Assembly: GCA_965202985.1 (NCBI GenBank) | Contig: CBDBCF010000001.1 | Span: 1,152,001-1,216,000, forward strand | Reading direction: 5' to 3' | From: Longimicrobiales bacterium | Lineage (GTDB): Bacteria; Gemmatimonadota; Gemmatimonadetes; Longimicrobiales; Gaopeijiaceae | DNA length: 64,000 nt | In this document: positions 1 through 64,000 of the stretch, one piece after another | How positions within the stretch are numbered: position 1 is the stretch's first letter | Layout of the letters: each line of letters begins with the position of its first letter | Made by a program: the position numbers and the translations under genes | Notes under the pieces: model-generated | What the model was told of the DNA's origin: nothing | Databases searched by the model: none | What the model saw: the letters and a program-made list of their open reading frames with translations, nothing else

Positions 1-1
1 A

Positions 2-277
2 TTGTTGGTTGACGAGATCGATACAGGGCTTCACTGGACCGTACTCGAAGGCCTTTGGAAGCTGGTCATCGAACAGGCAGCCAAGACCAACATCCAAGTG
101 TTTGCCACAACTCACAGCTACGACTGCATACGTGGACTCGCTTCGCTAGCAGCATCTCACCCTCGTCTCGCCCCCGAGTTCACCGTTCAGAAAGTCGAAC
201 GGGCACTTACGCGAGCAGTCGGGTTCGACAGCGATGACGTAGAGAAAGCAATCGATCGCGAAATTGAACTCCGATGA
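2..277 (+). CDS. ABC/AAA_21-type ATPase, C-terminal part (5' end outside window)
   Basis: Walker B/D-loop LVDEIDTGLH and H-loop VFATTHS; ATGA overlap with the next gene. Confidence 0.85.
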   Translation: MLVDEIDTGLHWTVLEGLWKLVIEQAAKTNIQVFATTHSYDCIRGLASLAASHPRLAPEFTVQKVERALTRAVGFDSDDVEKAIDREIELR

Positions 278-933
278 CGACGACGGACACTCGACGACCC
301 GTCCTTTTCGTCGAGGGCAAGGACGACGAAAATGCTATACGACACTTGCTCCGTAGACATGGTCTCGACTACGGTGATACCGGGTCATCGACACCGCTTC
401 CGGAGCTTTGCGTGCCTGGCGGCGGAGTGGACGGCGTGTTGGACACCATTGCGATTGGCGTGCGAAGCGGCACGGGCGGTTCGACTGGATTTGTGTTGGA
501 TGCCAACGACGAGCCCATCGATCGCTGGAAGGCGGTGGCATTCCGCCTTAGTCAAGTAGGCGTAGTCGCTCCCGAAAAAATACCAGAATATGGATTTGTG
601 GGAGAATCCCCTGAGTATGGCACTCGGGTCGGCGTATGGCTCATGCCCGACAATCGGGAGACCGGGGCTTTGGAAGAATTTCTGGCCAACCTCGTAGACA
701 CCGGCGATCCGTTGCTCGCGCACGCAAGGGCTGCAACGGATCAAGCAGTAGCCTTGGGTGCGGCGTTTAGGGCGGCACATACTCGGAAGGCCGTGGTCCA
801 CGCATGGCTGGCATGGCAGAGGGAGCCCGGATTGCGGTACGGTACAGCGATCCGCGCGAAGTACTTCCGTCACGATGCGCCGGTTGCGACAACGTTCGTC
901 GCCTGGTTTCGGGACCTGTATGACGTGACGTGA
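274..933 (+). CDS. DUF3226-like TOPRIM-fold protein (putative nuclease partner of the ATPase)
   Basis: N-terminal LFVEGKDD, FVLDAND (DxD-like) and GVWLMPDNRETGALEEFL motifs. Confidence 0.8.
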   Translation: MTTTDTRRPVLFVEGKDDENAIRHLLRRHGLDYGDTGSSTPLPELCVPGGGVDGVLDTIAIGVRSGTGGSTGFVLDANDEPIDRWKAVAFRLSQVGVVAPEKIPEYGFVGESPEYGTRVGVWLMPDNRETGALEEFLANLVDTGDPLLAHARAATDQAVALGAAFRAAHTRKAVVHAWLAWQREPGLRYGTAIRAKYFRHDAPVATTFVAWFRDLYDVT

Positions 934-997
934 TTACCCGTGGAGCGGGTCAGCTGGCTGCGGAATCGACGTCCCGCGGCTGTTCAGTCGCCCGACA

Positions 998-1275
998 CGC
1001 CCAGAACGGCACGTAGTGGCGCATTCGCACGCCGTTCCCGGATTCGGGACGACAATCAGGTCCGCGTCGACCGCTTCTCTCATGATCCGAGAGATCATCG
1101 ACGCGTTTTTGCCGAGAACACCCAGTTGTTCCCGCAGTGAGCTGTTCGTCATCCGGCGTCCGGTCACGAACCGGAGGCAAGCGCGAAGGTAGCACGCGCG
1201 AAGCCGTTCCTGCTTGTCCATTTGCCCCAAGGTCTTCCGGTCGAAGGGCAGCACCCGCGTGAAGCCAGACGGCAC
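998..1275 (-). pseudogene. Remnant of the C-terminal winged helix of an AlbA/Schlafen-RecG-C-type ATP-binding regulator
   Basis: ERLRACYLRACL..MTNSSLREQLG..SRIMREAVDADLI in one frame; the family's typical end (HYVPFWA) lies in another frame; N-terminal domains are missing. Confidence 0.65.
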
Positions 1276-1390
1276 GTCGAAGCGAGGTGGCGGAAGCTGG
1301 TGAATCCCACGGGCCGGCGGGCAGGCGGCGGGCGGACCAGCAGGCAGTCATCGGGCTCTGCGCCGCGTCTCTCCGGCTCCGCCGCGGCCC

Positions 1391-1482
1391 TTCCAGTCAA
1401 GAAACAGGCAAGAAACCAAGTCCTTGACGGCCAAGGACTTACGGGAATTGAGAGCCTTGCTGGCGGTTTCCAGTCAAGAAAA
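1391..1482. repeat. Direct repeats TTCCAGTCAAGAAA (1391, 1468) flanking a 25-bp palindrome (1417-1441)
   Basis: AAGTCCTTG-acggc-CAAGGACTT perfect inverted repeat; CAAGAAAC also occurs in tandem at 1398 and 1409. Confidence 0.7.
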
Positions 1483-1503
1483 CTGGCCCGTGGGCCGCGA
1501 GGT

Positions 1504-2760
1504 TCAGGACGGCCCCAGTTCGAGCAACCGTACAACGCGAACGATCGGGAGGCCGGATTCGTCCCTCTCGACGTACGCCATCAGCCCATCGGGTCCGAAC
1601 GCCGCCGGTATGCGGACGCCGTTTGCGGGCAGCGTGCCCACGTAACGGCCGTCGGCGCCAAAGACGTCGGTTGGTCCGTCGGAACGGCCGTCGCTGGCCG
1701 AACGCGCGACCCAGATGCGGCTCTCCGAGTCGATGGCCATCGCGCTGACGACGGGAATCTGATCCGCAAAGGTCATCCGATCCAATGCGGTCGCCAGGAT
1801 TTGGCGTCCGATCGCTTCACGGATCTCCTGAGACATCCCCGGACCGGTTACGGAAATCTTGCGATTCCGAACGACTTCGGTCTTCCGCTTCCGCTCGGCT
1901 CGTCTTATCTCCGGCGTGACGTCAAAGGGCGGAATCGGCCTCTCCAGCGTTCCTTCGACCACTCCAGAAACCGAGATCAGTTTGACGCGATAGTCCACAG
2001 AATCGACTACGGCAACGCGACCATCGGGCAGGACATCGACAAGCAGCGACGGCGCGAACTCCGGGGGTTCTCGCATTCCGATCTGCAGGCCAACTCCTAG
2101 GTCGCCGTCCGCCTGTGTTTCGTCGCGGCTTGCGTGGTCGGTCGTTTGGGGCATCTCCCAAGCGGTGTAGAGCGTCTGCCGCACGCCGTCCGACGAAAAA
2201 GCGTCTATCGGACGGCCGAGGCCGCCGCCCGACCTTCCCGTCGCAAGTATTCTGCCGTCGGGCAACGCTCGCAGCACGCGACCAAATCCGTTCAACGACC
2301 CGCGACCGCTCGACTCGACTTGAATGCGACCGCTCATCGCTCCGGCCGTATCGAACACCAGAAAGGCCCTGTGTCCCAGGTCCCACGCCAGCAACCGCCC
2401 ATCGTCCGTGGCCACCAGCGAAATCGGCGCTTCCAATTCGGCCGGGCCTTCTCCCGGATGCGGAATCTCGCGACGAAGGCTCCCGTCCGAAGCCACGACG
2501 ACGATCCGCTTCCGACGCGCGTCCAGCAACGCAAGATCACCGGACATGGTGAAGGCCAGCGAGCTGATCCGGCTGAACAACGCCCATTCCTCGCCCGAGG
2601 CACCGCCGCCCGCGACGAAGACTTCCTCTGTCGCGGCCGCTATGGGGACGTCCAAATCAAGCGCCCCTTCGTCCCCGCAAACCGCCAATGCCGCCAATGC
2701 AAAGGAGGCGATCATGACCGATCGCGCGGTTCCCGGCCGGCTATGGCTCGAGCGCTTCAT
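1504..2760 (-). CDS. 6-bladed beta-propeller (NHL/TolB-like) lipoprotein
   Basis: Signal peptide ending LAVC; GEGPAEL motif; C-terminal MAIDSESRIWV..TDVFGADGRYVG blades. Confidence 0.8.
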   Translation of the reverse strand: MKRSSHSRPGTARSVMIASFALAALAVCGDEGALDLDVPIAAATEEVFVAGGGASGEEWALFSRISSLAFTMSGDLALLDARRKRIVVVASDGSLRREIPHPGEGPAELEAPISLVATDDGRLLAWDLGHRAFLVFDTAGAMSGRIQVESSGRGSLNGFGRVLRALPDGRILATGRSGGGLGRPIDAFSSDGVRQTLYTAWEMPQTTDHASRDETQADGDLGVGLQIGMREPPEFAPSLLVDVLPDGRVAVVDSVDYRVKLISVSGVVEGTLERPIPPFDVTPEIRRAERKRKTEVVRNRKISVTGPGMSQEIREAIGRQILATALDRMTFADQIPVVSAMAIDSESRIWVARSASDGRSDGPTDVFGADGRYVGTLPANGVRIPAAFGPDGLMAYVERDESGLPIVRVVRLLELGPS

Positions 2761-2766
2761 TCCCAG

Positions 2767-4104
2767 TCAGTCGAGTGCATCGGCAGACGGCATTGCGAGG
2801 CGCAACAGCCGGACCACATGGACGAAGGGAACGCCGAGACCGTCCGTTTCCACATATGCCATCAGGCCGTCGGGGCCAAATGCCGTTGGAATCCGAATCT
2901 GATCCGGGGCCAACGTGCCCATGTACTGACCGTCGGCGGAAAACACGTCCGTCGGCCCATCGGAGGCACCGCTGTTTCCCGTGCGAGAGACCCAAATCCG
3001 ATCCTCGGAATCCACCCCCATTGCATCTATGACGGGAATCTGCGCGGCGAAGGTCAACTGCCGAAGATTGGTCTCCAGCGTATGACGCAAGGCTGTGTCA
3101 ATGGTCTCCTTGTCGATGCCGGACCCGTAAGCCGTAATCGTGACGCTCTCCTCAGCGTCTCCCGCCGTCAACTCCGCCTCCATTGCATCTCTCACGGCTT
3201 GCTCAACATCAGGCGTGACTTTACGCGGCAGAATTGCTCTTTCCAGTACGTTCTCAACGAGACCGCCAGACGAGAGCAACTTGATGCGATAACCTATGGA
3301 ATCGACCACGGCCACGCGTCCGTCCGACAGGACGTCCACCAACAAGGGCGGGGCAAAATGAGGGCGATCAGTGCCGAAGGAGAACATCCTCGTGTTGTCC
3401 CCCGAAGTCGGGACCTCTTCCATTTTCCGGTCAGTGGCAGACGGCAAGTCCCATGCCATCATTAAAGTGTCTCTTCCATCTCCTAAGGAAAGGACCTCGA
3501 CTGGACGGCCAGCGGCACCAAAACGGAACCCGCCAAATGCCACGATCCGACCGTCCGGCAACGGTCGAAAGGTCTTGCCGCTTAGGTCGGTGAGGCTTGG
3601 CACTTGAATACCGGTAAGACCCGGCAATTGCCGGGTAGATGCCGGTCCGCGATCGACCCGATGCTGCTCCAGAAAGGCACCGTCCAGACCAAATACCAGA
3701 AACGATCTGTGGCCAACATCATAAACCGCCAATCGGCCGTCGTCCATCGCCATGACCGAAGCCGGCGACCGCAATTCACCGGGTCCGTCACCCGCCCGCG
3801 AGAGATCGTGGCTCCGGTTGCCGTCTTGGGCTACGACGACGATGCGCCGCTGAAGGTTGTCCACTACCACCAAGTTTCCCTTGGCGTCGAACACGGCATC
3901 CGTAACCGCCGTGAACGATTCCCATTCCTCGCCTTTGACATCTCCGATGGAGAATACATCTTCAGTTGTTGCTACGATGGGCACATCGTCGGGCAGTTCT
4001 TGTTGGGCTGAGTTCCCGCAACCACCAGCTAAGAATGCGAACAGTGCGCAGATGCAGGTGACCTTACCGATCATCCTTTCCATAATTCTTATCCAGTTGT
4101 CCAT
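2767..4104 (-). CDS. 6-bladed beta-propeller lipoprotein, paralog of 1504-2760
   Basis: Lipobox LAGGC; AGDGPGEL motif; long similar blocks shared with its neighbour (FAPxLLVDVLxDGRVAVVDS, RIPxAFGPDGLMAYVE). Start may be the second Met. Confidence 0.8.
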   Translation of the reverse strand: MDNWIRIMERMIGKVTCICALFAFLAGGCGNSAQQELPDDVPIVATTEDVFSIGDVKGEEWESFTAVTDAVFDAKGNLVVVDNLQRRIVVVAQDGNRSHDLSRAGDGPGELRSPASVMAMDDGRLAVYDVGHRSFLVFGLDGAFLEQHRVDRGPASTRQLPGLTGIQVPSLTDLSGKTFRPLPDGRIVAFGGFRFGAAGRPVEVLSLGDGRDTLMMAWDLPSATDRKMEEVPTSGDNTRMFSFGTDRPHFAPPLLVDVLSDGRVAVVDSIGYRIKLLSSGGLVENVLERAILPRKVTPDVEQAVRDAMEAELTAGDAEESVTITAYGSGIDKETIDTALRHTLETNLRQLTFAAQIPVIDAMGVDSEDRIWVSRTGNSGASDGPTDVFSADGQYMGTLAPDQIRIPTAFGPDGLMAYVETDGLGVPFVHVVRLLRLAMPSADALD

Positions 4105-4175
4105 AATTTCTTCTTATCCAGTTGAACTTCTCCAATGCCGTCATGTTGTGGCATAAGCGTACGCCAAGCCTTCTA

Positions 4176-4490
4176 CTAAGTGCGTTCGCATGCCAGGATG
4201 AGGAGGTCCACAGGGCCTTTATTGGTATGGATGGTCAGCACGCCGATTATCTCACATGTCCACGTTTCCTCTTCTGGTTCGTTATTGACGCACGTGGCGT
4301 CACACTTCTCCTCGTGCTCCTGCGCAGGGACATGTTGGGCCGGAGTAGCCAGAGCTGCCGACATGACCAAGGCGATCCACAACCGCCACGCCTTCACGCC
4401 TCGGACGGCTGCTGGCTTCGCGGCAACTCCGCCGATCGGAACGGCGATGGACGCGGCAAACTGGAACAACGACGAGATTAGGAACCTCAT
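4176..4490 (-). CDS. Small secreted cysteine-containing peptide (104 aa precursor)
   Basis: AGGAGG RBS 5 nt before ATG; hydrophobic signal ending VPA|Q; mature region of about 48 aa with 4 Cys; co-oriented upstream of the propellers. Confidence 0.65.
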   Translation of the reverse strand: MRFLISSLFQFAASIAVPIGGVAAKPAAVRGVKAWRLWIALVMSAALATPAQHVPAQEHEEKCDATCVNNEPEEETWTCEIIGVLTIHTNKGPVDLLILACERT

Positions 4491-4534
4491 GGGAACCTCC
4501 TGGCTGGGTTGGCACGATTTGCGGGATGCACTGA

Positions 4535-4563
4535 AGGTTGGCGACCTCGCGATCGAATGTCAA
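4535..4563 (-). promoter_or_regulatory. Putative sigma70 promoter for the peptide-propeller operon
   Basis: TTGACA-N17-CAACCT on the minus strand, about 45 nt before the ATG at 4490. Confidence 0.4.
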
Positions 4564-4584
4564 GTCACGGGAGCCGTCCGGCTG

Positions 4585-5883
4585 TCAACGGGCTCGCCTC
4601 CGTTCGCCCCAGCTCACCGCCCGGCCAGCCACGGTTGGCCGCGATTCTCGCTCCAGGGCCCTCGCGATCAGCGTCCGCCCGTCGTCGGATTGGGGGCGGA
4701 AGCCCAGCAGCCGCAAGACGCCCAGGGCGCCCCAGCGGGCGACGCGACGGTCCGCAACTACGACGCCGGGGCGATCGGGGCGGCGACAAACGCCCGGCAA
4801 CCAGTGGGCGACCCGTCCGACCTTGAGCCGACGCAGCACGCCGGACAGCCGCAGCCAGAAGAGGGGGAACTCCCGCACCACGAAGAAGCCGTCTTCGCCT
4901 TGCTCCTGGTAGAGCGGCATGAGGACGCGGCCCGTCTCCGGGGCGGACACGCGGCCATTGCGGTCGTCGCCCAGCACATCGCCGGCGCGAAGAGGCTGGA
5001 AGTTGAGCAAGCCGGGGCGGCTGCAGTAGCGGTCGTCGTCGGCAACGGGATGGCGGTACTTTACTTCCAGTGCGCGGGGCAGGCCGCGGTAGGCGCTGCG
5101 CAACGCCCGAAAGCCCCGGCGGGCCTCGGGCGCGTTCGCATCGGTCAGCAGCCCGGCCGCTCGGATCGCCAGCCACGTTGCCCACGCCGCCCGCTCGCGA
5201 GATGCCGCCTCCTCGTGCTGACCGCACTCGAAGACGGCGGTCGTGTAGCCGAAGCCGTCCAGGTAGCCGATCAGCGTGCCCTCGACCGCTTCGTCCAGAC
5301 CGAGCACCAGCGGCGCCGGGATCTCCATGGCGAAGCGGCGGTTGTCCAGGAAGTCGGAGGTCGTGGTGAAGGCGCCGCCGCCACCAGACGTGGTGTGCAG
5401 GTCCAGCACATGGACGGGCCCGCGACGGCGCTCCGCGACCTGGGCCAGCACGTCCAACAGGCGGGTGATCTCGCGGCCCTCCCCCTCGTCGGCGTCGGCG
5501 CCGCTGGGCGAGACCGCGGCCGAGACCGCCGTTGCGTCGCCGCGCCCGCGCGCCGCCAAGCGTTCTTCCGTCCACGCCCGGTTCAGGTCGTAGGCCACGA
5601 ACCGCCGGCCCGCCGCCAGCGCTCCCAAGTTGCCCGCCACGGCCACGAAGTCGCCCGTCATGCGATCCCTGCGCGCATGCAACCCGCGCGTCACCGCTTC
5701 CAGCGCATGCACGCCGGCGGGCTCGTTCCCGTGAAGTCCGCCCACGCACAGCAACAAGGGGCCCGCCGAAGCTCCGGCGATCCAGGCCACGCGGCCCTGG
5801 GCCAGCCCCGCGTTCCGGGCGGCCGGCCCCTCGTCCGATGTCGCTCGGGCGCGCTTCGCCAGCGCCGGGCTACCCACGACCAC
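4585..5883 (-). CDS. Succinylglutamate desuccinylase/aspartoacylase (AstE/AspA, M14) family Zn hydrolase
   Basis: GGLHGNEPAG, DLNR, VLDLHTTS and FECGQH motifs. Confidence 0.9.
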   Translation of the reverse strand: MVVGSPALAKRARATSDEGPAARNAGLAQGRVAWIAGASAGPLLLCVGGLHGNEPAGVHALEAVTRGLHARRDRMTGDFVAVAGNLGALAAGRRFVAYDLNRAWTEERLAARGRGDATAVSAAVSPSGADADEGEGREITRLLDVLAQVAERRRGPVHVLDLHTTSGGGGAFTTTSDFLDNRRFAMEIPAPLVLGLDEAVEGTLIGYLDGFGYTTAVFECGQHEEAASRERAAWATWLAIRAAGLLTDANAPEARRGFRALRSAYRGLPRALEVKYRHPVADDDRYCSRPGLLNFQPLRAGDVLGDDRNGRVSAPETGRVLMPLYQEQGEDGFFVVREFPLFWLRLSGVLRRLKVGRVAHWLPGVCRRPDRPGVVVADRRVARWGALGVLRLLGFRPQSDDGRTLIARALERESRPTVAGRAVSWGERRRAR

Positions 5884-5890
5884 CGCCGCC

Positions 5891-7804
5891 CTACTCCTCC
5901 ATCAGCCGGTCTTCCAGCAGCTGGTAGGCCATCGGCATGAAGTCGGTCTCGCTCACCAGGCCGACCAGCTGCCCGGCCTTCACCACGGGCAGGGCGGACA
6001 GGCCGCGGGTGCGCATCTTGCGGATCGCCTCCAGGGTGGGCGTCTCGGGGGCCACTGTGGCCGGGTCCCGCTCCATCACCGCGCTCACGGGCGTGCTCTC
6101 GGCCTCCACCTGCGTCCGCCCCTCGGCCATCAGGCGCAGCACCGAGCGGTACGACACGATCCCCACCAGACGGTGGTCCTTGTCCTCGATCAGGACATGG
6201 CGGATCTGGCGCAGGTCCATCAGGTACGCCACGAGTTCGACCAGCTCGTCCTGGTTGACCGTGGTCAGGGCCGTGGTCATGTACTGCTCGACGCGCAGGT
6301 AGTTGTACTTCCACCCGCCGGCCTCGTGAATGTCGGCGGGGCCCCATTCGGCGACGGCCGTGCCGGCGGACTGCTGGCGCACCGTGGCCGCGGTCAGGGC
6401 GGCCAGCCGCTCGCCCTTGGTGCCCGACGCCTTCAGCTTGCCCAGCGAGCGCAACGCCCAGCTCGACCCCGTGACCCCGGCCTCCAGCCGCTTTCGGATC
6501 ACGTTCAGGTACTTGTCCACGTCGGCGGACTCGACGGGGTAGTCGCTCAGACCCTCTTCGGCCATCGGCAGGATCCGCTCCAGGACGATCCGGTCCGCCG
6601 GCCCGCTCTCGCCGTCCAGCCAGGCCATGCCCGCCTGCAGCCCCAGGCGCGAAGCCGCCAGGAAGTTGGCCTTGGCGTCGTCGAACTCCATGCGCTCGGC
6701 GAAGTTCGGAACCGCCTTGGCGATCCCCAGCACGGCGCCGATCCACAGCACCGCGTTGGCCATCTCGTCCAGCGTGGAAGGACCGGCGGGCAGCGCGCGG
6801 CACTCGATGCGCAGGTGGGGCTTGCCGTTGGAGATGCCGTAGCAGGGGCGGTTCCAGCGGTAGACGGTGCTGTTGTACAGCTGGAGGGCCTGCAGCTGCG
6901 GGACGCCGCCTTCGTCCAGCACCTGGAAGGGGTCCTCGTCCACGGCTCGGGCCAGCAGCACTCGGAAGGTGGCGATGTCGTCCTGAAAGAGCTCCGCCAC
7001 CGAGTGCTCGAGCCAGTGGCCGCCGAAGCGGACGCGGGGGCTCATTTCGCGCATGTGCAGGTCGGCGCCGCGCGTGTCCAGCGACTGCTGAAAGAGGGCG
7101 ATGCGCGTCTCGGCCCAGAGGCGCCGTCCGAAGAGCAGGGGCGAGTTCACCGAAGCCGCGAGCACGGGTCCCGTCACGGCTTGGGCCACGTTGTAGAAGT
7201 TGGCGAACTCGTCCGCCGTGACCTGCAGGTGCACCTGGCAGCTGGTGTTGCAGGACTCGAGCATCACCGAGTCGTGCTCGATCATGAGCTCGTCGGTGCC
7301 CCGTATCCGCAGCCGGAAGGTGCCGCCGCCCGCCGCGAGCATCGTTTCATTCAGGGCGTAGTAGCGGCTGCGCGGCGTGATGTTGTCCAGCGACAGGTCG
7401 GACTTGCCCAGCGTGGGCAGGATCCCCGTCAGCACGACCTCCGCTCCCTGCTTCTGGGCCGCTTCGCGGACGCGGGACACCAGACCGTCCAGCTCGGCGT
7501 GCATGTCCGTGAAGCACGACCCTTCGAGTACTCGTGGCGACAGGTTGGCTTCCAAGTTGAAGCGCGCCAGCTCGGTCGTGAAGGGATCGTCGTTCAGGTC
7601 CTCCAGCACCTCGACGGCCACGGGGGCGGGGCGCCACGCCTCGTCCACCAGGAACATCTCCTGTTCCGCGCCGAAGCGGCGGATGCCGGTTTCGATGAGC
7701 CCTTCCGCCAGGATGCGCTCCAACGCCTGCAAGTCGCGCAGCAGGGCGCGTGTGAAGGTGCGAATCGCTTCCGGCGACCGTTCCGGCACGAGGTCGAGTC
7801 CCAT
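5891..7804 (-). CDS. Glutamate--cysteine ligase-like (GCS2 family) carboxylate-amine ligase with C-terminal CBS pair
   Basis: FGAEQEMFLVD, ELARFNLEAN, SCQVHLQV, YRWNR and LRIECRALP motifs; two CBS repeats (VEQYMTT.., PVSAVMERD..LPVV..GLVSETDF). Confidence 0.9.
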   Translation of the reverse strand: MGLDLVPERSPEAIRTFTRALLRDLQALERILAEGLIETGIRRFGAEQEMFLVDEAWRPAPVAVEVLEDLNDDPFTTELARFNLEANLSPRVLEGSCFTDMHAELDGLVSRVREAAQKQGAEVVLTGILPTLGKSDLSLDNITPRSRYYALNETMLAAGGGTFRLRIRGTDELMIEHDSVMLESCNTSCQVHLQVTADEFANFYNVAQAVTGPVLAASVNSPLLFGRRLWAETRIALFQQSLDTRGADLHMREMSPRVRFGGHWLEHSVAELFQDDIATFRVLLARAVDEDPFQVLDEGGVPQLQALQLYNSTVYRWNRPCYGISNGKPHLRIECRALPAGPSTLDEMANAVLWIGAVLGIAKAVPNFAERMEFDDAKANFLAASRLGLQAGMAWLDGESGPADRIVLERILPMAEEGLSDYPVESADVDKYLNVIRKRLEAGVTGSSWALRSLGKLKASGTKGERLAALTAATVRQQSAGTAVAEWGPADIHEAGGWKYNYLRVEQYMTTALTTVNQDELVELVAYLMDLRQIRHVLIEDKDHRLVGIVSYRSVLRLMAEGRTQVEAESTPVSAVMERDPATVAPETPTLEAIRKMRTRGLSALPVVKAGQLVGLVSETDFMPMAYQLLEDRLMEE

Positions 7805-7871
7805 GGTCTCGGGCTCCCGGGGCTTGAAGGATGAAGGTGCGTGCGCGGCGAAGGCGAACGCGCTTGGGGCG

Positions 7872-8537
7872 CTAGAGAAAGGTGGCGACCGACGCCAAGG
7901 GCTTCTTCTCGATCCGGGGCACGCGGGCGTCCGCGGCAGGATAGCCCGCGACGAGCAGCAGAAAGGGCTTCTCGTTGTGCGGCCGGCCCAAGATATCGTT
8001 GAGGAAGTTCATGGGCGACGGCGTGTGCGTCAGCGTGGCCAAGCCCGCGTGGTGAAGCCCGGTGACCAGGATGCCGGTGGCGATCCCGACGCTTTCCTGC
8101 ACGTAGTAGTTCTTGACCTTGGTCCCGTCGGCGCGAAGCGAGTAGCGCTCGGCGAACACCGCGACCAGGCACGGCGCCTCCTCCAGGAAGGGCTTGTGCT
8201 CGTCGGTGCCCAGGGCCGCGAGCGCGTCCAGCCACTCTTGCGGCGCGCCCCCGTTGTAGAAGGCGCGCTCCTCGGCCTCCGCCGCGACGCGGATGCGCGC
8301 CTTGACCGCCGGGTCCGTGACCACCACGAAGTGCCACGGCTGGTGGTTGGCGCCGCTGGGGGCGGTTCCGGCCGCACGGATGCACTCCTCCACGACCCGC
8401 CGGGGCACGGGCCGGCGGCTGTACTCTCGCACGGTGCGTCGGCGCGCCACGTCCTCGCGAAAGGCGACTGCTCGGCGCTCCATCTCCGGGGCCGGGTACT
8501 CGACGTAGGAGGCGAGCGGGACGAAGCCGGGCTTCAA
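7872..8537 (-). CDS. Nitroreductase family, iodotyrosine deiodinase (IYD) subgroup
   Basis: [35 protein letters not shown] and LTHTPSPM motifs; TTG start overlaps the upstream TGA. Confidence 0.85.
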
Positions 8538-9088
8538 CGGCCACCGCCCTGCAGGCGTCGGTAGCCGGCCACCACGTCGCCGTTTCCCATCTCGGCCAGC
8601 ACCCGTGCCGGCGGCACGCCCATGTGCCGGGACAGGAAGCGGATGTTCACCAGTCCCGCCACCTCGGCGTCCGACAGCGAGAGCGAGCTCCAGCGCGCGG
8701 CGTCCACCGCGCCGTACCGCTCGTAGGCGTCGGCCAGGAATCCGGGCGGGCCGTCCAGGGGGACGTGGAAGGCACCGGCGTGCACCGAGTACCCGCCCGC
8801 GATCTCCATCCATCCCGCGCCCCGCCGGCGCTGGGCCACCACCACGTCGGGGGAGACTCCCGCTTGGCCAGAGAGGAAGAGCACCACGGGGATTTCGCCG
8901 GCAGGCAGGCCCCAGCGGGAGAGCACCGCCACCTCGGCAGCCGGGATGCGAAAGTGCTGCGAGACGGCTTGCAGGTAGCCGGCAGCGGCGTCCTCCTGCT
9001 GTCCCAGCACGGGTCCGGGGGCGCAGAGCCCCAGCGCGGCCGCGAGAGTCGGCACGGCGGCCACCCGTATTGTCGTCAAGCTCCTCAT
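8534..9088 (-). CDS. Secreted hypothetical helical protein
   Basis: GGAG RBS, signal peptide, GC3-biased ORF coupled to the IYD gene. Confidence 0.7.
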
Positions 9089-9179
9089 GCCGTTCTCCGT
9101 TGGTCGACGTGCTGGTTCGTCCTGCCCCCCTTACGCAATCTTGAACGGAGATCGTCCGTCCGCCAGGGACGCGTCGCTC

Positions 9180-9620
9180 CTAGTCCGGGCGGTCCACCTT
9201 GCGGTAGACGAAGCGCAGCGCCGACCAGTCGTCGTCGACGGCGCAGACCTTGTTGTCCACGAGGCCCGCCCCCAGCCCCGCCCGGCGAACGTGGGAATCG
9301 CGAACGTCGGTCGCCAACGGACTGCGCTTCTTGGGCCACGCCAGCCACAGGCCGCCGCTCCACTTCAACGAAGGCGCAAACTGCTCGGCCGTCCCCTCCA
9401 AGGCGGCCCGGTCCCGCACGAACACCACGATCACGTCGAAGCGCCGCCCGCCCCCGAACTCGCGGCTCGTCCGAACGGCAGGTCCCAGGTCGAGCCCCTC
9501 CGCAAAGCCGCGGGGCGCAGCGTCCCAACCGACCACGTGCCCGTCCCGGATCCCCAGCTTCTTGGCCAGGGGCGTGCCCGAATAGCCGGCCGTTCCTGGT
9601 CCGCTTCGCTTCGCGCTCAT
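9180..9620 (-). CDS. DUF3052 family protein
   Basis: AGYSGTPLAKKLGI, LWLAWPKK and GLVDNKVCAVDDDWSALRFV motifs. Confidence 0.85.
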   Translation of the reverse strand: MSAKRSGPGTAGYSGTPLAKKLGIRDGHVVGWDAAPRGFAEGLDLGPAVRTSREFGGGRRFDVIVVFVRDRAALEGTAEQFAPSLKWSGGLWLAWPKKRSPLATDVRDSHVRRAGLGAGLVDNKVCAVDDDWSALRFVYRKVDRPD

Positions 9621-9695
9621 GTCGTCGTCCTCCGGCTCCGCCGCCGCTGTCGCCTGCACTGGCCGACGTTCGGCCCGCGGCTATCTTTGGCCCCC

Positions 9696-10519
<824 letters not shown>

Positions 10520-10612
10520 GAAGGGGAACCGGCCAACGCGAAGACGGCCCCAGGGCGTAAACGATTCCAAGAGTGCGGCGGCGGGTCAAGGGGGGGAGCG
10601 TCGGGCGGCGTC

Positions 10613-10990
<378 letters not shown>

Positions 10991-11087
10991 ACGTTCAAGA
11001 TGGCCAAGGGAGCCGTCCTGGACCAGCCCCTGTGCGTCGGGCACCGGCCTTGGAAGAGCGCTTGGGCGAGTCCCCGAAAGAAAATGC

Positions 11088-11118
11088 TTGCATTCTGGAA
11101 ACAAATGTTCAATAGTGT
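11088..11118 (+). promoter_or_regulatory. Putative promoter containing an AAAC-N4-GTTC (SOS-box-like) element
   Basis: AT-rich patch TTGCAT-tctggAAACaaatGTTC-AATAGT in GC-rich DNA. Confidence 0.3.
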
Positions 11119-11192
11119 TTCCCCGCTTGAAGCGCGGACCGCACCGGTCTCGCCACGAATCATCCGTTTCCCGAAAACCCGACCCACCTTCG

Positions 11193-11885
11193 ATGAACCC
11201 GGCCCCACCGTCCCGCCACCGCACGTCTCCCAAGAGCCTTTCGTTCCTCCTTCCGGTCTTCGCAGCGGCCCTGGCGTCGGCCCTGCTCCTTGCGCCCCGC
11301 CCCGCGTCGGCGGTTCCGGGTTCCGGCGTTCAGGGCGCCCCGGCCGAAGCCGAGCCGCCGCGCGAGAACAGCCCCGTGGTCGTCTACCTGGTGCGCCACG
11401 CCGAAAAGGCGGACGACGGCACCGCCGACCCGCCCCTCACCGTTGCCGGTCAGATCAGGGTTCGCATCCTCAAGACGCTGCTGACCGACGTGGACTTGAC
11501 GCAGGTCCACACGACCGACCGGCGGCGAACCCAGGACACGGCCCGGCCCATCGCCGAGGCGGCCGGCCTGCAGCCCTCCGTCTACGACCCCGCGGACCTG
11601 GCGGCTTTGGCTAGCGCGATACGGGCCATGCCGGGAAAGCACTTCGTCGCCGGCCACAGCAACACGACCCCTCAGCTCGTGGAGGCGCTCGGGGGCGATC
11701 CGGGCGGGCCGATCCACGAAATGGAGTACGACCGCCTGTACATCGTGACGATTCCGCCGGGAAGCGCGCCCCTGACCACCCTGCTGCGCTTCGGGGAACC
11801 GTACTTGGGGGACTCCGACTTCAGCCTGCGCGGCGGGGGCTCCGTTCCTTCCGGGCCCAGAGGCAGCATCGGGCAGGGGAACTGA
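11193..11885 (+). CDS. Secreted histidine phosphatase (phosphoglycerate mutase/SixA-like)
   Basis: Signal peptide; YLVRHAEK, RTQDTA and VAGHSNT motifs. Confidence 0.88.
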   Translation: MNPAPPSRHRTSPKSLSFLLPVFAAALASALLLAPRPASAVPGSGVQGAPAEAEPPRENSPVVVYLVRHAEKADDGTADPPLTVAGQIRVRILKTLLTDVDLTQVHTTDRRRTQDTARPIAEAAGLQPSVYDPADLAALASAIRAMPGKHFVAGHSNTTPQLVEALGGDPGGPIHEMEYDRLYIVTIPPGSAPLTTLLRFGEPYLGDSDFSLRGGGSVPSGPRGSIGQGN

Positions 11886-11935
11886 CGACAACCGGGCAGT
11901 AGCGGAGCCGGGCGGGGCGGACTAGCTTCTCCCGC

Positions 11936-13069
11936 GTGTTCAGCTTCTACGAGTTCTTTGCCGGCGGCGGGATGGCGCGCCTGGGACTCGGGCCGCGCTG
12001 GAAGTGTCTCTTCGCCAACGACTTCGATCCGCGCAAGGGCCGCAGCTATCGACGGCACTGGGGCGACGACGCCTTGGTCCTGGGCGACGTGCGGGGCGTG
12101 AGCGCAGCCGGCCTTCCCGGCAGGGCCGACCTCGTCTGGGCGTCGTTTCCTTGCCAGGACCTTTCGCTTGCTGGGTCCGGGGCGGGCCTGAACGGCCAGC
12201 GCTCGGGAACCTTCTGGTCGTTCTGGCACCTGATGACCCAGCTCGCCTCTAACGGACGGCATCCGGAACTGATCGTGCTGGAAAACGTGCCGGGGACGAT
12301 CAGCTCCCACGGCGGATCGGACTTCCGAGCGATCGTGCAGGCGTACAACGACCTGGGCTACCGCGTCGGGGCCGTCGTCATCGACGCCGTGCTGTTTCTG
12401 CCGCAGTCGCGCCCGAGGCTTTTCGTGGTGGGCCTGCGCGACGCTCACGATCCGGGACTGCGCGCCACGGCCGGGCCGTCCAGCGCTTGGCACCCGCGGG
12501 GCCTGTGCAGAGCCTACGGAGGGCTTCCCGTCGACGCCAAGGACAACTGGATTTGGTGGGACTTGATGCCCCCGCCGGCGCGTCGCGCGAGCCTTCGCGA
12601 CGTGCTGGAAGACGATCCCGTGGACGTGAGGTGGCACACGCCCAGCGAGACCAACAAGCTGCTCGGCATGATGAGCTCCCGAAATCTGGACAAGGTGCAC
12701 CGAGCCCAGGCGTCGGGCGAACTCTGCGCCGGCGCGCTGTACAAGCGCACGCGACGAGATGCGTCGGGCCGGCGGGTGCAGCGGGCCGAAGTGCGCTTCG
12801 ACGGCGTGGCAGGTTGCCTGCGAACGCCCACCGGAGGGTCCAGCCGCCAGTTCCTCCTGATCGCGAAAGGCCGGCGGGTCCGTTCGCGGCTGATCTCGGC
12901 AAGGGAGACGGCCCGGCTGATGGGCCTGCCGGACGACTACGCGCTGCCGGACAACTACAACGAGGGGTATCACCTGACCGGAGACGGCGTGGTCGTGCCT
13001 GCGGTTCGCCACTTGGCGGAACAGGTACTGAAACCGGTGCTGGAATCGGCAGGGGACCGGCCCGGCTAG
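11936..13069 (+). CDS. DNA (cytosine-5)-methyltransferase, orphan
   Basis: Motif I FFAGGG, IV SFPCQD, VI LENVPG, VIII QSRPR and X GDGV. Confidence 0.93.
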   Translation: MFSFYEFFAGGGMARLGLGPRWKCLFANDFDPRKGRSYRRHWGDDALVLGDVRGVSAAGLPGRADLVWASFPCQDLSLAGSGAGLNGQRSGTFWSFWHLMTQLASNGRHPELIVLENVPGTISSHGGSDFRAIVQAYNDLGYRVGAVVIDAVLFLPQSRPRLFVVGLRDAHDPGLRATAGPSSAWHPRGLCRAYGGLPVDAKDNWIWWDLMPPPARRASLRDVLEDDPVDVRWHTPSETNKLLGMMSSRNLDKVHRAQASGELCAGALYKRTRRDASGRRVQRAEVRFDGVAGCLRTPTGGSSRQFLLIAKGRRVRSRLISARETARLMGLPDDYALPDNYNEGYHLTGDGVVVPAVRHLAEQVLKPVLESAGDRPG

Positions 13070-13950
13070 AAGCTGACCACGAGCGCCACGGTCAGAGTCT
13101 GATCCAGCTTGCGACGGCGGACCAGGACCGTTCCGGCGTCTTCTCCCTGCGGCGAGCGGAGGGGGGCCGTGGCCAGGGCGGGGCGGTTGTCGAAGAGGAG
13201 GCGCAGGGTGGTCTTCAGGCCCAGGTGCTCGTTCATGGCGACGCTTGCGGCGTTGGTCCAGTCGGCGCGCAGGTCCGTGGGGTCGGCGGCGTTGCCGTCC
13301 AGCACCAGCGCGCTGGTCCATTCCGCGCCGCCGTCGTCGCCGAAGCGACGCCCGTGCTCCACCGACAGCTGGGCGCCCCAGTAGCCGGGCGAGACGTTCG
13401 GATCCTCCACCACGTCCTCCTGCCGGGTGTAGGTCAGGCCGTAGCCGGTGCGCAACCGCCATCGCTCGCCCGAAGACCAGCGCGTGGACACGCCGACGCC
13501 GGTCACGTAGCGGCCTCGGACGCCGGCGAAGGTGTTGCGCGTCCAGCCGGACTGGACGAAGACGGCGGCTCGGTCGGACAGCGCGCGGTCCGCTCTAATG
13601 CGCGCGTAGAAGTTCTCGGCGGACACGTCGGCGGCGGACGTTGTCCGGACCCGGTAGTCGTCGCGGTCGCCGACGGCCGTCCGCGTGATCCGCGTGGTGC
13701 GTGTGCGGATTCCGCCGGCTTCGATCTTGAGCTCGGTTCGGCCCCAAGCGCCCGACAGGGTATTGGCCAGCCCCAGCGTGAACGCCTGCGCGTTGCCGCC
13801 CGTGCGAACGGCGCTGAACTCGCTGGACCAGCGCCAGTCGGCGGACTCGGAGGCTTGGCCTGCAAGGCCCGTCCAGCCCGGTGCCGCGGCCGGCGCAACC
13901 AGAGCCAGCAACAAGGTGCCGGCCAGCCTCCGTGCTACCTTCATCTTCAA
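13066..13950 (-). CDS. DUF481/YdiY-like outer-membrane beta-barrel
   Basis: Signal peptide, TGGN N-terminal motif, amphipathic strands, C-terminal Phe. Confidence 0.8.
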   Translation of the reverse strand: MKMKVARRLAGTLLLALVAPAAAPGWTGLAGQASESADWRWSSEFSAVRTGGNAQAFTLGLANTLSGAWGRTELKIEAGGIRTRTTRITRTAVGDRDDYRVRTTSAADVSAENFYARIRADRALSDRAAVFVQSGWTRNTFAGVRGRYVTGVGVSTRWSSGERWRLRTGYGLTYTRQEDVVEDPNVSPGYWGAQLSVEHGRRFGDDGGAEWTSALVLDGNAADPTDLRADWTNAASVAMNEHLGLKTTLRLLFDNRPALATAPLRSPQGEDAGTVLVRRRKLDQTLTVALVVSF

Positions 13951-14003
13951 GCCTTCTCCTCCTGTTCGTCCCCCAACGTCTTCCTGCGAGCGAGCCGCGA
14001 ACC

Positions 14004-15929
14004 ATGGCCCGATACTTGACCGAAGGCACCGGCGCCTTCTTCCTCGTCCTTACGGTCTGCCTGACGGCCGTGCAGCAGGTCCCCCTGGCCCCTCTGGCCG
14101 TGGGTTCGGTGCTCATGATCATGGTGTACATGGGCGCCCACGTCTCCGGCGCGCACTACAACCCGGTCGTGAGCGCGGCCCTGGCCCGAGCCGGAAAGCT
14201 GGGCCGGAAGGAGGCGGGACGCTACGCGGCGGCGCAAGTTGCGGGGGCGCTGCTGGCCGGCCTCGCGGCGCGTTTTCTCACCGGCACGGCCTTCGTCCCG
14301 GGGCCGGGCGACGGGGTGTCGGTGCCGGCGGCGCTGCTGGCCGAGGCGCTGTTCGCGTTCGGCTTGGTGCTGGTGGTGCTCAACGTGGCCGCGGACCGTC
14401 GCACCGAGGGAAACTCGTACTTCGGGCTCGCGATCGGCTTCACGGTGATGGTTGCGGGCTTCGCCGTCGGCGACATCTCGGGAGGCGTGCTCAATCCGGC
14501 CGTGGCAGCGGGGACGTCGATCGCCAGCCTGCTGACCGGCGGACCCAGCGGGGGCCTTGGGAACATGTTCCTGTACTGGGTGGGTCCGGCGCTCGGCGCA
14601 TTTCTGGCCCTGGGGGTCTTCCGGGTGCAGAGCGAAGGCGGCCCGCCGGGCCGGAACCAAGTCGGGACGACAGAGGCTTCCGAGGCTGGACATGGAGACG
14701 ACATCGGATTGAAGATGGCAGGATTGGGTTTGGTTCTGGTCTTGCTGGCCGGTTGCGACGACCGACAGGCGAACGAACCGGCCCCGACGGCGGACGAAGA
14801 TTCGGCCGGGAGCGTCGGATCAGCGTTGGTGCAGGCTCGCCCGGACGCCACGTTTCGAGCCGACGATGAACCGACGCTCTCCATCGGCCTTGCCCAGGGG
14901 CCGGACGAGTACCTGTTCAGAGGCGTCACGGCCGCCCGGCTGTCGGACGGAGGCGTCGTCGCGGCAGTCGAAGGAATGGACGAGGTGCGGCGCTTTGGTC
15001 CCGACGGCCGTCACCTCTGGACCTCGGGGCGCGAGGGAGAGGGCCCCGGAGAGTTCGGCGGGGTCCGACTGCTCGCCGGATGCACCAGTGCCCAGTCCAT
15101 CGTCGCCTACGACTATCGCAACGACCGCGTGACGATCCTGGACGGGAAAGGGGAGCCGATCCAGAACGCCCGGACCCTATGGAGCGGCCACCCCGTCTAC
15201 GAGATCAGGTGTTCGGCCGACCAGCGCTTCGTGGTGTCGAACATGAGCGAGGATCCACCGAATTCGGGACCGAACCGCTCGGACAATTCCTTAGGCTTTG
15301 CCGCAATCACGGAGTCCGACTTTCCAGTGGAGCTGTTGCGGGCGGCGATTCCGGGCGCGGAGCGGGTTCAGGTCGTCCTGGGCGCCGACCAGTCCGTGAG
15401 TTTTCCCCGGACCTGGGGCAAGGACCTCGAGTTCGTGGCGACCGACGAAGGCGTCTGGCTGGGCACTGGCGACAGCTACGAACTGGAGCTTCTCGATTGG
15501 AGCGGCGCGACGGTTCGGCGGATCCGCTGGAACGGCCCGGATTTGGCCGTCACGGACGAGCACGTGGAGGCCCATCGCGACCAGATGCGGCGGCAGTACT
15601 CCGAATCGTCGACCGAGGACTGGGAGACAAGGTTCAACAACCGATGGGACGAAGAGGCCAAGTACCTGCCGTCCACCTTTCCGTCGTTCTCGCGCGTGCT
15701 CTTGTCGGACGACGGCAACCTGTGGGTCGAGCACTTCCACCGCCCGGGCGCCGAGCGTCGAGAATGGGTCGTCTTCGCGCCGACCGGCGAGTGGCTGCGC
15801 ACCGTGGAGCTGCCGGCGCGAGTGGTCGTCCAAGACGCCGGCGCCGACTGGGTTCTTGCGCGGACGACCGACGAGCTGGGCGTCGAGCGGATCGAGTTGT
15901 ACGCACTCCGCGACGGATCGGCGACCTAG
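14004..15929 (+). CDS. MIP/aquaporin channel (about 14004-14640) read in frame into a beta-propeller lipoprotein
   Basis: HVSGAHYNPV and ISGGVLNPAV loops with 6 TM segments; no stop codon before the propeller. Confidence 0.75.
   Translation: MARYLTEGTGAFFLVLTVCLTAVQQVPLAPLAVGSVLMIMVYMGAHVSGAHYNPVVSAALARAGKLGRKEAGRYAAAQVAGALLAGLAARFLTGTAFVPGPGDGVSVPAALLAEALFAFGLVLVVLNVAADRRTEGNSYFGLAIGFTVMVAGFAVGDISGGVLNPAVAAGTSIASLLTGGPSGGLGNMFLYWVGPALGAFLALGVFRVQSEGGPPGRNQVGTTEASEAGHGDDIGLKMAGLGLVLVLLAGCDDRQANEPAPTADEDSAGSVGSALVQARPDATFRADDEPTLSIGLAQGPDEYLFRGVTAARLSDGGVVAAVEGMDEVRRFGPDGRHLWTSGREGEGPGEFGGVRLLAGCTSAQSIVAYDYRNDRVTILDGKGEPIQNARTLWSGHPVYEIRCSADQRFVVSNMSEDPPNSGPNRSDNSLGFAAITESDFPVELLRAAIPGAERVQVVLGADQSVSFPRTWGKDLEFVATDEGVWLGTGDSYELELLDWSGATVRRIRWNGPDLAVTDEHVEAHRDQMRRQYSESSTEDWETRFNNRWDEEAKYLPSTFPSFSRVLLSDDGNLWVEHFHRPGAERREWVVFAPTGEWLRTVELPARVVVQDAGADWVLARTTDELGVERIELYALRDGSAT
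14709..15929 (+). CDS. 6-bladed beta-propeller lipoprotein (probable independent internal start)
   Basis: GGAG at 14694, TTG at 14709 / ATG at 14715, lipobox LLAGC, GREGEGPGEF motif, LSDDGNLWV..WVVFAPTGEW. Confidence 0.75.
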   Translation: MKMAGLGLVLVLLAGCDDRQANEPAPTADEDSAGSVGSALVQARPDATFRADDEPTLSIGLAQGPDEYLFRGVTAARLSDGGVVAAVEGMDEVRRFGPDGRHLWTSGREGEGPGEFGGVRLLAGCTSAQSIVAYDYRNDRVTILDGKGEPIQNARTLWSGHPVYEIRCSADQRFVVSNMSEDPPNSGPNRSDNSLGFAAITESDFPVELLRAAIPGAERVQVVLGADQSVSFPRTWGKDLEFVATDEGVWLGTGDSYELELLDWSGATVRRIRWNGPDLAVTDEHVEAHRDQMRRQYSESSTEDWETRFNNRWDEEAKYLPSTFPSFSRVLLSDDGNLWVEHFHRPGAERREWVVFAPTGEWLRTVELPARVVVQDAGADWVLARTTDELGVERIELYALRDGSAT

Positions 15930-15979
15930 TGGTAGTAGTGTCGTCGACGACGCAGCGCGGCACGCCGCCTGCATGGAAG

Positions 15980-17107
15980 ATGCAGACGGTTGGCTTGACG
16001 ACAGGAAGCGCAGTCGTGGTATGGGGCGCCGCGCTGATCGCGGCCTCCGCCCTGGCCTGGAGCCTGTTGTCCGCGGCCGGCCGCCCGCCGCAAGCAGCGC
16101 CGCCGCCGACCGCAAGCTCCGAATCGCTTGCCGAGCGCACGGCAGGGGCGTCCGTATTCTCGTCGGCGCCGGTCTTCACGAGCGTCTTGTCGGCCACGGA
16201 CGCTGCCTTCGCCGACTCCACGTGGTTCGTGCTGGACCGGCGGGGACGGCGCATTCACCGCTTCAGCCAAGCGGGCGACCTGCTGGGCAGCTTTGCGCGC
16301 CGCGGCGAGGGCCCCGGCGAACTGGCCTCCCCGGAGGCGATCGCAGTGCATCGGGACACGGTTGCGGTGGCCGACCGGGGAACCCTGCACCTGTACGAAC
16401 CCGACGGCGCGCACATCGCCGATCGCAGACTCGTCCTGGAAGGATGCCTGTCGCCGCTCGACGTGCAAGTCGAGTCCAGCCTGCCGGGCCTCCTCGTCAT
16501 GGCCCAATGCACAAGTCCGGCACGAGGCCAGGAAACCATGGTCTTCCTTGCGAATGAAACCGGGAGCGCTCGGGCGCTTGCTTCCCTCACCTCCGGCGAG
16601 CGCGGACGGGTGCTGAAGTTCCCGTTCGTTCCCGTCATCTCCGCGCACGCCACGGGCTTCGTCTTCGGCGACCCGGACTTGGGCTGCCTGGACGTCTACG
16701 AGATCGGCGCGTCCGACCTGCTGGCGACCGTGGCGGACAGCGTCTGCCACGACTGGATTCCGCGCCTGCCTCTTCCCCAAGAGATTGCAAGGGCCGTCCG
16801 CGAGGAGATGCGGGGCACCGCCGCGCTCACGGGCACGCGCCTAGTCGTTTCGGCTTCGCTGCCGCCGTTCAACCGCGCCTTCGCCCTGGCCGACGGGAGG
16901 CTTGCATACCGCGTCCCGCTTCCGGTCGCCGACGAAGACGCCGGGGAGCTGTTCAGGCTGGTCGTCCGCGGCGAGGCGGACCGCGAACGCGTCCTGCCGT
17001 TTCCGGCCGCGTCGGCCGTCTTCGCGTCGGGCGAGTCCGTGCTGGCCGCCTGGGAAGCCCTCGAAGGCATCCGCATCGCCGTCTTCCCGCTGCTGGACCA
17101 GCCGTAG
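15980..17107 (+). CDS. Membrane-anchored beta-propeller-like protein
   Basis: N-terminal TM segment; WFVLDRRGRRIHRF, ARRGEGPGELASP and VAVAD motifs; start could be GTG at 15929. Confidence 0.72.
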   Translation: MQTVGLTTGSAVVVWGAALIAASALAWSLLSAAGRPPQAAPPPTASSESLAERTAGASVFSSAPVFTSVLSATDAAFADSTWFVLDRRGRRIHRFSQAGDLLGSFARRGEGPGELASPEAIAVHRDTVAVADRGTLHLYEPDGAHIADRRLVLEGCLSPLDVQVESSLPGLLVMAQCTSPARGQETMVFLANETGSARALASLTSGERGRVLKFPFVPVISAHATGFVFGDPDLGCLDVYEIGASDLLATVADSVCHDWIPRLPLPQEIARAVREEMRGTAALTGTRLVVSASLPPFNRAFALADGRLAYRVPLPVADEDAGELFRLVVRGEADRERVLPFPAASAVFASGESVLAAWEALEGIRIAVFPLLDQP

Positions 17108-17120
17108 CTTGGGCGTCGAG

Positions 17121-17849
17121 TTGGAGCCGGCTTCGGTCCGCGTCGAAGCGATGACAGCGTCGTACCGACGCAGGTTCCGTCGTCGCGAAGTGCTGCACGG
17201 GGTCGATCTGGCGGTGGCGCCCGGACAGATCGCCGCGGTCGTGGGGCCGAACGGGGCCGGCAAGACGACGTTGCTGCGCATCCTCGCGGCTTTCAAGCAA
17301 CCCGACCACGGACGCTGCACGATCGCCGGCTTGTCACCGGAAGCCTATCGACGCCGGTTCGGCTGTGGATACCTGCCGGAATCGCTGGTCTTTCCCCGGG
17401 TCTGGACGTGCCGCGACATCCTTGGACGCAGCGCGGACCTGTCGGCGGAGCCGGCCGAGCGAGAGGCCGCGTTCGCGCGTTCGGTGGCCAGGAGCGGCCT
17501 CGACGCCGAGACGCTCGACAAGCCCGCCCGGCTGTGCTCGAAGGGCACGCGCCACAGGCTGGGACTGGCCCACGCCCTTGCGGGAGAACCAGCGTTCGTT
17601 GTGCTCGACGAACCGTTCTCGGGGTTGGACGCGCGGGCGCGGGCGGCGTTGCGCGACCAAGTGCGAGCAGCCCGCGATAGGGGCGCCGCAGTGCTGTTCG
17701 CAAGTCACGAGACCGCGGAAGTGCACCGGCTGGCCGACCAAGTCCACATCTTGGAAGACGGCCGCGCCCGGCCGTGGTCGGCGCAGTCGGAGGACCCCGC
17801 GACCGATTTGGAGGCGCTGGAGGCCGAGCTGTTGCGGGGCGCCTCGTGA
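17121..17849 (+). CDS. ABC transporter ATP-binding protein (ABC-2 export type)
   Basis: GPNGAGKTT, CSKG signature variant, VVLDEPFSGLD, FASH; start could be ATG at 17151. Confidence 0.9.
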   Translation: MEPASVRVEAMTASYRRRFRRREVLHGVDLAVAPGQIAAVVGPNGAGKTTLLRILAAFKQPDHGRCTIAGLSPEAYRRRFGCGYLPESLVFPRVWTCRDILGRSADLSAEPAEREAAFARSVARSGLDAETLDKPARLCSKGTRHRLGLAHALAGEPAFVVLDEPFSGLDARARAALRDQVRAARDRGAAVLFASHETAEVHRLADQVHILEDGRARPWSAQSEDPATDLEALEAELLRGAS

Positions 17850-18568
17850 GCACCCGTCTGGTTCCGGCGTCCAGGCAGATCGCGTTGGTCTTTCGCGAGA
17901 ACGTGGCCGGGTTCGCGGGCCTGATCGCTCTTGCAGGCGCGTTCTACGGGCTGTACGGGCTGACGGAGGACGGAATCGACGACTGGATGAACCCCGGGGT
18001 GACGCTGGTGGTCGCCTTCGTGCCGGTCGTGGTCGTGGGCAGCCTGCGCGAGGCTGCGGCAGGCGGCCGGACGCTATGGCTTCAGAAGCCGGTCGATCCC
18101 GTTCGATTCCACTTCGCTCGCTTTCTCCATGTCGCGTTCGTCGCAACCGTGTCGACGGTGCTCTTCCGATGCGCCGCGACGGCGGTCGGGCTGGCGGCCG
18201 GTTGGGCACCGGACGAGCACCCGCTGCGACCTGTCCCCATCGAAGCCTTGACGGCCTTCGTCGTAGTCGCCGTCGGCTTCGGGCTGTCGTGCTGGTGGGG
18301 AAACCGCGGCCGCTTGGCAACGGTCGCGTACTTGTCGTTCAGCGTCGCCGCCCTCTTCCAGATCGACGTGTTGCAGCCCGAGGCAAGCGACGGATTCTGG
18401 GGACGTGTCGTTCGGGTGGTGCTCTTCCCGTTCGGGGCTCGTCGCGAGGTCGGTTCGTTCCTGGCGGGCAACGCCGAACCCGACTGGCGACCGGTGGTCT
18501 GGCTGGTGGCCTACACGGCCGCGTGGCTCGTGGTCGGCGTGATCGGCATCACGAAGCTCCGCCGCTAG
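17846..18568 (+). CDS. ABC-2-type permease-like membrane protein
   Basis: About 6 hydrophobic segments, WLQKPV loop, GTGA overlap with the ATPase gene. Confidence 0.75.
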   Translation: MSTRLVPASRQIALVFRENVAGFAGLIALAGAFYGLYGLTEDGIDDWMNPGVTLVVAFVPVVVVGSLREAAAGGRTLWLQKPVDPVRFHFARFLHVAFVATVSTVLFRCAATAVGLAAGWAPDEHPLRPVPIEALTAFVVVAVGFGLSCWWGNRGRLATVAYLSFSVAALFQIDVLQPEASDGFWGRVVRVVLFPFGARREVGSFLAGNAEPDWRPVVWLVAYTAAWLVVGVIGITKLRR

Positions 18569-19158
18569 CCGGGCTCGGCGGGGGACGGCCGCCAAACCGT
18601 CTCGTAGCCCGGCGCGGCCAAGTTCCATCGCTTGCCGTAGACGTGCAGGCGCCGGGTGGAGGCGCCGTTCGCGACCAGCGGGCCGGCGGCGTGGGTCCAC
18701 GCCAAGATGCTGCCTTCCATGTTGAACGCCCGCACGCCTCGTTTGGCCATCCGCTCGGCCCACGCCGAACTCCGGAAGCCGATGGTGCAGTACGCGACCA
18801 CGGTTCGACCGGCCGGGACGGCGGCGCCGGATTCCGCCAGCGCGGCTTCGAACTCGGCTTGGGACACGGCCCCGGGCAACATGGACACGCCCCTCTCTTC
18901 GGGAGACCGCACGTCGACCAGGACGAGGCTGCCGGTCTTCATCGCCTCCATCACCTCCGGGGGCGAGAGCACGGGAACGCCGGGGTACTCTTGGCGCACC
19001 GCCTGGACCGCCCGGGCTACCGCCGAGCGCTTGTCAGCGTCGTTGCCGGGCGACTGGCCGCACGCCCCCGACAGCGGGAGCACGCACGCGGCGACCACGA
19101 CCGACGCGCGCCGAACGAGAATCCGCGGCCAAAGTCCGGCCGGCGTCAACGCCCTCAC
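18565..19158 (-). CDS. Rhodanese-domain protein, probably an exported lipoprotein
   Basis: LVDVRSPEE, YCTIGFRS and MEGSILAW motifs; signal ending SGAC; GTGA overlap. Confidence 0.85.
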   Translation of the reverse strand: MRALTPAGLWPRILVRRASVVVAACVLPLSGACGQSPGNDADKRSAVARAVQAVRQEYPGVPVLSPPEVMEAMKTGSLVLVDVRSPEERGVSMLPGAVSQAEFEAALAESGAAVPAGRTVVAYCTIGFRSSAWAERMAKRGVRAFNMEGSILAWTHAAGPLVANGASTRRLHVYGKRWNLAAPGYETVWRPSPAEPG

Positions 19159-20627
19159 GGCCGAAACACGTCGTTGACGGCGGTCGCGTCGAAGCCGCGG
19201 CCCTCCAAGAACGACACTGCGGCGGAGGCCCGGGCGCCGCTCAGGCAGTGGACCACGAGCCGCTTGTCTCGCGGGAGTTCGTTCAGCCGGGGCGCGAGCC
19301 GGGTGTGGGCGATGTTGATCGCGCCCTCGATGTGCCCGTTCGCGTATTCCGACGCCCGTCGCACGTCCACGACGCACGCGCCCGAGTCTTGGTCTCGCTG
19401 GCGACGACGCGCCTCGGCCAAGTCGACGACCTCCGTGGACGCCAGCGTTCGCCCCGCAGCTCGGTAGTCGTCCAAGGCGGCGGGCGGCGCCCAGCCGACG
19501 ATGTGGTCCAGGCCGATCCGAACCAGGCTCCGCACCGCCTCTTCCACCTCGGCTTCCAGGCAAAGAAGCGCGATCGGCTGGTCCGGCTCCAGGTAGGAGC
19601 CCGCAACGACGGGGAAGGCCTTGTTCAGCGGAGCGTAGACGGCGCCGGGGACATGGGCGGCGTAGTAGGCCATGCGGTCGCCGCGCATGTCCAAGACCAC
19701 GGGGCGGCGCGCGACGGGGCGGCGGACGGGCGGGCGGGCCACGGGCGAGACAGCGCCCGAGGCGTCGTCGGAGGGGGCGTCCGGGCCTGTCGCCAGTTCC
19801 GCGCCCTCCAGGCGGCGCGGGCGAGGCAATTCGCCCAGCAGCGCGGGTCCGCGGCGGTTCTCGGTCTTCATGCGCCCGAAGTAGAACGGCGGCTCGGGCT
19901 GGCCGTCCAAGATGTAGTCCAGGAACGCTTCCTCGCCCCGCCGGACGGCGGCCAGCGCCGGGCTGCAGCGCGTCTCGTAGCCCACGGTGGTGTCGGGCAC
20001 GGCGCCCAACGCCTTGCCGCAGGCGCTGCCGGCTCCGTGGCCGGGCCACACGCGAAGGTACTCGGGCAACCGGAAGACGCCTTGGGCCGAGGCGTAGAGC
20101 TGGCGGGCCGACGGTTCCATGGCCCCGGCTTGCCCCGCCGCGGACTCCAGCAGATCGGGCCGCCCCAAGTCGCCCACGAACACGAAGTCGCCGGACATCA
20201 TGCCCATGGGGTCTTGCGCGCCGGCGCCCTCGTCGGTGACCAGCAGGCTCATGTGCTCGGGCGTGTGGCCCGGCGTGTGGACGGCCTGGAAGCGGACGCC
20301 CCCCACCGAGAACTCCTGTCCGTCGCGAAGCTCGACGACGCGGTCCCGGCCCTCGGCCCACAGGCAGCGCCACTCGGCGCCGCCTTCGCCGGACACGTAC
20401 GCCTTGCATCCGTGACGCTCCACCAGCTCCCGACAGCCCGAAAGGAAGTCGGCGTGGACATGGGTCTCGGCGGCGGCCGTGATCCGGAGCCCTTCGCGCC
20501 GGGCGGCGTCCAGGTAGCGGTCCACGTCGCGCTGGGGGTCAACGACCAGCGCTTCGCCCGAACGCTGGCAGCCCACGACGTAGGCGTACTGGGCCAGCCG
20601 CTCGTCGGCGACCTGCTTGAAGAACAT
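19155..20627 (-). CDS. Persulfide dioxygenase-rhodanese fusion (CstB/Blh-like MBL-fold protein)
   Basis: ETHVHADF, TPGHTPEH, GDLGRPDLLE, PGHGAGSACGK and C-terminal HCLSGAR motifs. Confidence 0.9.
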   Translation of the reverse strand: MFFKQVADERLAQYAYVVGCQRSGEALVVDPQRDVDRYLDAARREGLRITAAAETHVHADFLSGCRELVERHGCKAYVSGEGGAEWRCLWAEGRDRVVELRDGQEFSVGGVRFQAVHTPGHTPEHMSLLVTDEGAGAQDPMGMMSGDFVFVGDLGRPDLLESAAGQAGAMEPSARQLYASAQGVFRLPEYLRVWPGHGAGSACGKALGAVPDTTVGYETRCSPALAAVRRGEEAFLDYILDGQPEPPFYFGRMKTENRRGPALLGELPRPRRLEGAELATGPDAPSDDASGAVSPVARPPVRRPVARRPVVLDMRGDRMAYYAAHVPGAVYAPLNKAFPVVAGSYLEPDQPIALLCLEAEVEEAVRSLVRIGLDHIVGWAPPAALDDYRAAGRTLASTEVVDLAEARRRQRDQDSGACVVDVRRASEYANGHIEGAINIAHTRLAPRLNELPRDKRLVVHCLSGARASAAVSFLEGRGFDATAVNDVFRP

Positions 20628-20685
20628 GGCGGGGCTCCCGGTGGTCTGGGTTCTTGCGTCCGTGATTGTATATTCGAGAGGTGCG

Positions 20686-20758
20686 GCCCTGCTAGCTCAA
20701 CTGGTAGAGCATCCGACTCTTAATCGGCAGGTTCGGGGTTCGAGTCCCTGGCGGGGCA
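20686..20758 (+). tRNA. tRNA-Lys (CTT), CCA not encoded
   Basis: GCCCTGCTAGCTCAACTGGTAGAGC..CCGA-CTCTTAA-TCGG..GGTTCGAGTCCC..GCGGGGCA. Confidence 0.97.
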
Positions 20759-20759
20759 C

Positions 20760-21803
20760 TCACGGCAGGTAGATGCGAAGGGCTGCGGCGGGCTCGGTCG
20801 CCTTGGCCCGAAACGCCCCCATGACGGCGGGGAGCAGGGCGAAGCGGACGGCGTTGAGGGTTGTCGCGCCGACCGACAGCGCACCCGACAAAACGCCCCA
20901 GATCTCGAACGCGTCGCCGGCCAGCTCCCCTTCGTAGGCGGCGCCGGCATTCAGGGTTAGCCGCTCCACGACGAACTCGTCGCACTGTGCGACCACCTCT
21001 TGTTGCAGGCCGGCCTCGTGGCGCAGCAGTCGAGGCTCTTGGACGCCCGGGCGAGCCCCCGGTTCTTGGCCCACCCCCGACTCTGGCCAGCGGACCGCCT
21101 CCAGCGCTTCGGCGACGTGCAGCTCCCGCGGGGGAGCGTCGGGGTCCGGCGTCCGCCCCCAGTCGTACAGCCGATAGGTCACGTCCGAACTCTGCTGCAC
21201 TTCGGCCAGGACCACGCCGGGGAGGATCGCGTGAACGGTGCCCGCAGGGACCAGCACCGCGTCGCCGGCACGCACGCGGACTCGATTGAGGCACGCTTCG
21301 ACCCGTCCGGCGGCCGCGGCTCGGCGAAGGTCTTCCGGTCCGACTCCGGGATTCAGCCCCACGACCACTTCCGCGTCCGGTTCGGCGTGCAGGACGTACC
21401 ACATCTCCGTCTTTCCGCGCTCGGGCGGGCGGCGGGCCGCCGCTTGGGCGTCGCCGGGATGGACTTGAACGGAAAGGGGCCGGCAGGCGTCCAGCAGCTT
21501 GACCAGCAGCGGGAAGGTGCGGGCCGCCCCGGCCGCTTGCACGCCCTTGCGCCCAAGGAGCGCCTCGCCGAAGCGCGCGACAAGCTCCGACAGAGCGCAT
21601 CCCTGGAGCGGCCCTCGATCCACCGTGGTGGGCCCCGCCGAGTGGCCGGACACCTCCCAGCTCTCGGCGACGACTCCCGGCGGCAACCGGCGGCCGAACA
21701 GCCGTGCCAAGTTTCGTCCGCCCCAGACGTAGTCCTTCAACGCCGGAGCGAACGTGAGCGGCGCATGGAGCGGCCCCGTCGCCGAGGGCGCCGCCCCTAC
21801 CAC
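20760..21803 (-). CDS. manA: Type I mannose-6-phosphate isomerase
   Basis: YVWGG, ESWEVS, FPLLVKLLD..LSVQVHP, KTEMWY, GTVHA and EVQQSSDVTYRLYDW motifs. Confidence 0.9.
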   Translation of the reverse strand: MVGAAPSATGPLHAPLTFAPALKDYVWGGRNLARLFGRRLPPGVVAESWEVSGHSAGPTTVDRGPLQGCALSELVARFGEALLGRKGVQAAGAARTFPLLVKLLDACRPLSVQVHPGDAQAAARRPPERGKTEMWYVLHAEPDAEVVVGLNPGVGPEDLRRAAAAGRVEACLNRVRVRAGDAVLVPAGTVHAILPGVVLAEVQQSSDVTYRLYDWGRTPDPDAPPRELHVAEALEAVRWPESGVGQEPGARPGVQEPRLLRHEAGLQQEVVAQCDEFVVERLTLNAGAAYEGELAGDAFEIWGVLSGALSVGATTLNAVRFALLPAVMGAFRAKATEPAAALRIYLP

Positions 21804-23992
21804 ATGCTCACCTGGATGCGCAGGGTGCGACCCGGCTGGGGCAGGCCGCACTGGTCCATCACGGTGGCGTCGGACACGTTCGACAAGATGACGGCGGCGG
21901 CCAAGCCGCGGCCGGCGACGGAGCCGGGGCGGCTGCCCGAGTAGAAGGCGCGACGGGCCTCCAGGTCCAGGGTCGCGCTCGAGTCCAGCGAGTCGGGACC
22001 GACGATGTCGGGGTTTTGGCAGAACTGGTTGCCGCGGAAGCGTAGGGCGCCGGTCAGCGCAACGTCGCCGGGGACCGCAAGAGTCAGTCGCAAGTTGCCG
22101 GCGGCGGCAGGTTCGTACTCGGCCTGCAGGTCTTCGTCGGGGCGCTCCGGGTCCTCGACTCGCACGCGCTGCAGGGTAAGGTCGCCGCCAAAGGTCAAGC
22201 GGCCTCGCGTGCCGGCTGCCAGCAGCTCCAGGCCGGTGGAACTCACTTGGTCGCGGTTCACGCGCTGGAACTTGGTGCCCTCGGGCGTGTACACCAGCAT
22301 CCGCGCAATGCCGTCGCGCAGATAGTGGTGAAAGCCGACGGCCTGGAAGCTCGCGTTCCCGGCGGTCAACGTCACGCCCACCTCGGCGGCGATCAGGTTC
22401 TCGGGGCTCAGCGCGGGGTTCGGGGCGAAGCGGCCCAGTGCGCCGGAGTACAGTTCGCGCAGGGAAGGGAACCGCGTTCGGCGGCTGACGCCGGCATTGT
22501 ACTGCAGATTCCCGCCGCGGGCCGCACGGGTCGCGCCGGCGCGCAACCCCCAGTCCCACATCGTGCCCAAGCGCTCCTTGTCGCCGGAGAGCGGCGTCGA
22601 CGCGCCGTCCACCGACGCGCCAACGGTCCACCTAGTTTGGTAGGCGGCTCGCGCGCCGCTTCCAACGCCGTCGCCGTTGTCCCCACCCATCCCGGCTCCG
22701 ACCTCGACTTCGACGCCCAGGCTCCACAGCCGCTGTCGGTAGTCGAGCGCCTGGCCCCACGGGAACGACTCCGTATGGGTCACGTCCGCAAAGGTCGCGG
22801 CGCTGCGCAACTCCGCCTTGTTCAGGAACAGATGATCGCCCAGGAGGCGGCCCGTGACCGTGGTCGTCCGGCCGGTCTCGCCGTCCACCACGTCTTGGTA
22901 GGCCGGACTCGCGTACTCGGCGATCTCGGTCGTGGACCGGTCCAGGCCCAGGCTCATCTCCACGTCGCCTTCGCCGAGGTCGGTGCGCCGTTCGCCCGCG
23001 CCGCCGGAGATCGCCACGAACAGGCGCCGCTGGTTCGGATACCGCCACAGACGCGCCAGAGACGCGTGAGCTTCCGGCGGCACGCCGCGCCGCGCGTCGG
23101 AGATCGAGAACAGGACGGAAGACCAGGGACCCTCGTCGCTGCGGTAGCGGGCGGACACGAACCCGTCCGCGATTCGCCGATCCGAGTTGAGGCGCAGTCC
23201 GTCGTCGCCAGCCAAGTAGTAGTCCTGAAGCTTCGGGTCGGAGGCGGCGCCGTCCGGCAACGGAACCCCGTCCCGCTGCTGGCGCCCGCCCCCGGCGCGC
23301 ACGACCCAGGAAGAGTGGTCCCGCTCCAGGAACGCGCCCGCCCGGGCCGAAGCGCTTGTCCCTCCGGTCTGGTCCAGCGACACGCCGCCCGAGAACGCCG
23401 GCGGCGGAGACTGCTGGTCGGCGCCGCGCGCCACGTCGAACTCGAGTGCGCCGCCCAGGACGTTGGGGCCGTGCAGCATCGAGGACAGGCCGCGGAGAAG
23501 CGTCAGCTTTCGGACCGCCGTCAGGGGAATGACCGACATGTCGGTGCGGTGGTCCCAGCCCAACGTTAGGGGAATGCCGTCCAGCAGGATCGCGATCTGG
23601 CGGTCTTCGGCGCCTCGGAGGGCGGGTTGCGCCTCGCCGCGGGAGTTGGCCCGAATCTGGATCAGCGGCATGCGGCGCAGGAACTCCTCCATCGTCGGCG
23701 CGGCCAGCGTCGCCGCCGAATCCACGGACACCTCGACGGCGCTGGTGCCTCCCGTGGTGGCCGTCGGACGCGGCACCTCGACCCGCACGCCTCGGATCTC
23801 GACGGTGTCCTGCTGCTGCGTCCACCCATGGGCTGCCGGGGGAACGGGCGTCGCGCCTGCTTCCGCTGCAAGCGCCGCCAACGGCAACGCCATCATCGAC
23901 CGAAGCGCCCGCGTCACGGCCGGCGGCCGCGAACCCCCTTTCGCGCGCTTCCGCGTCGCCGACGCCCGCCCGTTCGTTGTTCCGCTGTTCAT
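21797..23992 (-). CDS. TonB-dependent receptor
   Basis: GGAGG RBS; plug LRG..LLDGIPL..LLRGLSSMLHGPNVLGG; barrel NPALSPE; C-terminal PGRTLRIQVSMW. Confidence 0.9.
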   Translation of the reverse strand: MNSGTTNGRASATRKRAKGGSRPPAVTRALRSMMALPLAALAAEAGATPVPPAAHGWTQQQDTVEIRGVRVEVPRPTATTGGTSAVEVSVDSAATLAAPTMEEFLRRMPLIQIRANSRGEAQPALRGAEDRQIAILLDGIPLTLGWDHRTDMSVIPLTAVRKLTLLRGLSSMLHGPNVLGGALEFDVARGADQQSPPPAFSGGVSLDQTGGTSASARAGAFLERDHSSWVVRAGGGRQQRDGVPLPDGAASDPKLQDYYLAGDDGLRLNSDRRIADGFVSARYRSDEGPWSSVLFSISDARRGVPPEAHASLARLWRYPNQRRLFVAISGGAGERRTDLGEGDVEMSLGLDRSTTEIAEYASPAYQDVVDGETGRTTTVTGRLLGDHLFLNKAELRSAATFADVTHTESFPWGQALDYRQRLWSLGVEVEVGAGMGGDNGDGVGSGARAAYQTRWTVGASVDGASTPLSGDKERLGTMWDWGLRAGATRAARGGNLQYNAGVSRRTRFPSLRELYSGALGRFAPNPALSPENLIAAEVGVTLTAGNASFQAVGFHHYLRDGIARMLVYTPEGTKFQRVNRDQVSSTGLELLAAGTRGRLTFGGDLTLQRVRVEDPERPDEDLQAEYEPAAAGNLRLTLAVPGDVALTGALRFRGNQFCQNPDIVGPDSLDSSATLDLEARRAFYSGSRPGSVAGRGLAAAVILSNVSDATVMDQCGLPQPGRTLRIQVSMW

Positions 23993-24131
23993 ATTCACCT
24001 CCCGCATCGTGCGCGGTCCGGTCGTCCGGGGCCTAGGCCGCGCTCCTGGGAGGTTGTACCCGCTCAGCGGCGAAAAAGTTCGCACGGGGTTCCCTGCGCG
24101 GGCGTTCGCAAGCCGTGTTCCCGGCGGCCCG

Positions 24132-26225
24132 CTACGGGGGCGAGCCCGCCGATTCGGGCAGTCTGCGCACCGCCCGCTTCACCGCTTGGCAGACCGCGTC
24201 GGCGGTGATCCCGTACCGATCGTACAGCTCGGCATAGGGCGCCGACGCGCCGAACCGGTCGATCCCCAGCGCGACGCCGTCGGCACCGGTCCAGCGCTGC
24301 CATCCCATCGTGGCGGCGGCTTCCACGCCGACCACCGGAACGCCGGCGGGCAGCACCTCGGCCCGGTATTCGGCGGACTGGGCCGCGAACAGGCGCCAGC
24401 TGGGCAGGCTGACGACGCGCACTGCCACGCCTTCGCCCGCCAGCCGCGCCTGGGCCGCCAGCGCCACTCCCACCTCGGAGCCGGAGGCGGCCACGACGGC
24501 GGCCGGGCGCCCCCCGCGACGTAGATCGTGCTCCTCGTGCCCTCCGTGCCCCTCGCCCGCCTCGCGCAACACGTACCCGCCCCGGTGGAGACCCTGCGCC
24601 GAGGCCGTGCCGGGTTCGGTGCGATCGATCACGGGCACCGTCTGGCGGGTCAGCGACAGGAAGGCGGGACCGTCGGTGCGGTTCAGGGCCGCCCGCCACG
24701 CTTCGACCGTCTCGGGGCCGTCGGCGGGACGCAGGTCCAGCAGGTTGGGAACGGCGCGCAGGGCCGCCAGGTGCTCGACCGGCTGATGGGTCGGGCCGTC
24801 TTCCCCCAGTCCGATGCTGTCGTGCGTGAAGACGTAGACTACCGGAAGCCCCATCAGCGCCGCCAAGCGGATCGCCGGGCGCATGTAGTCGGAGAAGACC
24901 AGGAACGTGCCGCCGAAGGGACGAACGCCGCCGTGGAGCGCCATTCCGTTCATGATCGCGCCCATGGCGTGCTCGCGGACGCCGAAGTGGACGATCCGCC
25001 CTGCAGGGTTCTCCGCCGACAGGTCGCCGCCGCCCGCGATGTCGGTCTTGTTGGAGCCGCCCAGGTCCGCCGACCCGCCCACCAGCCAGGGCACGGCCCG
25101 CGCCGCGGCCTGGAGAACCTTGCCGGAGTGGTTGCGCGTGGCGGTGGCCGGCGCCGTGGACAGGTCCGGCAATCCTTCGTCCCAGGAAGGAGGCGGCGCT
25201 CCGCGCAGCGCGTCTTCGAACGCCGCGGCTTTGGCCGGAAAGCGCTCCCGGTACGCTTCCATGCCCCGGACCCAGGTCGTTCGCGCCTCTGCCCGCCGCT
25301 CCGCGCAGCGACGCCAGTGCTGCACCGCCTCCGGGACCACGTGGAAGGGCTCCAGCGACGGCCAGCCCAAGGCGCGCTTGGTGGCCTCGACCTCTTCTTC
25401 GCCCAGCGGCGCCCCGTGCGTGGATGCGAGCCCCGCCATGTTGGGACTGCCGTCGGCGATCGTGGTGCGGAGCACGATCAGCGTGGGGCGGTCGGTCTCG
25501 GCGCTGGCCGCCGACAGGGCCGCGTCGACGGCGTCCAGGTCGCTGCCGTCCTCCACCGACAGCGTGTGCCAGCCGTACCCCTCGAAGCGCCGGGCGTGGT
25601 CGGTGGCGGTGGCCAGCTCGGTCGAGCCCTCGATCGTGATCCGGTTGTCGTCGAAGATCCACGTCAGCTTGCCCAGCTTCTGATGGCCCGCGATCTCGGC
25701 GGCTTCGTGCGAGAGTCCCTCCATGAGGTCGCCGTCGGAGCAGAGGGCGTAGACGCGGTGGTCCACAAGGCGATGACCCTCGCGGTTGTGCAGGTGCGCC
25801 AGCCGGCGTTCGGCCAGCGCCATGCCCACCGAGTTGGCGACGCCTTGGCCCAGGGGGCCGGTGGTCGTTTCCACGCCAGCGGTGTGGCCGTGCTCGGGAT
25901 GGCCCGGCGTCTTGCTGCCCCACTGGCGGAAGCGACGGACGTCGTCCAGGGAGACGTCGTAGCCGGAGAGGTGCAGCACGCCGTACAGGAGCATGGAGGC
26001 GTGGCCGGCGGACAGGACGAACCGGTCCCGGTCGGGCCAGTCGGGGTGCGCCGGGTCGTGGTGCAGGTGGCGGGTCCACAGGACGTACGCGGCGGGCGCC
26101 AGGGCCATGGGCGTTCCGGGATGGCCCGACCGGGCGGCCTGAACGGCGTCGATCGCCAGGACCTTCAAGGCGTCCACGGCCAGCTTCTCGATCGCGGGCG
26201 GGGTCGCCGGGCGCGCATCGCTCAC
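24132..26225 (-). CDS. tkt: Transketolase
   Basis: SGHPG, DRFVLSAGHAS, TTGPLGQG, SDGDLMEG, FGVREHAM and GEDGPTHQP motifs. Confidence 0.98.
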   Translation of the reverse strand: MSDARPATPPAIEKLAVDALKVLAIDAVQAARSGHPGTPMALAPAAYVLWTRHLHHDPAHPDWPDRDRFVLSAGHASMLLYGVLHLSGYDVSLDDVRRFRQWGSKTPGHPEHGHTAGVETTTGPLGQGVANSVGMALAERRLAHLHNREGHRLVDHRVYALCSDGDLMEGLSHEAAEIAGHQKLGKLTWIFDDNRITIEGSTELATATDHARRFEGYGWHTLSVEDGSDLDAVDAALSAASAETDRPTLIVLRTTIADGSPNMAGLASTHGAPLGEEEVEATKRALGWPSLEPFHVVPEAVQHWRRCAERRAEARTTWVRGMEAYRERFPAKAAAFEDALRGAPPPSWDEGLPDLSTAPATATRNHSGKVLQAAARAVPWLVGGSADLGGSNKTDIAGGGDLSAENPAGRIVHFGVREHAMGAIMNGMALHGGVRPFGGTFLVFSDYMRPAIRLAALMGLPVVYVFTHDSIGLGEDGPTHQPVEHLAALRAVPNLLDLRPADGPETVEAWRAALNRTDGPAFLSLTRQTVPVIDRTEPGTASAQGLHRGGYVLREAGEGHGGHEEHDLRRGGRPAAVVAASGSEVGVALAAQARLAGEGVAVRVVSLPSWRLFAAQSAEYRAEVLPAGVPVVGVEAAATMGWQRWTGADGVALGIDRFGASAPYAELYDRYGITADAVCQAVKRAVRRLPESAGSPP

Positions 26226-26229
26226 GGGG

Positions 26230-28755
26230 TTAGGCCGCCACGAAGTTGAGCAGCCGGTCCTGCACGTGGACGATCCGCCGCACCGTCAGCCCCTCCAAGT
26301 GGCGGGCCACGTTGCCTTCGGCCCGAGCCAGCGCCACCACCTGTTCCTGCCCCGAGCCCGCGGGCGACGACACCGTGGCGCGTACCCTGCCGTTCACCTG
26401 CACCGCGACGCGCACTTGGTCCTCCGCCGCCTTGGCCGGGTCGAACGCCGGCCAGTTGGCGCCGTCGAAGATGCTGCCCCGGTTGCCCAGGCGCCGCCAG
26501 AGCTCCTCCGCGACGTGGGGAACGAACGGCGCCGCCATGCGCACCAGGGGCTCGACCTCGCCTCGCTTGGGTCGGCGCCCCCCTGCGCGCACCGCGTTCA
26601 AGTACTCCATCATGGCGGCCACGGCGGTGTTGTAGCGCAGTCCGGCCACCTGCTCGGTCACGCGGCGGATCGTCTGGTGCAACTTCCGTTCCAGCGCCGG
26701 CTCGGGATCGCCCAAGGCCAGCTCGCCTTCGCGGGGCACCACCGTCTCCCAAAGCCGGTGCAGGAAGCCGTGCGGGCCCGAAATCCCCTTGTCCTGGTAG
26801 TCTCCGCCCTCCATGAACGGCCCCAGGAACATGAGGTACAGCCGAAAGGTGTCGGCCCCGTACTCCTCGATGATCGAATCGGGGATGATCACGTTCCCCC
26901 GGCTCTTGGACATCTTGGCGCCCTCGCGAATGATCAGCCCGTGGGCCCGGAACTGCTTGTACGGCTCTTCGAACTCCAGCAGGCCCATGTCGTGCAGGGC
27001 CATGATCACGAAGCGCGAGTACAGCAGGTGGAGCACGGCGTGCTCGTTGCCGCCGATGTACGTGTCCACGGGAAGCCAGCGTCGCGTGACTTCTTCGTCG
27101 AAGGGACGGTCGTCGAAGTCCGTGGACGGGTAGCGGAGGAAGTACCACGCGCTGTCCAGGAAGGTGTCGGACACGTCGGTCTCGCGGACGCCGTCGGCGT
27201 CGCAGGAAGGACAAGGCGTCTCGTACCAGTCGCGAACCCGAGCCAAGGGGCTGACGCCGGACTCGTCGGGGCGGAAGTCGTCCACGTGCGGCAGCGCCAC
27301 GGGCAGGTCCTCGTCGGGCACTGGCACGGGGCCGCACTCTTTGCAGTGGATCACCGGAATCGGCGGCCCCCAGTAGCGCTGACGCGAAATGCACCAGTCG
27401 TGAAGCCGGTAGTTCACCTGGCGCTCGGCCAGTCCCTCGGCGGCCAAGTCGTCCACGACCGCCCGCTTGGCTTCGTTCGCCGGCAAGCCGTCGTAGGCGC
27501 CGGAGTTGACCAGTGCGCCCTCGTCGCCGTCGTAGGCCTGGTCCACCGGGGCGGAGGCGTCTTCGCCGGGACGCGCCACCACGCGCACCACGGGCAAGTC
27601 GAACGTCGTGGCGAAGTCGAAGTCGCGCGCGTCGTGCCCCGGAACCGACATGATCGCGCCGGTGCCGTAGCCCATGAGCACGTAGTCGGCCACCCACACG
27701 GGCACTCGCCGCCCCGTGGCCGGGTTCATGCAGTAGCCGCCCGTGAAGACGCCCGTCTTCTCTTGGCCGGCCTTCTGCCGCGCCACCAAGTCCATGCGTC
27801 GCGCCCGCGCCCGGTACTCCTCCACGGCCTGCCGGCGCTCCGGCGAGGCGATCTCGTCCACCATGGGATGCTCCGGGGCCAGCACCACGTAGGTGGCGCC
27901 GAACACCGTGTCCGGTCGCGTGGTGAAGACCGCCACGGCCTTGCCCGCCGTTTCGCCCGCGTGCGGGGTCTCGTCGCCCGCGCCCTCGGCCCCCACGCCC
28001 GACGCCCCGTCGGAACGCCCTTCCGCCACGGGAAACCGCAGTTCAGCCCCCTCGGAGCGTCCGATCCAGTTGCCTTGGGCCTTCAACGTGGACTCGGACC
28101 AGTCGATGTGCTCCAAGTTGGCCAGCAGGCGCTGGGCGTATTCGGTGATCTTGAAGAACCACTGGCGGATGCGGCGCTGTTCGACCGGCGTCGCGCACCG
28201 TTCGCACTGGCCGGCGATCACCTGCTCGTTGGCCAGGACGGTCATGCACGACGGACACCAGTTGACCGGCGCCTCCTTCTGCACCGCCAGCCCGCGCTCC
28301 ATCAGCCGCAGGAAGATCCACTGGGTCCACTTGTAGTAGTCGGGATCGGTCGTGTCGACGGTGTGCCGCCAGTCGAACATGCCCCCCATGCGCCGCAGCT
28401 GTCGCCGGAAGTTGGCCACGTTCCGGGGGATCAGCTCCATGGGGTGGACGCCGGTCTTGAGCGCGAAGTTCTCCGAGTGGATGCCGAAGGCGTCGAAGCC
28501 GATCGGCTCGAAGACGTCGAACCCCTGCATCCGCTTGAAGCGCCCGTGCACGTCGGCGCCCGTGAAGGCGTAGATGTTGCCCACGTGCAGCCCCTCCGCC
28601 GAGGGGTAGGGGAACATCATCAGGTTGAAGAACGGCCGGGGCGCGCTGCGCAGATCTTCCAGCGCGAAGGTGTTTGTGCCGTCGCGCTCCCAGCGCTCCT
28701 GCCACTTGGCTTCTACGGCGGCGGGGTTGTACGCCCGGTCGGCGTTGGCGGACAT
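26230..28755 (-). CDS. leuS: Leucine--tRNA ligase
   Basis: MFPYPSAEGLHVGN (HIGH), FTTRPDT editing domain, DWCISRQRYWG and KMSKS. Confidence 0.98.
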   Translation of the reverse strand: MSANADRAYNPAAVEAKWQERWERDGTNTFALEDLRSAPRPFFNLMMFPYPSAEGLHVGNIYAFTGADVHGRFKRMQGFDVFEPIGFDAFGIHSENFALKTGVHPMELIPRNVANFRRQLRRMGGMFDWRHTVDTTDPDYYKWTQWIFLRLMERGLAVQKEAPVNWCPSCMTVLANEQVIAGQCERCATPVEQRRIRQWFFKITEYAQRLLANLEHIDWSESTLKAQGNWIGRSEGAELRFPVAEGRSDGASGVGAEGAGDETPHAGETAGKAVAVFTTRPDTVFGATYVVLAPEHPMVDEIASPERRQAVEEYRARARRMDLVARQKAGQEKTGVFTGGYCMNPATGRRVPVWVADYVLMGYGTGAIMSVPGHDARDFDFATTFDLPVVRVVARPGEDASAPVDQAYDGDEGALVNSGAYDGLPANEAKRAVVDDLAAEGLAERQVNYRLHDWCISRQRYWGPPIPVIHCKECGPVPVPDEDLPVALPHVDDFRPDESGVSPLARVRDWYETPCPSCDADGVRETDVSDTFLDSAWYFLRYPSTDFDDRPFDEEVTRRWLPVDTYIGGNEHAVLHLLYSRFVIMALHDMGLLEFEEPYKQFRAHGLIIREGAKMSKSRGNVIIPDSIIEEYGADTFRLYLMFLGPFMEGGDYQDKGISGPHGFLHRLWETVVPREGELALGDPEPALERKLHQTIRRVTEQVAGLRYNTAVAAMMEYLNAVRAGGRRPKRGEVEPLVRMAAPFVPHVAEELWRRLGNRGSIFDGANWPAFDPAKAAEDQVRVAVQVNGRVRATVSSPAGSGQEQVVALARAEGNVARHLEGLTVRRIVHVQDRLLNFVAA

Positions 28756-28796
28756 GGCCGGTGGGTCTCTGGGTGGGCGGCAAGCGAACGAAGAAG

Positions 28797-29987
28797 CTAA
28801 CGAAAGGGCCGCGCTACGGTTCGCACGGGGGGGCCGGGCTTCTGGCCGGAGCGCCACGTCGCGCCGCCCAAGTCGAAAGGTCGGCCGTGTCCTTCAAGCC
28901 GGTCTCCCGCGTCAAAGGCATCGGCCGCGTCCCTCCCGCCGGTCTCCGGTACGTCAAGGGGATCGTCCGTATCCGCCGGACCGGTCTCCAGCACGTCGAA
29001 GGGATCGTCCGCGTCCTTCAAGCCGGCTTCCAGCGCCGCCACCGCGCGCCGCAGCGAGCCGTCGTGCCGGTCCAGGAAGCGCGCGAAGTCGGGCAGCCGA
29101 TGGTAGTAGCGCATCCGGGCCAGCAGCGTCGCGTTGTTCAGGGGCTGGGACTCGAAGCCGCCGAACGACAGCGACCGCAGACGTGGCTTGACCCGCTCGC
29201 GGAAGCGGACCCTGTGGCGCTCGAAGACGGGGCCGCGTCCGGCGATCTTCTGCGCCTCGGTGGCGGTCGAGTCGCCGTAAACGGCTTCCAGGTCGGAGAC
29301 CAGTCCGTCGATGAACGACGAGAAGAGCTGCACGTCCAGCCATCGATCGCGGGCCCTGCGGCACCACACCGTGTCGTCCCCTCCGCCTTCCCGGCCGCAG
29401 AAGAACTCGGCGGCGCCTGCGCGCCCCACCCAGTTGGCGAAGCTCTCGTTGAAGCGGACCTGGCCGGACACGAAGAGGTGGTTGTGCGACAGCTCGTGGA
29501 TCACGGTCGCCACCAGCTCGACCTCGTCGTAGCGCACCACAGTGGACAGCAGGGGGTCCGAGAACCACCCCAGCGTGCTGAACGCCGCCGTGGGCCGCAA
29601 GTGAGTGTCGAAGCCGTCCGACTCCAGCTTCCGCCGCTCGTTCCGGGCGTCTTCCAGGTCGAAGAAGCCCCTGTACGGGACCCGGCCCACGATGGGGAAC
29701 CACCACGTGCGCGAGACCAGGCGGTCCCGGTGCGCCGCCGACAAGATCATCGCCAACGTGTCGCGCTCCAGCTCGACGTAGGTGGTGTAGCTGTCGCCTA
29801 CATCCAAGCCCAGGCGGTCCCGCGCGAACAGCCGGGCCTCGCGGGCCAAGGTGAGCTTGCGGCGAACGCGCTCGTCCGTTTCCGGCGCCAAGACGACCTC
29901 GGGGATCGGCTGGCGCGCGCGGAGGATCTTCGCCTCCTCCCAACCGGCCCGCACCACGTACGCCGGCGAGCACGCCCCTGGCCACAA
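28797..29987 (-). CDS. Putative Zn aminopeptidase (HExxH); true start probably further upstream
   Basis: WWFPIVGRVPYRGFF, AFSTLGWFSDP, IHELSH and FNESFA motifs. Confidence 0.85.
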   Translation of the reverse strand: MWPGACSPAYVVRAGWEEAKILRARQPIPEVVLAPETDERVRRKLTLAREARLFARDRLGLDVGDSYTTYVELERDTLAMILSAAHRDRLVSRTWWFPIVGRVPYRGFFDLEDARNERRKLESDGFDTHLRPTAAFSTLGWFSDPLLSTVVRYDEVELVATVIHELSHNHLFVSGQVRFNESFANWVGRAGAAEFFCGREGGGDDTVWCRRARDRWLDVQLFSSFIDGLVSDLEAVYGDSTATEAQKIAGRGPVFERHRVRFRERVKPRLRSLSFGGFESQPLNNATLLARMRYYHRLPDFARFLDRHDGSLRRAVAALEAGLKDADDPFDVLETGPADTDDPLDVPETGGRDAADAFDAGDRLEGHGRPFDLGGATWRSGQKPGPPVRTVARPFR

Positions 29988-30156
29988 CGCCGCAACCAGA
30001 GCCGCCGCGCCGGTGCCCCCTAGCAGGAACCTGCGTCCGGTGCGGTATCCGGAGCTCGGGGTCGGTCGACGCCCCCCGGCGATTCGGCGGCGACGCCCCG
30101 GCGGACCCGAATTCGTATTCGCTCTCGAACCGGCCGCGCCCGCTTGCGTCGCCGTC

Positions 30157-31044
30157 CTACCGCCCCCCCCCGCCCAGGCTGCGGATCAAGGGAATCCCGC
30201 CCTCCGTGGGCACGTACACCACCGATCCCTCGGGCATCTCCGACAGCTGCTGGATGTAGAAGTACGTGAGGTACTCGGGCGACAGCCCCTCCGTGATGAT
30301 CCGCTGGGCTTCCGCAACGCCCTTGGCCTCTTCGGCCTGCTGGCGCGCGCGCTCCTGGATGATCTGGGTCTGGAAGGCCTCCGCCGCGACTTGCTGCTCG
30401 CGCTCCTGCTTCTGCTCGATCGCCTCCCGAACCCGCGGCGGCGCCTGGATGTCGCGCACGAAGACGGTGTTGATCGTGATCCGCCCTTCGGCCTTGGCCT
30501 GAATCTCCTCCTTCACGCTCTCCGCAAGCTCTCTCCGGTTGGGCGAGAAGATGTCGTTGATCGACTTGGTGGCCACGGCGTCGCGGACCCCGTTCCGCAC
30601 GGCGTTCAGGATGATGTTGCGCTTGATGCGCTCCTCGGAGCCGATGTTCTGGTAGAGCGACGGGGCGTTGTCGCCGTCGATCTCGAAGAGGATGGCGACG
30701 TCCATGGTGACGTTGAGCTGCTCGGAGGTCTGCGCCTCGATCTGCTCGTTGCCTTCGCCCGGAAACGTTTGTTCCCGCACCGACATCCGTTCCACGTTGG
30801 CGAGCGGATTGATGATGTTGACGCCCTCGCGGAGCGGCGTCGCGTCCACCTTGCCCAAGAAGTGCTTGACGCCGACTTCGCCGACCGGGATCACCACCAC
30901 CGTGTTCAGCGAGAAGAGCGCGACTCCCAGGAACATGATGACGTAGCCCGCCAGCTTGTTGGGGAGGCCGGTCTTGTTGGCGGGAAGGGAACGTACGACC
31001 GCCCCGATGGCGATCATTGCGACGGCTACGGCTGCGAATCCCAT
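30157..31044 (-). CDS. SPFH/prohibitin (band 7) family protein
   Basis: AAGGAG RBS, two N-terminal TM segments, VIPVGEVGV, EGVNIINP, coiled-coil tail. Confidence 0.9.
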   Translation of the reverse strand: MGFAAVAVAMIAIGAVVRSLPANKTGLPNKLAGYVIMFLGVALFSLNTVVVIPVGEVGVKHFLGKVDATPLREGVNIINPLANVERMSVREQTFPGEGNEQIEAQTSEQLNVTMDVAILFEIDGDNAPSLYQNIGSEERIKRNIILNAVRNGVRDAVATKSINDIFSPNRRELAESVKEEIQAKAEGRITINTVFVRDIQAPPRVREAIEQKQEREQQVAAEAFQTQIIQERARQQAEEAKGVAEAQRIITEGLSPEYLTYFYIQQLSEMPEGSVVYVPTEGGIPLIRSLGGGGR

Positions 31045-31106
31045 GTTGCTGCTCCTTGCGGTTGGTTGGCTTTGTGCTTGCGTTCGGGTTGTTCTGCGCG
31101 GGCGGC

Positions 31107-32552
31107 TCAGCGCCGCCTTGGAATCTGCCCGCCGGGATAGGCGACCGGGCTCTCGTTGCCGTCGGCGCCCACCGCCGCCACGCCGAAGAGGTAGTTGTCG
31201 ATCACCAGCCCCTCCAACGTGAACGAGCTTTGGTCGCCCACCCAGCGGGAGCGCTGCCACCGGGGCGCGGTGGTGTCCCGCCAGTAGACTTTGTAGCCGG
31301 CCAGCCGGGGGTCGTCCACGGCTTCCCACTCCAGCGTGGTGGACGGCCGGACCGCGCCGCCGATCCGCACGTTGGACGGCGCGGGAGGCGCCCAGGCGAG
31401 CTGCGCCAGCACGGCCGCGTTGAGGGCGGTCATCTTGGCGGCGTACTCGAAGTCCACGCCTTCCACTACGTCGCCGTACGCGATTCCGTTCTCCGTGCGG
31501 ATGTTCTGGTGCTGCCGCTCGTAGTGCTCGTGGGTCTCCATGATGCGGACCGCAGGGAAGCCGGCGTCGTTGAAGGGCTGGTGGTGGCCTCCGCGTCCGA
31601 AGCGGTCCAAGCGGTAGATCATGATCGGGTCCAGGTTGGCCACGTACTCGTCGGCGGTGCGGGCCACGTAGCGCGCCAGCTGTCTGGACGGGCCGTCCAC
31701 CTCGCCGCCGAAGACGCGGCGCCGGGCGTGGTCCCGCTCCGCGTCGGTGGCTGGGACGGGCTCCGAGAACACGCGGAAGGTGTTGTTCTCGATCACGCCG
31801 TCCACCCCCTCGATGTTGCCGATCATGTCGTTGTTGAGCACGCCGACGATATCCCACTCCTCCTCTCGGGCGACCTGCGCCATGTGGCGTCCGCCCCACA
31901 GCCCCTGCTCCTCGCCCGACAGCCCGGCCAGCACCAGCGTGCTGCCGAACTCGTACTCGGCCAGGAGCCGCGCAGCTTCGATCGCCCCGGCCATGCCGGA
32001 AGCGTTGTCGTTGGCGCCGGGGGCGTCCGATTCGCCGTCGGCGGCGTCCGACGCCCGCGAGTCGATGTCGCCCGACATGATCACGTAGCGGTTCGGAGCG
32101 ACCGTTCCCCGCTTGATCGCCAGCACGTTGACCACCCATGTGTCCTGCGGGATGCGGGGGCTGTCCTCGGCGGTCACCAGGCTCCGCTGGTAGACGACTT
32201 CGTAGCACCCTCCGCACGCCGCCGATACGCGGTCGAACTCGGCCTTGATCCAGCGACGGGCCGCCCCGATGCCTCGGGAGTCCGACACGGTGTCCGAGAA
32301 GGTGTTGCGCGTGCCGAAGCCGGCCAGCGCGCGGATGTCGGCCTCCACGCGCTCCGGGGACGCCGAGGCCGCGATCTCGTAGATGCGCGGGTCCACCTCC
32401 GGGGGCGGCGCCTGGGCGGCAAGGGGAGGAGCGGGAGCGAACGCGACGGCGAGCGATGCGATCGTCGCCACAGCAGCTGTCGCCGGCGCGGCGGCGTTGG
32501 CGAACCAAACGGCTGGAGGCGGCGTTCCTCCGGTGTGGTCCAGGTTGCTCAA
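31107..32552 (-). CDS. Secreted M28 family metallopeptidase with C-terminal Fn3-like domain
   Basis: GDIDSR, PGANDNASG, GEEQGL, NNDMIG and GGHH motifs; start TTG 32552 (alternative ATG 32558). Confidence 0.9.
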   Translation of the reverse strand: MSNLDHTGGTPPPAVWFANAAAPATAAVATIASLAVAFAPAPPLAAQAPPPEVDPRIYEIAASASPERVEADIRALAGFGTRNTFSDTVSDSRGIGAARRWIKAEFDRVSAACGGCYEVVYQRSLVTAEDSPRIPQDTWVVNVLAIKRGTVAPNRYVIMSGDIDSRASDAADGESDAPGANDNASGMAGAIEAARLLAEYEFGSTLVLAGLSGEEQGLWGGRHMAQVAREEEWDIVGVLNNDMIGNIEGVDGVIENNTFRVFSEPVPATDAERDHARRRVFGGEVDGPSRQLARYVARTADEYVANLDPIMIYRLDRFGRGGHHQPFNDAGFPAVRIMETHEHYERQHQNIRTENGIAYGDVVEGVDFEYAAKMTALNAAVLAQLAWAPPAPSNVRIGGAVRPSTTLEWEAVDDPRLAGYKVYWRDTTAPRWQRSRWVGDQSSFTLEGLVIDNYLFGVAAVGADGNESPVAYPGGQIPRRR

Positions 32553-33613
32553 GTCCATTCTCCTTGTTGGCTGGGCGCTTTCCGTCTGCTCCGGGCTTCG
32601 CGTCCCGCTCCGGCGCGCCCGCCGTTTTCGGCTCCGTTCCCCCACTCCAGCAGGATCTTGCCGAAGTTCCGGTTCGCCTCCATTCGCCGGTGGGCGTCCG
32701 CCGCCTCCTCCGCTGGAAAGATGCGGTCCACGATCGGCTTGAGCGAACCGTCGGCGAAGCCCGGCAGGACGTCCGTCTCGAACTCTCGCGCCAGCGCGGC
32801 CTTCTCCTCCACCGGTCGAGCCCGCAGCATCGTACCCATCATGCGCGCGCGCCGCACCATGAGAAGGCGCAGGTCGACCTCTGCCCGCGCGCCCCCCGGC
32901 ACCCCCACAACGACGTGGCGTCCCCGCGGCGCGACCGCGGCTTGGTTCCGCTCCAAGTAAGGCCCTCCCACGAGGTCCAGGATCACGTCGGCCCCGCGCC
33001 CGTCCGTCGCGTCCTTCACGGCCCGCTGCCAATCGCCATCTCCGTCCAGCCCCAGCACCAGCCCCATCTCCGCAGCCCGCTCCAGCTTGGCCGGCGTACG
33101 CGAAGTCCCGATCACCCGAGCCCCTGCCCGTCGCGCCAGCTGGAGGGCCGCCGTCCCCACGCCGCTCCCGACCGCGTGCACCAGCAGCGTCTCGCCCGCC
33201 TCGAGCCCCCCTTGCCGAAAGACGGCATCGTAGGCGGTCATGTAGACCTCGGGGATTGCCCCCGCCTCCCGCACGTCCACTCCAGCCGGGACCGCAACCG
33301 CCACCGTCTCGTGGACCACGACCCTCTCCGCGTAACCGCCTCCGGCCACGATCCCCATGACGCGCTGACCGGGCCGCCACCGGGTCGTTCCGGGCCCGAC
33401 CGCCTCCACCGTCCCCGCGAACTCCAACCCCGGCACCTCCGACTCGCCCGGCGGCGGCGGGTAGAGCCCCCGTCGCTGCAGGAGGTCCGCCCGGTTGACC
33501 CCCGACACGACCACGCGCACCGCGATCTCTCGGTTGCCCGGCGCCGGCTCGGGCACGGAGGCGACCCGAAGGACTTCCGGCCCTCCGAACTCGGGAACGA
33601 CGACGGCGCGCAT
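32549..33613 (-). CDS. NAD(P)H-quinone oxidoreductase, PIG3 family
   Basis: GVNRADLLQRRGLYPPP, PGLEFAG, AVGSGVG and NFGKILL motifs. Confidence 0.93.
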   Translation of the reverse strand: MRAVVVPEFGGPEVLRVASVPEPAPGNREIAVRVVVSGVNRADLLQRRGLYPPPPGESEVPGLEFAGTVEAVGPGTTRWRPGQRVMGIVAGGGYAERVVVHETVAVAVPAGVDVREAGAIPEVYMTAYDAVFRQGGLEAGETLLVHAVGSGVGTAALQLARRAGARVIGTSRTPAKLERAAEMGLVLGLDGDGDWQRAVKDATDGRGADVILDLVGGPYLERNQAAVAPRGRHVVVGVPGGARAEVDLRLLMVRRARMMGTMLRARPVEEKAALAREFETDVLPGFADGSLKPIVDRIFPAEEAADAHRRMEANRNFGKILLEWGNGAENGGRAGAGREARSRRKAPSQQGEWT

Positions 33614-33673
33614 GGAGCGAATGATGGGGCAAGGGGGAAGGGGCGGCTAGCGGTAGGACGAGCGCCCGTCCGG

Positions 33674-34015
33674 TCACTCCCGCGGTTCTGCGCCCGTCTC
33701 GGCACCCCTGGTCAGGACGACGTAGGCGCGCTTGATCTCGCGACGGAAAGAATCGGGCAACCGGTTCCAGTCGCGAACATCCACGAGGAACGGGATGTTC
33801 GACTCGCTCAGTGCGTCCATCAGCGCCGACAGCCGACGCAAGGGAATTCGCTCGTGCCCCGGGGCCCGCAACACGAGGTCCAGGTCGCTGGCGTCGTGGC
33901 TGCGGCCGTTGACGCGGCTGCCGTACGCCCACACCTCGGCTTCGGGCACGTGCGTGCGCAACAGCTCCGCAAGCATCTTCCGATGGCGAGGCGCCAAGTG
34001 CAGTCGTTCGGTCAC
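33674..34015 (-). CDS. Minimal nucleotidyltransferase (MNT) antitoxin
   Basis: YGSRVNG..SDLDL (GSX10DXD) and PFLVDV motifs. Confidence 0.9.
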   Translation of the reverse strand: MTERLHLAPRHRKMLAELLRTHVPEAEVWAYGSRVNGRSHDASDLDLVLRAPGHERIPLRRLSALMDALSESNIPFLVDVRDWNRLPDSFRREIKRAYVVLTRGAETGAEPRE

Positions 34016-34443
34016 GGGGCGCTCCGAACCGCTTCCGCAAGCGCACGCGCATCCGATATGAACTCCGGCAGCAACTGGAGCGTGTCCGTGGCGAATACTT
34101 GACCGTAGTCGTGGGCGACGACGTTGCGGGCATCACGGTATTCGAGCCAGCGCTCGCACGCGTCGGCGGAGATCAAGCCGTGCTTTGCGGCGTGTCGAAA
34201 CACGTCCTTGAAGGAAAGGCGGTCGGCTTGGCGGTCGCTCGCAAAGAAGGGCCGCAAGCGTCGTTTCAGCAGCTTGCCGCTCAGTTCCAGCGCCACTTCG
34301 AACTCCTTGACGCAAGCCGCTCGTCCCACGGCGTAGGCGGTGTCGCCGGGCTCGGCATCGAGAAGCCACTCGCGGGCTTGGTCCAGAGCCTGGATGCAAC
34401 GCTCCAAGTGCTCGGTCTGGATATGGGCCGGTCGTTCCTCCAA
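34012..34443 (-). CDS. HEPN RNase toxin (HI0074/nucleotidyltransferase substrate-binding family)
   Basis: VKEFEVALEL, KDVFRHAAKHGLI and RNVVAHDY (RX4HXY); TTG start with AGAGG RBS. Confidence 0.88.
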   Translation of the reverse strand: MEERPAHIQTEHLERCIQALDQAREWLLDAEPGDTAYAVGRAACVKEFEVALELSGKLLKRRLRPFFASDRQADRLSFKDVFRHAAKHGLISADACERWLEYRDARNVVAHDYGQVFATDTLQLLPEFISDARALAEAVRSAP

Positions 34444-34522
34444 GGCGTCTGTCCTCTTCGGGCCGGAATGCCCTCGGGGCCTCGTGTCTGGCGGTCGGCC
34501 TTCGATCCGTCGCTGGACCGCG

Positions 34523-36013
34523 CTACAGGAGTTCGCGAGCAACGGCCAGACCCCTGACGACCGCCGCGTCGAACCAGTCGGCAAAGCGGTCGGTGACCGC
34601 ATGCCCGGCTTCTTTGTAGTTGACCTGAAACGGCTCCTCCGTCAACGCCCCGACGTTGCTGGCGGGGATGACGAAGTCCCCGTTCGGGTCCTTCTCGTAG
34701 ACGCAGACCGACCCGACGATCACGCCCCTGAATTCGTGGCCGAGACCGTGAAGCGACAGCAGGATCTCGGAGCGCGTCGGCGTGATCAAGACGAGCCGGG
34801 CCCAGGAGTGATGCGACCCGACGTTGGCAAAGTATCCGAGCGCCTTCGCCGTCTCGACAACCTGATACCGAAACCAGTGCGCCTTGTCGTCGCCGTTGTT
34901 GCAATCGGCGAAGAACTTGAACGGGCGACCCGACGGCGCCACCGGCTGCAACTCGGAACCCAGCTTCTGGGCAAGCTGCCGCAGCTTCTCGAACGCCGTG
35001 CCTTGAAGCCCTGCGCTCAACTCCTTGGCTCGATTCCATGTGCTCGCCAGCTCGCGCGGTCGCCGTTTCTCCAGAGTCTCGTGCATGGCGGCGATGACGG
35101 CATCCTGCCTTTGCACTTGTTGCCTTGCCTGCGCGGCGACGCCCAACGCACGGATGAACTCCTTCTTCTCAATGCGAGCGAACATCTCGACGAGCGGGCC
35201 GAGCTCGCCCTGGTCGGCGTCTTTCAGCGCATCGATGTAGACGTCTCGCTGGGCGTTCTCGACCACAAGCGGAAATCCGCCGGCTTTCAGCAGCACAAGC
35301 GTGGTCAACGTCCGCGCCACCCGACCGTTTCCGTCCTGAAACGGATGGATCTGGGCGAACCTGTGATGAAGCCAAGCGGCCTGGACCTCCGCCGCCACTC
35401 CTTCCGACTCGTGGCAGCGATGCATTTCGATCAGCCGATCCATCTCGGAAGCGACCTGCTCCGGTGGACAGTATTCGTGAATCCTGCCATCCGCTTCCCG
35501 AGGGTTGTTGGGGCGTTGCTTGTAGTCGCCTCTTCGCAGCGGAACCTTGAATGGCCTGCCCAGCGCATCGACCGCCTCGGCGTGAGTCTGGTTGGCGGTC
35601 AGTACCGAGTGCAGCTCCTTGACGTACGACGTGCCGAGCTCCCGACTGTCCGCCACGAAGTCGAACAACCCCGTCACGGCGTCGTGCTGGTCGCGGATCA
35701 TGCGGATCACGTGCTCCGGGTCGCCGTTCGTGGCGCCGTGAGGAACAAGGGCCGCGTCCAAGCCCCGTTCCACCAGCAACACCGTGGTGCCGCGATCCAG
35801 CGTGTACAGGCGTTCGATCAGCCCCGTCTCGATCGCCAGGCGGCGCACCAAGCGTACGTGGAACTCCCTCACCGCGTCGTCGGCCTCGAGCTCGGCCTTC
35901 TGTTCTCGCCAAACGGCCCGCAGGGCTGCCAAGTCGTCGTGGGCCAGCGCACAGTGGTCGGCCGGCAGGTCGGCGATCGGGCTCCATTGATGTGCGAATT
36001 CATGTTGCGACAC
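34523..36013 (-). CDS. Fic family protein with C-terminal extension
   Basis: Canonical HPFQDGNGRVAR; AIETGLIER inhibitory-helix-like motif; GAGGAGG RBS. Confidence 0.92.
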   Translation of the reverse strand: MSQHEFAHQWSPIADLPADHCALAHDDLAALRAVWREQKAELEADDAVREFHVRLVRRLAIETGLIERLYTLDRGTTVLLVERGLDAALVPHGATNGDPEHVIRMIRDQHDAVTGLFDFVADSRELGTSYVKELHSVLTANQTHAEAVDALGRPFKVPLRRGDYKQRPNNPREADGRIHEYCPPEQVASEMDRLIEMHRCHESEGVAAEVQAAWLHHRFAQIHPFQDGNGRVARTLTTLVLLKAGGFPLVVENAQRDVYIDALKDADQGELGPLVEMFARIEKKEFIRALGVAAQARQQVQRQDAVIAAMHETLEKRRPRELASTWNRAKELSAGLQGTAFEKLRQLAQKLGSELQPVAPSGRPFKFFADCNNGDDKAHWFRYQVVETAKALGYFANVGSHHSWARLVLITPTRSEILLSLHGLGHEFRGVIVGSVCVYEKDPNGDFVIPASNVGALTEEPFQVNYKEAGHAVTDRFADWFDAAVVRGLAVARELL

Positions 36014-36154
36014 CACGGCCTCCTCGGAGACGACATCCGTTCTGCTAGGCGCACGAGAGAAGATAGCGCCGCCCGGCCACCTCCAAGCGCCGACTACCCC
36101 TCGAGCGGCTCGCCAAGTGCCGAGAAGACGCAGGGCGGCGTTATACTTGGCCCT

Positions 36155-37000
36155 ATGACCAGCCTGCCCTTCGAGCTCGACAGGCCCATCGTCTTCTTCG
36201 ACTTGGAGACGACGGGCCGAAGCGCGGCCAGCGACCGGATCGTGGAGCTGGCGGCGATCAAGATCGGCCCCGACGGCGACCGCGACGAACGAGTGCGCCG
36301 CTTCAACCCCGAGATGCCGATCCCCGCGGAAGCCACGGAGATCCACGGGATCGCCGACGAGGACGTGAAGGACGAGCCTCCGTTCCGCAGCCGAGCCAAG
36401 TCGCTGGCGGAGTTCCTGGGAGCGTGCGACCTGGGCGGCTTCAACATTCGGCGCTACGACCTTCCGATGCTCATGGCCGAGTTCCGCCGCGCGGCCATCC
36501 CCTTCGAGGTCGGCGACCGACGCCTGGTGGACGTGCAGGTCATCTACCACCAGCAGGAACCCAGGAACCTGACGGCGGCGGTCAAGTTCTACCTGAACCG
36601 CGACCACAGCAAAGAAGCGCATCGAGCCCTGGACGACGCCAGCGCCACTCTGGACGTCATGATCGCGCAGATGGAGCGCTACGACCTGCCCCGCAGCATC
36701 AAGGGGCTTCACGACCTCTGCAACGAGTACGCGCCCTTCGAGTCCGAGTTCGACCGCTGGTTCTCCAAGACACTGGCCAGCGATGCGTCCGAGGGCGGCG
36801 CGCTGGTCTTCCGACGCGGCAAGCACCGGGGCACGCCGTTGGACGAAGTGGCCCGCGACAAGCCGGACTACTTGGAGTGGATGCTCCGCCTTGAAGACTT
36901 GGACGCCCAGGTGCTCGACGCCGCAAGAGACGCCCTGGGCCGCCACGACCCCAACCAAACCGTGCTCGACCTGCCGAAACCATCGGAGCCCGACTCATGA
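36155..37000 (+). CDS. DEDDh 3'-5' exonuclease (DnaQ-like)
   Basis: FFDLETTG, GFNIRRYD and AHRALDD motifs; C-terminal FRRGKHRG..YLEWM domain. Confidence 0.92.
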   Translation: MTSLPFELDRPIVFFDLETTGRSAASDRIVELAAIKIGPDGDRDERVRRFNPEMPIPAEATEIHGIADEDVKDEPPFRSRAKSLAEFLGACDLGGFNIRRYDLPMLMAEFRRAAIPFEVGDRRLVDVQVIYHQQEPRNLTAAVKFYLNRDHSKEAHRALDDASATLDVMIAQMERYDLPRSIKGLHDLCNEYAPFESEFDRWFSKTLASDASEGGALVFRRGKHRGTPLDEVARDKPDYLEWMLRLEDLDAQVLDAARDALGRHDPNQTVLDLPKPSEPDS

Positions 37001-39936
37001 CCACGACCGCTGCCCCCGCCGCCCCTCGCGCCCGTGCCGTCGCGCGCCTCGTCGCGCTCGCGCTGGCCCTCGCGGCCGCGACCGCCCTTCCCCAGCAGCC
37101 CGCCGCCGCCCAGCAGCCCGTCGCCGAAGCCGACCTGGCCGCCTTCCAGCCGCGCCACGTCGGCCCCGCGCTCACGGGCGGCCGCATCCACGACGTGGAG
37201 GCCCTGCCGGACGATCCCTCCACGATCTACGTGGCCACGGCTTCGGGCGGGCTGTGGAAGAGCACCAACCGGGGGATCACGTGGTCGAACCTGTGGGAGC
37301 ACATGCCCACGAGCACCTTCGGCGACGTGGCCGTGGCGCCGTCGAACCCGCAGGTCGTCTACGCCGGTACCGGCGAGCAGCAGAACCGGCAGAGCACGTC
37401 GTGGGGCAACGGCGTCTACCGCTCCGACGACGGCGGCGCCACGTGGACGCACCTGGGCCTGGTCGAGACGCGCCACACCGGACGCATCCAGGTGCACCCC
37501 GAGAACCCGGACGTGGTTTACGTGGCCGCGCTGGGGAACCTCTGGCGCTCCTCCGCCGAGCGGGGCGTGTACCGCTCCGCCGACGGCGGCCGCACCTGGG
37601 ACAAGGTCCTGTACGTGGACGAGCACACCGGCGCCGTGGACCTGGCCATGGACCCGTCCGACCCGCTTACGCTCTACGCCGCCACCTACCAGCGCCAGCG
37701 CCGAACTTGGGGCTTCAACGGCGGCGGCCCCGGCAGCGGCATCCACAAGACCACCGACGGGGGCGACACGTGGCGACCGCTGACCAACGGTCTTCCCGAA
37801 GGCGACAAGGGACGGATCGGGATCGCCGTATCGCGCACGCGGCCGCAGGTGCTCAACGCCCTGGTGCAGCACGCGACCGAGTCCGGCGGATACCGCAGCG
37901 AAGACGGCGGCGAGAGCTGGCGGAAGGTCAGCGACCAGAACATCAGGCCCATGTACTACTCGCACGTCTATATCGACCCCACGGACGAGAACCGCGTCTA
38001 CACGCTGGCCACCTCGTCGTTCCGGAGCGAAGACGGGGGCCGCACCTTCGAAGAGATCGCCGCCAGGCCCACCTACGACGTGGGCGTCCACGCCGACCAC
38101 CACGCCATGTGGATCGACCCCGGCGACCCGAACCACTTCTACTTGGCGGGCGACGCCGGCCTCCACGAGACCTACGACCGGGGCGTCACCTTCCGGCGCA
38201 TCCACAACCTGCCGATCGGCCAGTTCTACGGCATCCACGTGGACAACCGCGACCCGTACTGGATCTACGGCGGCATGCAGGACAACCACTCGTGGATGGG
38301 ACCATCGGCCACGCGCTCGTGGGAAGGGATCGTGGACGACGACTGGCGCCAGACCGGCTTCGGCGACGGCATGTACCAGCAGGCCGCGCCCGACGGACGC
38401 ACCGTCTACATCAACTCCCAGAACGGCAACTGGACCCGCTTCGACCGCACAACCGGCGACATGATCAGCCTTCGCCTGACCGCGCCCCAAGGCGAGGAAC
38501 CGTACCGCTGGGACTGGGTGTCGCCCAGCCTGCTGTCGCGCCACGACCCGTCGGTGGTGTACGTGGGCGGCAACCGCCTCTTCGTGTCTCGGGACCGGGG
38601 CGACACCTTCTCCCGCACCGACGACCTGACCCGTGGCCAGGACCGCGACGAGCTGGAGATCATGGGCGTCAAGGGTCGGGAGATCGCCCTGTCCCGAAAC
38701 GACGGCACTTCCACGTACGGCGAGATCGTCACGATCGCCGAGTCGCCGCTGGACGCGGCCGTCCTGTGGGTGGGAACCGACGACGGCAACGTGCAGGTGT
38801 CCCGCGACGGAGGCCGCACCTGGAACGAGGTGTCGGGGGGCGCCCAGGGCGTGGCGGACGACACCTACGTCAGCCGCGTGGCCGCGTCGGCTCGGGCGCC
38901 GGGGACGGCCTACGTCGCCTTCGACGCCCACCGAGACGGCGACTTCGCACCCTACCTGTACCGCACCGACGACTACGGCGAACGCTGGACGGCCTTGCAC
39001 GACGGGCTGCCGAGCGGCTCCGTCAACGTGGTGGCGGAGCACCCCGACAACCCCGACGTGCTCTTCGTCGGGACCGAGCATCACGTGTTCGCCAGCACCG
39101 ACGCCGGCGCCTCTTGGGCCAAGTTCCCCGGCTTACCCACCACCGCCTACGACGACCTGGTGGTCCACCCGCGCGAGAAGGACCTGGTGCTGGGCACCCA
39201 CGGCCGCTCCATCATCGTGCTGGACGACATCGCCCCGCTGGCGGAGTTCGCCGCCTCCGCCGACCGGCCCGTCTTCCTCTACGCCGTCCGCGCCGGCACG
39301 ATCATGAGCTACTGGAAGGACACGTCGTACCGCGCCCAAGGCGTCTTCATGGGCCAGAACCCGGCCGACGGCGTCCTCGTCGCGTACCGCCTGGGCGCTT
39401 CGGACGCCGCCGCCGGAGACGACGCCCGCGCCCGCCTGGTGGTTCGGAACGCTGCCGGCGAGACGGTCCGCTCCATGGACGTGCCCGGGTCGCCGGGCCT
39501 CCACCGGGTCAACTGGGACCTGCGCCACGGCCTGCCGGGACAGCCCGCCGGCCAGCCCGCTTGGAGCGCCCACGACCCGACCCGGGTCCCGCGCACGCTG
39601 GAGAACCGAGGCCCGTTCGTGTCGCCCGGCGTCTACACGGCCGAACTCTCGGCCGGGGGCAGCACGCACAGCCGCGCCTTCCGGGTTCGGGGCGATCCCG
39701 ACCTGCCCCTGACGGTGGAAGACTACCGGGAGCGGGAGGCGTTCCTGCTGGAGGTGCTGGCGCTTCGGCGCTCGTTGGAAGGTGCGCCCGCCCCGGCTGC
39801 TCGCCACCGCCGAACGCTCCAGCAGCTGTACGGCGCGATCAACGGCGGCGGCGTCCGCCAAGGCACCCTCCATCCGCCCACTGCCACGCAACGGCGCCAA
39901 CTGGAGGAAATCAAGGCCGCGTTGCAGGAGGGCTGA
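36997..39936 (+). CDS. Secreted VPS10/sortilin-like BNR-repeat beta-propeller protein
   Basis: Signal peptide; repeated SxDGGxTW Asp-boxes; GGMQDN and GDG motifs. Confidence 0.9.
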   Translation: MTTTAAPAAPRARAVARLVALALALAAATALPQQPAAAQQPVAEADLAAFQPRHVGPALTGGRIHDVEALPDDPSTIYVATASGGLWKSTNRGITWSNLWEHMPTSTFGDVAVAPSNPQVVYAGTGEQQNRQSTSWGNGVYRSDDGGATWTHLGLVETRHTGRIQVHPENPDVVYVAALGNLWRSSAERGVYRSADGGRTWDKVLYVDEHTGAVDLAMDPSDPLTLYAATYQRQRRTWGFNGGGPGSGIHKTTDGGDTWRPLTNGLPEGDKGRIGIAVSRTRPQVLNALVQHATESGGYRSEDGGESWRKVSDQNIRPMYYSHVYIDPTDENRVYTLATSSFRSEDGGRTFEEIAARPTYDVGVHADHHAMWIDPGDPNHFYLAGDAGLHETYDRGVTFRRIHNLPIGQFYGIHVDNRDPYWIYGGMQDNHSWMGPSATRSWEGIVDDDWRQTGFGDGMYQQAAPDGRTVYINSQNGNWTRFDRTTGDMISLRLTAPQGEEPYRWDWVSPSLLSRHDPSVVYVGGNRLFVSRDRGDTFSRTDDLTRGQDRDELEIMGVKGREIALSRNDGTSTYGEIVTIAESPLDAAVLWVGTDDGNVQVSRDGGRTWNEVSGGAQGVADDTYVSRVAASARAPGTAYVAFDAHRDGDFAPYLYRTDDYGERWTALHDGLPSGSVNVVAEHPDNPDVLFVGTEHHVFASTDAGASWAKFPGLPTTAYDDLVVHPREKDLVLGTHGRSIIVLDDIAPLAEFAASADRPVFLYAVRAGTIMSYWKDTSYRAQGVFMGQNPADGVLVAYRLGASDAAAGDDARARLVVRNAAGETVRSMDVPGSPGLHRVNWDLRHGLPGQPAGQPAWSAHDPTRVPRTLENRGPFVSPGVYTAELSAGGSTHSRAFRVRGDPDLPLTVEDYREREAFLLEVLALRRSLEGAPAPAARHRRTLQQLYGAINGGGVRQGTLHPPTATQRRQLEEIKAALQEG

Positions 39937-39978
39937 CCGCGCCTTCGGCGCAGGCGCAAGCTCCGGCCAAGGCGATTA

Positions 39979-40632
39979 CTAACGATACCCCAGCGGCACT
40001 CCCAGGATGAACTCGAAGGCGTCGTCTTCCACGGGGTCGAACCGCCGGTCCCGCCTGAAGCGCCCTTCCAGGTGAACGGGCACGTTGCCCGCCGCCACCA
40101 CCAGTCCACCGCCGAACCCCCACGTCACGAAGGTGTTCCCCTCGTACGCGCGGGTTGTGGGGTTGAACTGCGAGAAGGCCCTGGGAAACGCGCGCCCGAA
40201 GAAGACGAAGAAGTGCGGCAAGCCCAGGACGTCGGTCTTCACGCCCCCGTAGGCGGTTGCCAAGTAGCTCATCTTGATCTCTGTCTGCCCCCCGCAAGGA
40301 CCGGAAGGGCAGTCGGTACGCGATTCGTTTACCGCCAGGGTCGCGCCTTCGACGCCCAAATACGTCGCCACCCGCATCCCGGAGGACACCCGCGTCCAGA
40401 CGTTCCCGGTCAGACGGATGCCCGCCAGGGGCGCCGCCGGCAAGCGCTGTTCCCTAGGCGTCGTCGAGACGCCCAAGTAGGGCAGCACGCCCAGGGTAAA
40501 CCGGGGCTCGGTCGAGGCCGGCTGCTGGGCTTCCAGCGCGAGCGCCGACAACGACGCCAACACGACCGAAGCCGCCGCTAGGCGGACCACGCCGCCGGGG
40601 CTTCGTCTTGCAAATGCGATCCATTTCGTCAC
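39979..40632 (-). CDS. Small outer-membrane beta-barrel-like protein
   Basis: GGAGG RBS, signal peptide, about 8 amphipathic strands. Confidence 0.6.
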   Translation of the reverse strand: MTKWIAFARRSPGGVVRLAAASVVLASLSALALEAQQPASTEPRFTLGVLPYLGVSTTPREQRLPAAPLAGIRLTGNVWTRVSSGMRVATYLGVEGATLAVNESRTDCPSGPCGGQTEIKMSYLATAYGGVKTDVLGLPHFFVFFGRAFPRAFSQFNPTTRAYEGNTFVTWGFGGGLVVAAGNVPVHLEGRFRRDRRFDPVEDDAFEFILGVPLGYR

Positions 40633-40688
40633 TGCGCCCTCCGGGCTTGGGGGTTGGGCGAAGGCAGGTTGTCAAACCTAACGACAGG

Positions 40689-42017
40689 CTAGAAGAACCG
40701 AAAGAACCCGCCTCCACCGTCGAACCGATTGTTGACTACGTTGTTGTAGATCGAACCAAACTGAAAGGAAAAGCCGACCTCGATGCCGTAGTTGAAGTCC
40801 TGGCTGCGCTGCTGGAGGTTGAGGAGCGCCTCGGCATCGGTGACGCCTTCCGCCGACAGGTAGATCTGGTCGTTCACCCACGAGATGTTGCCCTCGGCGC
40901 TGACCGTCAGCCCCCTGGCGATCCGAAAGTCCAAGTCGCCCCGGAGCGACACGTTGTACAAGTCCTCGTTGTGCAGAAAGTGCGACGCCAGCACTCGCAC
41001 GGAAGCGTCGCCCCAAGGCTGGCGCTGCGAAAGTTCCAGCTCCAGCGACTGCTCCCACCGAGTCTCGGCGGATTGGCCGAAGACCGTCTCGTCGATGTAG
41101 TTCCGGTAGGCGGGTCCGATCTTGTAGAAGCCCGTGAGCGCCCGTCGCGTCGCTTCTTCGTAGGGGAAGACGCTGTACTCCAGGGCGGGCGTGAACTCTG
41201 CGCGGAAGTCTTGGTTGAAGCGCGTGGCCCGGCTGACTTCGCCCTGAATCCCCACCGACCAGTGCTCCGCCAAGGAGTAGGCGACGAGCTGCCTGAAGCC
41301 CCAGTCGATCCTCTGATCCACGAAGGCGGAGTCGTCGGCCAGGTCGATCTCGCGACGGTTGAAGTTCACGTTGCCGCGCAAGTTCGTCTTCCAGGTGGGC
41401 GTCACTCGCGACGCGCTGAAGCTTCCGTCCACGCGGTTGGTGCGGCGCGTGGCCTCTCCGTCCAGCTCGGTCCGACCGCCCACCCGAAAGACCCAGAAGT
41501 TCCACGGATCGTCCACCTCTTCTTGGCCGACCACGCGAGCGCCCGGGTCCACGGCGTCCGGACCGGCGGCAACCACCGAGGCCGGGGGATCGAAGCCCGC
41601 GGCGCTGGCGAAGTGGAGCAGGCCCACCGCCAGGGCGTGGGCGATGCCGTCCAGCGCCTCGCGGTCGGTGTCCGTGGGCAGCGTCTGATAGCGCAGCTGC
41701 TCCTGGTAGCCGAACCGCTCGCTGCCGATGAAGTCCAGCTGGTATTCTCGACCGCCCGCCCCCGTGGCCTGGGAAGTGACGATGAGGTGGACATCCGAGT
41801 CTTCGGGCAGCCTGACCCAGTTCACCCAAGGCAGCTCGGTCCTGTAGTAGTTCAAGTTGCAGCGACGGCCCGAACAGTCGAAGAAGACGCTGGGACGGCT
41901 GGCGTCCACATCTGCCGGCGACTGCCCGTCCAGGCACGCGGGCGCGCCGGCGAAGGCGGCCGCAGCGGCCAGAAACACGGCGACGGCGGCAGCCGCGGCC
42001 GCGCCGGGCGCCGTCAA
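40689..42017 (-). CDS. Outer-membrane beta-barrel protein with N-terminal CxxxxC domain, no plug domain
   Basis: Signal peptide, VFFDCSGRRC, alternating strands, FSFQFGSIYNNVVNNRF end; TTGA overlap. Confidence 0.75.
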   Translation of the reverse strand: MTAPGAAAAAAVAVFLAAAAAFAGAPACLDGQSPADVDASRPSVFFDCSGRRCNLNYYRTELPWVNWVRLPEDSDVHLIVTSQATGAGGREYQLDFIGSERFGYQEQLRYQTLPTDTDREALDGIAHALAVGLLHFASAAGFDPPASVVAAGPDAVDPGARVVGQEEVDDPWNFWVFRVGGRTELDGEATRRTNRVDGSFSASRVTPTWKTNLRGNVNFNRREIDLADDSAFVDQRIDWGFRQLVAYSLAEHWSVGIQGEVSRATRFNQDFRAEFTPALEYSVFPYEEATRRALTGFYKIGPAYRNYIDETVFGQSAETRWEQSLELELSQRQPWGDASVRVLASHFLHNEDLYNVSLRGDLDFRIARGLTVSAEGNISWVNDQIYLSAEGVTDAEALLNLQQRSQDFNYGIEVGFSFQFGSIYNNVVNNRFDGGGGFFRFF

Positions 42018-42421
42018 CGTCGTCGCGTCGTGACGATGATGGCGCCGGCCAAGTGGTTGGTGCCGAAACGAGTGGTGGCGTCGCTGGCGCTGAGGTACCG
42101 AACTTCGCCCACGTCGCCGGGGAGCAGCGAACGGAGGTCGTATATCCCGCCGAAGGGCTGGCCGTCCAGGTACACTCTGGGCGTCTGGGGCATGGGGTCG
42201 CGGAGCGTGGCCGAATTCCGCGCTTGCAGCCATCGGGGACGCAGGGCGCGCACGGCTTCGTAGAGCGAGCTGTGGGGCACGGCCATGAGTTCCTCGTTCG
42301 CGATCGCGTTGCGGGATCGACCCGACGGCCCGCGTTCTCCGGTGGACGCGCACGAAGCCGCAAGACTCGCCGCGCCGAAACTTGCCACCGCCGTCGCGAG
42401 TAGAACGGTATGTCGCTTCAT
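42014..42421 (-). CDS. Stand-alone TonB-receptor plug-like lipoprotein
   Basis: AAGGAG RBS, lipobox AASC, VYLDG..DVGEVRYLSASDATTRFG..GAIIVTTR resembling a plug C-terminus. Confidence 0.75.
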   Translation of the reverse strand: MKRHTVLLATAVASFGAASLAASCASTGERGPSGRSRNAIANEELMAVPHSSLYEAVRALRPRWLQARNSATLRDPMPQTPRVYLDGQPFGGIYDLRSLLPGDVGEVRYLSASDATTRFGTNHLAGAIIVTTRRR

Positions 42422-42535
42422 TGCGTCTCCTTCGGCCAGTAGGAAGCCAGCTCGGCCCGACATTCAACGTAGACCCGCGAGCACGGGTTGGAAACCTGGC
42501 GCTCCGTCCGTCGTTCCGCGGGCAGGGAATCCGCT

Positions 42536-42820
42536 ATGGACTGGGAAGTCGTCGCCCCCATGATCGTGAGCATCGTGTTCATCTTGACCGTCGGGGGCGT
42601 GATCGTCCTCCGCCCCATCTCGAAGCGGCTGGGCACGCTTCTGGAGGTGATGGCCCAGCGCAAGGGCGCCTTGGCGGACGACGACGAGGCTTTCCGCCTT
42701 CGGGAGGTCGTCGAGTCCATGAGTCGGCGGCTGGCGCTGATGGAGGAGCGGCAGGACTTCACTGAGCGGCTGCTGGAACGAGGGAGCGGCGCACCCGCGG
42801 ACGAGCCGCCGCCCAGGTAG
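42536..42820 (+). CDS. Small membrane protein (TM + coiled coil, PspB-like architecture)
   Basis: One TM segment followed by RLALMEERQDFTERLL. Confidence 0.7.
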   Translation: MDWEVVAPMIVSIVFILTVGGVIVLRPISKRLGTLLEVMAQRKGALADDDEAFRLREVVESMSRRLALMEERQDFTERLLERGSGAPADEPPPR

Positions 42821-42897
42821 CGGACGCGCCTTCGCCGGCCCGGCGAGCCTTTCGAGGGGCCGCCAGCCCTGCCGCGCCGGGGGAACGAGCTGAACCG

Positions 42898-43785
42898 TCA
42901 GTCGTTCGGCGGCGCCATGGGCTCGTCTCGGCTCACCACGCGAGCCGCGGAGCCCGCGATCAGCGGATCGGGACCGGTTACCACCTCGGAGTCCTTGCCG
43001 GGGTACGGCAACTCGCGCAGGAAGTACTGCATGCACGCCAGCCGAGCCCGCTTCTTGTCGTCGGACTTGATGACCGTCCAGGGGGCGTCGGCGGTGTCGG
43101 TGTAGAAGAACATGGCCTCCTTGGCTTCGGTGTAGTCGGGCCACTTGTCCAGCGAAGCCATGTCCACGGGCGAGATCTTCCACTGCTTGAGCGGGTCGGT
43201 CTTGCGCCGGTCGAAGCGGTGGATCTGCTCGTGCTGGGACACGGAGAACCAGAACTTGAAGAGGGCGATTCCGCTGTTGACCAGCATCCGCTCCAGTTCG
43301 GGACACTGGCGCAGGAACTCCAGGTACTCTTGACCGGTGCAGAACCCCATGACCCGCTCCACACCGGCGCGGTTGTACCACGAACGGTCGAAGAGCACGA
43401 TCTCGCCCGACGAAGGCAGGTGCTTCACGTAGCGCTGGAAGTACCACTGGCCGCGCTCGACCTCGCCGGGCTTGTCCAGGGCCACGACTCTCGCCCCCCG
43501 GGGGTTCAAGTGCTCCATGAACCGCTTGATCGTGCCGCCCTTGCCCGCCGCGTCGCGACCCTCGAAGAGCACGACGACCTTGGCGCCCGACTCCTTGATC
43601 CAGCGCTGGGCCTTCAGGAGTTCGACCTGCAGGCGCGCCTTCTCGTTCTCGTAGGTCTGCCGCTTCATCTTCGTGGCGTAGGGATAGACGCCCTCGCGGA
43701 ACACCCGTTCGATGGCGGCGCGGTCCCCATGCGCGACCAGCGGCGCGCCGTCCCGGTCGGCACCGGTGCCGTCTTCCCAGGTCAT
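42898..43785 (-). CDS. ppk2: Polyphosphate kinase 2
   Basis: FEGRDAAGKGG, LFDRSWYNRAGVE and DPLKQWKISP motifs. Confidence 0.96.
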   Translation of the reverse strand: MTWEDGTGADRDGAPLVAHGDRAAIERVFREGVYPYATKMKRQTYENEKARLQVELLKAQRWIKESGAKVVVLFEGRDAAGKGGTIKRFMEHLNPRGARVVALDKPGEVERGQWYFQRYVKHLPSSGEIVLFDRSWYNRAGVERVMGFCTGQEYLEFLRQCPELERMLVNSGIALFKFWFSVSQHEQIHRFDRRKTDPLKQWKISPVDMASLDKWPDYTEAKEAMFFYTDTADAPWTVIKSDDKKRARLACMQYFLRELPYPGKDSEVVTGPDPLIAGSAARVVSRDEPMAPPND

Positions 43786-44375
43786 GGCCGCCCCTCCGCC
43801 GTTCGGGTCTCCAGTCGGCGAGGCAGGATCAGGTGCGTCAGTTCGCCGCCGCCCGACACCAAGTCCCAGCGGTCGCCGCCGAGCTCGACAACCGCCGCGG
43901 CCCCCGTGGGCATCTTCAGCCGGATAAGCTCGGTCTCTTCGGGGTCGCCCCTGCGGGCCAACCCGCACGCAAGAGAGTGAATGCCGGGGTTGTGGCCCAG
44001 GATCATCAGCGTGTCCACGTCGGACGGTGCGGTCGCCGCGAGCTCCAGGAGCGCCTCCGTCGTCGCCAAGTACAGCTCGCGAAGAAAGCGGACCTGGGGG
44101 GCGCCGGCCGCCGTTGCGTGATCCTGCCGGGCGCCGGCCGCGTCATCTTCCCGGAAACCCCGCTCGAACCGGGCCGCCATCAGTTCCCAGGTCTGGCGTG
44201 TTCGGGCCGCCGTGCTGCAGTACGTCAACTCCGGCACGCATCCGCGTTCCGCCAGTGCGCCGGCAACCCGAGGGGCGGCCCAGCGGCCCCGTAGGTTCAA
44301 CGGGCGGTCGTGATCGGGGACCGTGCTGTCCGCCCAACTGGACTTGGCGTGCCTGACGACGACGATGCGCTTCAT
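43782..44375 (-). CDS. sixA: SixA-type phosphohistidine phosphatase
   Basis: RHAKSSW, DHDRPLN, STAARTRQT and GHNPG motifs. Confidence 0.88.
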   Translation of the reverse strand: MKRIVVVRHAKSSWADSTVPDHDRPLNLRGRWAAPRVAGALAERGCVPELTYCSTAARTRQTWELMAARFERGFREDDAAGARQDHATAAGAPQVRFLRELYLATTEALLELAATAPSDVDTLMILGHNPGIHSLACGLARRGDPEETELIRLKMPTGAAAVVELGGDRWDLVSGGGELTHLILPRRLETRTAEGRP

Positions 44376-44542
44376 GGATACCGGCTCCGCAAGTTCGGCG
44401 TTTGCTCTCGCCTCCGATCATGGGCCCGTCGGCGTCCGGCGCGAAAGGGGCGCGTGCCTTTTCCCCTGGTGCCCGCCCGTCGGATTCGCCAACTTGGTGT
44501 CGCGCAGCGGGCGGACGAACACCAGGAAGAGGAGGAAGCAGG

Positions 44543-45307
44543 ATGGCGGGCACACCCAACGGTCGCTTCTGTTGGTACGAACTCATGACCACGGACCCGG
44601 ACGCGGCGGTGGAGTTCTACGGCCGGATCGCAGGCTGGACCACGGCGCCGTGGGGCGAGGGCGAAAAGCCGTACACGATGTGGATGAACGGCGAGACGCC
44701 GATCGGCGGCGTCATGGAGCTGCCAGAAGAAGGGGTGCCCCCGTGCTGGCTGGCCTACGTCTCGACGCCGGACGTGGACGCCGCCAACCAGCAGGTCAGG
44801 GCGCTGGGCGGCAACATCCTGAAGGAGCTGGCGATCCCCCAGGTCGGGCGCATCTCGGTGGTGCAGGACCCCCAGGGCGGCGTCCTCTCGATCATCGAGC
44901 CCGAGGGCGACGCGCCGGGTCACGACGACATGGCGGCGGTCGGCGAGTTCTCGTGGCACGAGCTGGCGACCAGCGACTGGGAGGCGGCGTGGCGCTTCTA
45001 CTCGCAGATGTTCGGCTGGCAGGAGGCGAGCCAGATGGACATGCCCGAAGGCATGGGCATCTACCACATGTTCAGCAGGGGCGCGCATCCGCTGGGCGGC
45101 ATGTTCAACCTGCACTCCGCCATGCCGATCGGCTGGGCGTTCTACGTCCGCGTCCCCGACACGCACGCCGCCGTCGAGACGATCAAGGAGCTGGGCGGAG
45201 AGATCCTGAACGGCCCCATGGAGGTTCCGGGCGGCGACTTCGTCGCGCAGTGCAAGGACCCGCAGGGGGTCGTCTTCGCGGTTCACTCGACGGCGGCCCA
45301 GGACTGA
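44543..45307 (+). CDS. VOC/glyoxalase family protein (two domains)
   Basis: FCWYEL..DPQG and FSWHEL..DPQG repeats. Confidence 0.92.
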   Translation: MAGTPNGRFCWYELMTTDPDAAVEFYGRIAGWTTAPWGEGEKPYTMWMNGETPIGGVMELPEEGVPPCWLAYVSTPDVDAANQQVRALGGNILKELAIPQVGRISVVQDPQGGVLSIIEPEGDAPGHDDMAAVGEFSWHELATSDWEAAWRFYSQMFGWQEASQMDMPEGMGIYHMFSRGAHPLGGMFNLHSAMPIGWAFYVRVPDTHAAVETIKELGGEILNGPMEVPGGDFVAQCKDPQGVVFAVHSTAAQD

Positions 45308-45370
45308 CCCGACGGCGGGGGGCCGGGGCCGCGACCTCGCACTGGCCGGACCGGACCGGCCGATCCGCCT

Positions 45371-46438
45371 TCACGCCACCTGGATCGAGTCGTCCAAGAA
45401 GACGTCCTGTATCAGGTTCAGTAGGCGGACGCCCTCGGCCATGGGGCGCTGAAACGCCTTTCGGCCCGAGATCAGCCCCATGCCGCCGGCCCGCTTGTTG
45501 ATCACGGCCGTGCGTGCGGCCTGGACGAAGTCGTCGGCGCCGCTGGACCCGCCCGAGTTGATCAGCCCCGCCCGCCCCATGTAGCAGTTGGCGACCTGGT
45601 ACCGCGTCATTTCGACGGGGTGCGCGCCCGGCACGAGTTCGTCGTAGACCTTGGGGTGCGTGCGTCCGAAGCCGACCGCTGCGTACCCGCCGTCCACCTG
45701 AGGCTGCTTCTGCTTGACGATGTCCGCCTGGATCGTGGCACCCAGGTGGTTCGCCTGGCCCGTCAGGTCCGCCGCCGCGTGGTAGTCCGTCCCGTCCTTC
45801 TTGAAGGCGGGCTGGCGCAGATAGCACCACAGCACCGTCACCATCCCCAGCTCGTGCGCCATCTGAAAGGCCTCGGACACCTCCTGAAGCTGTCGCGCCC
45901 CCTCTTCCGAGCCGAAGTAGATCGTGGCGCCCACGGCGACGGCGCCGAGCTCCCAGGCCTGCTGCACGCCGGCGAACATGACCTGGTCGTACCGGTTGGG
46001 GTACGTGAGCAGCTCGTTGTGGTTCAGCTTGACCAGGAACGGGATCCGGTGCGCGTACTTGCGCGAGCAGGCGCCCAGCACGCCCACCGTGGAAGCGACG
46101 GCGTTGCATCCGCCCTCGATCGCCAGCTCCACGATCCTGCCGGGGTCGAAGTACGCCGGGTTCGGCGCGAACGACGCCCCGGCCGAGTGCTCGATCCCCT
46201 GGTCCACCGGCAGGATCGACACGTACCCGGTGCCGGCCAGCCTGCCGTGGCCCAGGATCTGCTGCATGCTCCGCAGCACCTGGGGTCCCCGGTCGCTCGA
46301 CGCCATGACCCGATCCACGAACCCGGGGCCGGGAAGGTGCAGCGTCTCCTTGGGAAATCCCTTGGCGCGATAGGTCAGCAGGTCTTCGGCTTCGCTGCCC
46401 AACAGGTCGCGAATTCGGCTGGCGGCGGGTGCGGTCAT
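45371..46438 (-). CDS. fbaB: Class I fructose-bisphosphate aldolase
   Basis: [30 protein letters not shown] and [10 protein letters not shown] motifs. Confidence 0.96.
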
Positions 46439-46557
46439 CGGCGGGCTCCAGGTATTGGTGGCGGCAGGGGAAGTCTGGTCAATGCTCGGGGACTTGCTGT
46501 ATTCTGCTCTACTCTACTCTAACGTGTCGAACGTTCGGCGAGCGGGAGAAAGCGCAA

Positions 46558-46818
46558 GTGACGACGAATCAAGAGACATGGGGGCGCGCGAAGGCCCTGG
46601 GCTTGGCAGTTGCATGCATGGGCGCGGGGTGCTCTTACGGCGCGATCAGGGTATTCGCCATGGGTGCGGATTGGAGCACGCTGGTGGGCAGCTTCCTTGC
46701 CGCCGGCGTCGTTGGAGCGGTGGCGGTCTGCTCGGTGCGCCCGAAGGCCGAGAAGCCCGTGCACATGGCGTGGGGCTGCGCCTTCTTCGTGGCGGCGCTC
46801 GTCTGGGTGGTCATCTGA
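46558..46818 (+). CDS. Small hypothetical membrane protein (3 TM)
   Basis: GGAG RBS, GTG start, three hydrophobic stretches. Confidence 0.5.
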   Translation: MTTNQETWGRAKALGLAVACMGAGCSYGAIRVFAMGADWSTLVGSFLAAGVVGAVAVCSVRPKAEKPVHMAWGCAFFVAALVWVVI

Positions 46819-46873
46819 CTGACATCAATGGTCGTTTGGCGCATTCGACGCCGGCACGCTCCCACGACCCCCG

Positions 46874-49237
46874 TCAGTTCTCTTCGCGGGCGCCCTTCAG
46901 ACCCGCCGGTCGGCGCCGACGCAGCCGCTTCCCTTCCAGCTCGCGGGCGTGGGCCCAGTCGACGAGCGCGTGGAAGGTGCACGAGTCGCCGTCCTCTCCG
47001 GGAACGCGCTGGGAGTAGCTTCCGTCGGCCGCCATCTCCCAGACGCTCCGTCGGTCCCGAAGCTGCACGTCCAGGACGTGGCGAAGCTCGGCGCGCAGGG
47101 CCGGGTCCTCCACCGGCGCCAGCGTTTCGACCCGGGCGCTGAGGTTCCTTCTCATGCAGTCGGCGGAACCGATGTAGTACTCCTCGTCGCCGCCGTTCCG
47201 GAAGTAGTAGATCCGCGAGTGCTGAAGGAAGCGGCCCACGACGCTGACGACCCGGATGTTCTCGGACAGGCCGGGGATCCCGGGGCGGATGCGGCAGCTG
47301 TCGCGCACGATCAGGTCCACGCGCACGCCCGCCTGCGACGCCGAGTACAGCGCCTTCGTCACCTCCGGGTCCTCCAGGGCGTTCATCTGGAACTGAAGCC
47401 GGCCGGGCGAGGCCGCCGAATGGACGGCGATCTCGCGCTCGATGCGCTCCAGCAGCGCCCGGCGCAGCCGCTTCGGCGCGGGCAGCACCTTCCGGTACGT
47501 GCGCTGAGGACGATAGCCCGTGGTCAGGTAGTTGAAGAGCTCGGTCAGGTCCGCGCCCACCGACTCGTCGCACGTCAGCAGGCCGTGGTCGCAGTACATC
47601 CGCGCGGTGCCGGCGTGATAGTTGCCGGTGCCCACATGGGCGTAGCGCCGCAGGCCGTCGTGGTCCTGCCGCACCACCAGAATGAGCTTGCAGTGGGTCT
47701 TCAGCCCCAGCACGCCGTAGGTGACGTGAATGCCGTGCGCGGCCAGCGCGTTGGCCCACTGGATGTTCGCAGCCTCGTCGAAGCGCGCCTGGAGCTCGAT
47801 CACCACCGCCACCTGCTTGCCGTTGCGCGCGGCCTCGACCAGGTAGTCGGTGATGCCGCTCCGGGGCGCCATCCGATAGAAAGTCATCTTGACGGCGCGA
47901 ACCTTGGGGTCTCGGGCCGCCTCGCGGATAAAGCGCGCGACCGACGTGTCGAACGCCTGATAGGGATGGTGGAGCAACAGCGCCCCGGACTCCCGGATGA
48001 TGTGGAATATCGGGCGGTCGTCCAGCAGGCCGGGGTGCTCCGCCGGGTGGTGCGGCGGATGCAGCAGGCCGGGCCGCGCCAAGTCGCAGAGCTCGGCCAG
48101 GTCGCGCAACCCCAGTTGCCCGCCGCCCTCGAATACGTCGATCTGCTCCAGTCCCAGCTCCTTGGCGAGCACGTCGCGGCGGCCCGTGTCGATGCCCTCC
48201 TTGACTTGGAGACGGACGATCGGTGCCAGGCGGCGCTTCCGCAGGCCGGCCTCGATCAGTTCGAGCAGGTCGTCCGCCGTGTCCTCGTCCACATCGTAGA
48301 TCGCGTTTCGCGTGACCCGAAACATGTCGCACGACAACACGTCCATGCCGGGGAAGAGCAGGTCCAAGTTGTGGGCCATGACGCTTTCCAGGGGGACCCA
48401 GACGTCCGTGTCCGCGATCCGCACGAAGCGCGGGATCCCCGTGCCCACGGGGACCTTGACGCGGGCGACCGAGGTGGCGTCTTCGCCGGGGTGCCGCAGC
48501 GTCACCAGCAAGTTGAGGGACAGGTTGGAGATGAAGGGGAACGGATGGGCGGGGTCGGTGGCCTGGGGCGTGACCAGCGGGTAGATGTTGCGCACGTAGT
48601 GGTTGCGGATCCACCTGCGCTGTCCCCGCTCGAGGTCGTCGATCTCGGCCACGCGGATGCCCTCTCGCGCCAACTCGGACAGGATCCGACGCGCAGCCCG
48701 GCGCTGACGCTCTTCCAGGTTGCGAACGACGCGGCAACACTCGTGGATCTGCTCCGCCGGCGTGCGGCCGTCGATCGTGCGCTCGGTGATCCCGGCCCCC
48801 ACCTGCTGCTTGAGCCCCCCGATCCTCTTCATGAAGAACTCGTCCAGGTTCGACCCGACGATCGACAGGAACTTCACGCGCTCCAGCAGGGGCGTCCTGG
48901 GGTCCTCGGCCTCGTGGAGGACGCGGAAGTTGAAGTTGAGCCAAGTGAGCTCCCGGTTCAGGTAGTACTCGGGGCGCTCCAGGTCGTGCGCGTCGGCCGG
49001 CACGGGAACCGGCGTGGGGTCGGCCGGCGTGACGAAGCCGAGCTCGGGCGACAAGGGGGCGGGCGCGTCGTCGGGCGTCGCCGGAACGACGCTGGGCACC
49101 GGCGTTCGGGCACGCGAAGGGGGCGCAGGCGGCTGTCGGAGGGCCCTCGGAGCAGGGGCGGGGGCCGTCGCGCCGCCTTGGGGCGGAGCCTTCGGCGACG
49201 GACGCGCCGGCGGGGTCGGCGTACGGGTTCCGGGCAT
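46874..49237 (-). CDS. ppk1: Polyphosphate kinase 1 with Pro/Ala-rich N-terminal extension
   Basis: NRELTWL, NLDEFFM, HPFPFISN, LHHPY, ARFDE, KTHCK, GTGNY and SADCMRRNL motifs; start uncertain (49237 or 49249). Confidence 0.96.
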   Translation of the reverse strand: MPGTRTPTPPARPSPKAPPQGGATAPAPAPRALRQPPAPPSRARTPVPSVVPATPDDAPAPLSPELGFVTPADPTPVPVPADAHDLERPEYYLNRELTWLNFNFRVLHEAEDPRTPLLERVKFLSIVGSNLDEFFMKRIGGLKQQVGAGITERTIDGRTPAEQIHECCRVVRNLEERQRRAARRILSELAREGIRVAEIDDLERGQRRWIRNHYVRNIYPLVTPQATDPAHPFPFISNLSLNLLVTLRHPGEDATSVARVKVPVGTGIPRFVRIADTDVWVPLESVMAHNLDLLFPGMDVLSCDMFRVTRNAIYDVDEDTADDLLELIEAGLRKRRLAPIVRLQVKEGIDTGRRDVLAKELGLEQIDVFEGGGQLGLRDLAELCDLARPGLLHPPHHPAEHPGLLDDRPIFHIIRESGALLLHHPYQAFDTSVARFIREAARDPKVRAVKMTFYRMAPRSGITDYLVEAARNGKQVAVVIELQARFDEAANIQWANALAAHGIHVTYGVLGLKTHCKLILVVRQDHDGLRRYAHVGTGNYHAGTARMYCDHGLLTCDESVGADLTELFNYLTTGYRPQRTYRKVLPAPKRLRRALLERIEREIAVHSAASPGRLQFQMNALEDPEVTKALYSASQAGVRVDLIVRDSCRIRPGIPGLSENIRVVSVVGRFLQHSRIYYFRNGGDEEYYIGSADCMRRNLSARVETLAPVEDPALRAELRHVLDVQLRDRRSVWEMAADGSYSQRVPGEDGDSCTFHALVDWAHARELEGKRLRRRRPAGLKGAREEN

Positions 49238-49273
49238 GGTCGTAAACATATGTAGCAACGGCCGCGACGCAAC

Positions 49274-50800
49274 TTGACGAAGTCGCCTGCCCCACGCGCC
49301 CGGCGGGGCTCGCGCGCTCCGGCGTCCGTCGCTGGTTGGGTTGTCGTCTTATCTTGGGAAGACATGGGCCACCTCGTTCGCCGCCGTCTCGCTGCGGTCT
49401 CTCCGTCGGTGTTTCTTCGCGCGGCCCGCGGCCGCCCTCGCGGCTTCTGGGCCAGCGGGGAGCGCTGGGTGGCCCACGCCGGAGTGCACGAAGACGTTGC
49501 GCCCGACTCCGCCGCCGGGACAGGCACGACGGCGCCTCCCATTGAGCGCTTTCAGGAGGTGCAGGAACGCGCCCGTCGAACCTTCGCACGTTCGTGGGAA
49601 GGTTCGGGTTCGGATGCGCCGCCCAGGGTCTTCGGCGGCTTCTCCTTTGCGGGCCGGGGGTCGGCCGAGCGGGCGTGGGCGCCGTTCGGGTCGGCTCGCT
49701 TCCACCTACCGCAGGCCGAGATCGAGTTTGGCCCCGATCCCGCCTCGTCGTGGCTGACCGTCCGGGCCGACGGACGCCGACGGGCCGAGGCGTTGTGCGA
49801 GAGGTGGCTGCGGGTGCTGACCGCCGACGGCGCACCGGCGCTGCGGGGGCCGCCGGTTGGACGAGGGTCGCCGGTTGAGCCGGACGGATTCCGCCGCCCC
49901 GGTCGCATCTCCGGCATCGACCGCCGGGCATGGGAACGGATGGTGAAGCGGGTCCTGCGCCGGATCAAGGCCGGCGAAGCGGACAAGGTCGTCTTGGCGC
50001 GGACCCTGGACGTCGAGCCCGACGGGCCGGTCGAGCCCGACGAACTGGTGGCGGCGTTGTGGCGCGAGAACCGGGGCAGCCACGTGTTCCTGTTCGAGCC
50101 CGCGGCCGGCCACGCCCTGGTCGGCGCCGCGCCCGAAACGGTGGCCGTGTTCGCCAACGGCGTCTTTCGCGCCACGGCCGTGGCCGGCAGCGCGGGCGTG
50201 GGAACGAACTCGGTGGAGACGGCCTACTTGGCGGACCGGCTCTTCAACAGCGCCAAGGACCGGGCCGAGCACGACTTCGTGGTCCGCGACATGGTGGCGC
50301 GCTTGGAGGCTCTGGACTGCGAAGTGAGCCGGGACGTGGAGCCGCACGTGCTGGCCCTGGCGCGGATCCAACACTTGGAGACCAAGATCGCGGCCAAGCT
50401 CCCGCCCGGGCTGGCGTTGCTGGACGTGCTCGCGTCCCTTCACCCCACGCCGGCGGTGTGCGGGAGCCCCCGCGAGGTCGCGTTGTCGGTGCTGTCGGGA
50501 AGCGAAGTCTTCGACCGCGGCTGGTACGCCGGACCCGTGGGGTGGCTGGACTCGGCCGGGAAGGGGATCTTCGTCCCGGCGCTCAGGTCGGCCGTGTGCT
50601 TCGACGGGCGCTGGCGACTCTTCGCCGGGGCGGGGATCGTGGCCGGCTCGGACCCGGTGCTGGAGTGGGAAGAAACCGAGATCAAGTTCCAGCCCGTGCT
50701 TCGCGCCATGGTGAGGGCCGAGGCGAGCGAGCGAGCCGAACGCGACTGGGGGCGGCGACCGAGCGGCGACGAGCTCTCGACAGCGACCAGCTCCGGATAG
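49274..50800 (+). CDS. menF: Isochorismate synthase (MenF-like)
   Basis: KVVLAR, GAAPE, AVAGS, KDRAEH, LHPTPAVCG, FDRGWYAG and FAGAGIV motifs; start uncertain (alternative ATG 49364). Confidence 0.85.
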   Translation: MTKSPAPRARRGSRAPASVAGWVVVLSWEDMGHLVRRRLAAVSPSVFLRAARGRPRGFWASGERWVAHAGVHEDVAPDSAAGTGTTAPPIERFQEVQERARRTFARSWEGSGSDAPPRVFGGFSFAGRGSAERAWAPFGSARFHLPQAEIEFGPDPASSWLTVRADGRRRAEALCERWLRVLTADGAPALRGPPVGRGSPVEPDGFRRPGRISGIDRRAWERMVKRVLRRIKAGEADKVVLARTLDVEPDGPVEPDELVAALWRENRGSHVFLFEPAAGHALVGAAPETVAVFANGVFRATAVAGSAGVGTNSVETAYLADRLFNSAKDRAEHDFVVRDMVARLEALDCEVSRDVEPHVLALARIQHLETKIAAKLPPGLALLDVLASLHPTPAVCGSPREVALSVLSGSEVFDRGWYAGPVGWLDSAGKGIFVPALRSAVCFDGRWRLFAGAGIVAGSDPVLEWEETEIKFQPVLRAMVRAEASERAERDWGRRPSGDELSTATSSG

Positions 50801-50882
50801 CCCTACGGTCGATCCGGGGGCTACATTGGCCGGCGCCTCCCGCCCGATCTCAACTTTCTTAGCAAGCATAAGGAGCGTCCTC

Positions 50883-52505
50883 GTGCCGCACGCCAGAACC
50901 GACTTGTCATCCGCTCGCATCCGCCCAAGTCGCTTGGCTCGGCGCGACGCACGCCCCTGGACCGCAACGCTTGCCGGCATCGCCGGGGCGCTTGCCTGCG
51001 CAGCGGCCGTTCTGGCCGTCGGGATCGCCCCGGCGTCGTCGGCTGCCCAGGCCCAGGCGCTGTCGGGCTTGGACGACGAGATCGCGGACATGCTCGAGGA
51101 GTGGGAGGTCCCCGGCTTGGCGCTGGCCGTGGTCCGCGACGACGCGGTGGTCTACGCGCGGGGCTTCGGCGTGCGAGAGGCGGGCGGCGCCGGCCCCGTG
51201 GACGAGCACACGCTGTTCGCCGTCGGCTCCACGTCCAAGGCGTTCACCGCAACCGCCGTGGCGATGCTGGTGGACGAAGGCAAGGCCTCTTGGGACGACC
51301 TCGTGGTGGACCACCTGCCCTCCTTCCGCCTCAGCGATCCCTACATCACGCGGGACCTGCGCCTCCGCGATCTCATGAGCCACAACTCGGGGCTCCTGCG
51401 GGGCGACCGGATCTGGTACGCCAGCGGCCGCAGCCGCGAAGAGGTGCTGCACCAAGTCCGCTACCAGCCGACGACGTTCCCGCTCCGCTCCACCTTCCAG
51501 TACAACAACACGACCTGGATCGCCGCGGGCGAAGTGATCGAGGCGCTGACGGGCGCGACCTGGGACGACTTCGTGACCGAGCGCATCCTCCGGCCCCTGG
51601 GCATGACCCGCAGCAACACGCGCGTCGGCCCGCTGGCCCAGATCGACAACGTGGCCACCCCTCACGTCGAGACCCCCGAAGGCGAACTCCGGACCGTCCC
51701 CTACCGGAACATCGACAACGCCGGGCCGGCGGGATCGATCAACTCCAGCGTCGCGGAGATGGCCCAGTGGGTCCGAATGCAGCTTGCGGGCGGCGCCTAC
51801 GAAGGCGAGCAGCTGGTGTCGGAGGAAGCGTTGCGCGAGACGCACACCGCCCAGATGGTGATCCGCAAGGAAGGCGCGTGGGCCTTGATCTGGCCCGAGT
51901 CCAACTTCATGAACTACGGCCTGGGCTGGTTCCTGACCGACTATCGGGGCCTGAAGGTGGTGTCTCACGGCGGCAACATCGACGGCATGACCGCCTACGT
52001 GGTCCTGGTGCCCGAGCGGAACTACGGCTTGGTCGCGCTAGTCAACATGAACGGCGCCAACGCCCTCGTCAGCGCCGTGGCCCACCGGCTGATCGATCGG
52101 ATGGAGGGCGGCGAAAAGGTCCCCTGGAGCGAACGGATGCTGGCGCGGTGGGACGAACTTCAGGAGGAGGCGCGGGAGGCCGCTCGCAAGGTGGAAGAGG
52201 GGCGGATCGCCGATGCGCCGCCCACGCTGGAGGCCGGCGCGTACGCCGGCGTCTACGCCAACGACATGTACGGCGAGATCGTGGTCGCCGAGAGCGAGGG
52301 CGGGGGAGGCCTGTCGGCCCGCTTCGGGGCCGGGTTCGAGGGTCCGTTGGAGCACTGGCACTACGACGTGTATCGGGCGGTCTGGGAAGGAAGCACCGGC
52401 CCCGGCGAATTCTTCCGGTTCGAGATCGGCAACGACGGCAAGGTGGCGGCGCTCCACGCGGAGATCGAAGGGAGCGTCGAGTTCGTTCGGAAGCCCCCGG
52501 CCTGA
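50883..52505 (+). CDS. Secreted serine hydrolase (beta-lactamase class C-like) with DUF3471-like tail
   Basis: AAGGAG RBS; STSK (SxxK), YNN and HGG motifs; YAGVYANDMYG. Confidence 0.9.
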   Translation: MPHARTDLSSARIRPSRLARRDARPWTATLAGIAGALACAAAVLAVGIAPASSAAQAQALSGLDDEIADMLEEWEVPGLALAVVRDDAVVYARGFGVREAGGAGPVDEHTLFAVGSTSKAFTATAVAMLVDEGKASWDDLVVDHLPSFRLSDPYITRDLRLRDLMSHNSGLLRGDRIWYASGRSREEVLHQVRYQPTTFPLRSTFQYNNTTWIAAGEVIEALTGATWDDFVTERILRPLGMTRSNTRVGPLAQIDNVATPHVETPEGELRTVPYRNIDNAGPAGSINSSVAEMAQWVRMQLAGGAYEGEQLVSEEALRETHTAQMVIRKEGAWALIWPESNFMNYGLGWFLTDYRGLKVVSHGGNIDGMTAYVVLVPERNYGLVALVNMNGANALVSAVAHRLIDRMEGGEKVPWSERMLARWDELQEEAREAARKVEEGRIADAPPTLEAGAYAGVYANDMYGEIVVAESEGGGGLSARFGAGFEGPLEHWHYDVYRAVWEGSTGPGEFFRFEIGNDGKVAALHAEIEGSVEFVRKPPA

Positions 52506-52524
52506 TCCCGAGCGTCCGCCCGAC

Positions 52525-53703
52525 TTGGCCACCGTTACGGCGGACGCCGTGGTCCTGGGCGCCGGCATCGTGGGCGCGTCGTGCGCCCATCACATGGCCG
52601 CGCTCGGGCTTCGCGTGGTCGTCCTCGAGCGCGAAGCCGCGCCGGCCCTGGGCTCGACGGGACGGAGCGCAGCAGGCGTTCGCGTGCAGTTCACGACGCC
52701 CGCCAACATCGCGCTCTCGATGCACTCGCTGCCCGTCTATCGCGAGTTCCACGAACGCCACGGCCGCGACATCGGCTATCGCGACATCGGCTACCTGCTG
52801 CTGGCGCCTCGGGACCGCTGGGACCGGCACTTGGAGTCGGTGGCGCTCCAACGAAGCATGGGAGCGCCCGTGGAGGTGCTGGACCCCGTGGAGGCGCAGC
52901 GCCACGTCCCCTTCGCCACGGACGGCCTGGGCGGCGCCACCTACGGCCCCTGGGACGGGGTGATCGACCCGCACTTGGCCACTCACGCCTGGGTCGCCAT
53001 GGGCCGCGCCGCCGGCGTGGACTACCGGTTCGGCCTAGCCGCGACCGGGTTCCGCAGCACCGCGAACGGATGGCGCGTGGACGCCGGCGACGAGTCGTTC
53101 TCGTGCCGCCACGTCGTGAACGCGACCGGCGCCTGGGCGGGCGTCGTGGGTCGGTTGGCCGGGCTGGAAGTCCCCGTGCGCCCCAAGCGCGTGCAGATCT
53201 TCTTGAGCGCCCCGCTGTCGCGCGACGGCGAGTCCGCCCCCTACCCCCTCACCATCGACCTGGCCACGGGCGTCTACCTGCGGAGCGAGGGCGAGCGGGT
53301 CCTGTTCGGACTGGACGCCCACGAGGACGCAGGAGCGTTCACCGAGGGGGTGGACTGGAACTGGCTCGAACACGTGCTGGTCACCGGCGTTCGCCGGTTT
53401 CCGTGGTGGGAGGACTTGGGCGTGGACCGCGCCGGCAGCTGGTGGGGCTACTACGAGGTCACGCCCGACCACAGCCCCGTGATTGGCCTCAATCCCGGCG
53501 CGGATCGCTGGATAGACGCGTGCGGATTCTCCGGCCACGGGATCATGCACGCGCCCGCCACGGGACTTGCGGTCTCGGAGCTTGCCGCCGAGGGCCGCTC
53601 GACGACGCTGGAGATCGCGGCGTTCCGGCACGACAGGTTCGCGCCCGCCGCCCGAGCCGTCGCGGACGACGAGCAGTGCGCGACGGAGGCAAACATCTTC
53701 TGA
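52525..53703 (+). CDS. FAD-dependent oxidoreductase (DAO/sarcosine oxidase beta-like)
   Basis: GAGIVG, GSTGRSAAG, TPDHSPVIG and GFSGHGIM motifs. Confidence 0.9.
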   Translation: MATVTADAVVLGAGIVGASCAHHMAALGLRVVVLEREAAPALGSTGRSAAGVRVQFTTPANIALSMHSLPVYREFHERHGRDIGYRDIGYLLLAPRDRWDRHLESVALQRSMGAPVEVLDPVEAQRHVPFATDGLGGATYGPWDGVIDPHLATHAWVAMGRAAGVDYRFGLAATGFRSTANGWRVDAGDESFSCRHVVNATGAWAGVVGRLAGLEVPVRPKRVQIFLSAPLSRDGESAPYPLTIDLATGVYLRSEGERVLFGLDAHEDAGAFTEGVDWNWLEHVLVTGVRRFPWWEDLGVDRAGSWWGYYEVTPDHSPVIGLNPGADRWIDACGFSGHGIMHAPATGLAVSELAAEGRSTTLEIAAFRHDRFAPAARAVADDEQCATEANIF

Positions 53704-53787
53704 CCCAGCTTGACGCCTGGGCCCAACGGTAGAAACTTCTTGCTTTCCGGTTCTTGCGCCGGTCGCCTTCAACGGAACGATTTCATC

Positions 53788-54444
53788 ATGAAGCTCAGGT
53801 TCGCCGAAGAGATCCTGCTCCTGCTCCTGCACGACGAAGACGGGAAGTTCGCGCGCGTTCCCGACTGGTCCATGAGGTACGCCTTGGGGGGCGGCGTCCT
53901 CATGGATCTGGCGCTGGAAGACCGAATCGACACGGACCTGGAGCAGCTGATCCTGGTCGACGCGACGCCTCTGGACGACGACATCCTGGACCCGGTCCTG
54001 GGCGAGATCGCCGGGGCAACCGAGGCGCGGAGCGCCAGCTACTGGCTGGAGGTCGCAGCCGCGCGCGCCGACGGCATCCGCGAGGCGGCCGTCGGCCGCT
54101 TGGTCGAAAGGGGCATCATCGAGCGGCGGGAAGACCGGTTCCTGTGGGTCTTCCGCTCCCGACGCTACCCGGTCGTGGACGGCTCGGCCGAGCGCGAGGT
54201 CAAGCTGCGGCTCATGGAGGTCCTGTTCAGCGACGTGATCCCGTCGCCCAGAGACGTGGTCATCATCTGCCTGGCCGACGTCTGCGGCATCTTCACGGAG
54301 CTGCTGTCCAAGCGAGAAGCTCGGCTGGCCCGGCCCCGGATCGAACTCGTGCGCAAGATGGACCTGATCGGACGGGCGGTGACGGACGCCATTCGGAACA
54401 TCGAGGCGTCGCTGGCGCGGGCCGCCCAGTCCTACGTCGGGTAG
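53788..54444 (+). CDS. GPP34/GOLPH3-VPS74 family protein
   Basis: LRFAEEILLLLL, GGVLMDLALEDRI and RLVERGII..FLWVF..RRYP motifs. Confidence 0.85.
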   Translation: MKLRFAEEILLLLLHDEDGKFARVPDWSMRYALGGGVLMDLALEDRIDTDLEQLILVDATPLDDDILDPVLGEIAGATEARSASYWLEVAAARADGIREAAVGRLVERGIIERREDRFLWVFRSRRYPVVDGSAEREVKLRLMEVLFSDVIPSPRDVVIICLADVCGIFTELLSKREARLARPRIELVRKMDLIGRAVTDAIRNIEASLARAAQSYVG

Positions 54445-54493
54445 GCGGAGCCGGGGTTAGGCGGAGACGACCGGGTTCGCGCGAGCGCGGGCG

Positions 54494-54946
54494 CTAGGAA
54501 CTCGGTTCCGCTTCGCCCCCGCCGGGTTCGGGAACCCCCAAGTGGCCCTCCACGCGGGCCAGCCGCTCCGCGAGATCCCGAACGACTTCCTCCAAGCGCA
54601 GTATCCGCCGCTCCATCTCCTCGAGACGGGCATCGACGGCCTCGAACCGCAGATTCATGCGGGCTTCGAGCTGGTCTATCCGCTGGTTCATCCGCTGGTT
54701 CATCCGGGCTTCGAACTCGTCGAACCGCTGTTCCATGCGGGACTCGAAGCGGTCCATTCGGGACTCCATCCGGGAGTCGATCCAACCCAGGATCGCCGCA
54801 AACGCCCCCAGCACGGTCACAGCCGACACGAGCACTCCGCCCCAATCCTTGCCGAACACTTTGAGCCTGGTCATGGCTCGGTCCCTGGGGACGCCATCTT
54901 GGCCCCCAACGGACGCAACGGGAATTCCTTCCGGCATCGTCGCCAT
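54494..54946 (-). CDS. TM-anchored coiled-coil protein with 11/15-residue repeats
   Basis: AAGGAG RBS; TM segment then RMESRMDRFES-RMEQRFDEFEA-RMNQRMNQRIDQLEA..; 12-bp tandem ATCCGCTGGTTC. Confidence 0.7.
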   Translation of the reverse strand: MATMPEGIPVASVGGQDGVPRDRAMTRLKVFGKDWGGVLVSAVTVLGAFAAILGWIDSRMESRMDRFESRMEQRFDEFEARMNQRMNQRIDQLEARMNLRFEAVDARLEEMERRILRLEEVVRDLAERLARVEGHLGVPEPGGGEAEPSS

Positions 54947-55081
54947 GTCGTTTCTCCTTGGTTGAGTGAAGGGTGCGGGAAGGTGGAACCAAGGTAGGCG
55001 AAGGGTCGCCGAAACGGCACGATTTCGCTGCGGACGACACCGGCGCGGCGTCCGCGAAACGTCTGGGCTTGAAGCAATAGA

Positions 55082-55116
55082 CAACTATAGTTGACATTAT
55101 GATATGTTGATATGTC
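55082..55116. promoter_or_regulatory. Palindromic operator candidates upstream of the mod locus
   Basis: CAACTATAGTTG perfect palindrome overlapping TTGACA; GACAT-N14-ATGTC; GATATGT twice. Confidence 0.45.
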
Positions 55117-55238
55117 CGTTATGGGACAAGCTGCGGCCTGTTGGGTCGCCTCCGTCGCGCCCCCGGAACGGCGCCTCCGCTTGTTCAGCCAGCTTCTCCG
55201 CTGTCCACTCCGCTTCTCCACCGCAAGGTCGCACGCCG

Positions 55239-56399
55239 TTGACCGCATCCTCCCCGTTGACCGCATCCGGTGTTCGGAACCAAGTCCGGCGTCGCCGCAG
55301 GGCGCTGGCAATCTCCCAGCAGGCGCTGGCGGACCGGGTCGACGTGTCCCGCCAAGCGATCGGGGCGATCGAGGCCGGGCGCCAAGTCCCTTCGACCGAG
55401 CTCGGACTCCGCCTTGCGCACGCGCTGGGGTGCACCGTGGAGGAGCTCTTTCGGCTGGTCCCGCCTTCGGACATCCTGGCGCGGGCGGCCGTTTCCCCCG
55501 AGCAACCGGCGCTCGCCCCAGGGATCCGAGTCGTGCTGGGTCGGGTCGGTGGCTGCTGGGCCGCCCATCCGGTGTCGCACGGAGGCGCCTCCGCCGCGGA
55601 CGGCGTTGTTGTCGGGACGTGCGCACCGCCCAAGTCGTGGGGGGTGGGACCGGATGCGCCGGCGGTAGCCGTTCGACCGCTGGTGGACCCGGCCAGCTTG
55701 GCGGGCAACGTTCTTGTGGCGGGTTGCGCGCCGCTGCTGGGCTTGGCGGCCCATCACATGGCGCGGCGCTACGCCGATGCCAGGCTGACCTGGGTGCAGG
55801 CCGGCAACGAGCGCGCACTGGCGCTGCTGGCCGCCGGGCTGGTCCACATGGCGGGCGTGCACCTGCCCGGCGACCGGGCGGAAGTTGCGGAGACGTTTCG
55901 GCGGGCGGTTCCCGGCAAGCGGCTTGCGGTCGTGAACCTGACGCGGTGGCGGCAAGGCTTGGTGGTGCCCGCGGGGAACCCGCTCGACATCGTCTCAGGG
56001 GCGGACTTGCTGCGGCCCGGCCTTCGCTTGGCTCGTCGAGAACGCGGATCGGGGGCACACGCCCTGGCGGCCCGGCTGTTGGCTGGACAGGACGCGGGCT
56101 GTGTCGCCCTCGCCGGGCCCGAGGCGGCAAGCCACGGAGAGGTCGCGCGGCTCGTGCGCCTTCGCGCCGCCCACGCAGGCATCGGCGCGGAAGGCCCCGC
56201 CTTGGCCGAGGGCTTGGAGTTCGTGCCCCTGACCGAAGAGCGGTTCGACTTGGTCGCGCCTGCGGACCGGCTCGCGGACCTGCCGGTGTCGCGCGTCGTG
56301 GAGCTGCTGGGCGACGCTGCCTTCCGGGTCGAGGTCGCCCACCTTCCGGGGTACGACTGCTCCCTGGCCGGACGGACGGGCATGGTGGAAGCGGCTTGA
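55239..56399 (+). CDS. XRE-HTH + periplasmic-binding-fold (molybdate-binding) transcriptional regulator
   Basis: SQQALADRVDVSRQAIGAIEAG HTH; RWRQGLVVPAGNP, RERGSG and FVPLTEERFDL PBP motifs; start uncertain. Confidence 0.85.
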   Translation: MTASSPLTASGVRNQVRRRRRALAISQQALADRVDVSRQAIGAIEAGRQVPSTELGLRLAHALGCTVEELFRLVPPSDILARAAVSPEQPALAPGIRVVLGRVGGCWAAHPVSHGGASAADGVVVGTCAPPKSWGVGPDAPAVAVRPLVDPASLAGNVLVAGCAPLLGLAAHHMARRYADARLTWVQAGNERALALLAAGLVHMAGVHLPGDRAEVAETFRRAVPGKRLAVVNLTRWRQGLVVPAGNPLDIVSGADLLRPGLRLARRERGSGAHALAARLLAGQDAGCVALAGPEAASHGEVARLVRLRAAHAGIGAEGPALAEGLEFVPLTEERFDLVAPADRLADLPVSRVVELLGDAAFRVEVAHLPGYDCSLAGRTGMVEAA

Positions 56400-57193
56400 A
56401 GACGAGGCCGCGCCTCCGGGTCGCGCTGACCCTTGCAGCGGGCGCCGCCGTTTGGGCGGGCTGCGCTGATGGCGAGGCGGCCTCCCCGGCTCGGCAGACG
56501 CTTCACGTCTTTGCCGCGTCGTCGCTGGCGGAGGCGTTTCGGGACTTGGAGGGGCCGTTCGAGCAGCGTCATCGCGATCTGGACGTGGTGCTGTCGTTCG
56601 CGGGCAGCCAAGTGCTTGGGCTGCAGATCGTGCAGGGCGCCCCTGCCGGAGCTTTCGCGTCGGCGGACATCGGCCTCTTGGACTCGCTGGCCCGTGCCGA
56701 AGTCGTCGGCGGCGTGCAACCTTTCGCCGGCAACGAGCTGGTGGTCGTCTTGCCCCCGGGAAACCCGGCCGGGATCGCGTCCTTCGCCGACCTGCCGCGG
56801 GCCCGTCGCATCGTCTTGGCCACGGCAGCCACGCCTGCGGGCGCATACGCTCGCCAAGCCCTGGACCGCGCCGACGCCGCGTTCGGCCCCGGGTTCCGCG
56901 ACGCCGTCATGGACCGGGTCGCGTCGGAAGAGCACAACGTTCGGCTGGTTCGGGCCAAGGTTGCGGCGGGCGAAGCGGATGCCGCCGTCGTCTACCGAAC
57001 CGACGGCCTCGCCGCTGGGTTGCCGACGGTTCCCGTGCCGGCGGTGCTGGACGTCCGGCCGCAATACGCCATCGGGGTCGTCGTCGCCGGTCCCGACCCA
57101 GAAGCGGGGGCACGATGGGCGGCGTTCGTGCGTTCGGCGGAGGGCCGTCGCATCCTTGCGGCGCGGGGGTTCCTGGTCGACCCGCCGTCGTGA
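56396..57193 (+). CDS. modA: Molybdate ABC transporter substrate-binding lipoprotein
   Basis: VFAASSL, FAGSQ, FASAD, PAGAYA and GEADAAVVY motifs. Confidence 0.92.
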
Positions 57194-57200
57194 CCGCTTC

Positions 57201-58046
57201 GTGAACCGCCCGACGAGCGCGAGGCAGCTGGGCGCCTGGCACAGCGGGCGAAGCTTCACGGCCGCCCTTCCGATGCTGGCGCTCCTGGCCTTGCCCGTGG
57301 TGGGGCTGGCTGCGGCTTCTTCGCCCTCCGACCTGCTCGCGGGCGTTCGGGATCCGCTGTTCGCGCCCGCCCTGTGGCTCAGCATGTGGACCACGGCGGC
57401 CAGCTTGGCGCTGGTGGTGGCGGCCGGCACCCCCTTGGCGTGGTGGCTGGCCGGCGCCTCGGGTCCGCGCGCGCGGGCCGCAGCCACGCTGGTGGACCTG
57501 CCCGTCGTGCTTCCGCCGGCCGTCCTGGGCATCGCCCTCCTGGAGACCTTTGGCCGACGGGGCCTGCTCGGGCCGGCCCTGGACACCCTGAACCTGGGGC
57601 TTCCCTTCACCAGCGGCGCCGTGGTGCTGGCCCAGGTGGTGGTGTCCGCCCCGTTCTACGTCCAGGGGGCCGTCGCCGCCTTCAAGGGCGTGGACCCGGA
57701 CCTGCTGGTCGTGGCGCGCACCTTGGGCCGGGGCTCCGCTGCCGTCTTCTTCCGCGTCGCCGTGCCGCTGGCGCTTCCGGGGCTTGTGGCCGGCGCGGGC
57801 CTTGCCTGGGCGCGGGCGCTGGGCGAGTTCGGCGCCACCCTGCTGTTCGCGGGCAACTTCCCGGGCGCCACGCAGACCCTGCCGCTGGCGATCTACGCGG
57901 CGCTGGAGTCGAGTCCCCAGGCAGCCGCGGCGCTGGCGCTGGTGCTGGCAGCGGCGGGCGCGTGCCTGCTTCTGCCCCTGCGCGTGCTGCCCGCCGTCCT
58001 GGACCGGCGGCACGGCCGGCGCAGTGGCCGGCGTTCCCCGGCCTGA
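57201..58046 (+). CDS. modB: Molybdate ABC transporter permease
   Basis: [25 protein letters not shown] and TQTLPLAIY motifs. Confidence 0.93.
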
Positions 58047-58049
58047 CCC

Positions 58050-58790
58050 TTGGATTGGCACGTCCGCATCCGCGCCCGGGCGGGCACCTTCGCCTTGAAG
58101 GCCGAGCTTGCGGGCGCCGCCCAACCGGTGGCGATCGTCGGTCCCAACGGCTCGGGCAAGACCACGCTGCTTCGCGTCGTTGCGGGCGCGCACCCGGCGG
58201 ACGAAGGACGGATCGAAGTCGCGGGCCGGGTTCTCTTCGACGCTGCCCTGGGGATCGACTTGCCGCCCGACGGGCGTCGGGTCGGATACGTCCCGCAGGG
58301 ACATGGCCTGTTCCCGCACATGACCGTAGCCCGCAACGTGGCGTTCGGGGCGGGCGCCGGGCGGGGCGCGGAGGCCGGTGCGCAGGCAATCGGTCGCCGC
58401 GTCGCCGAGCTGCTGGAGACGGTGGGGTGCGCCCACCTGGCGGACCGCAGACCCGGCGAGATCTCGGGAGGCGAGAGCCAGCGGGTCGCCCTGGCGCGGG
58501 CCCTGGCCGCCGCGCCCGACATCCTTCTCATGGACGAGCCCCTGTCGGCGATGGACGCGCTGGCGCGACGGGAGCTTCGGACTTATCTGGCGCGGTACTT
58601 GGCCGACTGGCGAAGGCCCGCCCTGGTGGTCACGCACGACCTCTTGGACCTTCGCGCATTGGCCCCCCGGCAAGTCTACGTCTTGGAGGACGGCGTGGTC
58701 GTGCAAAGCGGCCCCCCGAGCGCGGTGGCCGCCCGTCCTCGAACGCCCTTCGTCGCTGCCTTCTTCCAGTCGGCGGCCAACCCGGCTTGA
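58050..58790 (+). CDS. modC: Molybdate ABC transporter ATP-binding protein
   Basis: GPNGSGKTT, LFPHMTV, ISGGESQR and LLMDEP motifs. Confidence 0.9.
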   Translation: MDWHVRIRARAGTFALKAELAGAAQPVAIVGPNGSGKTTLLRVVAGAHPADEGRIEVAGRVLFDAALGIDLPPDGRRVGYVPQGHGLFPHMTVARNVAFGAGAGRGAEAGAQAIGRRVAELLETVGCAHLADRRPGEISGGESQRVALARALAAAPDILLMDEPLSAMDALARRELRTYLARYLADWRRPALVVTHDLLDLRALAPRQVYVLEDGVVVQSGPPSAVAARPRTPFVAAFFQSAANPA

Positions 58791-58797
58791 CGCCCCC

Positions 58798-59556
58798 CTA
58801 ACGGCCGCCGCTGGGCTCGGGCGTCTCCCCTTGCAGAAGCATGTAGCGAACGGTGAACGAAAGCACGCCGTTCAGGAGCTCCGCTTGCGGCGCTCGGTTC
58901 ACGGACCGAAGGCCGGCCTCGTAGCGGACTCCGGCAACGGCCACGCCGAACAGGTCGGTTTCGATCCCCACCACCACGCCAGCGTCGATGGACTGGCGGG
59001 CGAAGCCGAGAATGCTCTTGCAGGCCAAGCCCCCGCGCCGGCACTGCAGGGGCAACCCGAGAGACGCGCCGCCGAGCAGCGTCGGAAGGAGGGACGGTCC
59101 GGGCGCCGGTCGCACCTGGAGCAGGATCGGCAACTGAAGGTACGACACGTTGAACTCGGCGCCGCCCCGGCCGCTTCCGGCCGTGACGACCCGCGCGCCC
59201 TTGGCCGAGTAGTGGAGCTCCGGCCGGATCGAGAAGCTCCCGGCGACCGGAAGCTCGACCACGGCGCCGAGCATGACGCCCCCGCGACGCCCCGCGACCG
59301 AGACGGAGCTGCTTCCGGTGAACGTGGCCGAGTTGAAGCCGCCGATGACGCCGACCGACGGCTGGGCGGCGCCGCTGGCGCCAGGGGCCGCCAGCAACAG
59401 GGAAACACCGAACAGCGCGACGACGGTCGGAGTCGCCGGCGGCAGGGATCCACGCCCGCAGATCCGAACCGCGCGTCGGTTGCGGCCGGCCGCGCTCGCG
59501 TTGTCCCGAGCCGCGCGACAGTTGCGCCGGACGCCTATAGGGGACCGTCCTCCCAT
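58798..59556 (-). CDS. Outer-membrane beta-barrel (porin-family) protein
   Basis: GVIGGFN, IRPELHYSAKG, YLQLPILL and RYEAGL motifs; start uncertain. Confidence 0.75.
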   Translation of the reverse strand: MGGRSPIGVRRNCRAARDNASAAGRNRRAVRICGRGSLPPATPTVVALFGVSLLLAAPGASGAAQPSVGVIGGFNSATFTGSSSVSVAGRRGGVMLGAVVELPVAGSFSIRPELHYSAKGARVVTAGSGRGGAEFNVSYLQLPILLQVRPAPGPSLLPTLLGGASLGLPLQCRRGGLACKSILGFARQSIDAGVVVGIETDLFGVAVAGVRYEAGLRSVNRAPQAELLNGVLSFTVRYMLLQGETPEPSGGR

Positions 59557-60989
59557 GGGCCCCAAAGGGCGTAGGTGCCGCTCGGGGTCGTGCCTCCGAC
59601 TTCGCGCGAACCTTGCACGTTGAAGAAGAGGACGCGGCCGTCCGGGCTGAAGCACGATCCGGCGAACTCGCCGGGCTGGGGCGCACCGGCGGCCCGCGGC
59701 GACCGCACCAAGTTCACGATCCGGCCGTCCCGGTCCAGGCCTCGAACGTACTGGTCGTCGCTGCCGTCCTCGCACATGATCAGGCCGCCCCGGGGGCTGA
59801 GCACGATGTTGTCCGGGCTGTCCAACACATCGTGGGACGGCGACTCGAAGACGAGCGTCAGCTGTCCCGCGTCGTCCGACAGGGGGCGGTAGTGGAAGAC
59901 CTGCCCCGCGCGCGCGTCTCCACCGTTCGTGGACACGACGTAGATGCCGTCGTCGCCGTGGAACGCGCCCTCCAGCCGAGCGAAGCGCGCCGCGCCCTTG
60001 GCCACGCCCTGCTTGAAGACGGCCAGGGGGTCGTCCTCCGCGGCCTCGGGGTCGGGGTCGTCGATCTCCACCCAGTGCACCGGCAGCACCGTGCCCGGAG
60101 CCTGGTCGCGGGCGGTCAAGTATCCGGGCCGCCCGTCCACCGCCATCATCTGCAGCCGGCCTCCGGCGGCCAGCTCGCCGGGGCGGTCGGGCAAAAAGCG
60201 ATAGAGGCCGGCGCCGGGCAGCTCGGGCCGTCCGGGGCGCGCCGGCACGTACCAGGTGTCCTCGGTCTCGTAGACGATCCCCGTGTCCGGGTCCACCGCC
60301 ACCGCCTCGTGAACGAACCGCCCCATGTCGCGCAGCGGAACGGGGTCCACCGGGCCGGTGGCGGCCGCGGGCACCTCGAAGACGTACCCGTGGGGCTGGC
60401 CGAAGCCGTGGGAGCGCCCCGACGTGATCTCTTCGCAGGACAGCCAGCTCCCCCAGGGGGTCGGGCCGCCGGCGCAGTTGACGCGCGTGCCGGCCAGCGA
60501 CACGAACTCGTCCACCAGCTCGATTTCGACATCGGCGCCGCCCCCGGCGCTCCCGCCGATCCGCACCTCCAGCGAGGTCGTGCCCCCACTCCCCTTGTCG
60601 TCGTAGTGCGGCGACCCGACGGGCCTTGCCGTGGCGGCGTCGTCCACCATCTCGTGGTTGCGGATCAGCCGCACGTTGCCGTTGGGCAGCGGGAACGCCG
60701 CCATGCCGTCGAAGGCGTTGGGCACGTGGAGGCCTTCGCGGACGGCGGAAGGGACGCCCCCGGAGCCGATGCGGACGCACTGGAACCGCTCCGGCACCTC
60801 CAGTTCGGAACAGTCGGGGCTCGGGACCAGCCTGCCGTAGGGCGCGGCGAACATGTCGGATCGCGCCAGGCGGGCGTCGCTCCAGCGGGCCAGTCCCTGC
60901 AAGGACGGCGCGAAGACGGCGGCACCCCCGGCGGCCCCGAGGGCCTTCAGAAACGATCGACGAGCAAACGGACGGCGAACAAGAGACAT
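59535..60989 (-). CDS. phoX: PhoX-family (DUF839) Tat-exported alkaline phosphatase
   Basis: Tat signal ARRSFLK; DGMAAF, RNHE, NCAGG, SCEE, MGRFVHEA, SPDNI, CEDG and EFAGSCF motifs. Confidence 0.9.
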   Translation of the reverse strand: MSLVRRPFARRSFLKALGAAGGAAVFAPSLQGLARWSDARLARSDMFAAPYGRLVPSPDCSELEVPERFQCVRIGSGGVPSAVREGLHVPNAFDGMAAFPLPNGNVRLIRNHEMVDDAATARPVGSPHYDDKGSGGTTSLEVRIGGSAGGGADVEIELVDEFVSLAGTRVNCAGGPTPWGSWLSCEEITSGRSHGFGQPHGYVFEVPAAATGPVDPVPLRDMGRFVHEAVAVDPDTGIVYETEDTWYVPARPGRPELPGAGLYRFLPDRPGELAAGGRLQMMAVDGRPGYLTARDQAPGTVLPVHWVEIDDPDPEAAEDDPLAVFKQGVAKGAARFARLEGAFHGDDGIYVVSTNGGDARAGQVFHYRPLSDDAGQLTLVFESPSHDVLDSPDNIVLSPRGGLIMCEDGSDDQYVRGLDRDGRIVNLVRSPRAAGAPQPGEFAGSCFSPDGRVLFFNVQGSREVGGTTPSGTYALWGPWEDGPL

Positions 60990-61095
60990 GGCGGGGCCTG
61001 CGGTCGCGCAGTACTTTGCTGGGAGCGGGGCCTTGGGCGGGCGCGCCAAGGCGGACACGCGAAAGGTATCGGCGAACAGCGGAAAAGGAACAACC

Positions 61096-61290
61096 ATGAG
61101 GAACGACGACGGACGCGGAGCGGGTTGGAAGTTGCGGGCGGCATGGAACCGGCGCGACTTCATCAAGGCCGCGGCGGCCGCGGGCGCGCTCGCGGGAACC
61201 GGGTGCGGGCCGGGAACCCAGCAGTCCGACGACACCGGCGGCTACGGGGACCCCGCAACGTCCCCACCCCCCCCCCCATGTCGATCCTGA
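61096..61290 (+). CDS. Tat/lipoprotein signal-peptide ORF, out of frame with the downstream epimerase
   Basis: AAGGA RBS; NRRDFIKAAAAAGALAGTGC; ends just past the C11 tract. Confidence 0.6.
   Translation: MRNDDGRGAGWKLRAAWNRRDFIKAAAAAGALAGTGCGPGTQQSDDTGGYGDPATSPPPPPCRS
61267..61277 (+). repeat. Poly-C11 homopolymer at the frameshift junction
   Basis: tccccaCCCCCCCCCCCatg. Confidence 0.85.
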
Positions 61291-62330
61291 TCCTGGGCGG
61301 CACCGGCTTCATCGGTCCCCACATGGTGGAGTACGCCCAGGCCCGAGGCCACGAAGTCACCCTCTTCAACCGGGGTCGCACCAACACGCACCTGTTCCCG
61401 GAGCTGGAGAAGCTGGTCGGCGACCGCGCGTCGGACTTGACGGCCTTGGAGGGCCGCCGGTGGGACGCCGTGATCGACAACTCGGGGTACATCGAGCGCC
61501 ACTGCCGGAGTTCGGCGGAGGTCCTGTCCGACTCGGGGCGCTACGTGTTCATCTCGACGCTCTCCGCGTACAAGGACCTGGCCACGCCGGGGATCACGGA
61601 GGACTACGAGCTGGCCCGGCTGCCCGACCCCGCCATGGCCGAATCCGACGAGCGGACGGGGCAGACCTACGGCCCCTTCAAGGCGCTGTGCGAAGAGGCG
61701 GTCCAGGCGGTGTTCGGCGAGCGCGCCACGATCGTGCGGCCCGGCTACATCGTCGGACCTCGCGACGGCACGGACCGCTGGACCTACTGGCCGGTGCGGG
61801 CGGCGGCAGGCGGGACGATGGCCGTGCCCGGTTCGCCCGAGGACGCCGTGCAGTTCATCGACGCCAGGGACCTGGGCGCGTGGGTGGTCCGCATGGTTGA
61901 GAACGACGCGAGCGGAGAGTTCAACGCCGTGGGACCCGTCGAGCCCGTCAGCATGGCCTCCATGCTGGAGGCGTGTCGGAGCGTCAGCGGGAGCGACGCC
62001 GAGTTCCAGTGGGTGGACGCGGAGTTCGCGCGCGACCAGGGCGTGGTGTTCCCGATCTGGGCGCCGCCGGGCGAGGGCGACTTCGGCGCCGTGCACCGCG
62101 TCGACAACGCGCGAGCCGTGGAAGCCGGCTACACCAGCCGGCCGATCGAGGAGACGATCCGGGACACGCTGGCTTGGTGGAACGAGATCGCGCCCGACGA
62201 ACGGGCGGACGGGATGCGCTCCGGGTTGCGGAAGCCGCCGGAGCTGGCGTTCAGGGAGCCGGCGACGATGGAAGCCATGATGGAGGTCGAGGCCGCGCTG
62301 CTGGAGGCGTGGTCGGCCCGAAACAGCTAG
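61278..62330 (+). CDS. NAD-dependent epimerase/dehydratase (atypical SDR, isoflavone reductase-like)
   Basis: ILILGGTGFIG, FNRGRT, YGPFKALCE and RPGYIVGP motifs. Confidence 0.9.
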   Translation: MSILILGGTGFIGPHMVEYAQARGHEVTLFNRGRTNTHLFPELEKLVGDRASDLTALEGRRWDAVIDNSGYIERHCRSSAEVLSDSGRYVFISTLSAYKDLATPGITEDYELARLPDPAMAESDERTGQTYGPFKALCEEAVQAVFGERATIVRPGYIVGPRDGTDRWTYWPVRAAAGGTMAVPGSPEDAVQFIDARDLGAWVVRMVENDASGEFNAVGPVEPVSMASMLEACRSVSGSDAEFQWVDAEFARDQGVVFPIWAPPGEGDFGAVHRVDNARAVEAGYTSRPIEETIRDTLAWWNEIAPDERADGMRSGLRKPPELAFREPATMEAMMEVEAALLEAWSARNS

Positions 62331-62446
62331 CAGGCCGGCCCAAGAAGTCTTCCTGGCCACAAGATTCCCTGGCAACATCGGCGATCCTCGGGGCTACGGA
62401 ATACGGTTGCAGCGGGCGGGAAGCCTCGTCGTTTCATCGAAAACGA

Positions 62447-62598
62447 CGCATTTTGCTACCATCGAGTGTCGCATATTGCACGTTTCTATCGTGACAAACT
62501 GCGCAGGCCGAGGGGTCCACGTGTCTTATAAGTCTTTGTCTGACAATATCTTATGGACTTGTGGTGGCATCATTCGAAACAGTGGCACGGAATTTGCT
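62447..62598 (+). promoter_or_regulatory. sigma54 promoter with IHF-like site and upstream enhancer-like repeats
   Basis: TGGCAC-GGAAT-TTGCT at 62583-62598; TAAGTCTTTG-N5-CAATATCTTA at 62529-62553; CGCATwTTGC at 62447 and 62470. Confidence 0.7.
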
Positions 62599-62661
62599 GT
62601 GGTTATCGACAACCTTGCCCCCCATCAAGCCTCCAAAAGACATCCAGCACAAAGGCCGGAC

Positions 62662-63831
62662 ATGACCCTGCCACAAGATCTGCTCGAATCTCCCTCGGCC
62701 CATTCGCACCATACCAAACTTGAAGGCTGTTGGCCGCTGTTCTTGCTCATCGGACTAGTTGCGGGGTGCTCGGAACCCAGATCGGCACACCAACGCGCCA
62801 TCCCAATCACTCTGCCTGTGGGCGAGCCGGAGTTGGTCGTCACGATTCTGGACACCCTACGTACGGGAGACGGCGCCGTTCTAGCCGATCCGATCGGCAT
62901 CTTCGAAGACCGCCTTGGACGATACATAGCTGTTGATCGCTCCGACAAGGACATTAAGGTTTATGGCGACGATGGAGAGTTTACAAGTACGGTAGGGAGG
63001 CCGGGATCGGGCCCAGGAGAATTTGAAGTGCTTTGGGGTGGAGGCGTCACGCGAGGTGACTCTGTCTTCGGATATGACTTCGCAGATTTATCTGTCGAGA
63101 TGTTCGACGCCAATGGAACCGTAGGGCGAACATTCTCGATCGGCGACGGTTTCTTGGTACCTTCATCTGTTGCTTCGTTTGGCCACAACGCCTTGCTCGT
63201 ATCATACTTTCCGCTTGGAGCGACGGCCGACAACCTGCTTCACGTTGTAGACTTGCACTCCCATGCCGGCCCCCGCTTTGCGAATTTTGCTCATTACCTG
63301 GAAGGAGCTCCCCCCGCCGTTCTGCAGGAGTCCATTGTTCATGCTGACGCCCACGACGGCCTAGTTGTGGTAGGCATGCGTGGTTATGATTCCATCGCCG
63401 CATACACTGATAATGGCAAACGCATTGCTGCCGTGCGGTTGCCCGACGACTTGGTTGCATCCACTTACCGCCGAGCAATTGAATCTAGGGGTGGTGACGC
63501 TCAACGTGCTGACGGTACATTTGTAACCGACAGCATAGAAGCCGTTACGAGCATCTTGGTAATCGACGGGTCAACTGCTCTGGTGCAGATCGCATCCGTA
63601 GATGCCATTAGCCCTCTTGTTGACCTTACCGCAGGAGGAAGCTATTTAGTAGTGCTCGTTGATCAAGCTGCTCAGGTAATGCGTGTAGTATCAATCGGTC
63701 GAAAGAGCTGGGGATTGATCGGAAGACATCAGTCTGGCGATGCTTTGCTGGCCAGGTATGTCGGGGCGCTGTACGATGCCGTCGAGATCGCCTCGGCACG
63801 TGTGCACTATCGGATGGCGACCAATGAATGA
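62662..63831 (+). CDS. 6-bladed beta-propeller lipoprotein (low GC)
   Basis: Lipobox LVAGC; YIAVDRSDKDIKVY and GRPGSGPGEF motifs; visibly lower GC than the flanking DNA. Confidence 0.78.
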   Translation: MTLPQDLLESPSAHSHHTKLEGCWPLFLLIGLVAGCSEPRSAHQRAIPITLPVGEPELVVTILDTLRTGDGAVLADPIGIFEDRLGRYIAVDRSDKDIKVYGDDGEFTSTVGRPGSGPGEFEVLWGGGVTRGDSVFGYDFADLSVEMFDANGTVGRTFSIGDGFLVPSSVASFGHNALLVSYFPLGATADNLLHVVDLHSHAGPRFANFAHYLEGAPPAVLQESIVHADAHDGLVVVGMRGYDSIAAYTDNGKRIAAVRLPDDLVASTYRRAIESRGGDAQRADGTFVTDSIEAVTSILVIDGSTALVQIASVDAISPLVDLTAGGSYLVVLVDQAAQVMRVVSIGRKSWGLIGRHQSGDALLARYVGALYDAVEIASARVHYRMATNE

Positions 63832-64000
63832 CAGAACCCGTAGTGGGCTTCGAGACTCGCTGCTCGTGATCGTCGGCTTGATCGTGGTATTCGTGGCGAG
63901 CGTTGCAGTTGGGTCGCGAATCAGCTGGCTTGGCGAGTGGCTACGTGACAGCCCGTCTATCGCCGGTGAGGTTCACAACGTCCCGGCTGTGGCCGTACCA
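63824..64000 (+). CDS. N-terminally membrane-anchored protein, partial (runs off window)
   Basis: ATG overlaps the end of the previous gene; MNDRTRSGLRDSLLVIVGLIVVFVASVAVG.., open to the window end. Confidence 0.55.
   Translation, partial: MNDRTRSGLRDSLLVIVGLIVVFVASVAVGSRISWLGEWLRDSPSIAGEVHNVPAVAVP

Follow-up and report, generated by a model that had tools for sequence, protein, structure and literature searches.

A four-cysteine mini-protein gene beside a six-bladed propeller in a Longimicrobiales bacterium: a putative polymorphic toxin/immunity-like pair

Why should a gene for a small, apparently secreted four-cysteine protein stand at the head of two tandem genes for likely propeller lipoproteins? 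This arrangement occurs in a 64,000-nt stretch of a Longimicrobiales genome (phylum Gemmatimonadota), here termed the window. A sequence-only reading had proposed a cassette in which a disulfide-bonded peptide is bound, matured or neutralised by its cognate propellers. Six-bladed propeller lipoproteins are a very large family of unassigned function in this lineage, with 99 ORF matches in this genome, and the locus offers a cheap test, because a 48-mer can be made synthetically, an interface is predicted and allele pairs occur naturally. The explanation that we tentatively favour is that the mini-protein and the adjacent propeller are a putative polymorphic toxin/immunity pair, distinguishing self from non-self.

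The three minus-strand ORFs are present as first described (Table 1), separated by gaps of 71 nt (P0001/propeller 1) and 6 nt (propeller 1/propeller 2), as is the AGGAGG ribosome-binding site, 5 nt 5' of the P0001 ATG. This ATG is flanked by an 8-nt direct repeat with an 11-nt period, and run X6 contains an 11-nt deletion at 4490 that would remove it. The claimed TTGACA hexamer exists (4563-4558), though a consensus scan did not list a promoter there, and AACCTT, 18 nt past it, resembles TAGCTT and TACCTT, two of the most frequent hexamers found here at this distance (5 and 4 occurrences at 281 TTGAC sites); a promoter upstream of P0001 is therefore plausible only. No sigma-54 motif was found upstream of P0001, and none of the listed datasets that contain the locus DNA is an RNA dataset. 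The second half of the P0001 leader is likely a Sec signal, and cleavage would fall at A56/Q57, a junction invariant in 7/7 homologues; both this signal and the propeller lipoboxes were assigned by inspection. At 56 residues the leader is unusually long, and the homologues in genomes G113 and G400 begin some 29 residues ahead of the Q; the initial 27-31 codons of P0001 may thus be dispensable. The expectation that annotation would easily miss the gene proved wrong: gene callers find the peptide and four sources already carry its exact sequence, with no name attached to the three cluster members examined.

Table 1. Features of the peptide-propeller locus (positions within the window).
Feature	Position	Strand	Basis
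Promoter-like site: TTGACA, 17-18 nt, (C)AACCTT	4534..4563	-	sequence, hexamer statistics
AGGAGG ribosome-binding site	4496..4501	-	sequence
Mini-protein gene P0001, 104 aa, 4 Cys, founder of the CDATC-hairpin family	4176..4490	-	ORF and homologues
Leader, residues 1-56; likely Sec signal in second half, inferred cleavage A56/Q57	4323..4490	-	invariant A-Q
Invariant CDATC motif, C63-C67, in flexible acidic N-terminus	4290..4304	-	homologue alignment, monomer model
Variable hydrophobic beta-hairpin C79-C101, predicted binding element	4188..4256	-	AF2 strands, predicted interface, swap in P0006
AT-rich spacer between P0001 and propeller 1, GC 0.44	4105..4175	.	composition
Propeller 1 (P0002), 445 aa, six-bladed NHL/DUF5128-like, three inserted loops	2767..4104	-	profile, AF2 model, fold matches
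Arm 1 of propeller 1, residues 237-251, predicted pairing with hairpin strand 2	3352..3396	-	complex model 209-223
Arm 2 of propeller 1, residues 321-346, strand and helix, predicted pairing with hairpin strand 1	3067..3144	-	complex model 293-318
Propeller 2 (P0003), 418 aa, paralogue with different arms	1504..2760	-	ORF, genome-derived profile

P0001 founds a small family that combines an invariant CDATC scaffold with a variable hairpin. From Q57 onwards the chain is acidic, as first noted (11 D/E against 3 K/R), and net charges of mature chains in the family range from -4 to -12. The CDATC region has low pLDDT in the monomer model and likely forms a small disulfide loop. The hairpin is well defined, with AF2 strands at mature-chain residues 21-33 and 36-47 (block pLDDT 92-97), and is likely closed by a C79-C101 disulfide; the family's hairpins are hydrophobic (GRAVY 0.6-1.4). 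In the P0006 allele the N-terminus is constant and exactly the C-terminal hairpin is replaced, which gives the family the constant N-terminus and exchangeable C-terminal part of polymorphic toxins. Family members were matched in 5/401 genomes, with at most 12 candidates scored per genome; one match (G149) is spurious, having neither the Cys motif nor a propeller. Searching 61 genomes with the single P0001 sequence gave chance-level matches only, besides G000, and P0001 had no paralogue in its own genome, no match in metagenome contig scans or the ESM Atlas and no family match in Pfam (E<=0.1), NCBIfam or PADLOC. A Strep_pep Pfam match below cut-off was disregarded, and Foldseek of the hairpin model found no fold at E<=0.001. 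The gene is under purifying selection in the one comparison made, G113 against G400 (dN/dS 0.25).

The two propellers are paralogues, as proposed (45-48% identical). P0002, the one modelled, is a six-bladed NHL-type propeller (AF2 pLDDT 88.8) and exceeds the gathering cut-off of PF17170 (DUF5128; 28 vs 22.9 bits) in a match confined to residues 71-156; P0003 has no Pfam propeller match above cut-off and scores 1.6e-71 on a genome-derived propeller profile. Conserved cysteines (Cys29 in P0002, Cys28 in P0003) follow hydrophobic stretches, and both proteins are likely lipoproteins, with lipoboxes that depart from the textbook consensus. The reported low GC of the peptide gene and the 5' end of propeller 1 stands relative to the upstream flank (0.69-0.73) but not to the downstream one (0.55-0.65); low GC spans the whole of propeller 1 (0.58; GC3 0.65, a value under the 1st percentile of 2032 genes), propeller 2 being less affected (0.64). 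Insertion-like loose ends occur at 4103-4113 in two runs and may, judging from the ends, mark an IS. A terminator-like site at 1441-1417 was rejected as within chance (3 found vs 5.4 expected).

The best fold matches of P0002 are the NHL domains of Brat, TRIM71 and Mei-P26 and NHLRC2/SOQ1 (Z 21.1, rmsd 3.8, 261 residues aligned to 1q7f), ahead of the propeller enzyme PAL (Z 16.1); these NHL comparators are eukaryotic, leave about 150 residues of the P0002 model unaligned and, in contrast to P0002, can include a fused thioredoxin. Among DUF4221/DUF5128 propellers, P0002 matches Bacteroides BVU_1028 (PDB 3s9j; Z 19.1, rmsd 4.0, 308 aligned) and BF0058 (PDB 4raa; Z 17.2, rmsd 4.3, 287 aligned), which share only 8-11% identity with it and come from a different phylum. 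The NHL fold, the occurrence of the locus DNA in sponge metagenomes and the 30-67 profile matches per genome in 4/4 genomes of the genus would fit a host-directed module, in which the propellers bind beta-strand peptides of host or foreign origin and the peptide encoded here serves as a plug, decoy or displayed effector for the sponge. However, related propellers are common across Gemmatimonadota, and the accessible part of one paper does not mention NHL (PMC8163846), making this reading improbable.

Complex prediction of P0001 with propeller 1 scored 0.79, against 0.00-0.01 for three controls, which were unrelated proteins rather than paralogous propellers. The score mark is reached by 116/157 solved pairs and 2/215 mismatched pairs, counts that apply only roughly to the present run with its own alignments. 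Prediction runs share at least 87% of contacts, with a partner pLDDT of 62-64, and the model supports binding of the hairpin between the two arms of propeller 1. Binding by plural cognate propellers, as originally worded, is unsupported, since the prediction covered propeller 1 only and P0003 shares 7/45 predicted interface residues; propeller 1 stands as the predicted binder and P0003 as a candidate orphan with a different specificity. Models readily pair hairpins, and the modest partner pLDDT and unrelated controls would suit a view in which adjacency is conserved without interaction and the complex reflects the non-specific strand pairing to which sticky hairpins are prone. This is very improbable given the near-zero controls and the coincidence of the interface, predicted blind, with both the swapped hairpin and the most divergent propeller residues.

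That coincidence is seen in P0010, the probable partner of P0006, which keeps 19/45 interface residues compared with 276/356 others and 120/171 other coil residues (p=8e-4); among 11 close propeller alleles, fragment P0102 being left out, the retained share of the interface is 0.84-0.96. Contig sizes of 76431, 50522 and 347504 are each common to a P0010-type and a P0002-type propeller, the first also to P0006, so co-location of P0010, P0002 and P0006 may be read from these matching sizes. Peptide and propeller divergence correlate (rho 0.7, Mantel p 0.008-0.018) over six pairs that include kin and two pairings drawn from contig size. Several observations weigh against toxin/immunity: the non-interface residues of the same P0010 inserts are also variable (43/77), interface divergence in P0011 is not significant (p=0.24), the G113/G400 propeller pair differs little between interface (26/45) and rest (248/356), and in this one testable pair the hairpin has a dN/dS of 0.38 with no positive selection.

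The proposed association of peptide and propeller is not due to chance. Cys-rich ORFs lie upstream of 14/99 propeller ORFs in this genome and of 10/1663 other genes, and the peptide is directly 5' of a related six-bladed propeller in 4/4 real genomes. The fear that homologous propeller loci might never carry the peptide is dispelled by its presence in G259, G113 and G400; its stop overlaps the propeller start in the last two. Propellers nonetheless outnumber peptides. No upstream candidate was found at 56/70 propeller clusters in this genome, and a P0001 homologue accompanies 1/38 close propeller relatives, leaving 37/38 without; both orphan counts are upper bounds, since the G259 peptide, which begins with TTG, escaped the ORF filter and was recognised on visual inspection. 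This scarcity at close loci was not foreseen in the first reading. Propeller arrays contain up to 5 ORF matches. In G259 a TAG interrupts the peptide leader beside an intact propeller and, with the X6 start deletion, shows signs of peptide decay next to a retained propeller.

A toxin/immunity pair would accommodate these orphans. The peptide would be exported, cleaved at A56/Q57 and closed by its hairpin disulfide; once free, this acidic and hydrophobic hairpin would damage the envelope of a competing cell, whether by adding a strand to an envelope protein, by inserting into the membrane or by aggregating. Sequestration by the propeller would render it harmless, the hairpin pairing edge-on with both arms to form one sheet packed on a helix. 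When one hairpin replaced another, a matching propeller would arrive with it and earlier propellers would persist as orphans, a history that would account for both propeller 2 and the tandem arrays.

The same predicted complex would suit a dedicated chaperone, maturation or display factor that cradles the sticky hairpin while it is oxidatively folded and exported, then delivers or displays it as a structural or adhesive product. The hydrophobic hairpins make aggregation likely, the stop/start overlap in G113 and G400 suggests matched amounts, a DsbA-like gene adjoins another cassette and VKOR is present in the genome. However, a client-specific chaperone should vanish with its client, yet the orphans have none by these scans, and no redoxin was found at the locus or in rough lists of selected ORFs flanking the G113, G400 and G259 copies; this explanation is doubtful. 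In pherotype systems, ligand and binder co-vary, and co-variation here would also fit a strain-specific pheromone whose periplasmic propeller relays to ECF/anti-sigma or AraC regulators, with orphans eavesdropping. ECF sigma factors occur in 9/20 regions and AraC in 3 (selected ORFs, in regions chosen for candidate peptides), but the P0002 model has no transmembrane or output domain and no ECF was found at the locus or beside the G113, G400 and G259 copies, so signalling is unlikely. A LuxR-type gene lies upstream of the G400 copy. The ECF sigma factors and thioredoxin-like genes adjoining other cassettes fit these two rivals.

Further points count against a toxin/immunity pair. Typical hairpin antimicrobials are cationic, unlike the acidic mature P0001 chain. 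The locus has no dedicated exporter, the genome (92% complete) gave no match to the T6SS sheath (VipB), and its one secretin is not at the locus. Run X3 has insertion-like ends between peptide and propeller, with no start loss listed, which would be hazardous were the propeller an essential immunity protein.

In Bacteroidota, small Cys-containing NVEALA proteins reportedly lie upstream of propellers, and an analogy had been proposed; P0001 has no PF14055 match, no other Pfam match and no NVEALA motif, so the link stands as an analogy. A genome-wide PF14055 search found no match, but its positive control was silent too, and the literature searched held nothing on the names NVEALA or DUF5128. 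Methylamine dehydrogenase likewise binds a small disulfide-rich subunit (MauA) to a propeller subunit (MauB). P0001, in contrast, lacks the two conserved TTQ tryptophans of such small subunits, its single mature Trp is not conserved, and no MauD, MauE or MauG was seen at the locus. Bacteroidetocins (class IIf) include, in the available part of their description, a four-cysteine peptide of comparable length (42 aa) from a Gram-negative bacterium, with a double-glycine leader, ABC peptidase-transporter, 5-TM protein and thiol oxidoreductase, no immunity gene found and no propeller mentioned (PMC6671954). The P0001 locus differs in its A/Q junction and propeller partner and has none of the ABC, 5-TM or oxidoreductase genes; the double-glycine leader and C39 ABC transporter that define class II bacteriocin clusters are thus absent. 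Rhs CT/RhsI pairs and rAID arrays have the same layout as P0001 and propeller 1, as far as the accessible sections describe them (PMC10539506; PMC12247911). Shared features are the constant N-terminus, exchangeable C-terminal part, partner directly 3', orphan partners and variation at the predicted interface; unlike these systems, P0001 encodes a 48-residue Sec-type hairpin rather than an enzyme domain, with no T6SS sheath found and no homology.

No description of the module was found in the text of the mostly open literature searched, and the accessible parts of two papers are unrelated to it (PMC12204202; PMC8163846). New here are the CDATC-hairpin family, the mode of binding predicted for it and the hairpin swap between alleles; the added value is mechanism. 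A true toxin/immunity function would imply a reservoir of unannotated disulfide mini-proteins among sponge symbionts, together with a naturally occurring scaffold for binding hairpins. More speculatively, and with considerable doubt, Gemmatimonadota may possess a genome-scale lock-and-key system, unlike those described so far, with hypervariable strand-capturing arms on dozens of propeller lipoproteins each matched to an unrelated disulfide mini-protein, amounting to a new class of beta-hairpin bacteriocins backed by an adaptive repertoire of orphan propellers acting as decoy receptors; the uncharacterised DUF5128/NVEALA loci of Bacteroidota would then be accounted for as well. In keeping with a toxin/immunity role, the site is a defence hotspot, with PDC-M38 here and BREX in G002 and G003, and the neighbours of the locus are AstE-like, GCS2-CBS and PDC-M38 genes. 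A further TTGACA (4588) overlaps the stop codon of the AstE-like gene.

The small gene P0001, which encodes a 104-aa protein with four cysteines, is genuine. As the sequence-only reading described, it follows an AGGAGG site and precedes two long minus-strand ORFs, here called propeller 1 (P0002) and propeller 2 (P0003; see table). The TTGACA hexamer of the promoter proposed there does occur, at 4563, but its partner hexamer, AACCTT, is weak, though akin to frequent hexamers of the genome, and the site is absent from the consensus-scan list. The reported dip in GC content holds for propeller 1, though across its full length (0.58) and with the downstream flank also low. Homologues with names come from Gemmatimonadota. 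Sponge metagenomes contain this stretch, with 30 of 30 bins covered by runs X3, X4 and X6 and 18 of 30 by X8. Public gene calling may have cut propeller 1 short, to judge from a recorded 231-aa protein (P0101) that carries the length of this contig.

Features of the peptide-propeller locus, its surroundings and related sites (window coordinates unless a region is named)
Feature	Coordinates	Strand	Basis
P0001 ORF, 104 codons	4490-4176	-	ORF reading
Long ORF, P0002	4104-2767	-	ORF reading
Long ORF, P0003	2760-1504	-	ORF reading
AGGAGG site	4501-4496	-	sequence
AAA ATPase end and DUF3226, matching candidate defence system PDC-M38	2-933	+	
Remnant or repeat	990-1490		
Its 75-85% copies	G000:C1:395.7-396.1 kb, C2:264.9-267.0 kb		
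MIP domain in frame with propeller; another propeller next	14004-15929	+	
Second low-GC cassette	62281-63831 and G000:C1:1216488 (L033:5488-5694, just beyond window end)	+	
Six-Cys peptide cassette in G001	L055:3562-8590	opposite	
tRNA-Val in G259	L139:8466-8540		
Three tandem four-Cys peptides	L036:6509-9291 (G000:C1:1690509-1693291)		

P0001 belongs to a small family. A large protein search returned three close clusters, a profile search added one remote member (P0099), and a profile built from seven sequences hit 5 genomes out of 401 in the order, one of them spuriously. In four genomes (G000, G259, G113 and G400) a family gene is followed directly by a propeller, identical to P0002 in G000 and 35-44% identical elsewhere, and in G113 and G400 the peptide stop overlaps the propeller start. 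All members share an A|Q junction, CDATCV and two later cysteines. Between G113 and G400, peptide (dN 0.198, dS 0.789; 79 codons) and propeller (dN 0.206, dS 0.764; 423 codons) diverge about equally, and the hairpin is under purifying selection (dN/dS 0.38). AlphaFold places the last two cysteines around a confident hairpin behind a loose N-terminus; disulfides are presumed, and the genome encodes VKOR and a DsbA-like gene. A structure search with P0001 gave no significant match, and P0001 is not a member of the NVEALA-type peptides to which it had been likened.

Peptide-propeller pairing is general across the genome. The propeller family is large: its 99 ORF hits, a count that takes in fragments and overlapping frames, form 70 clusters, and 30-67 profile matches per genome occur in all four genomes of the genus considered. 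Filtering the whole genome for signal-like ORFs containing four or more cysteines left 70 candidates, of which 15 end -100 to 600 nt from a propeller (0.63 expected); a candidate lies upstream of 14/99 propeller ORFs versus 10/1663 other genes (p=1.5e-12). Among candidates with a Shine-Dalgarno site and ATG, 24 of 30 lie no more than 3 kb from a propeller; this zone makes up 12.8% of the genome. None of the other candidates in the genome showed homology to P0001, and those that were scanned all stayed below the Pfam and NCBIfam cut-offs. Orphan propellers abound: 56 of the 70 clusters have no upstream candidate, and the peptide was found at 1 of 38 Gemmatimonadota loci of close P0002 relatives, a count that excludes nine weak loci in other phyla. 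In a second set, of 15 loci from other genomes, it was found at none.

The P0002 model (pLDDT 88.8) is an NHL-type propeller, six-bladed by its strand list, with three loops inserted between blades; in fold it comes closest to NHL domains of eukaryotes and to two structural-genomics proteins from Bacteroides. Complex prediction with the mature 48-mer scored 0.79 (best control 0.01), a mark reached by 116/157 solved and 2/215 mismatched pairs, rates that apply roughly given our own alignments. Runs agreed on at least 87% of contacts, with partner pLDDT of at least 62. Peptide residues 21-46, the hairpin, would contact mainly two arms of P0002 (237-251 and 321-346); the closest residue pairs suggest one arm strand alongside each hairpin strand, with the CDATC loop outside the interface. 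The modelled contact supports binding, and cognate binding is judged likely.

Natural variation fits a lock and key. The allele P0006 is nearly identical to P0001 up to C79 and replaced beyond, and its probable partner, P0010, keeps 19/45 interface residues versus 276/356 elsewhere and 120/171 other coil residues; eleven close alleles retain 84-96%. Several points caution against reading too much into this: inserts vary generally (43/77 non-interface insert positions), selection on the G113/G400 hairpin is purifying, the contrast for another propeller, P0011, is not significant, and the six-pair peptide-propeller correlation is one among kin. Shared longest-contig sizes would place P0006 with P0010 (76431) and P0099 with propeller P0116 (5392); by length, P0010-type and P0002-type propellers would also lie together at three sizes.

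A polymorphic toxin/immunity pair is tentatively ranked first by analogy, because the ligand joins a constant to a variable part, its binder lies next to it, orphans are many and the site is a defence hotspot, all in keeping with the layout of polymorphic toxin/immunity systems in PMC10539506 and PMC12247911. P0001 is acidic, however, and no delivery route or activity has come to light, which keeps alive a chaperone role, a less probable reading, and a signalling role, which is rather unlikely. The locus is no cluster of the bacteroidetocin type described in PMC6671954. This module was not found described in the literature covered, mostly open-access main texts. With this locus come a CDATC-hairpin family, a natural swap of the hairpin and, by prediction, a clamp formed by two arms.

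The locus shows signs of turnover. The G259 peptide gene carries a TAG in its long leader, so that it is either broken or starts further on, at a TTG. In run X6, 11 nt are missing at the P0001 start codon, and in X3 and X6 insertion-like ends occur in the stretch separating the peptide gene from the propeller gene. Region L086 holds a frameshifted 56% P0002 homologue and another propeller but no peptide. The tRNA-Val of G259, a possible insertion site, lies ~600 nt downstream of its homologous cassette. Downstream of the AstE-like gene are PDC-M38 in G000 and a plug-domain protein with BREX genes in G002 and G003. The remnant or repeat is rearranged in several metagenome runs. At the same chromosomal site, G001 carries an unrelated cassette of six-Cys peptide, propeller, two CxxS-motif ORFs and ECF sigma factor.

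Elsewhere, the second low-GC cassette comprises a propeller, an ORF with a membrane anchor and a signal-bearing peptide with eight cysteines. The aquaporin-like MIP-propeller ORF is either a true fusion or a lost stop. The tandem four-Cys peptides adjoin genes for a C39 peptidase and a split redoxin as well as ABC genes; the cluster is bacteriocin-like and has no propeller. A peptide type with three CC pairs recurs near propeller loci at L030:8620, L038:6915, L039:3568, L040:4407 and L048:4400, where its neighbours are ECF sigma factors and membrane proteins. Spurious ORF translations at ~10400-10900 resemble the patterns of a tRNA and of RNase P RNA.
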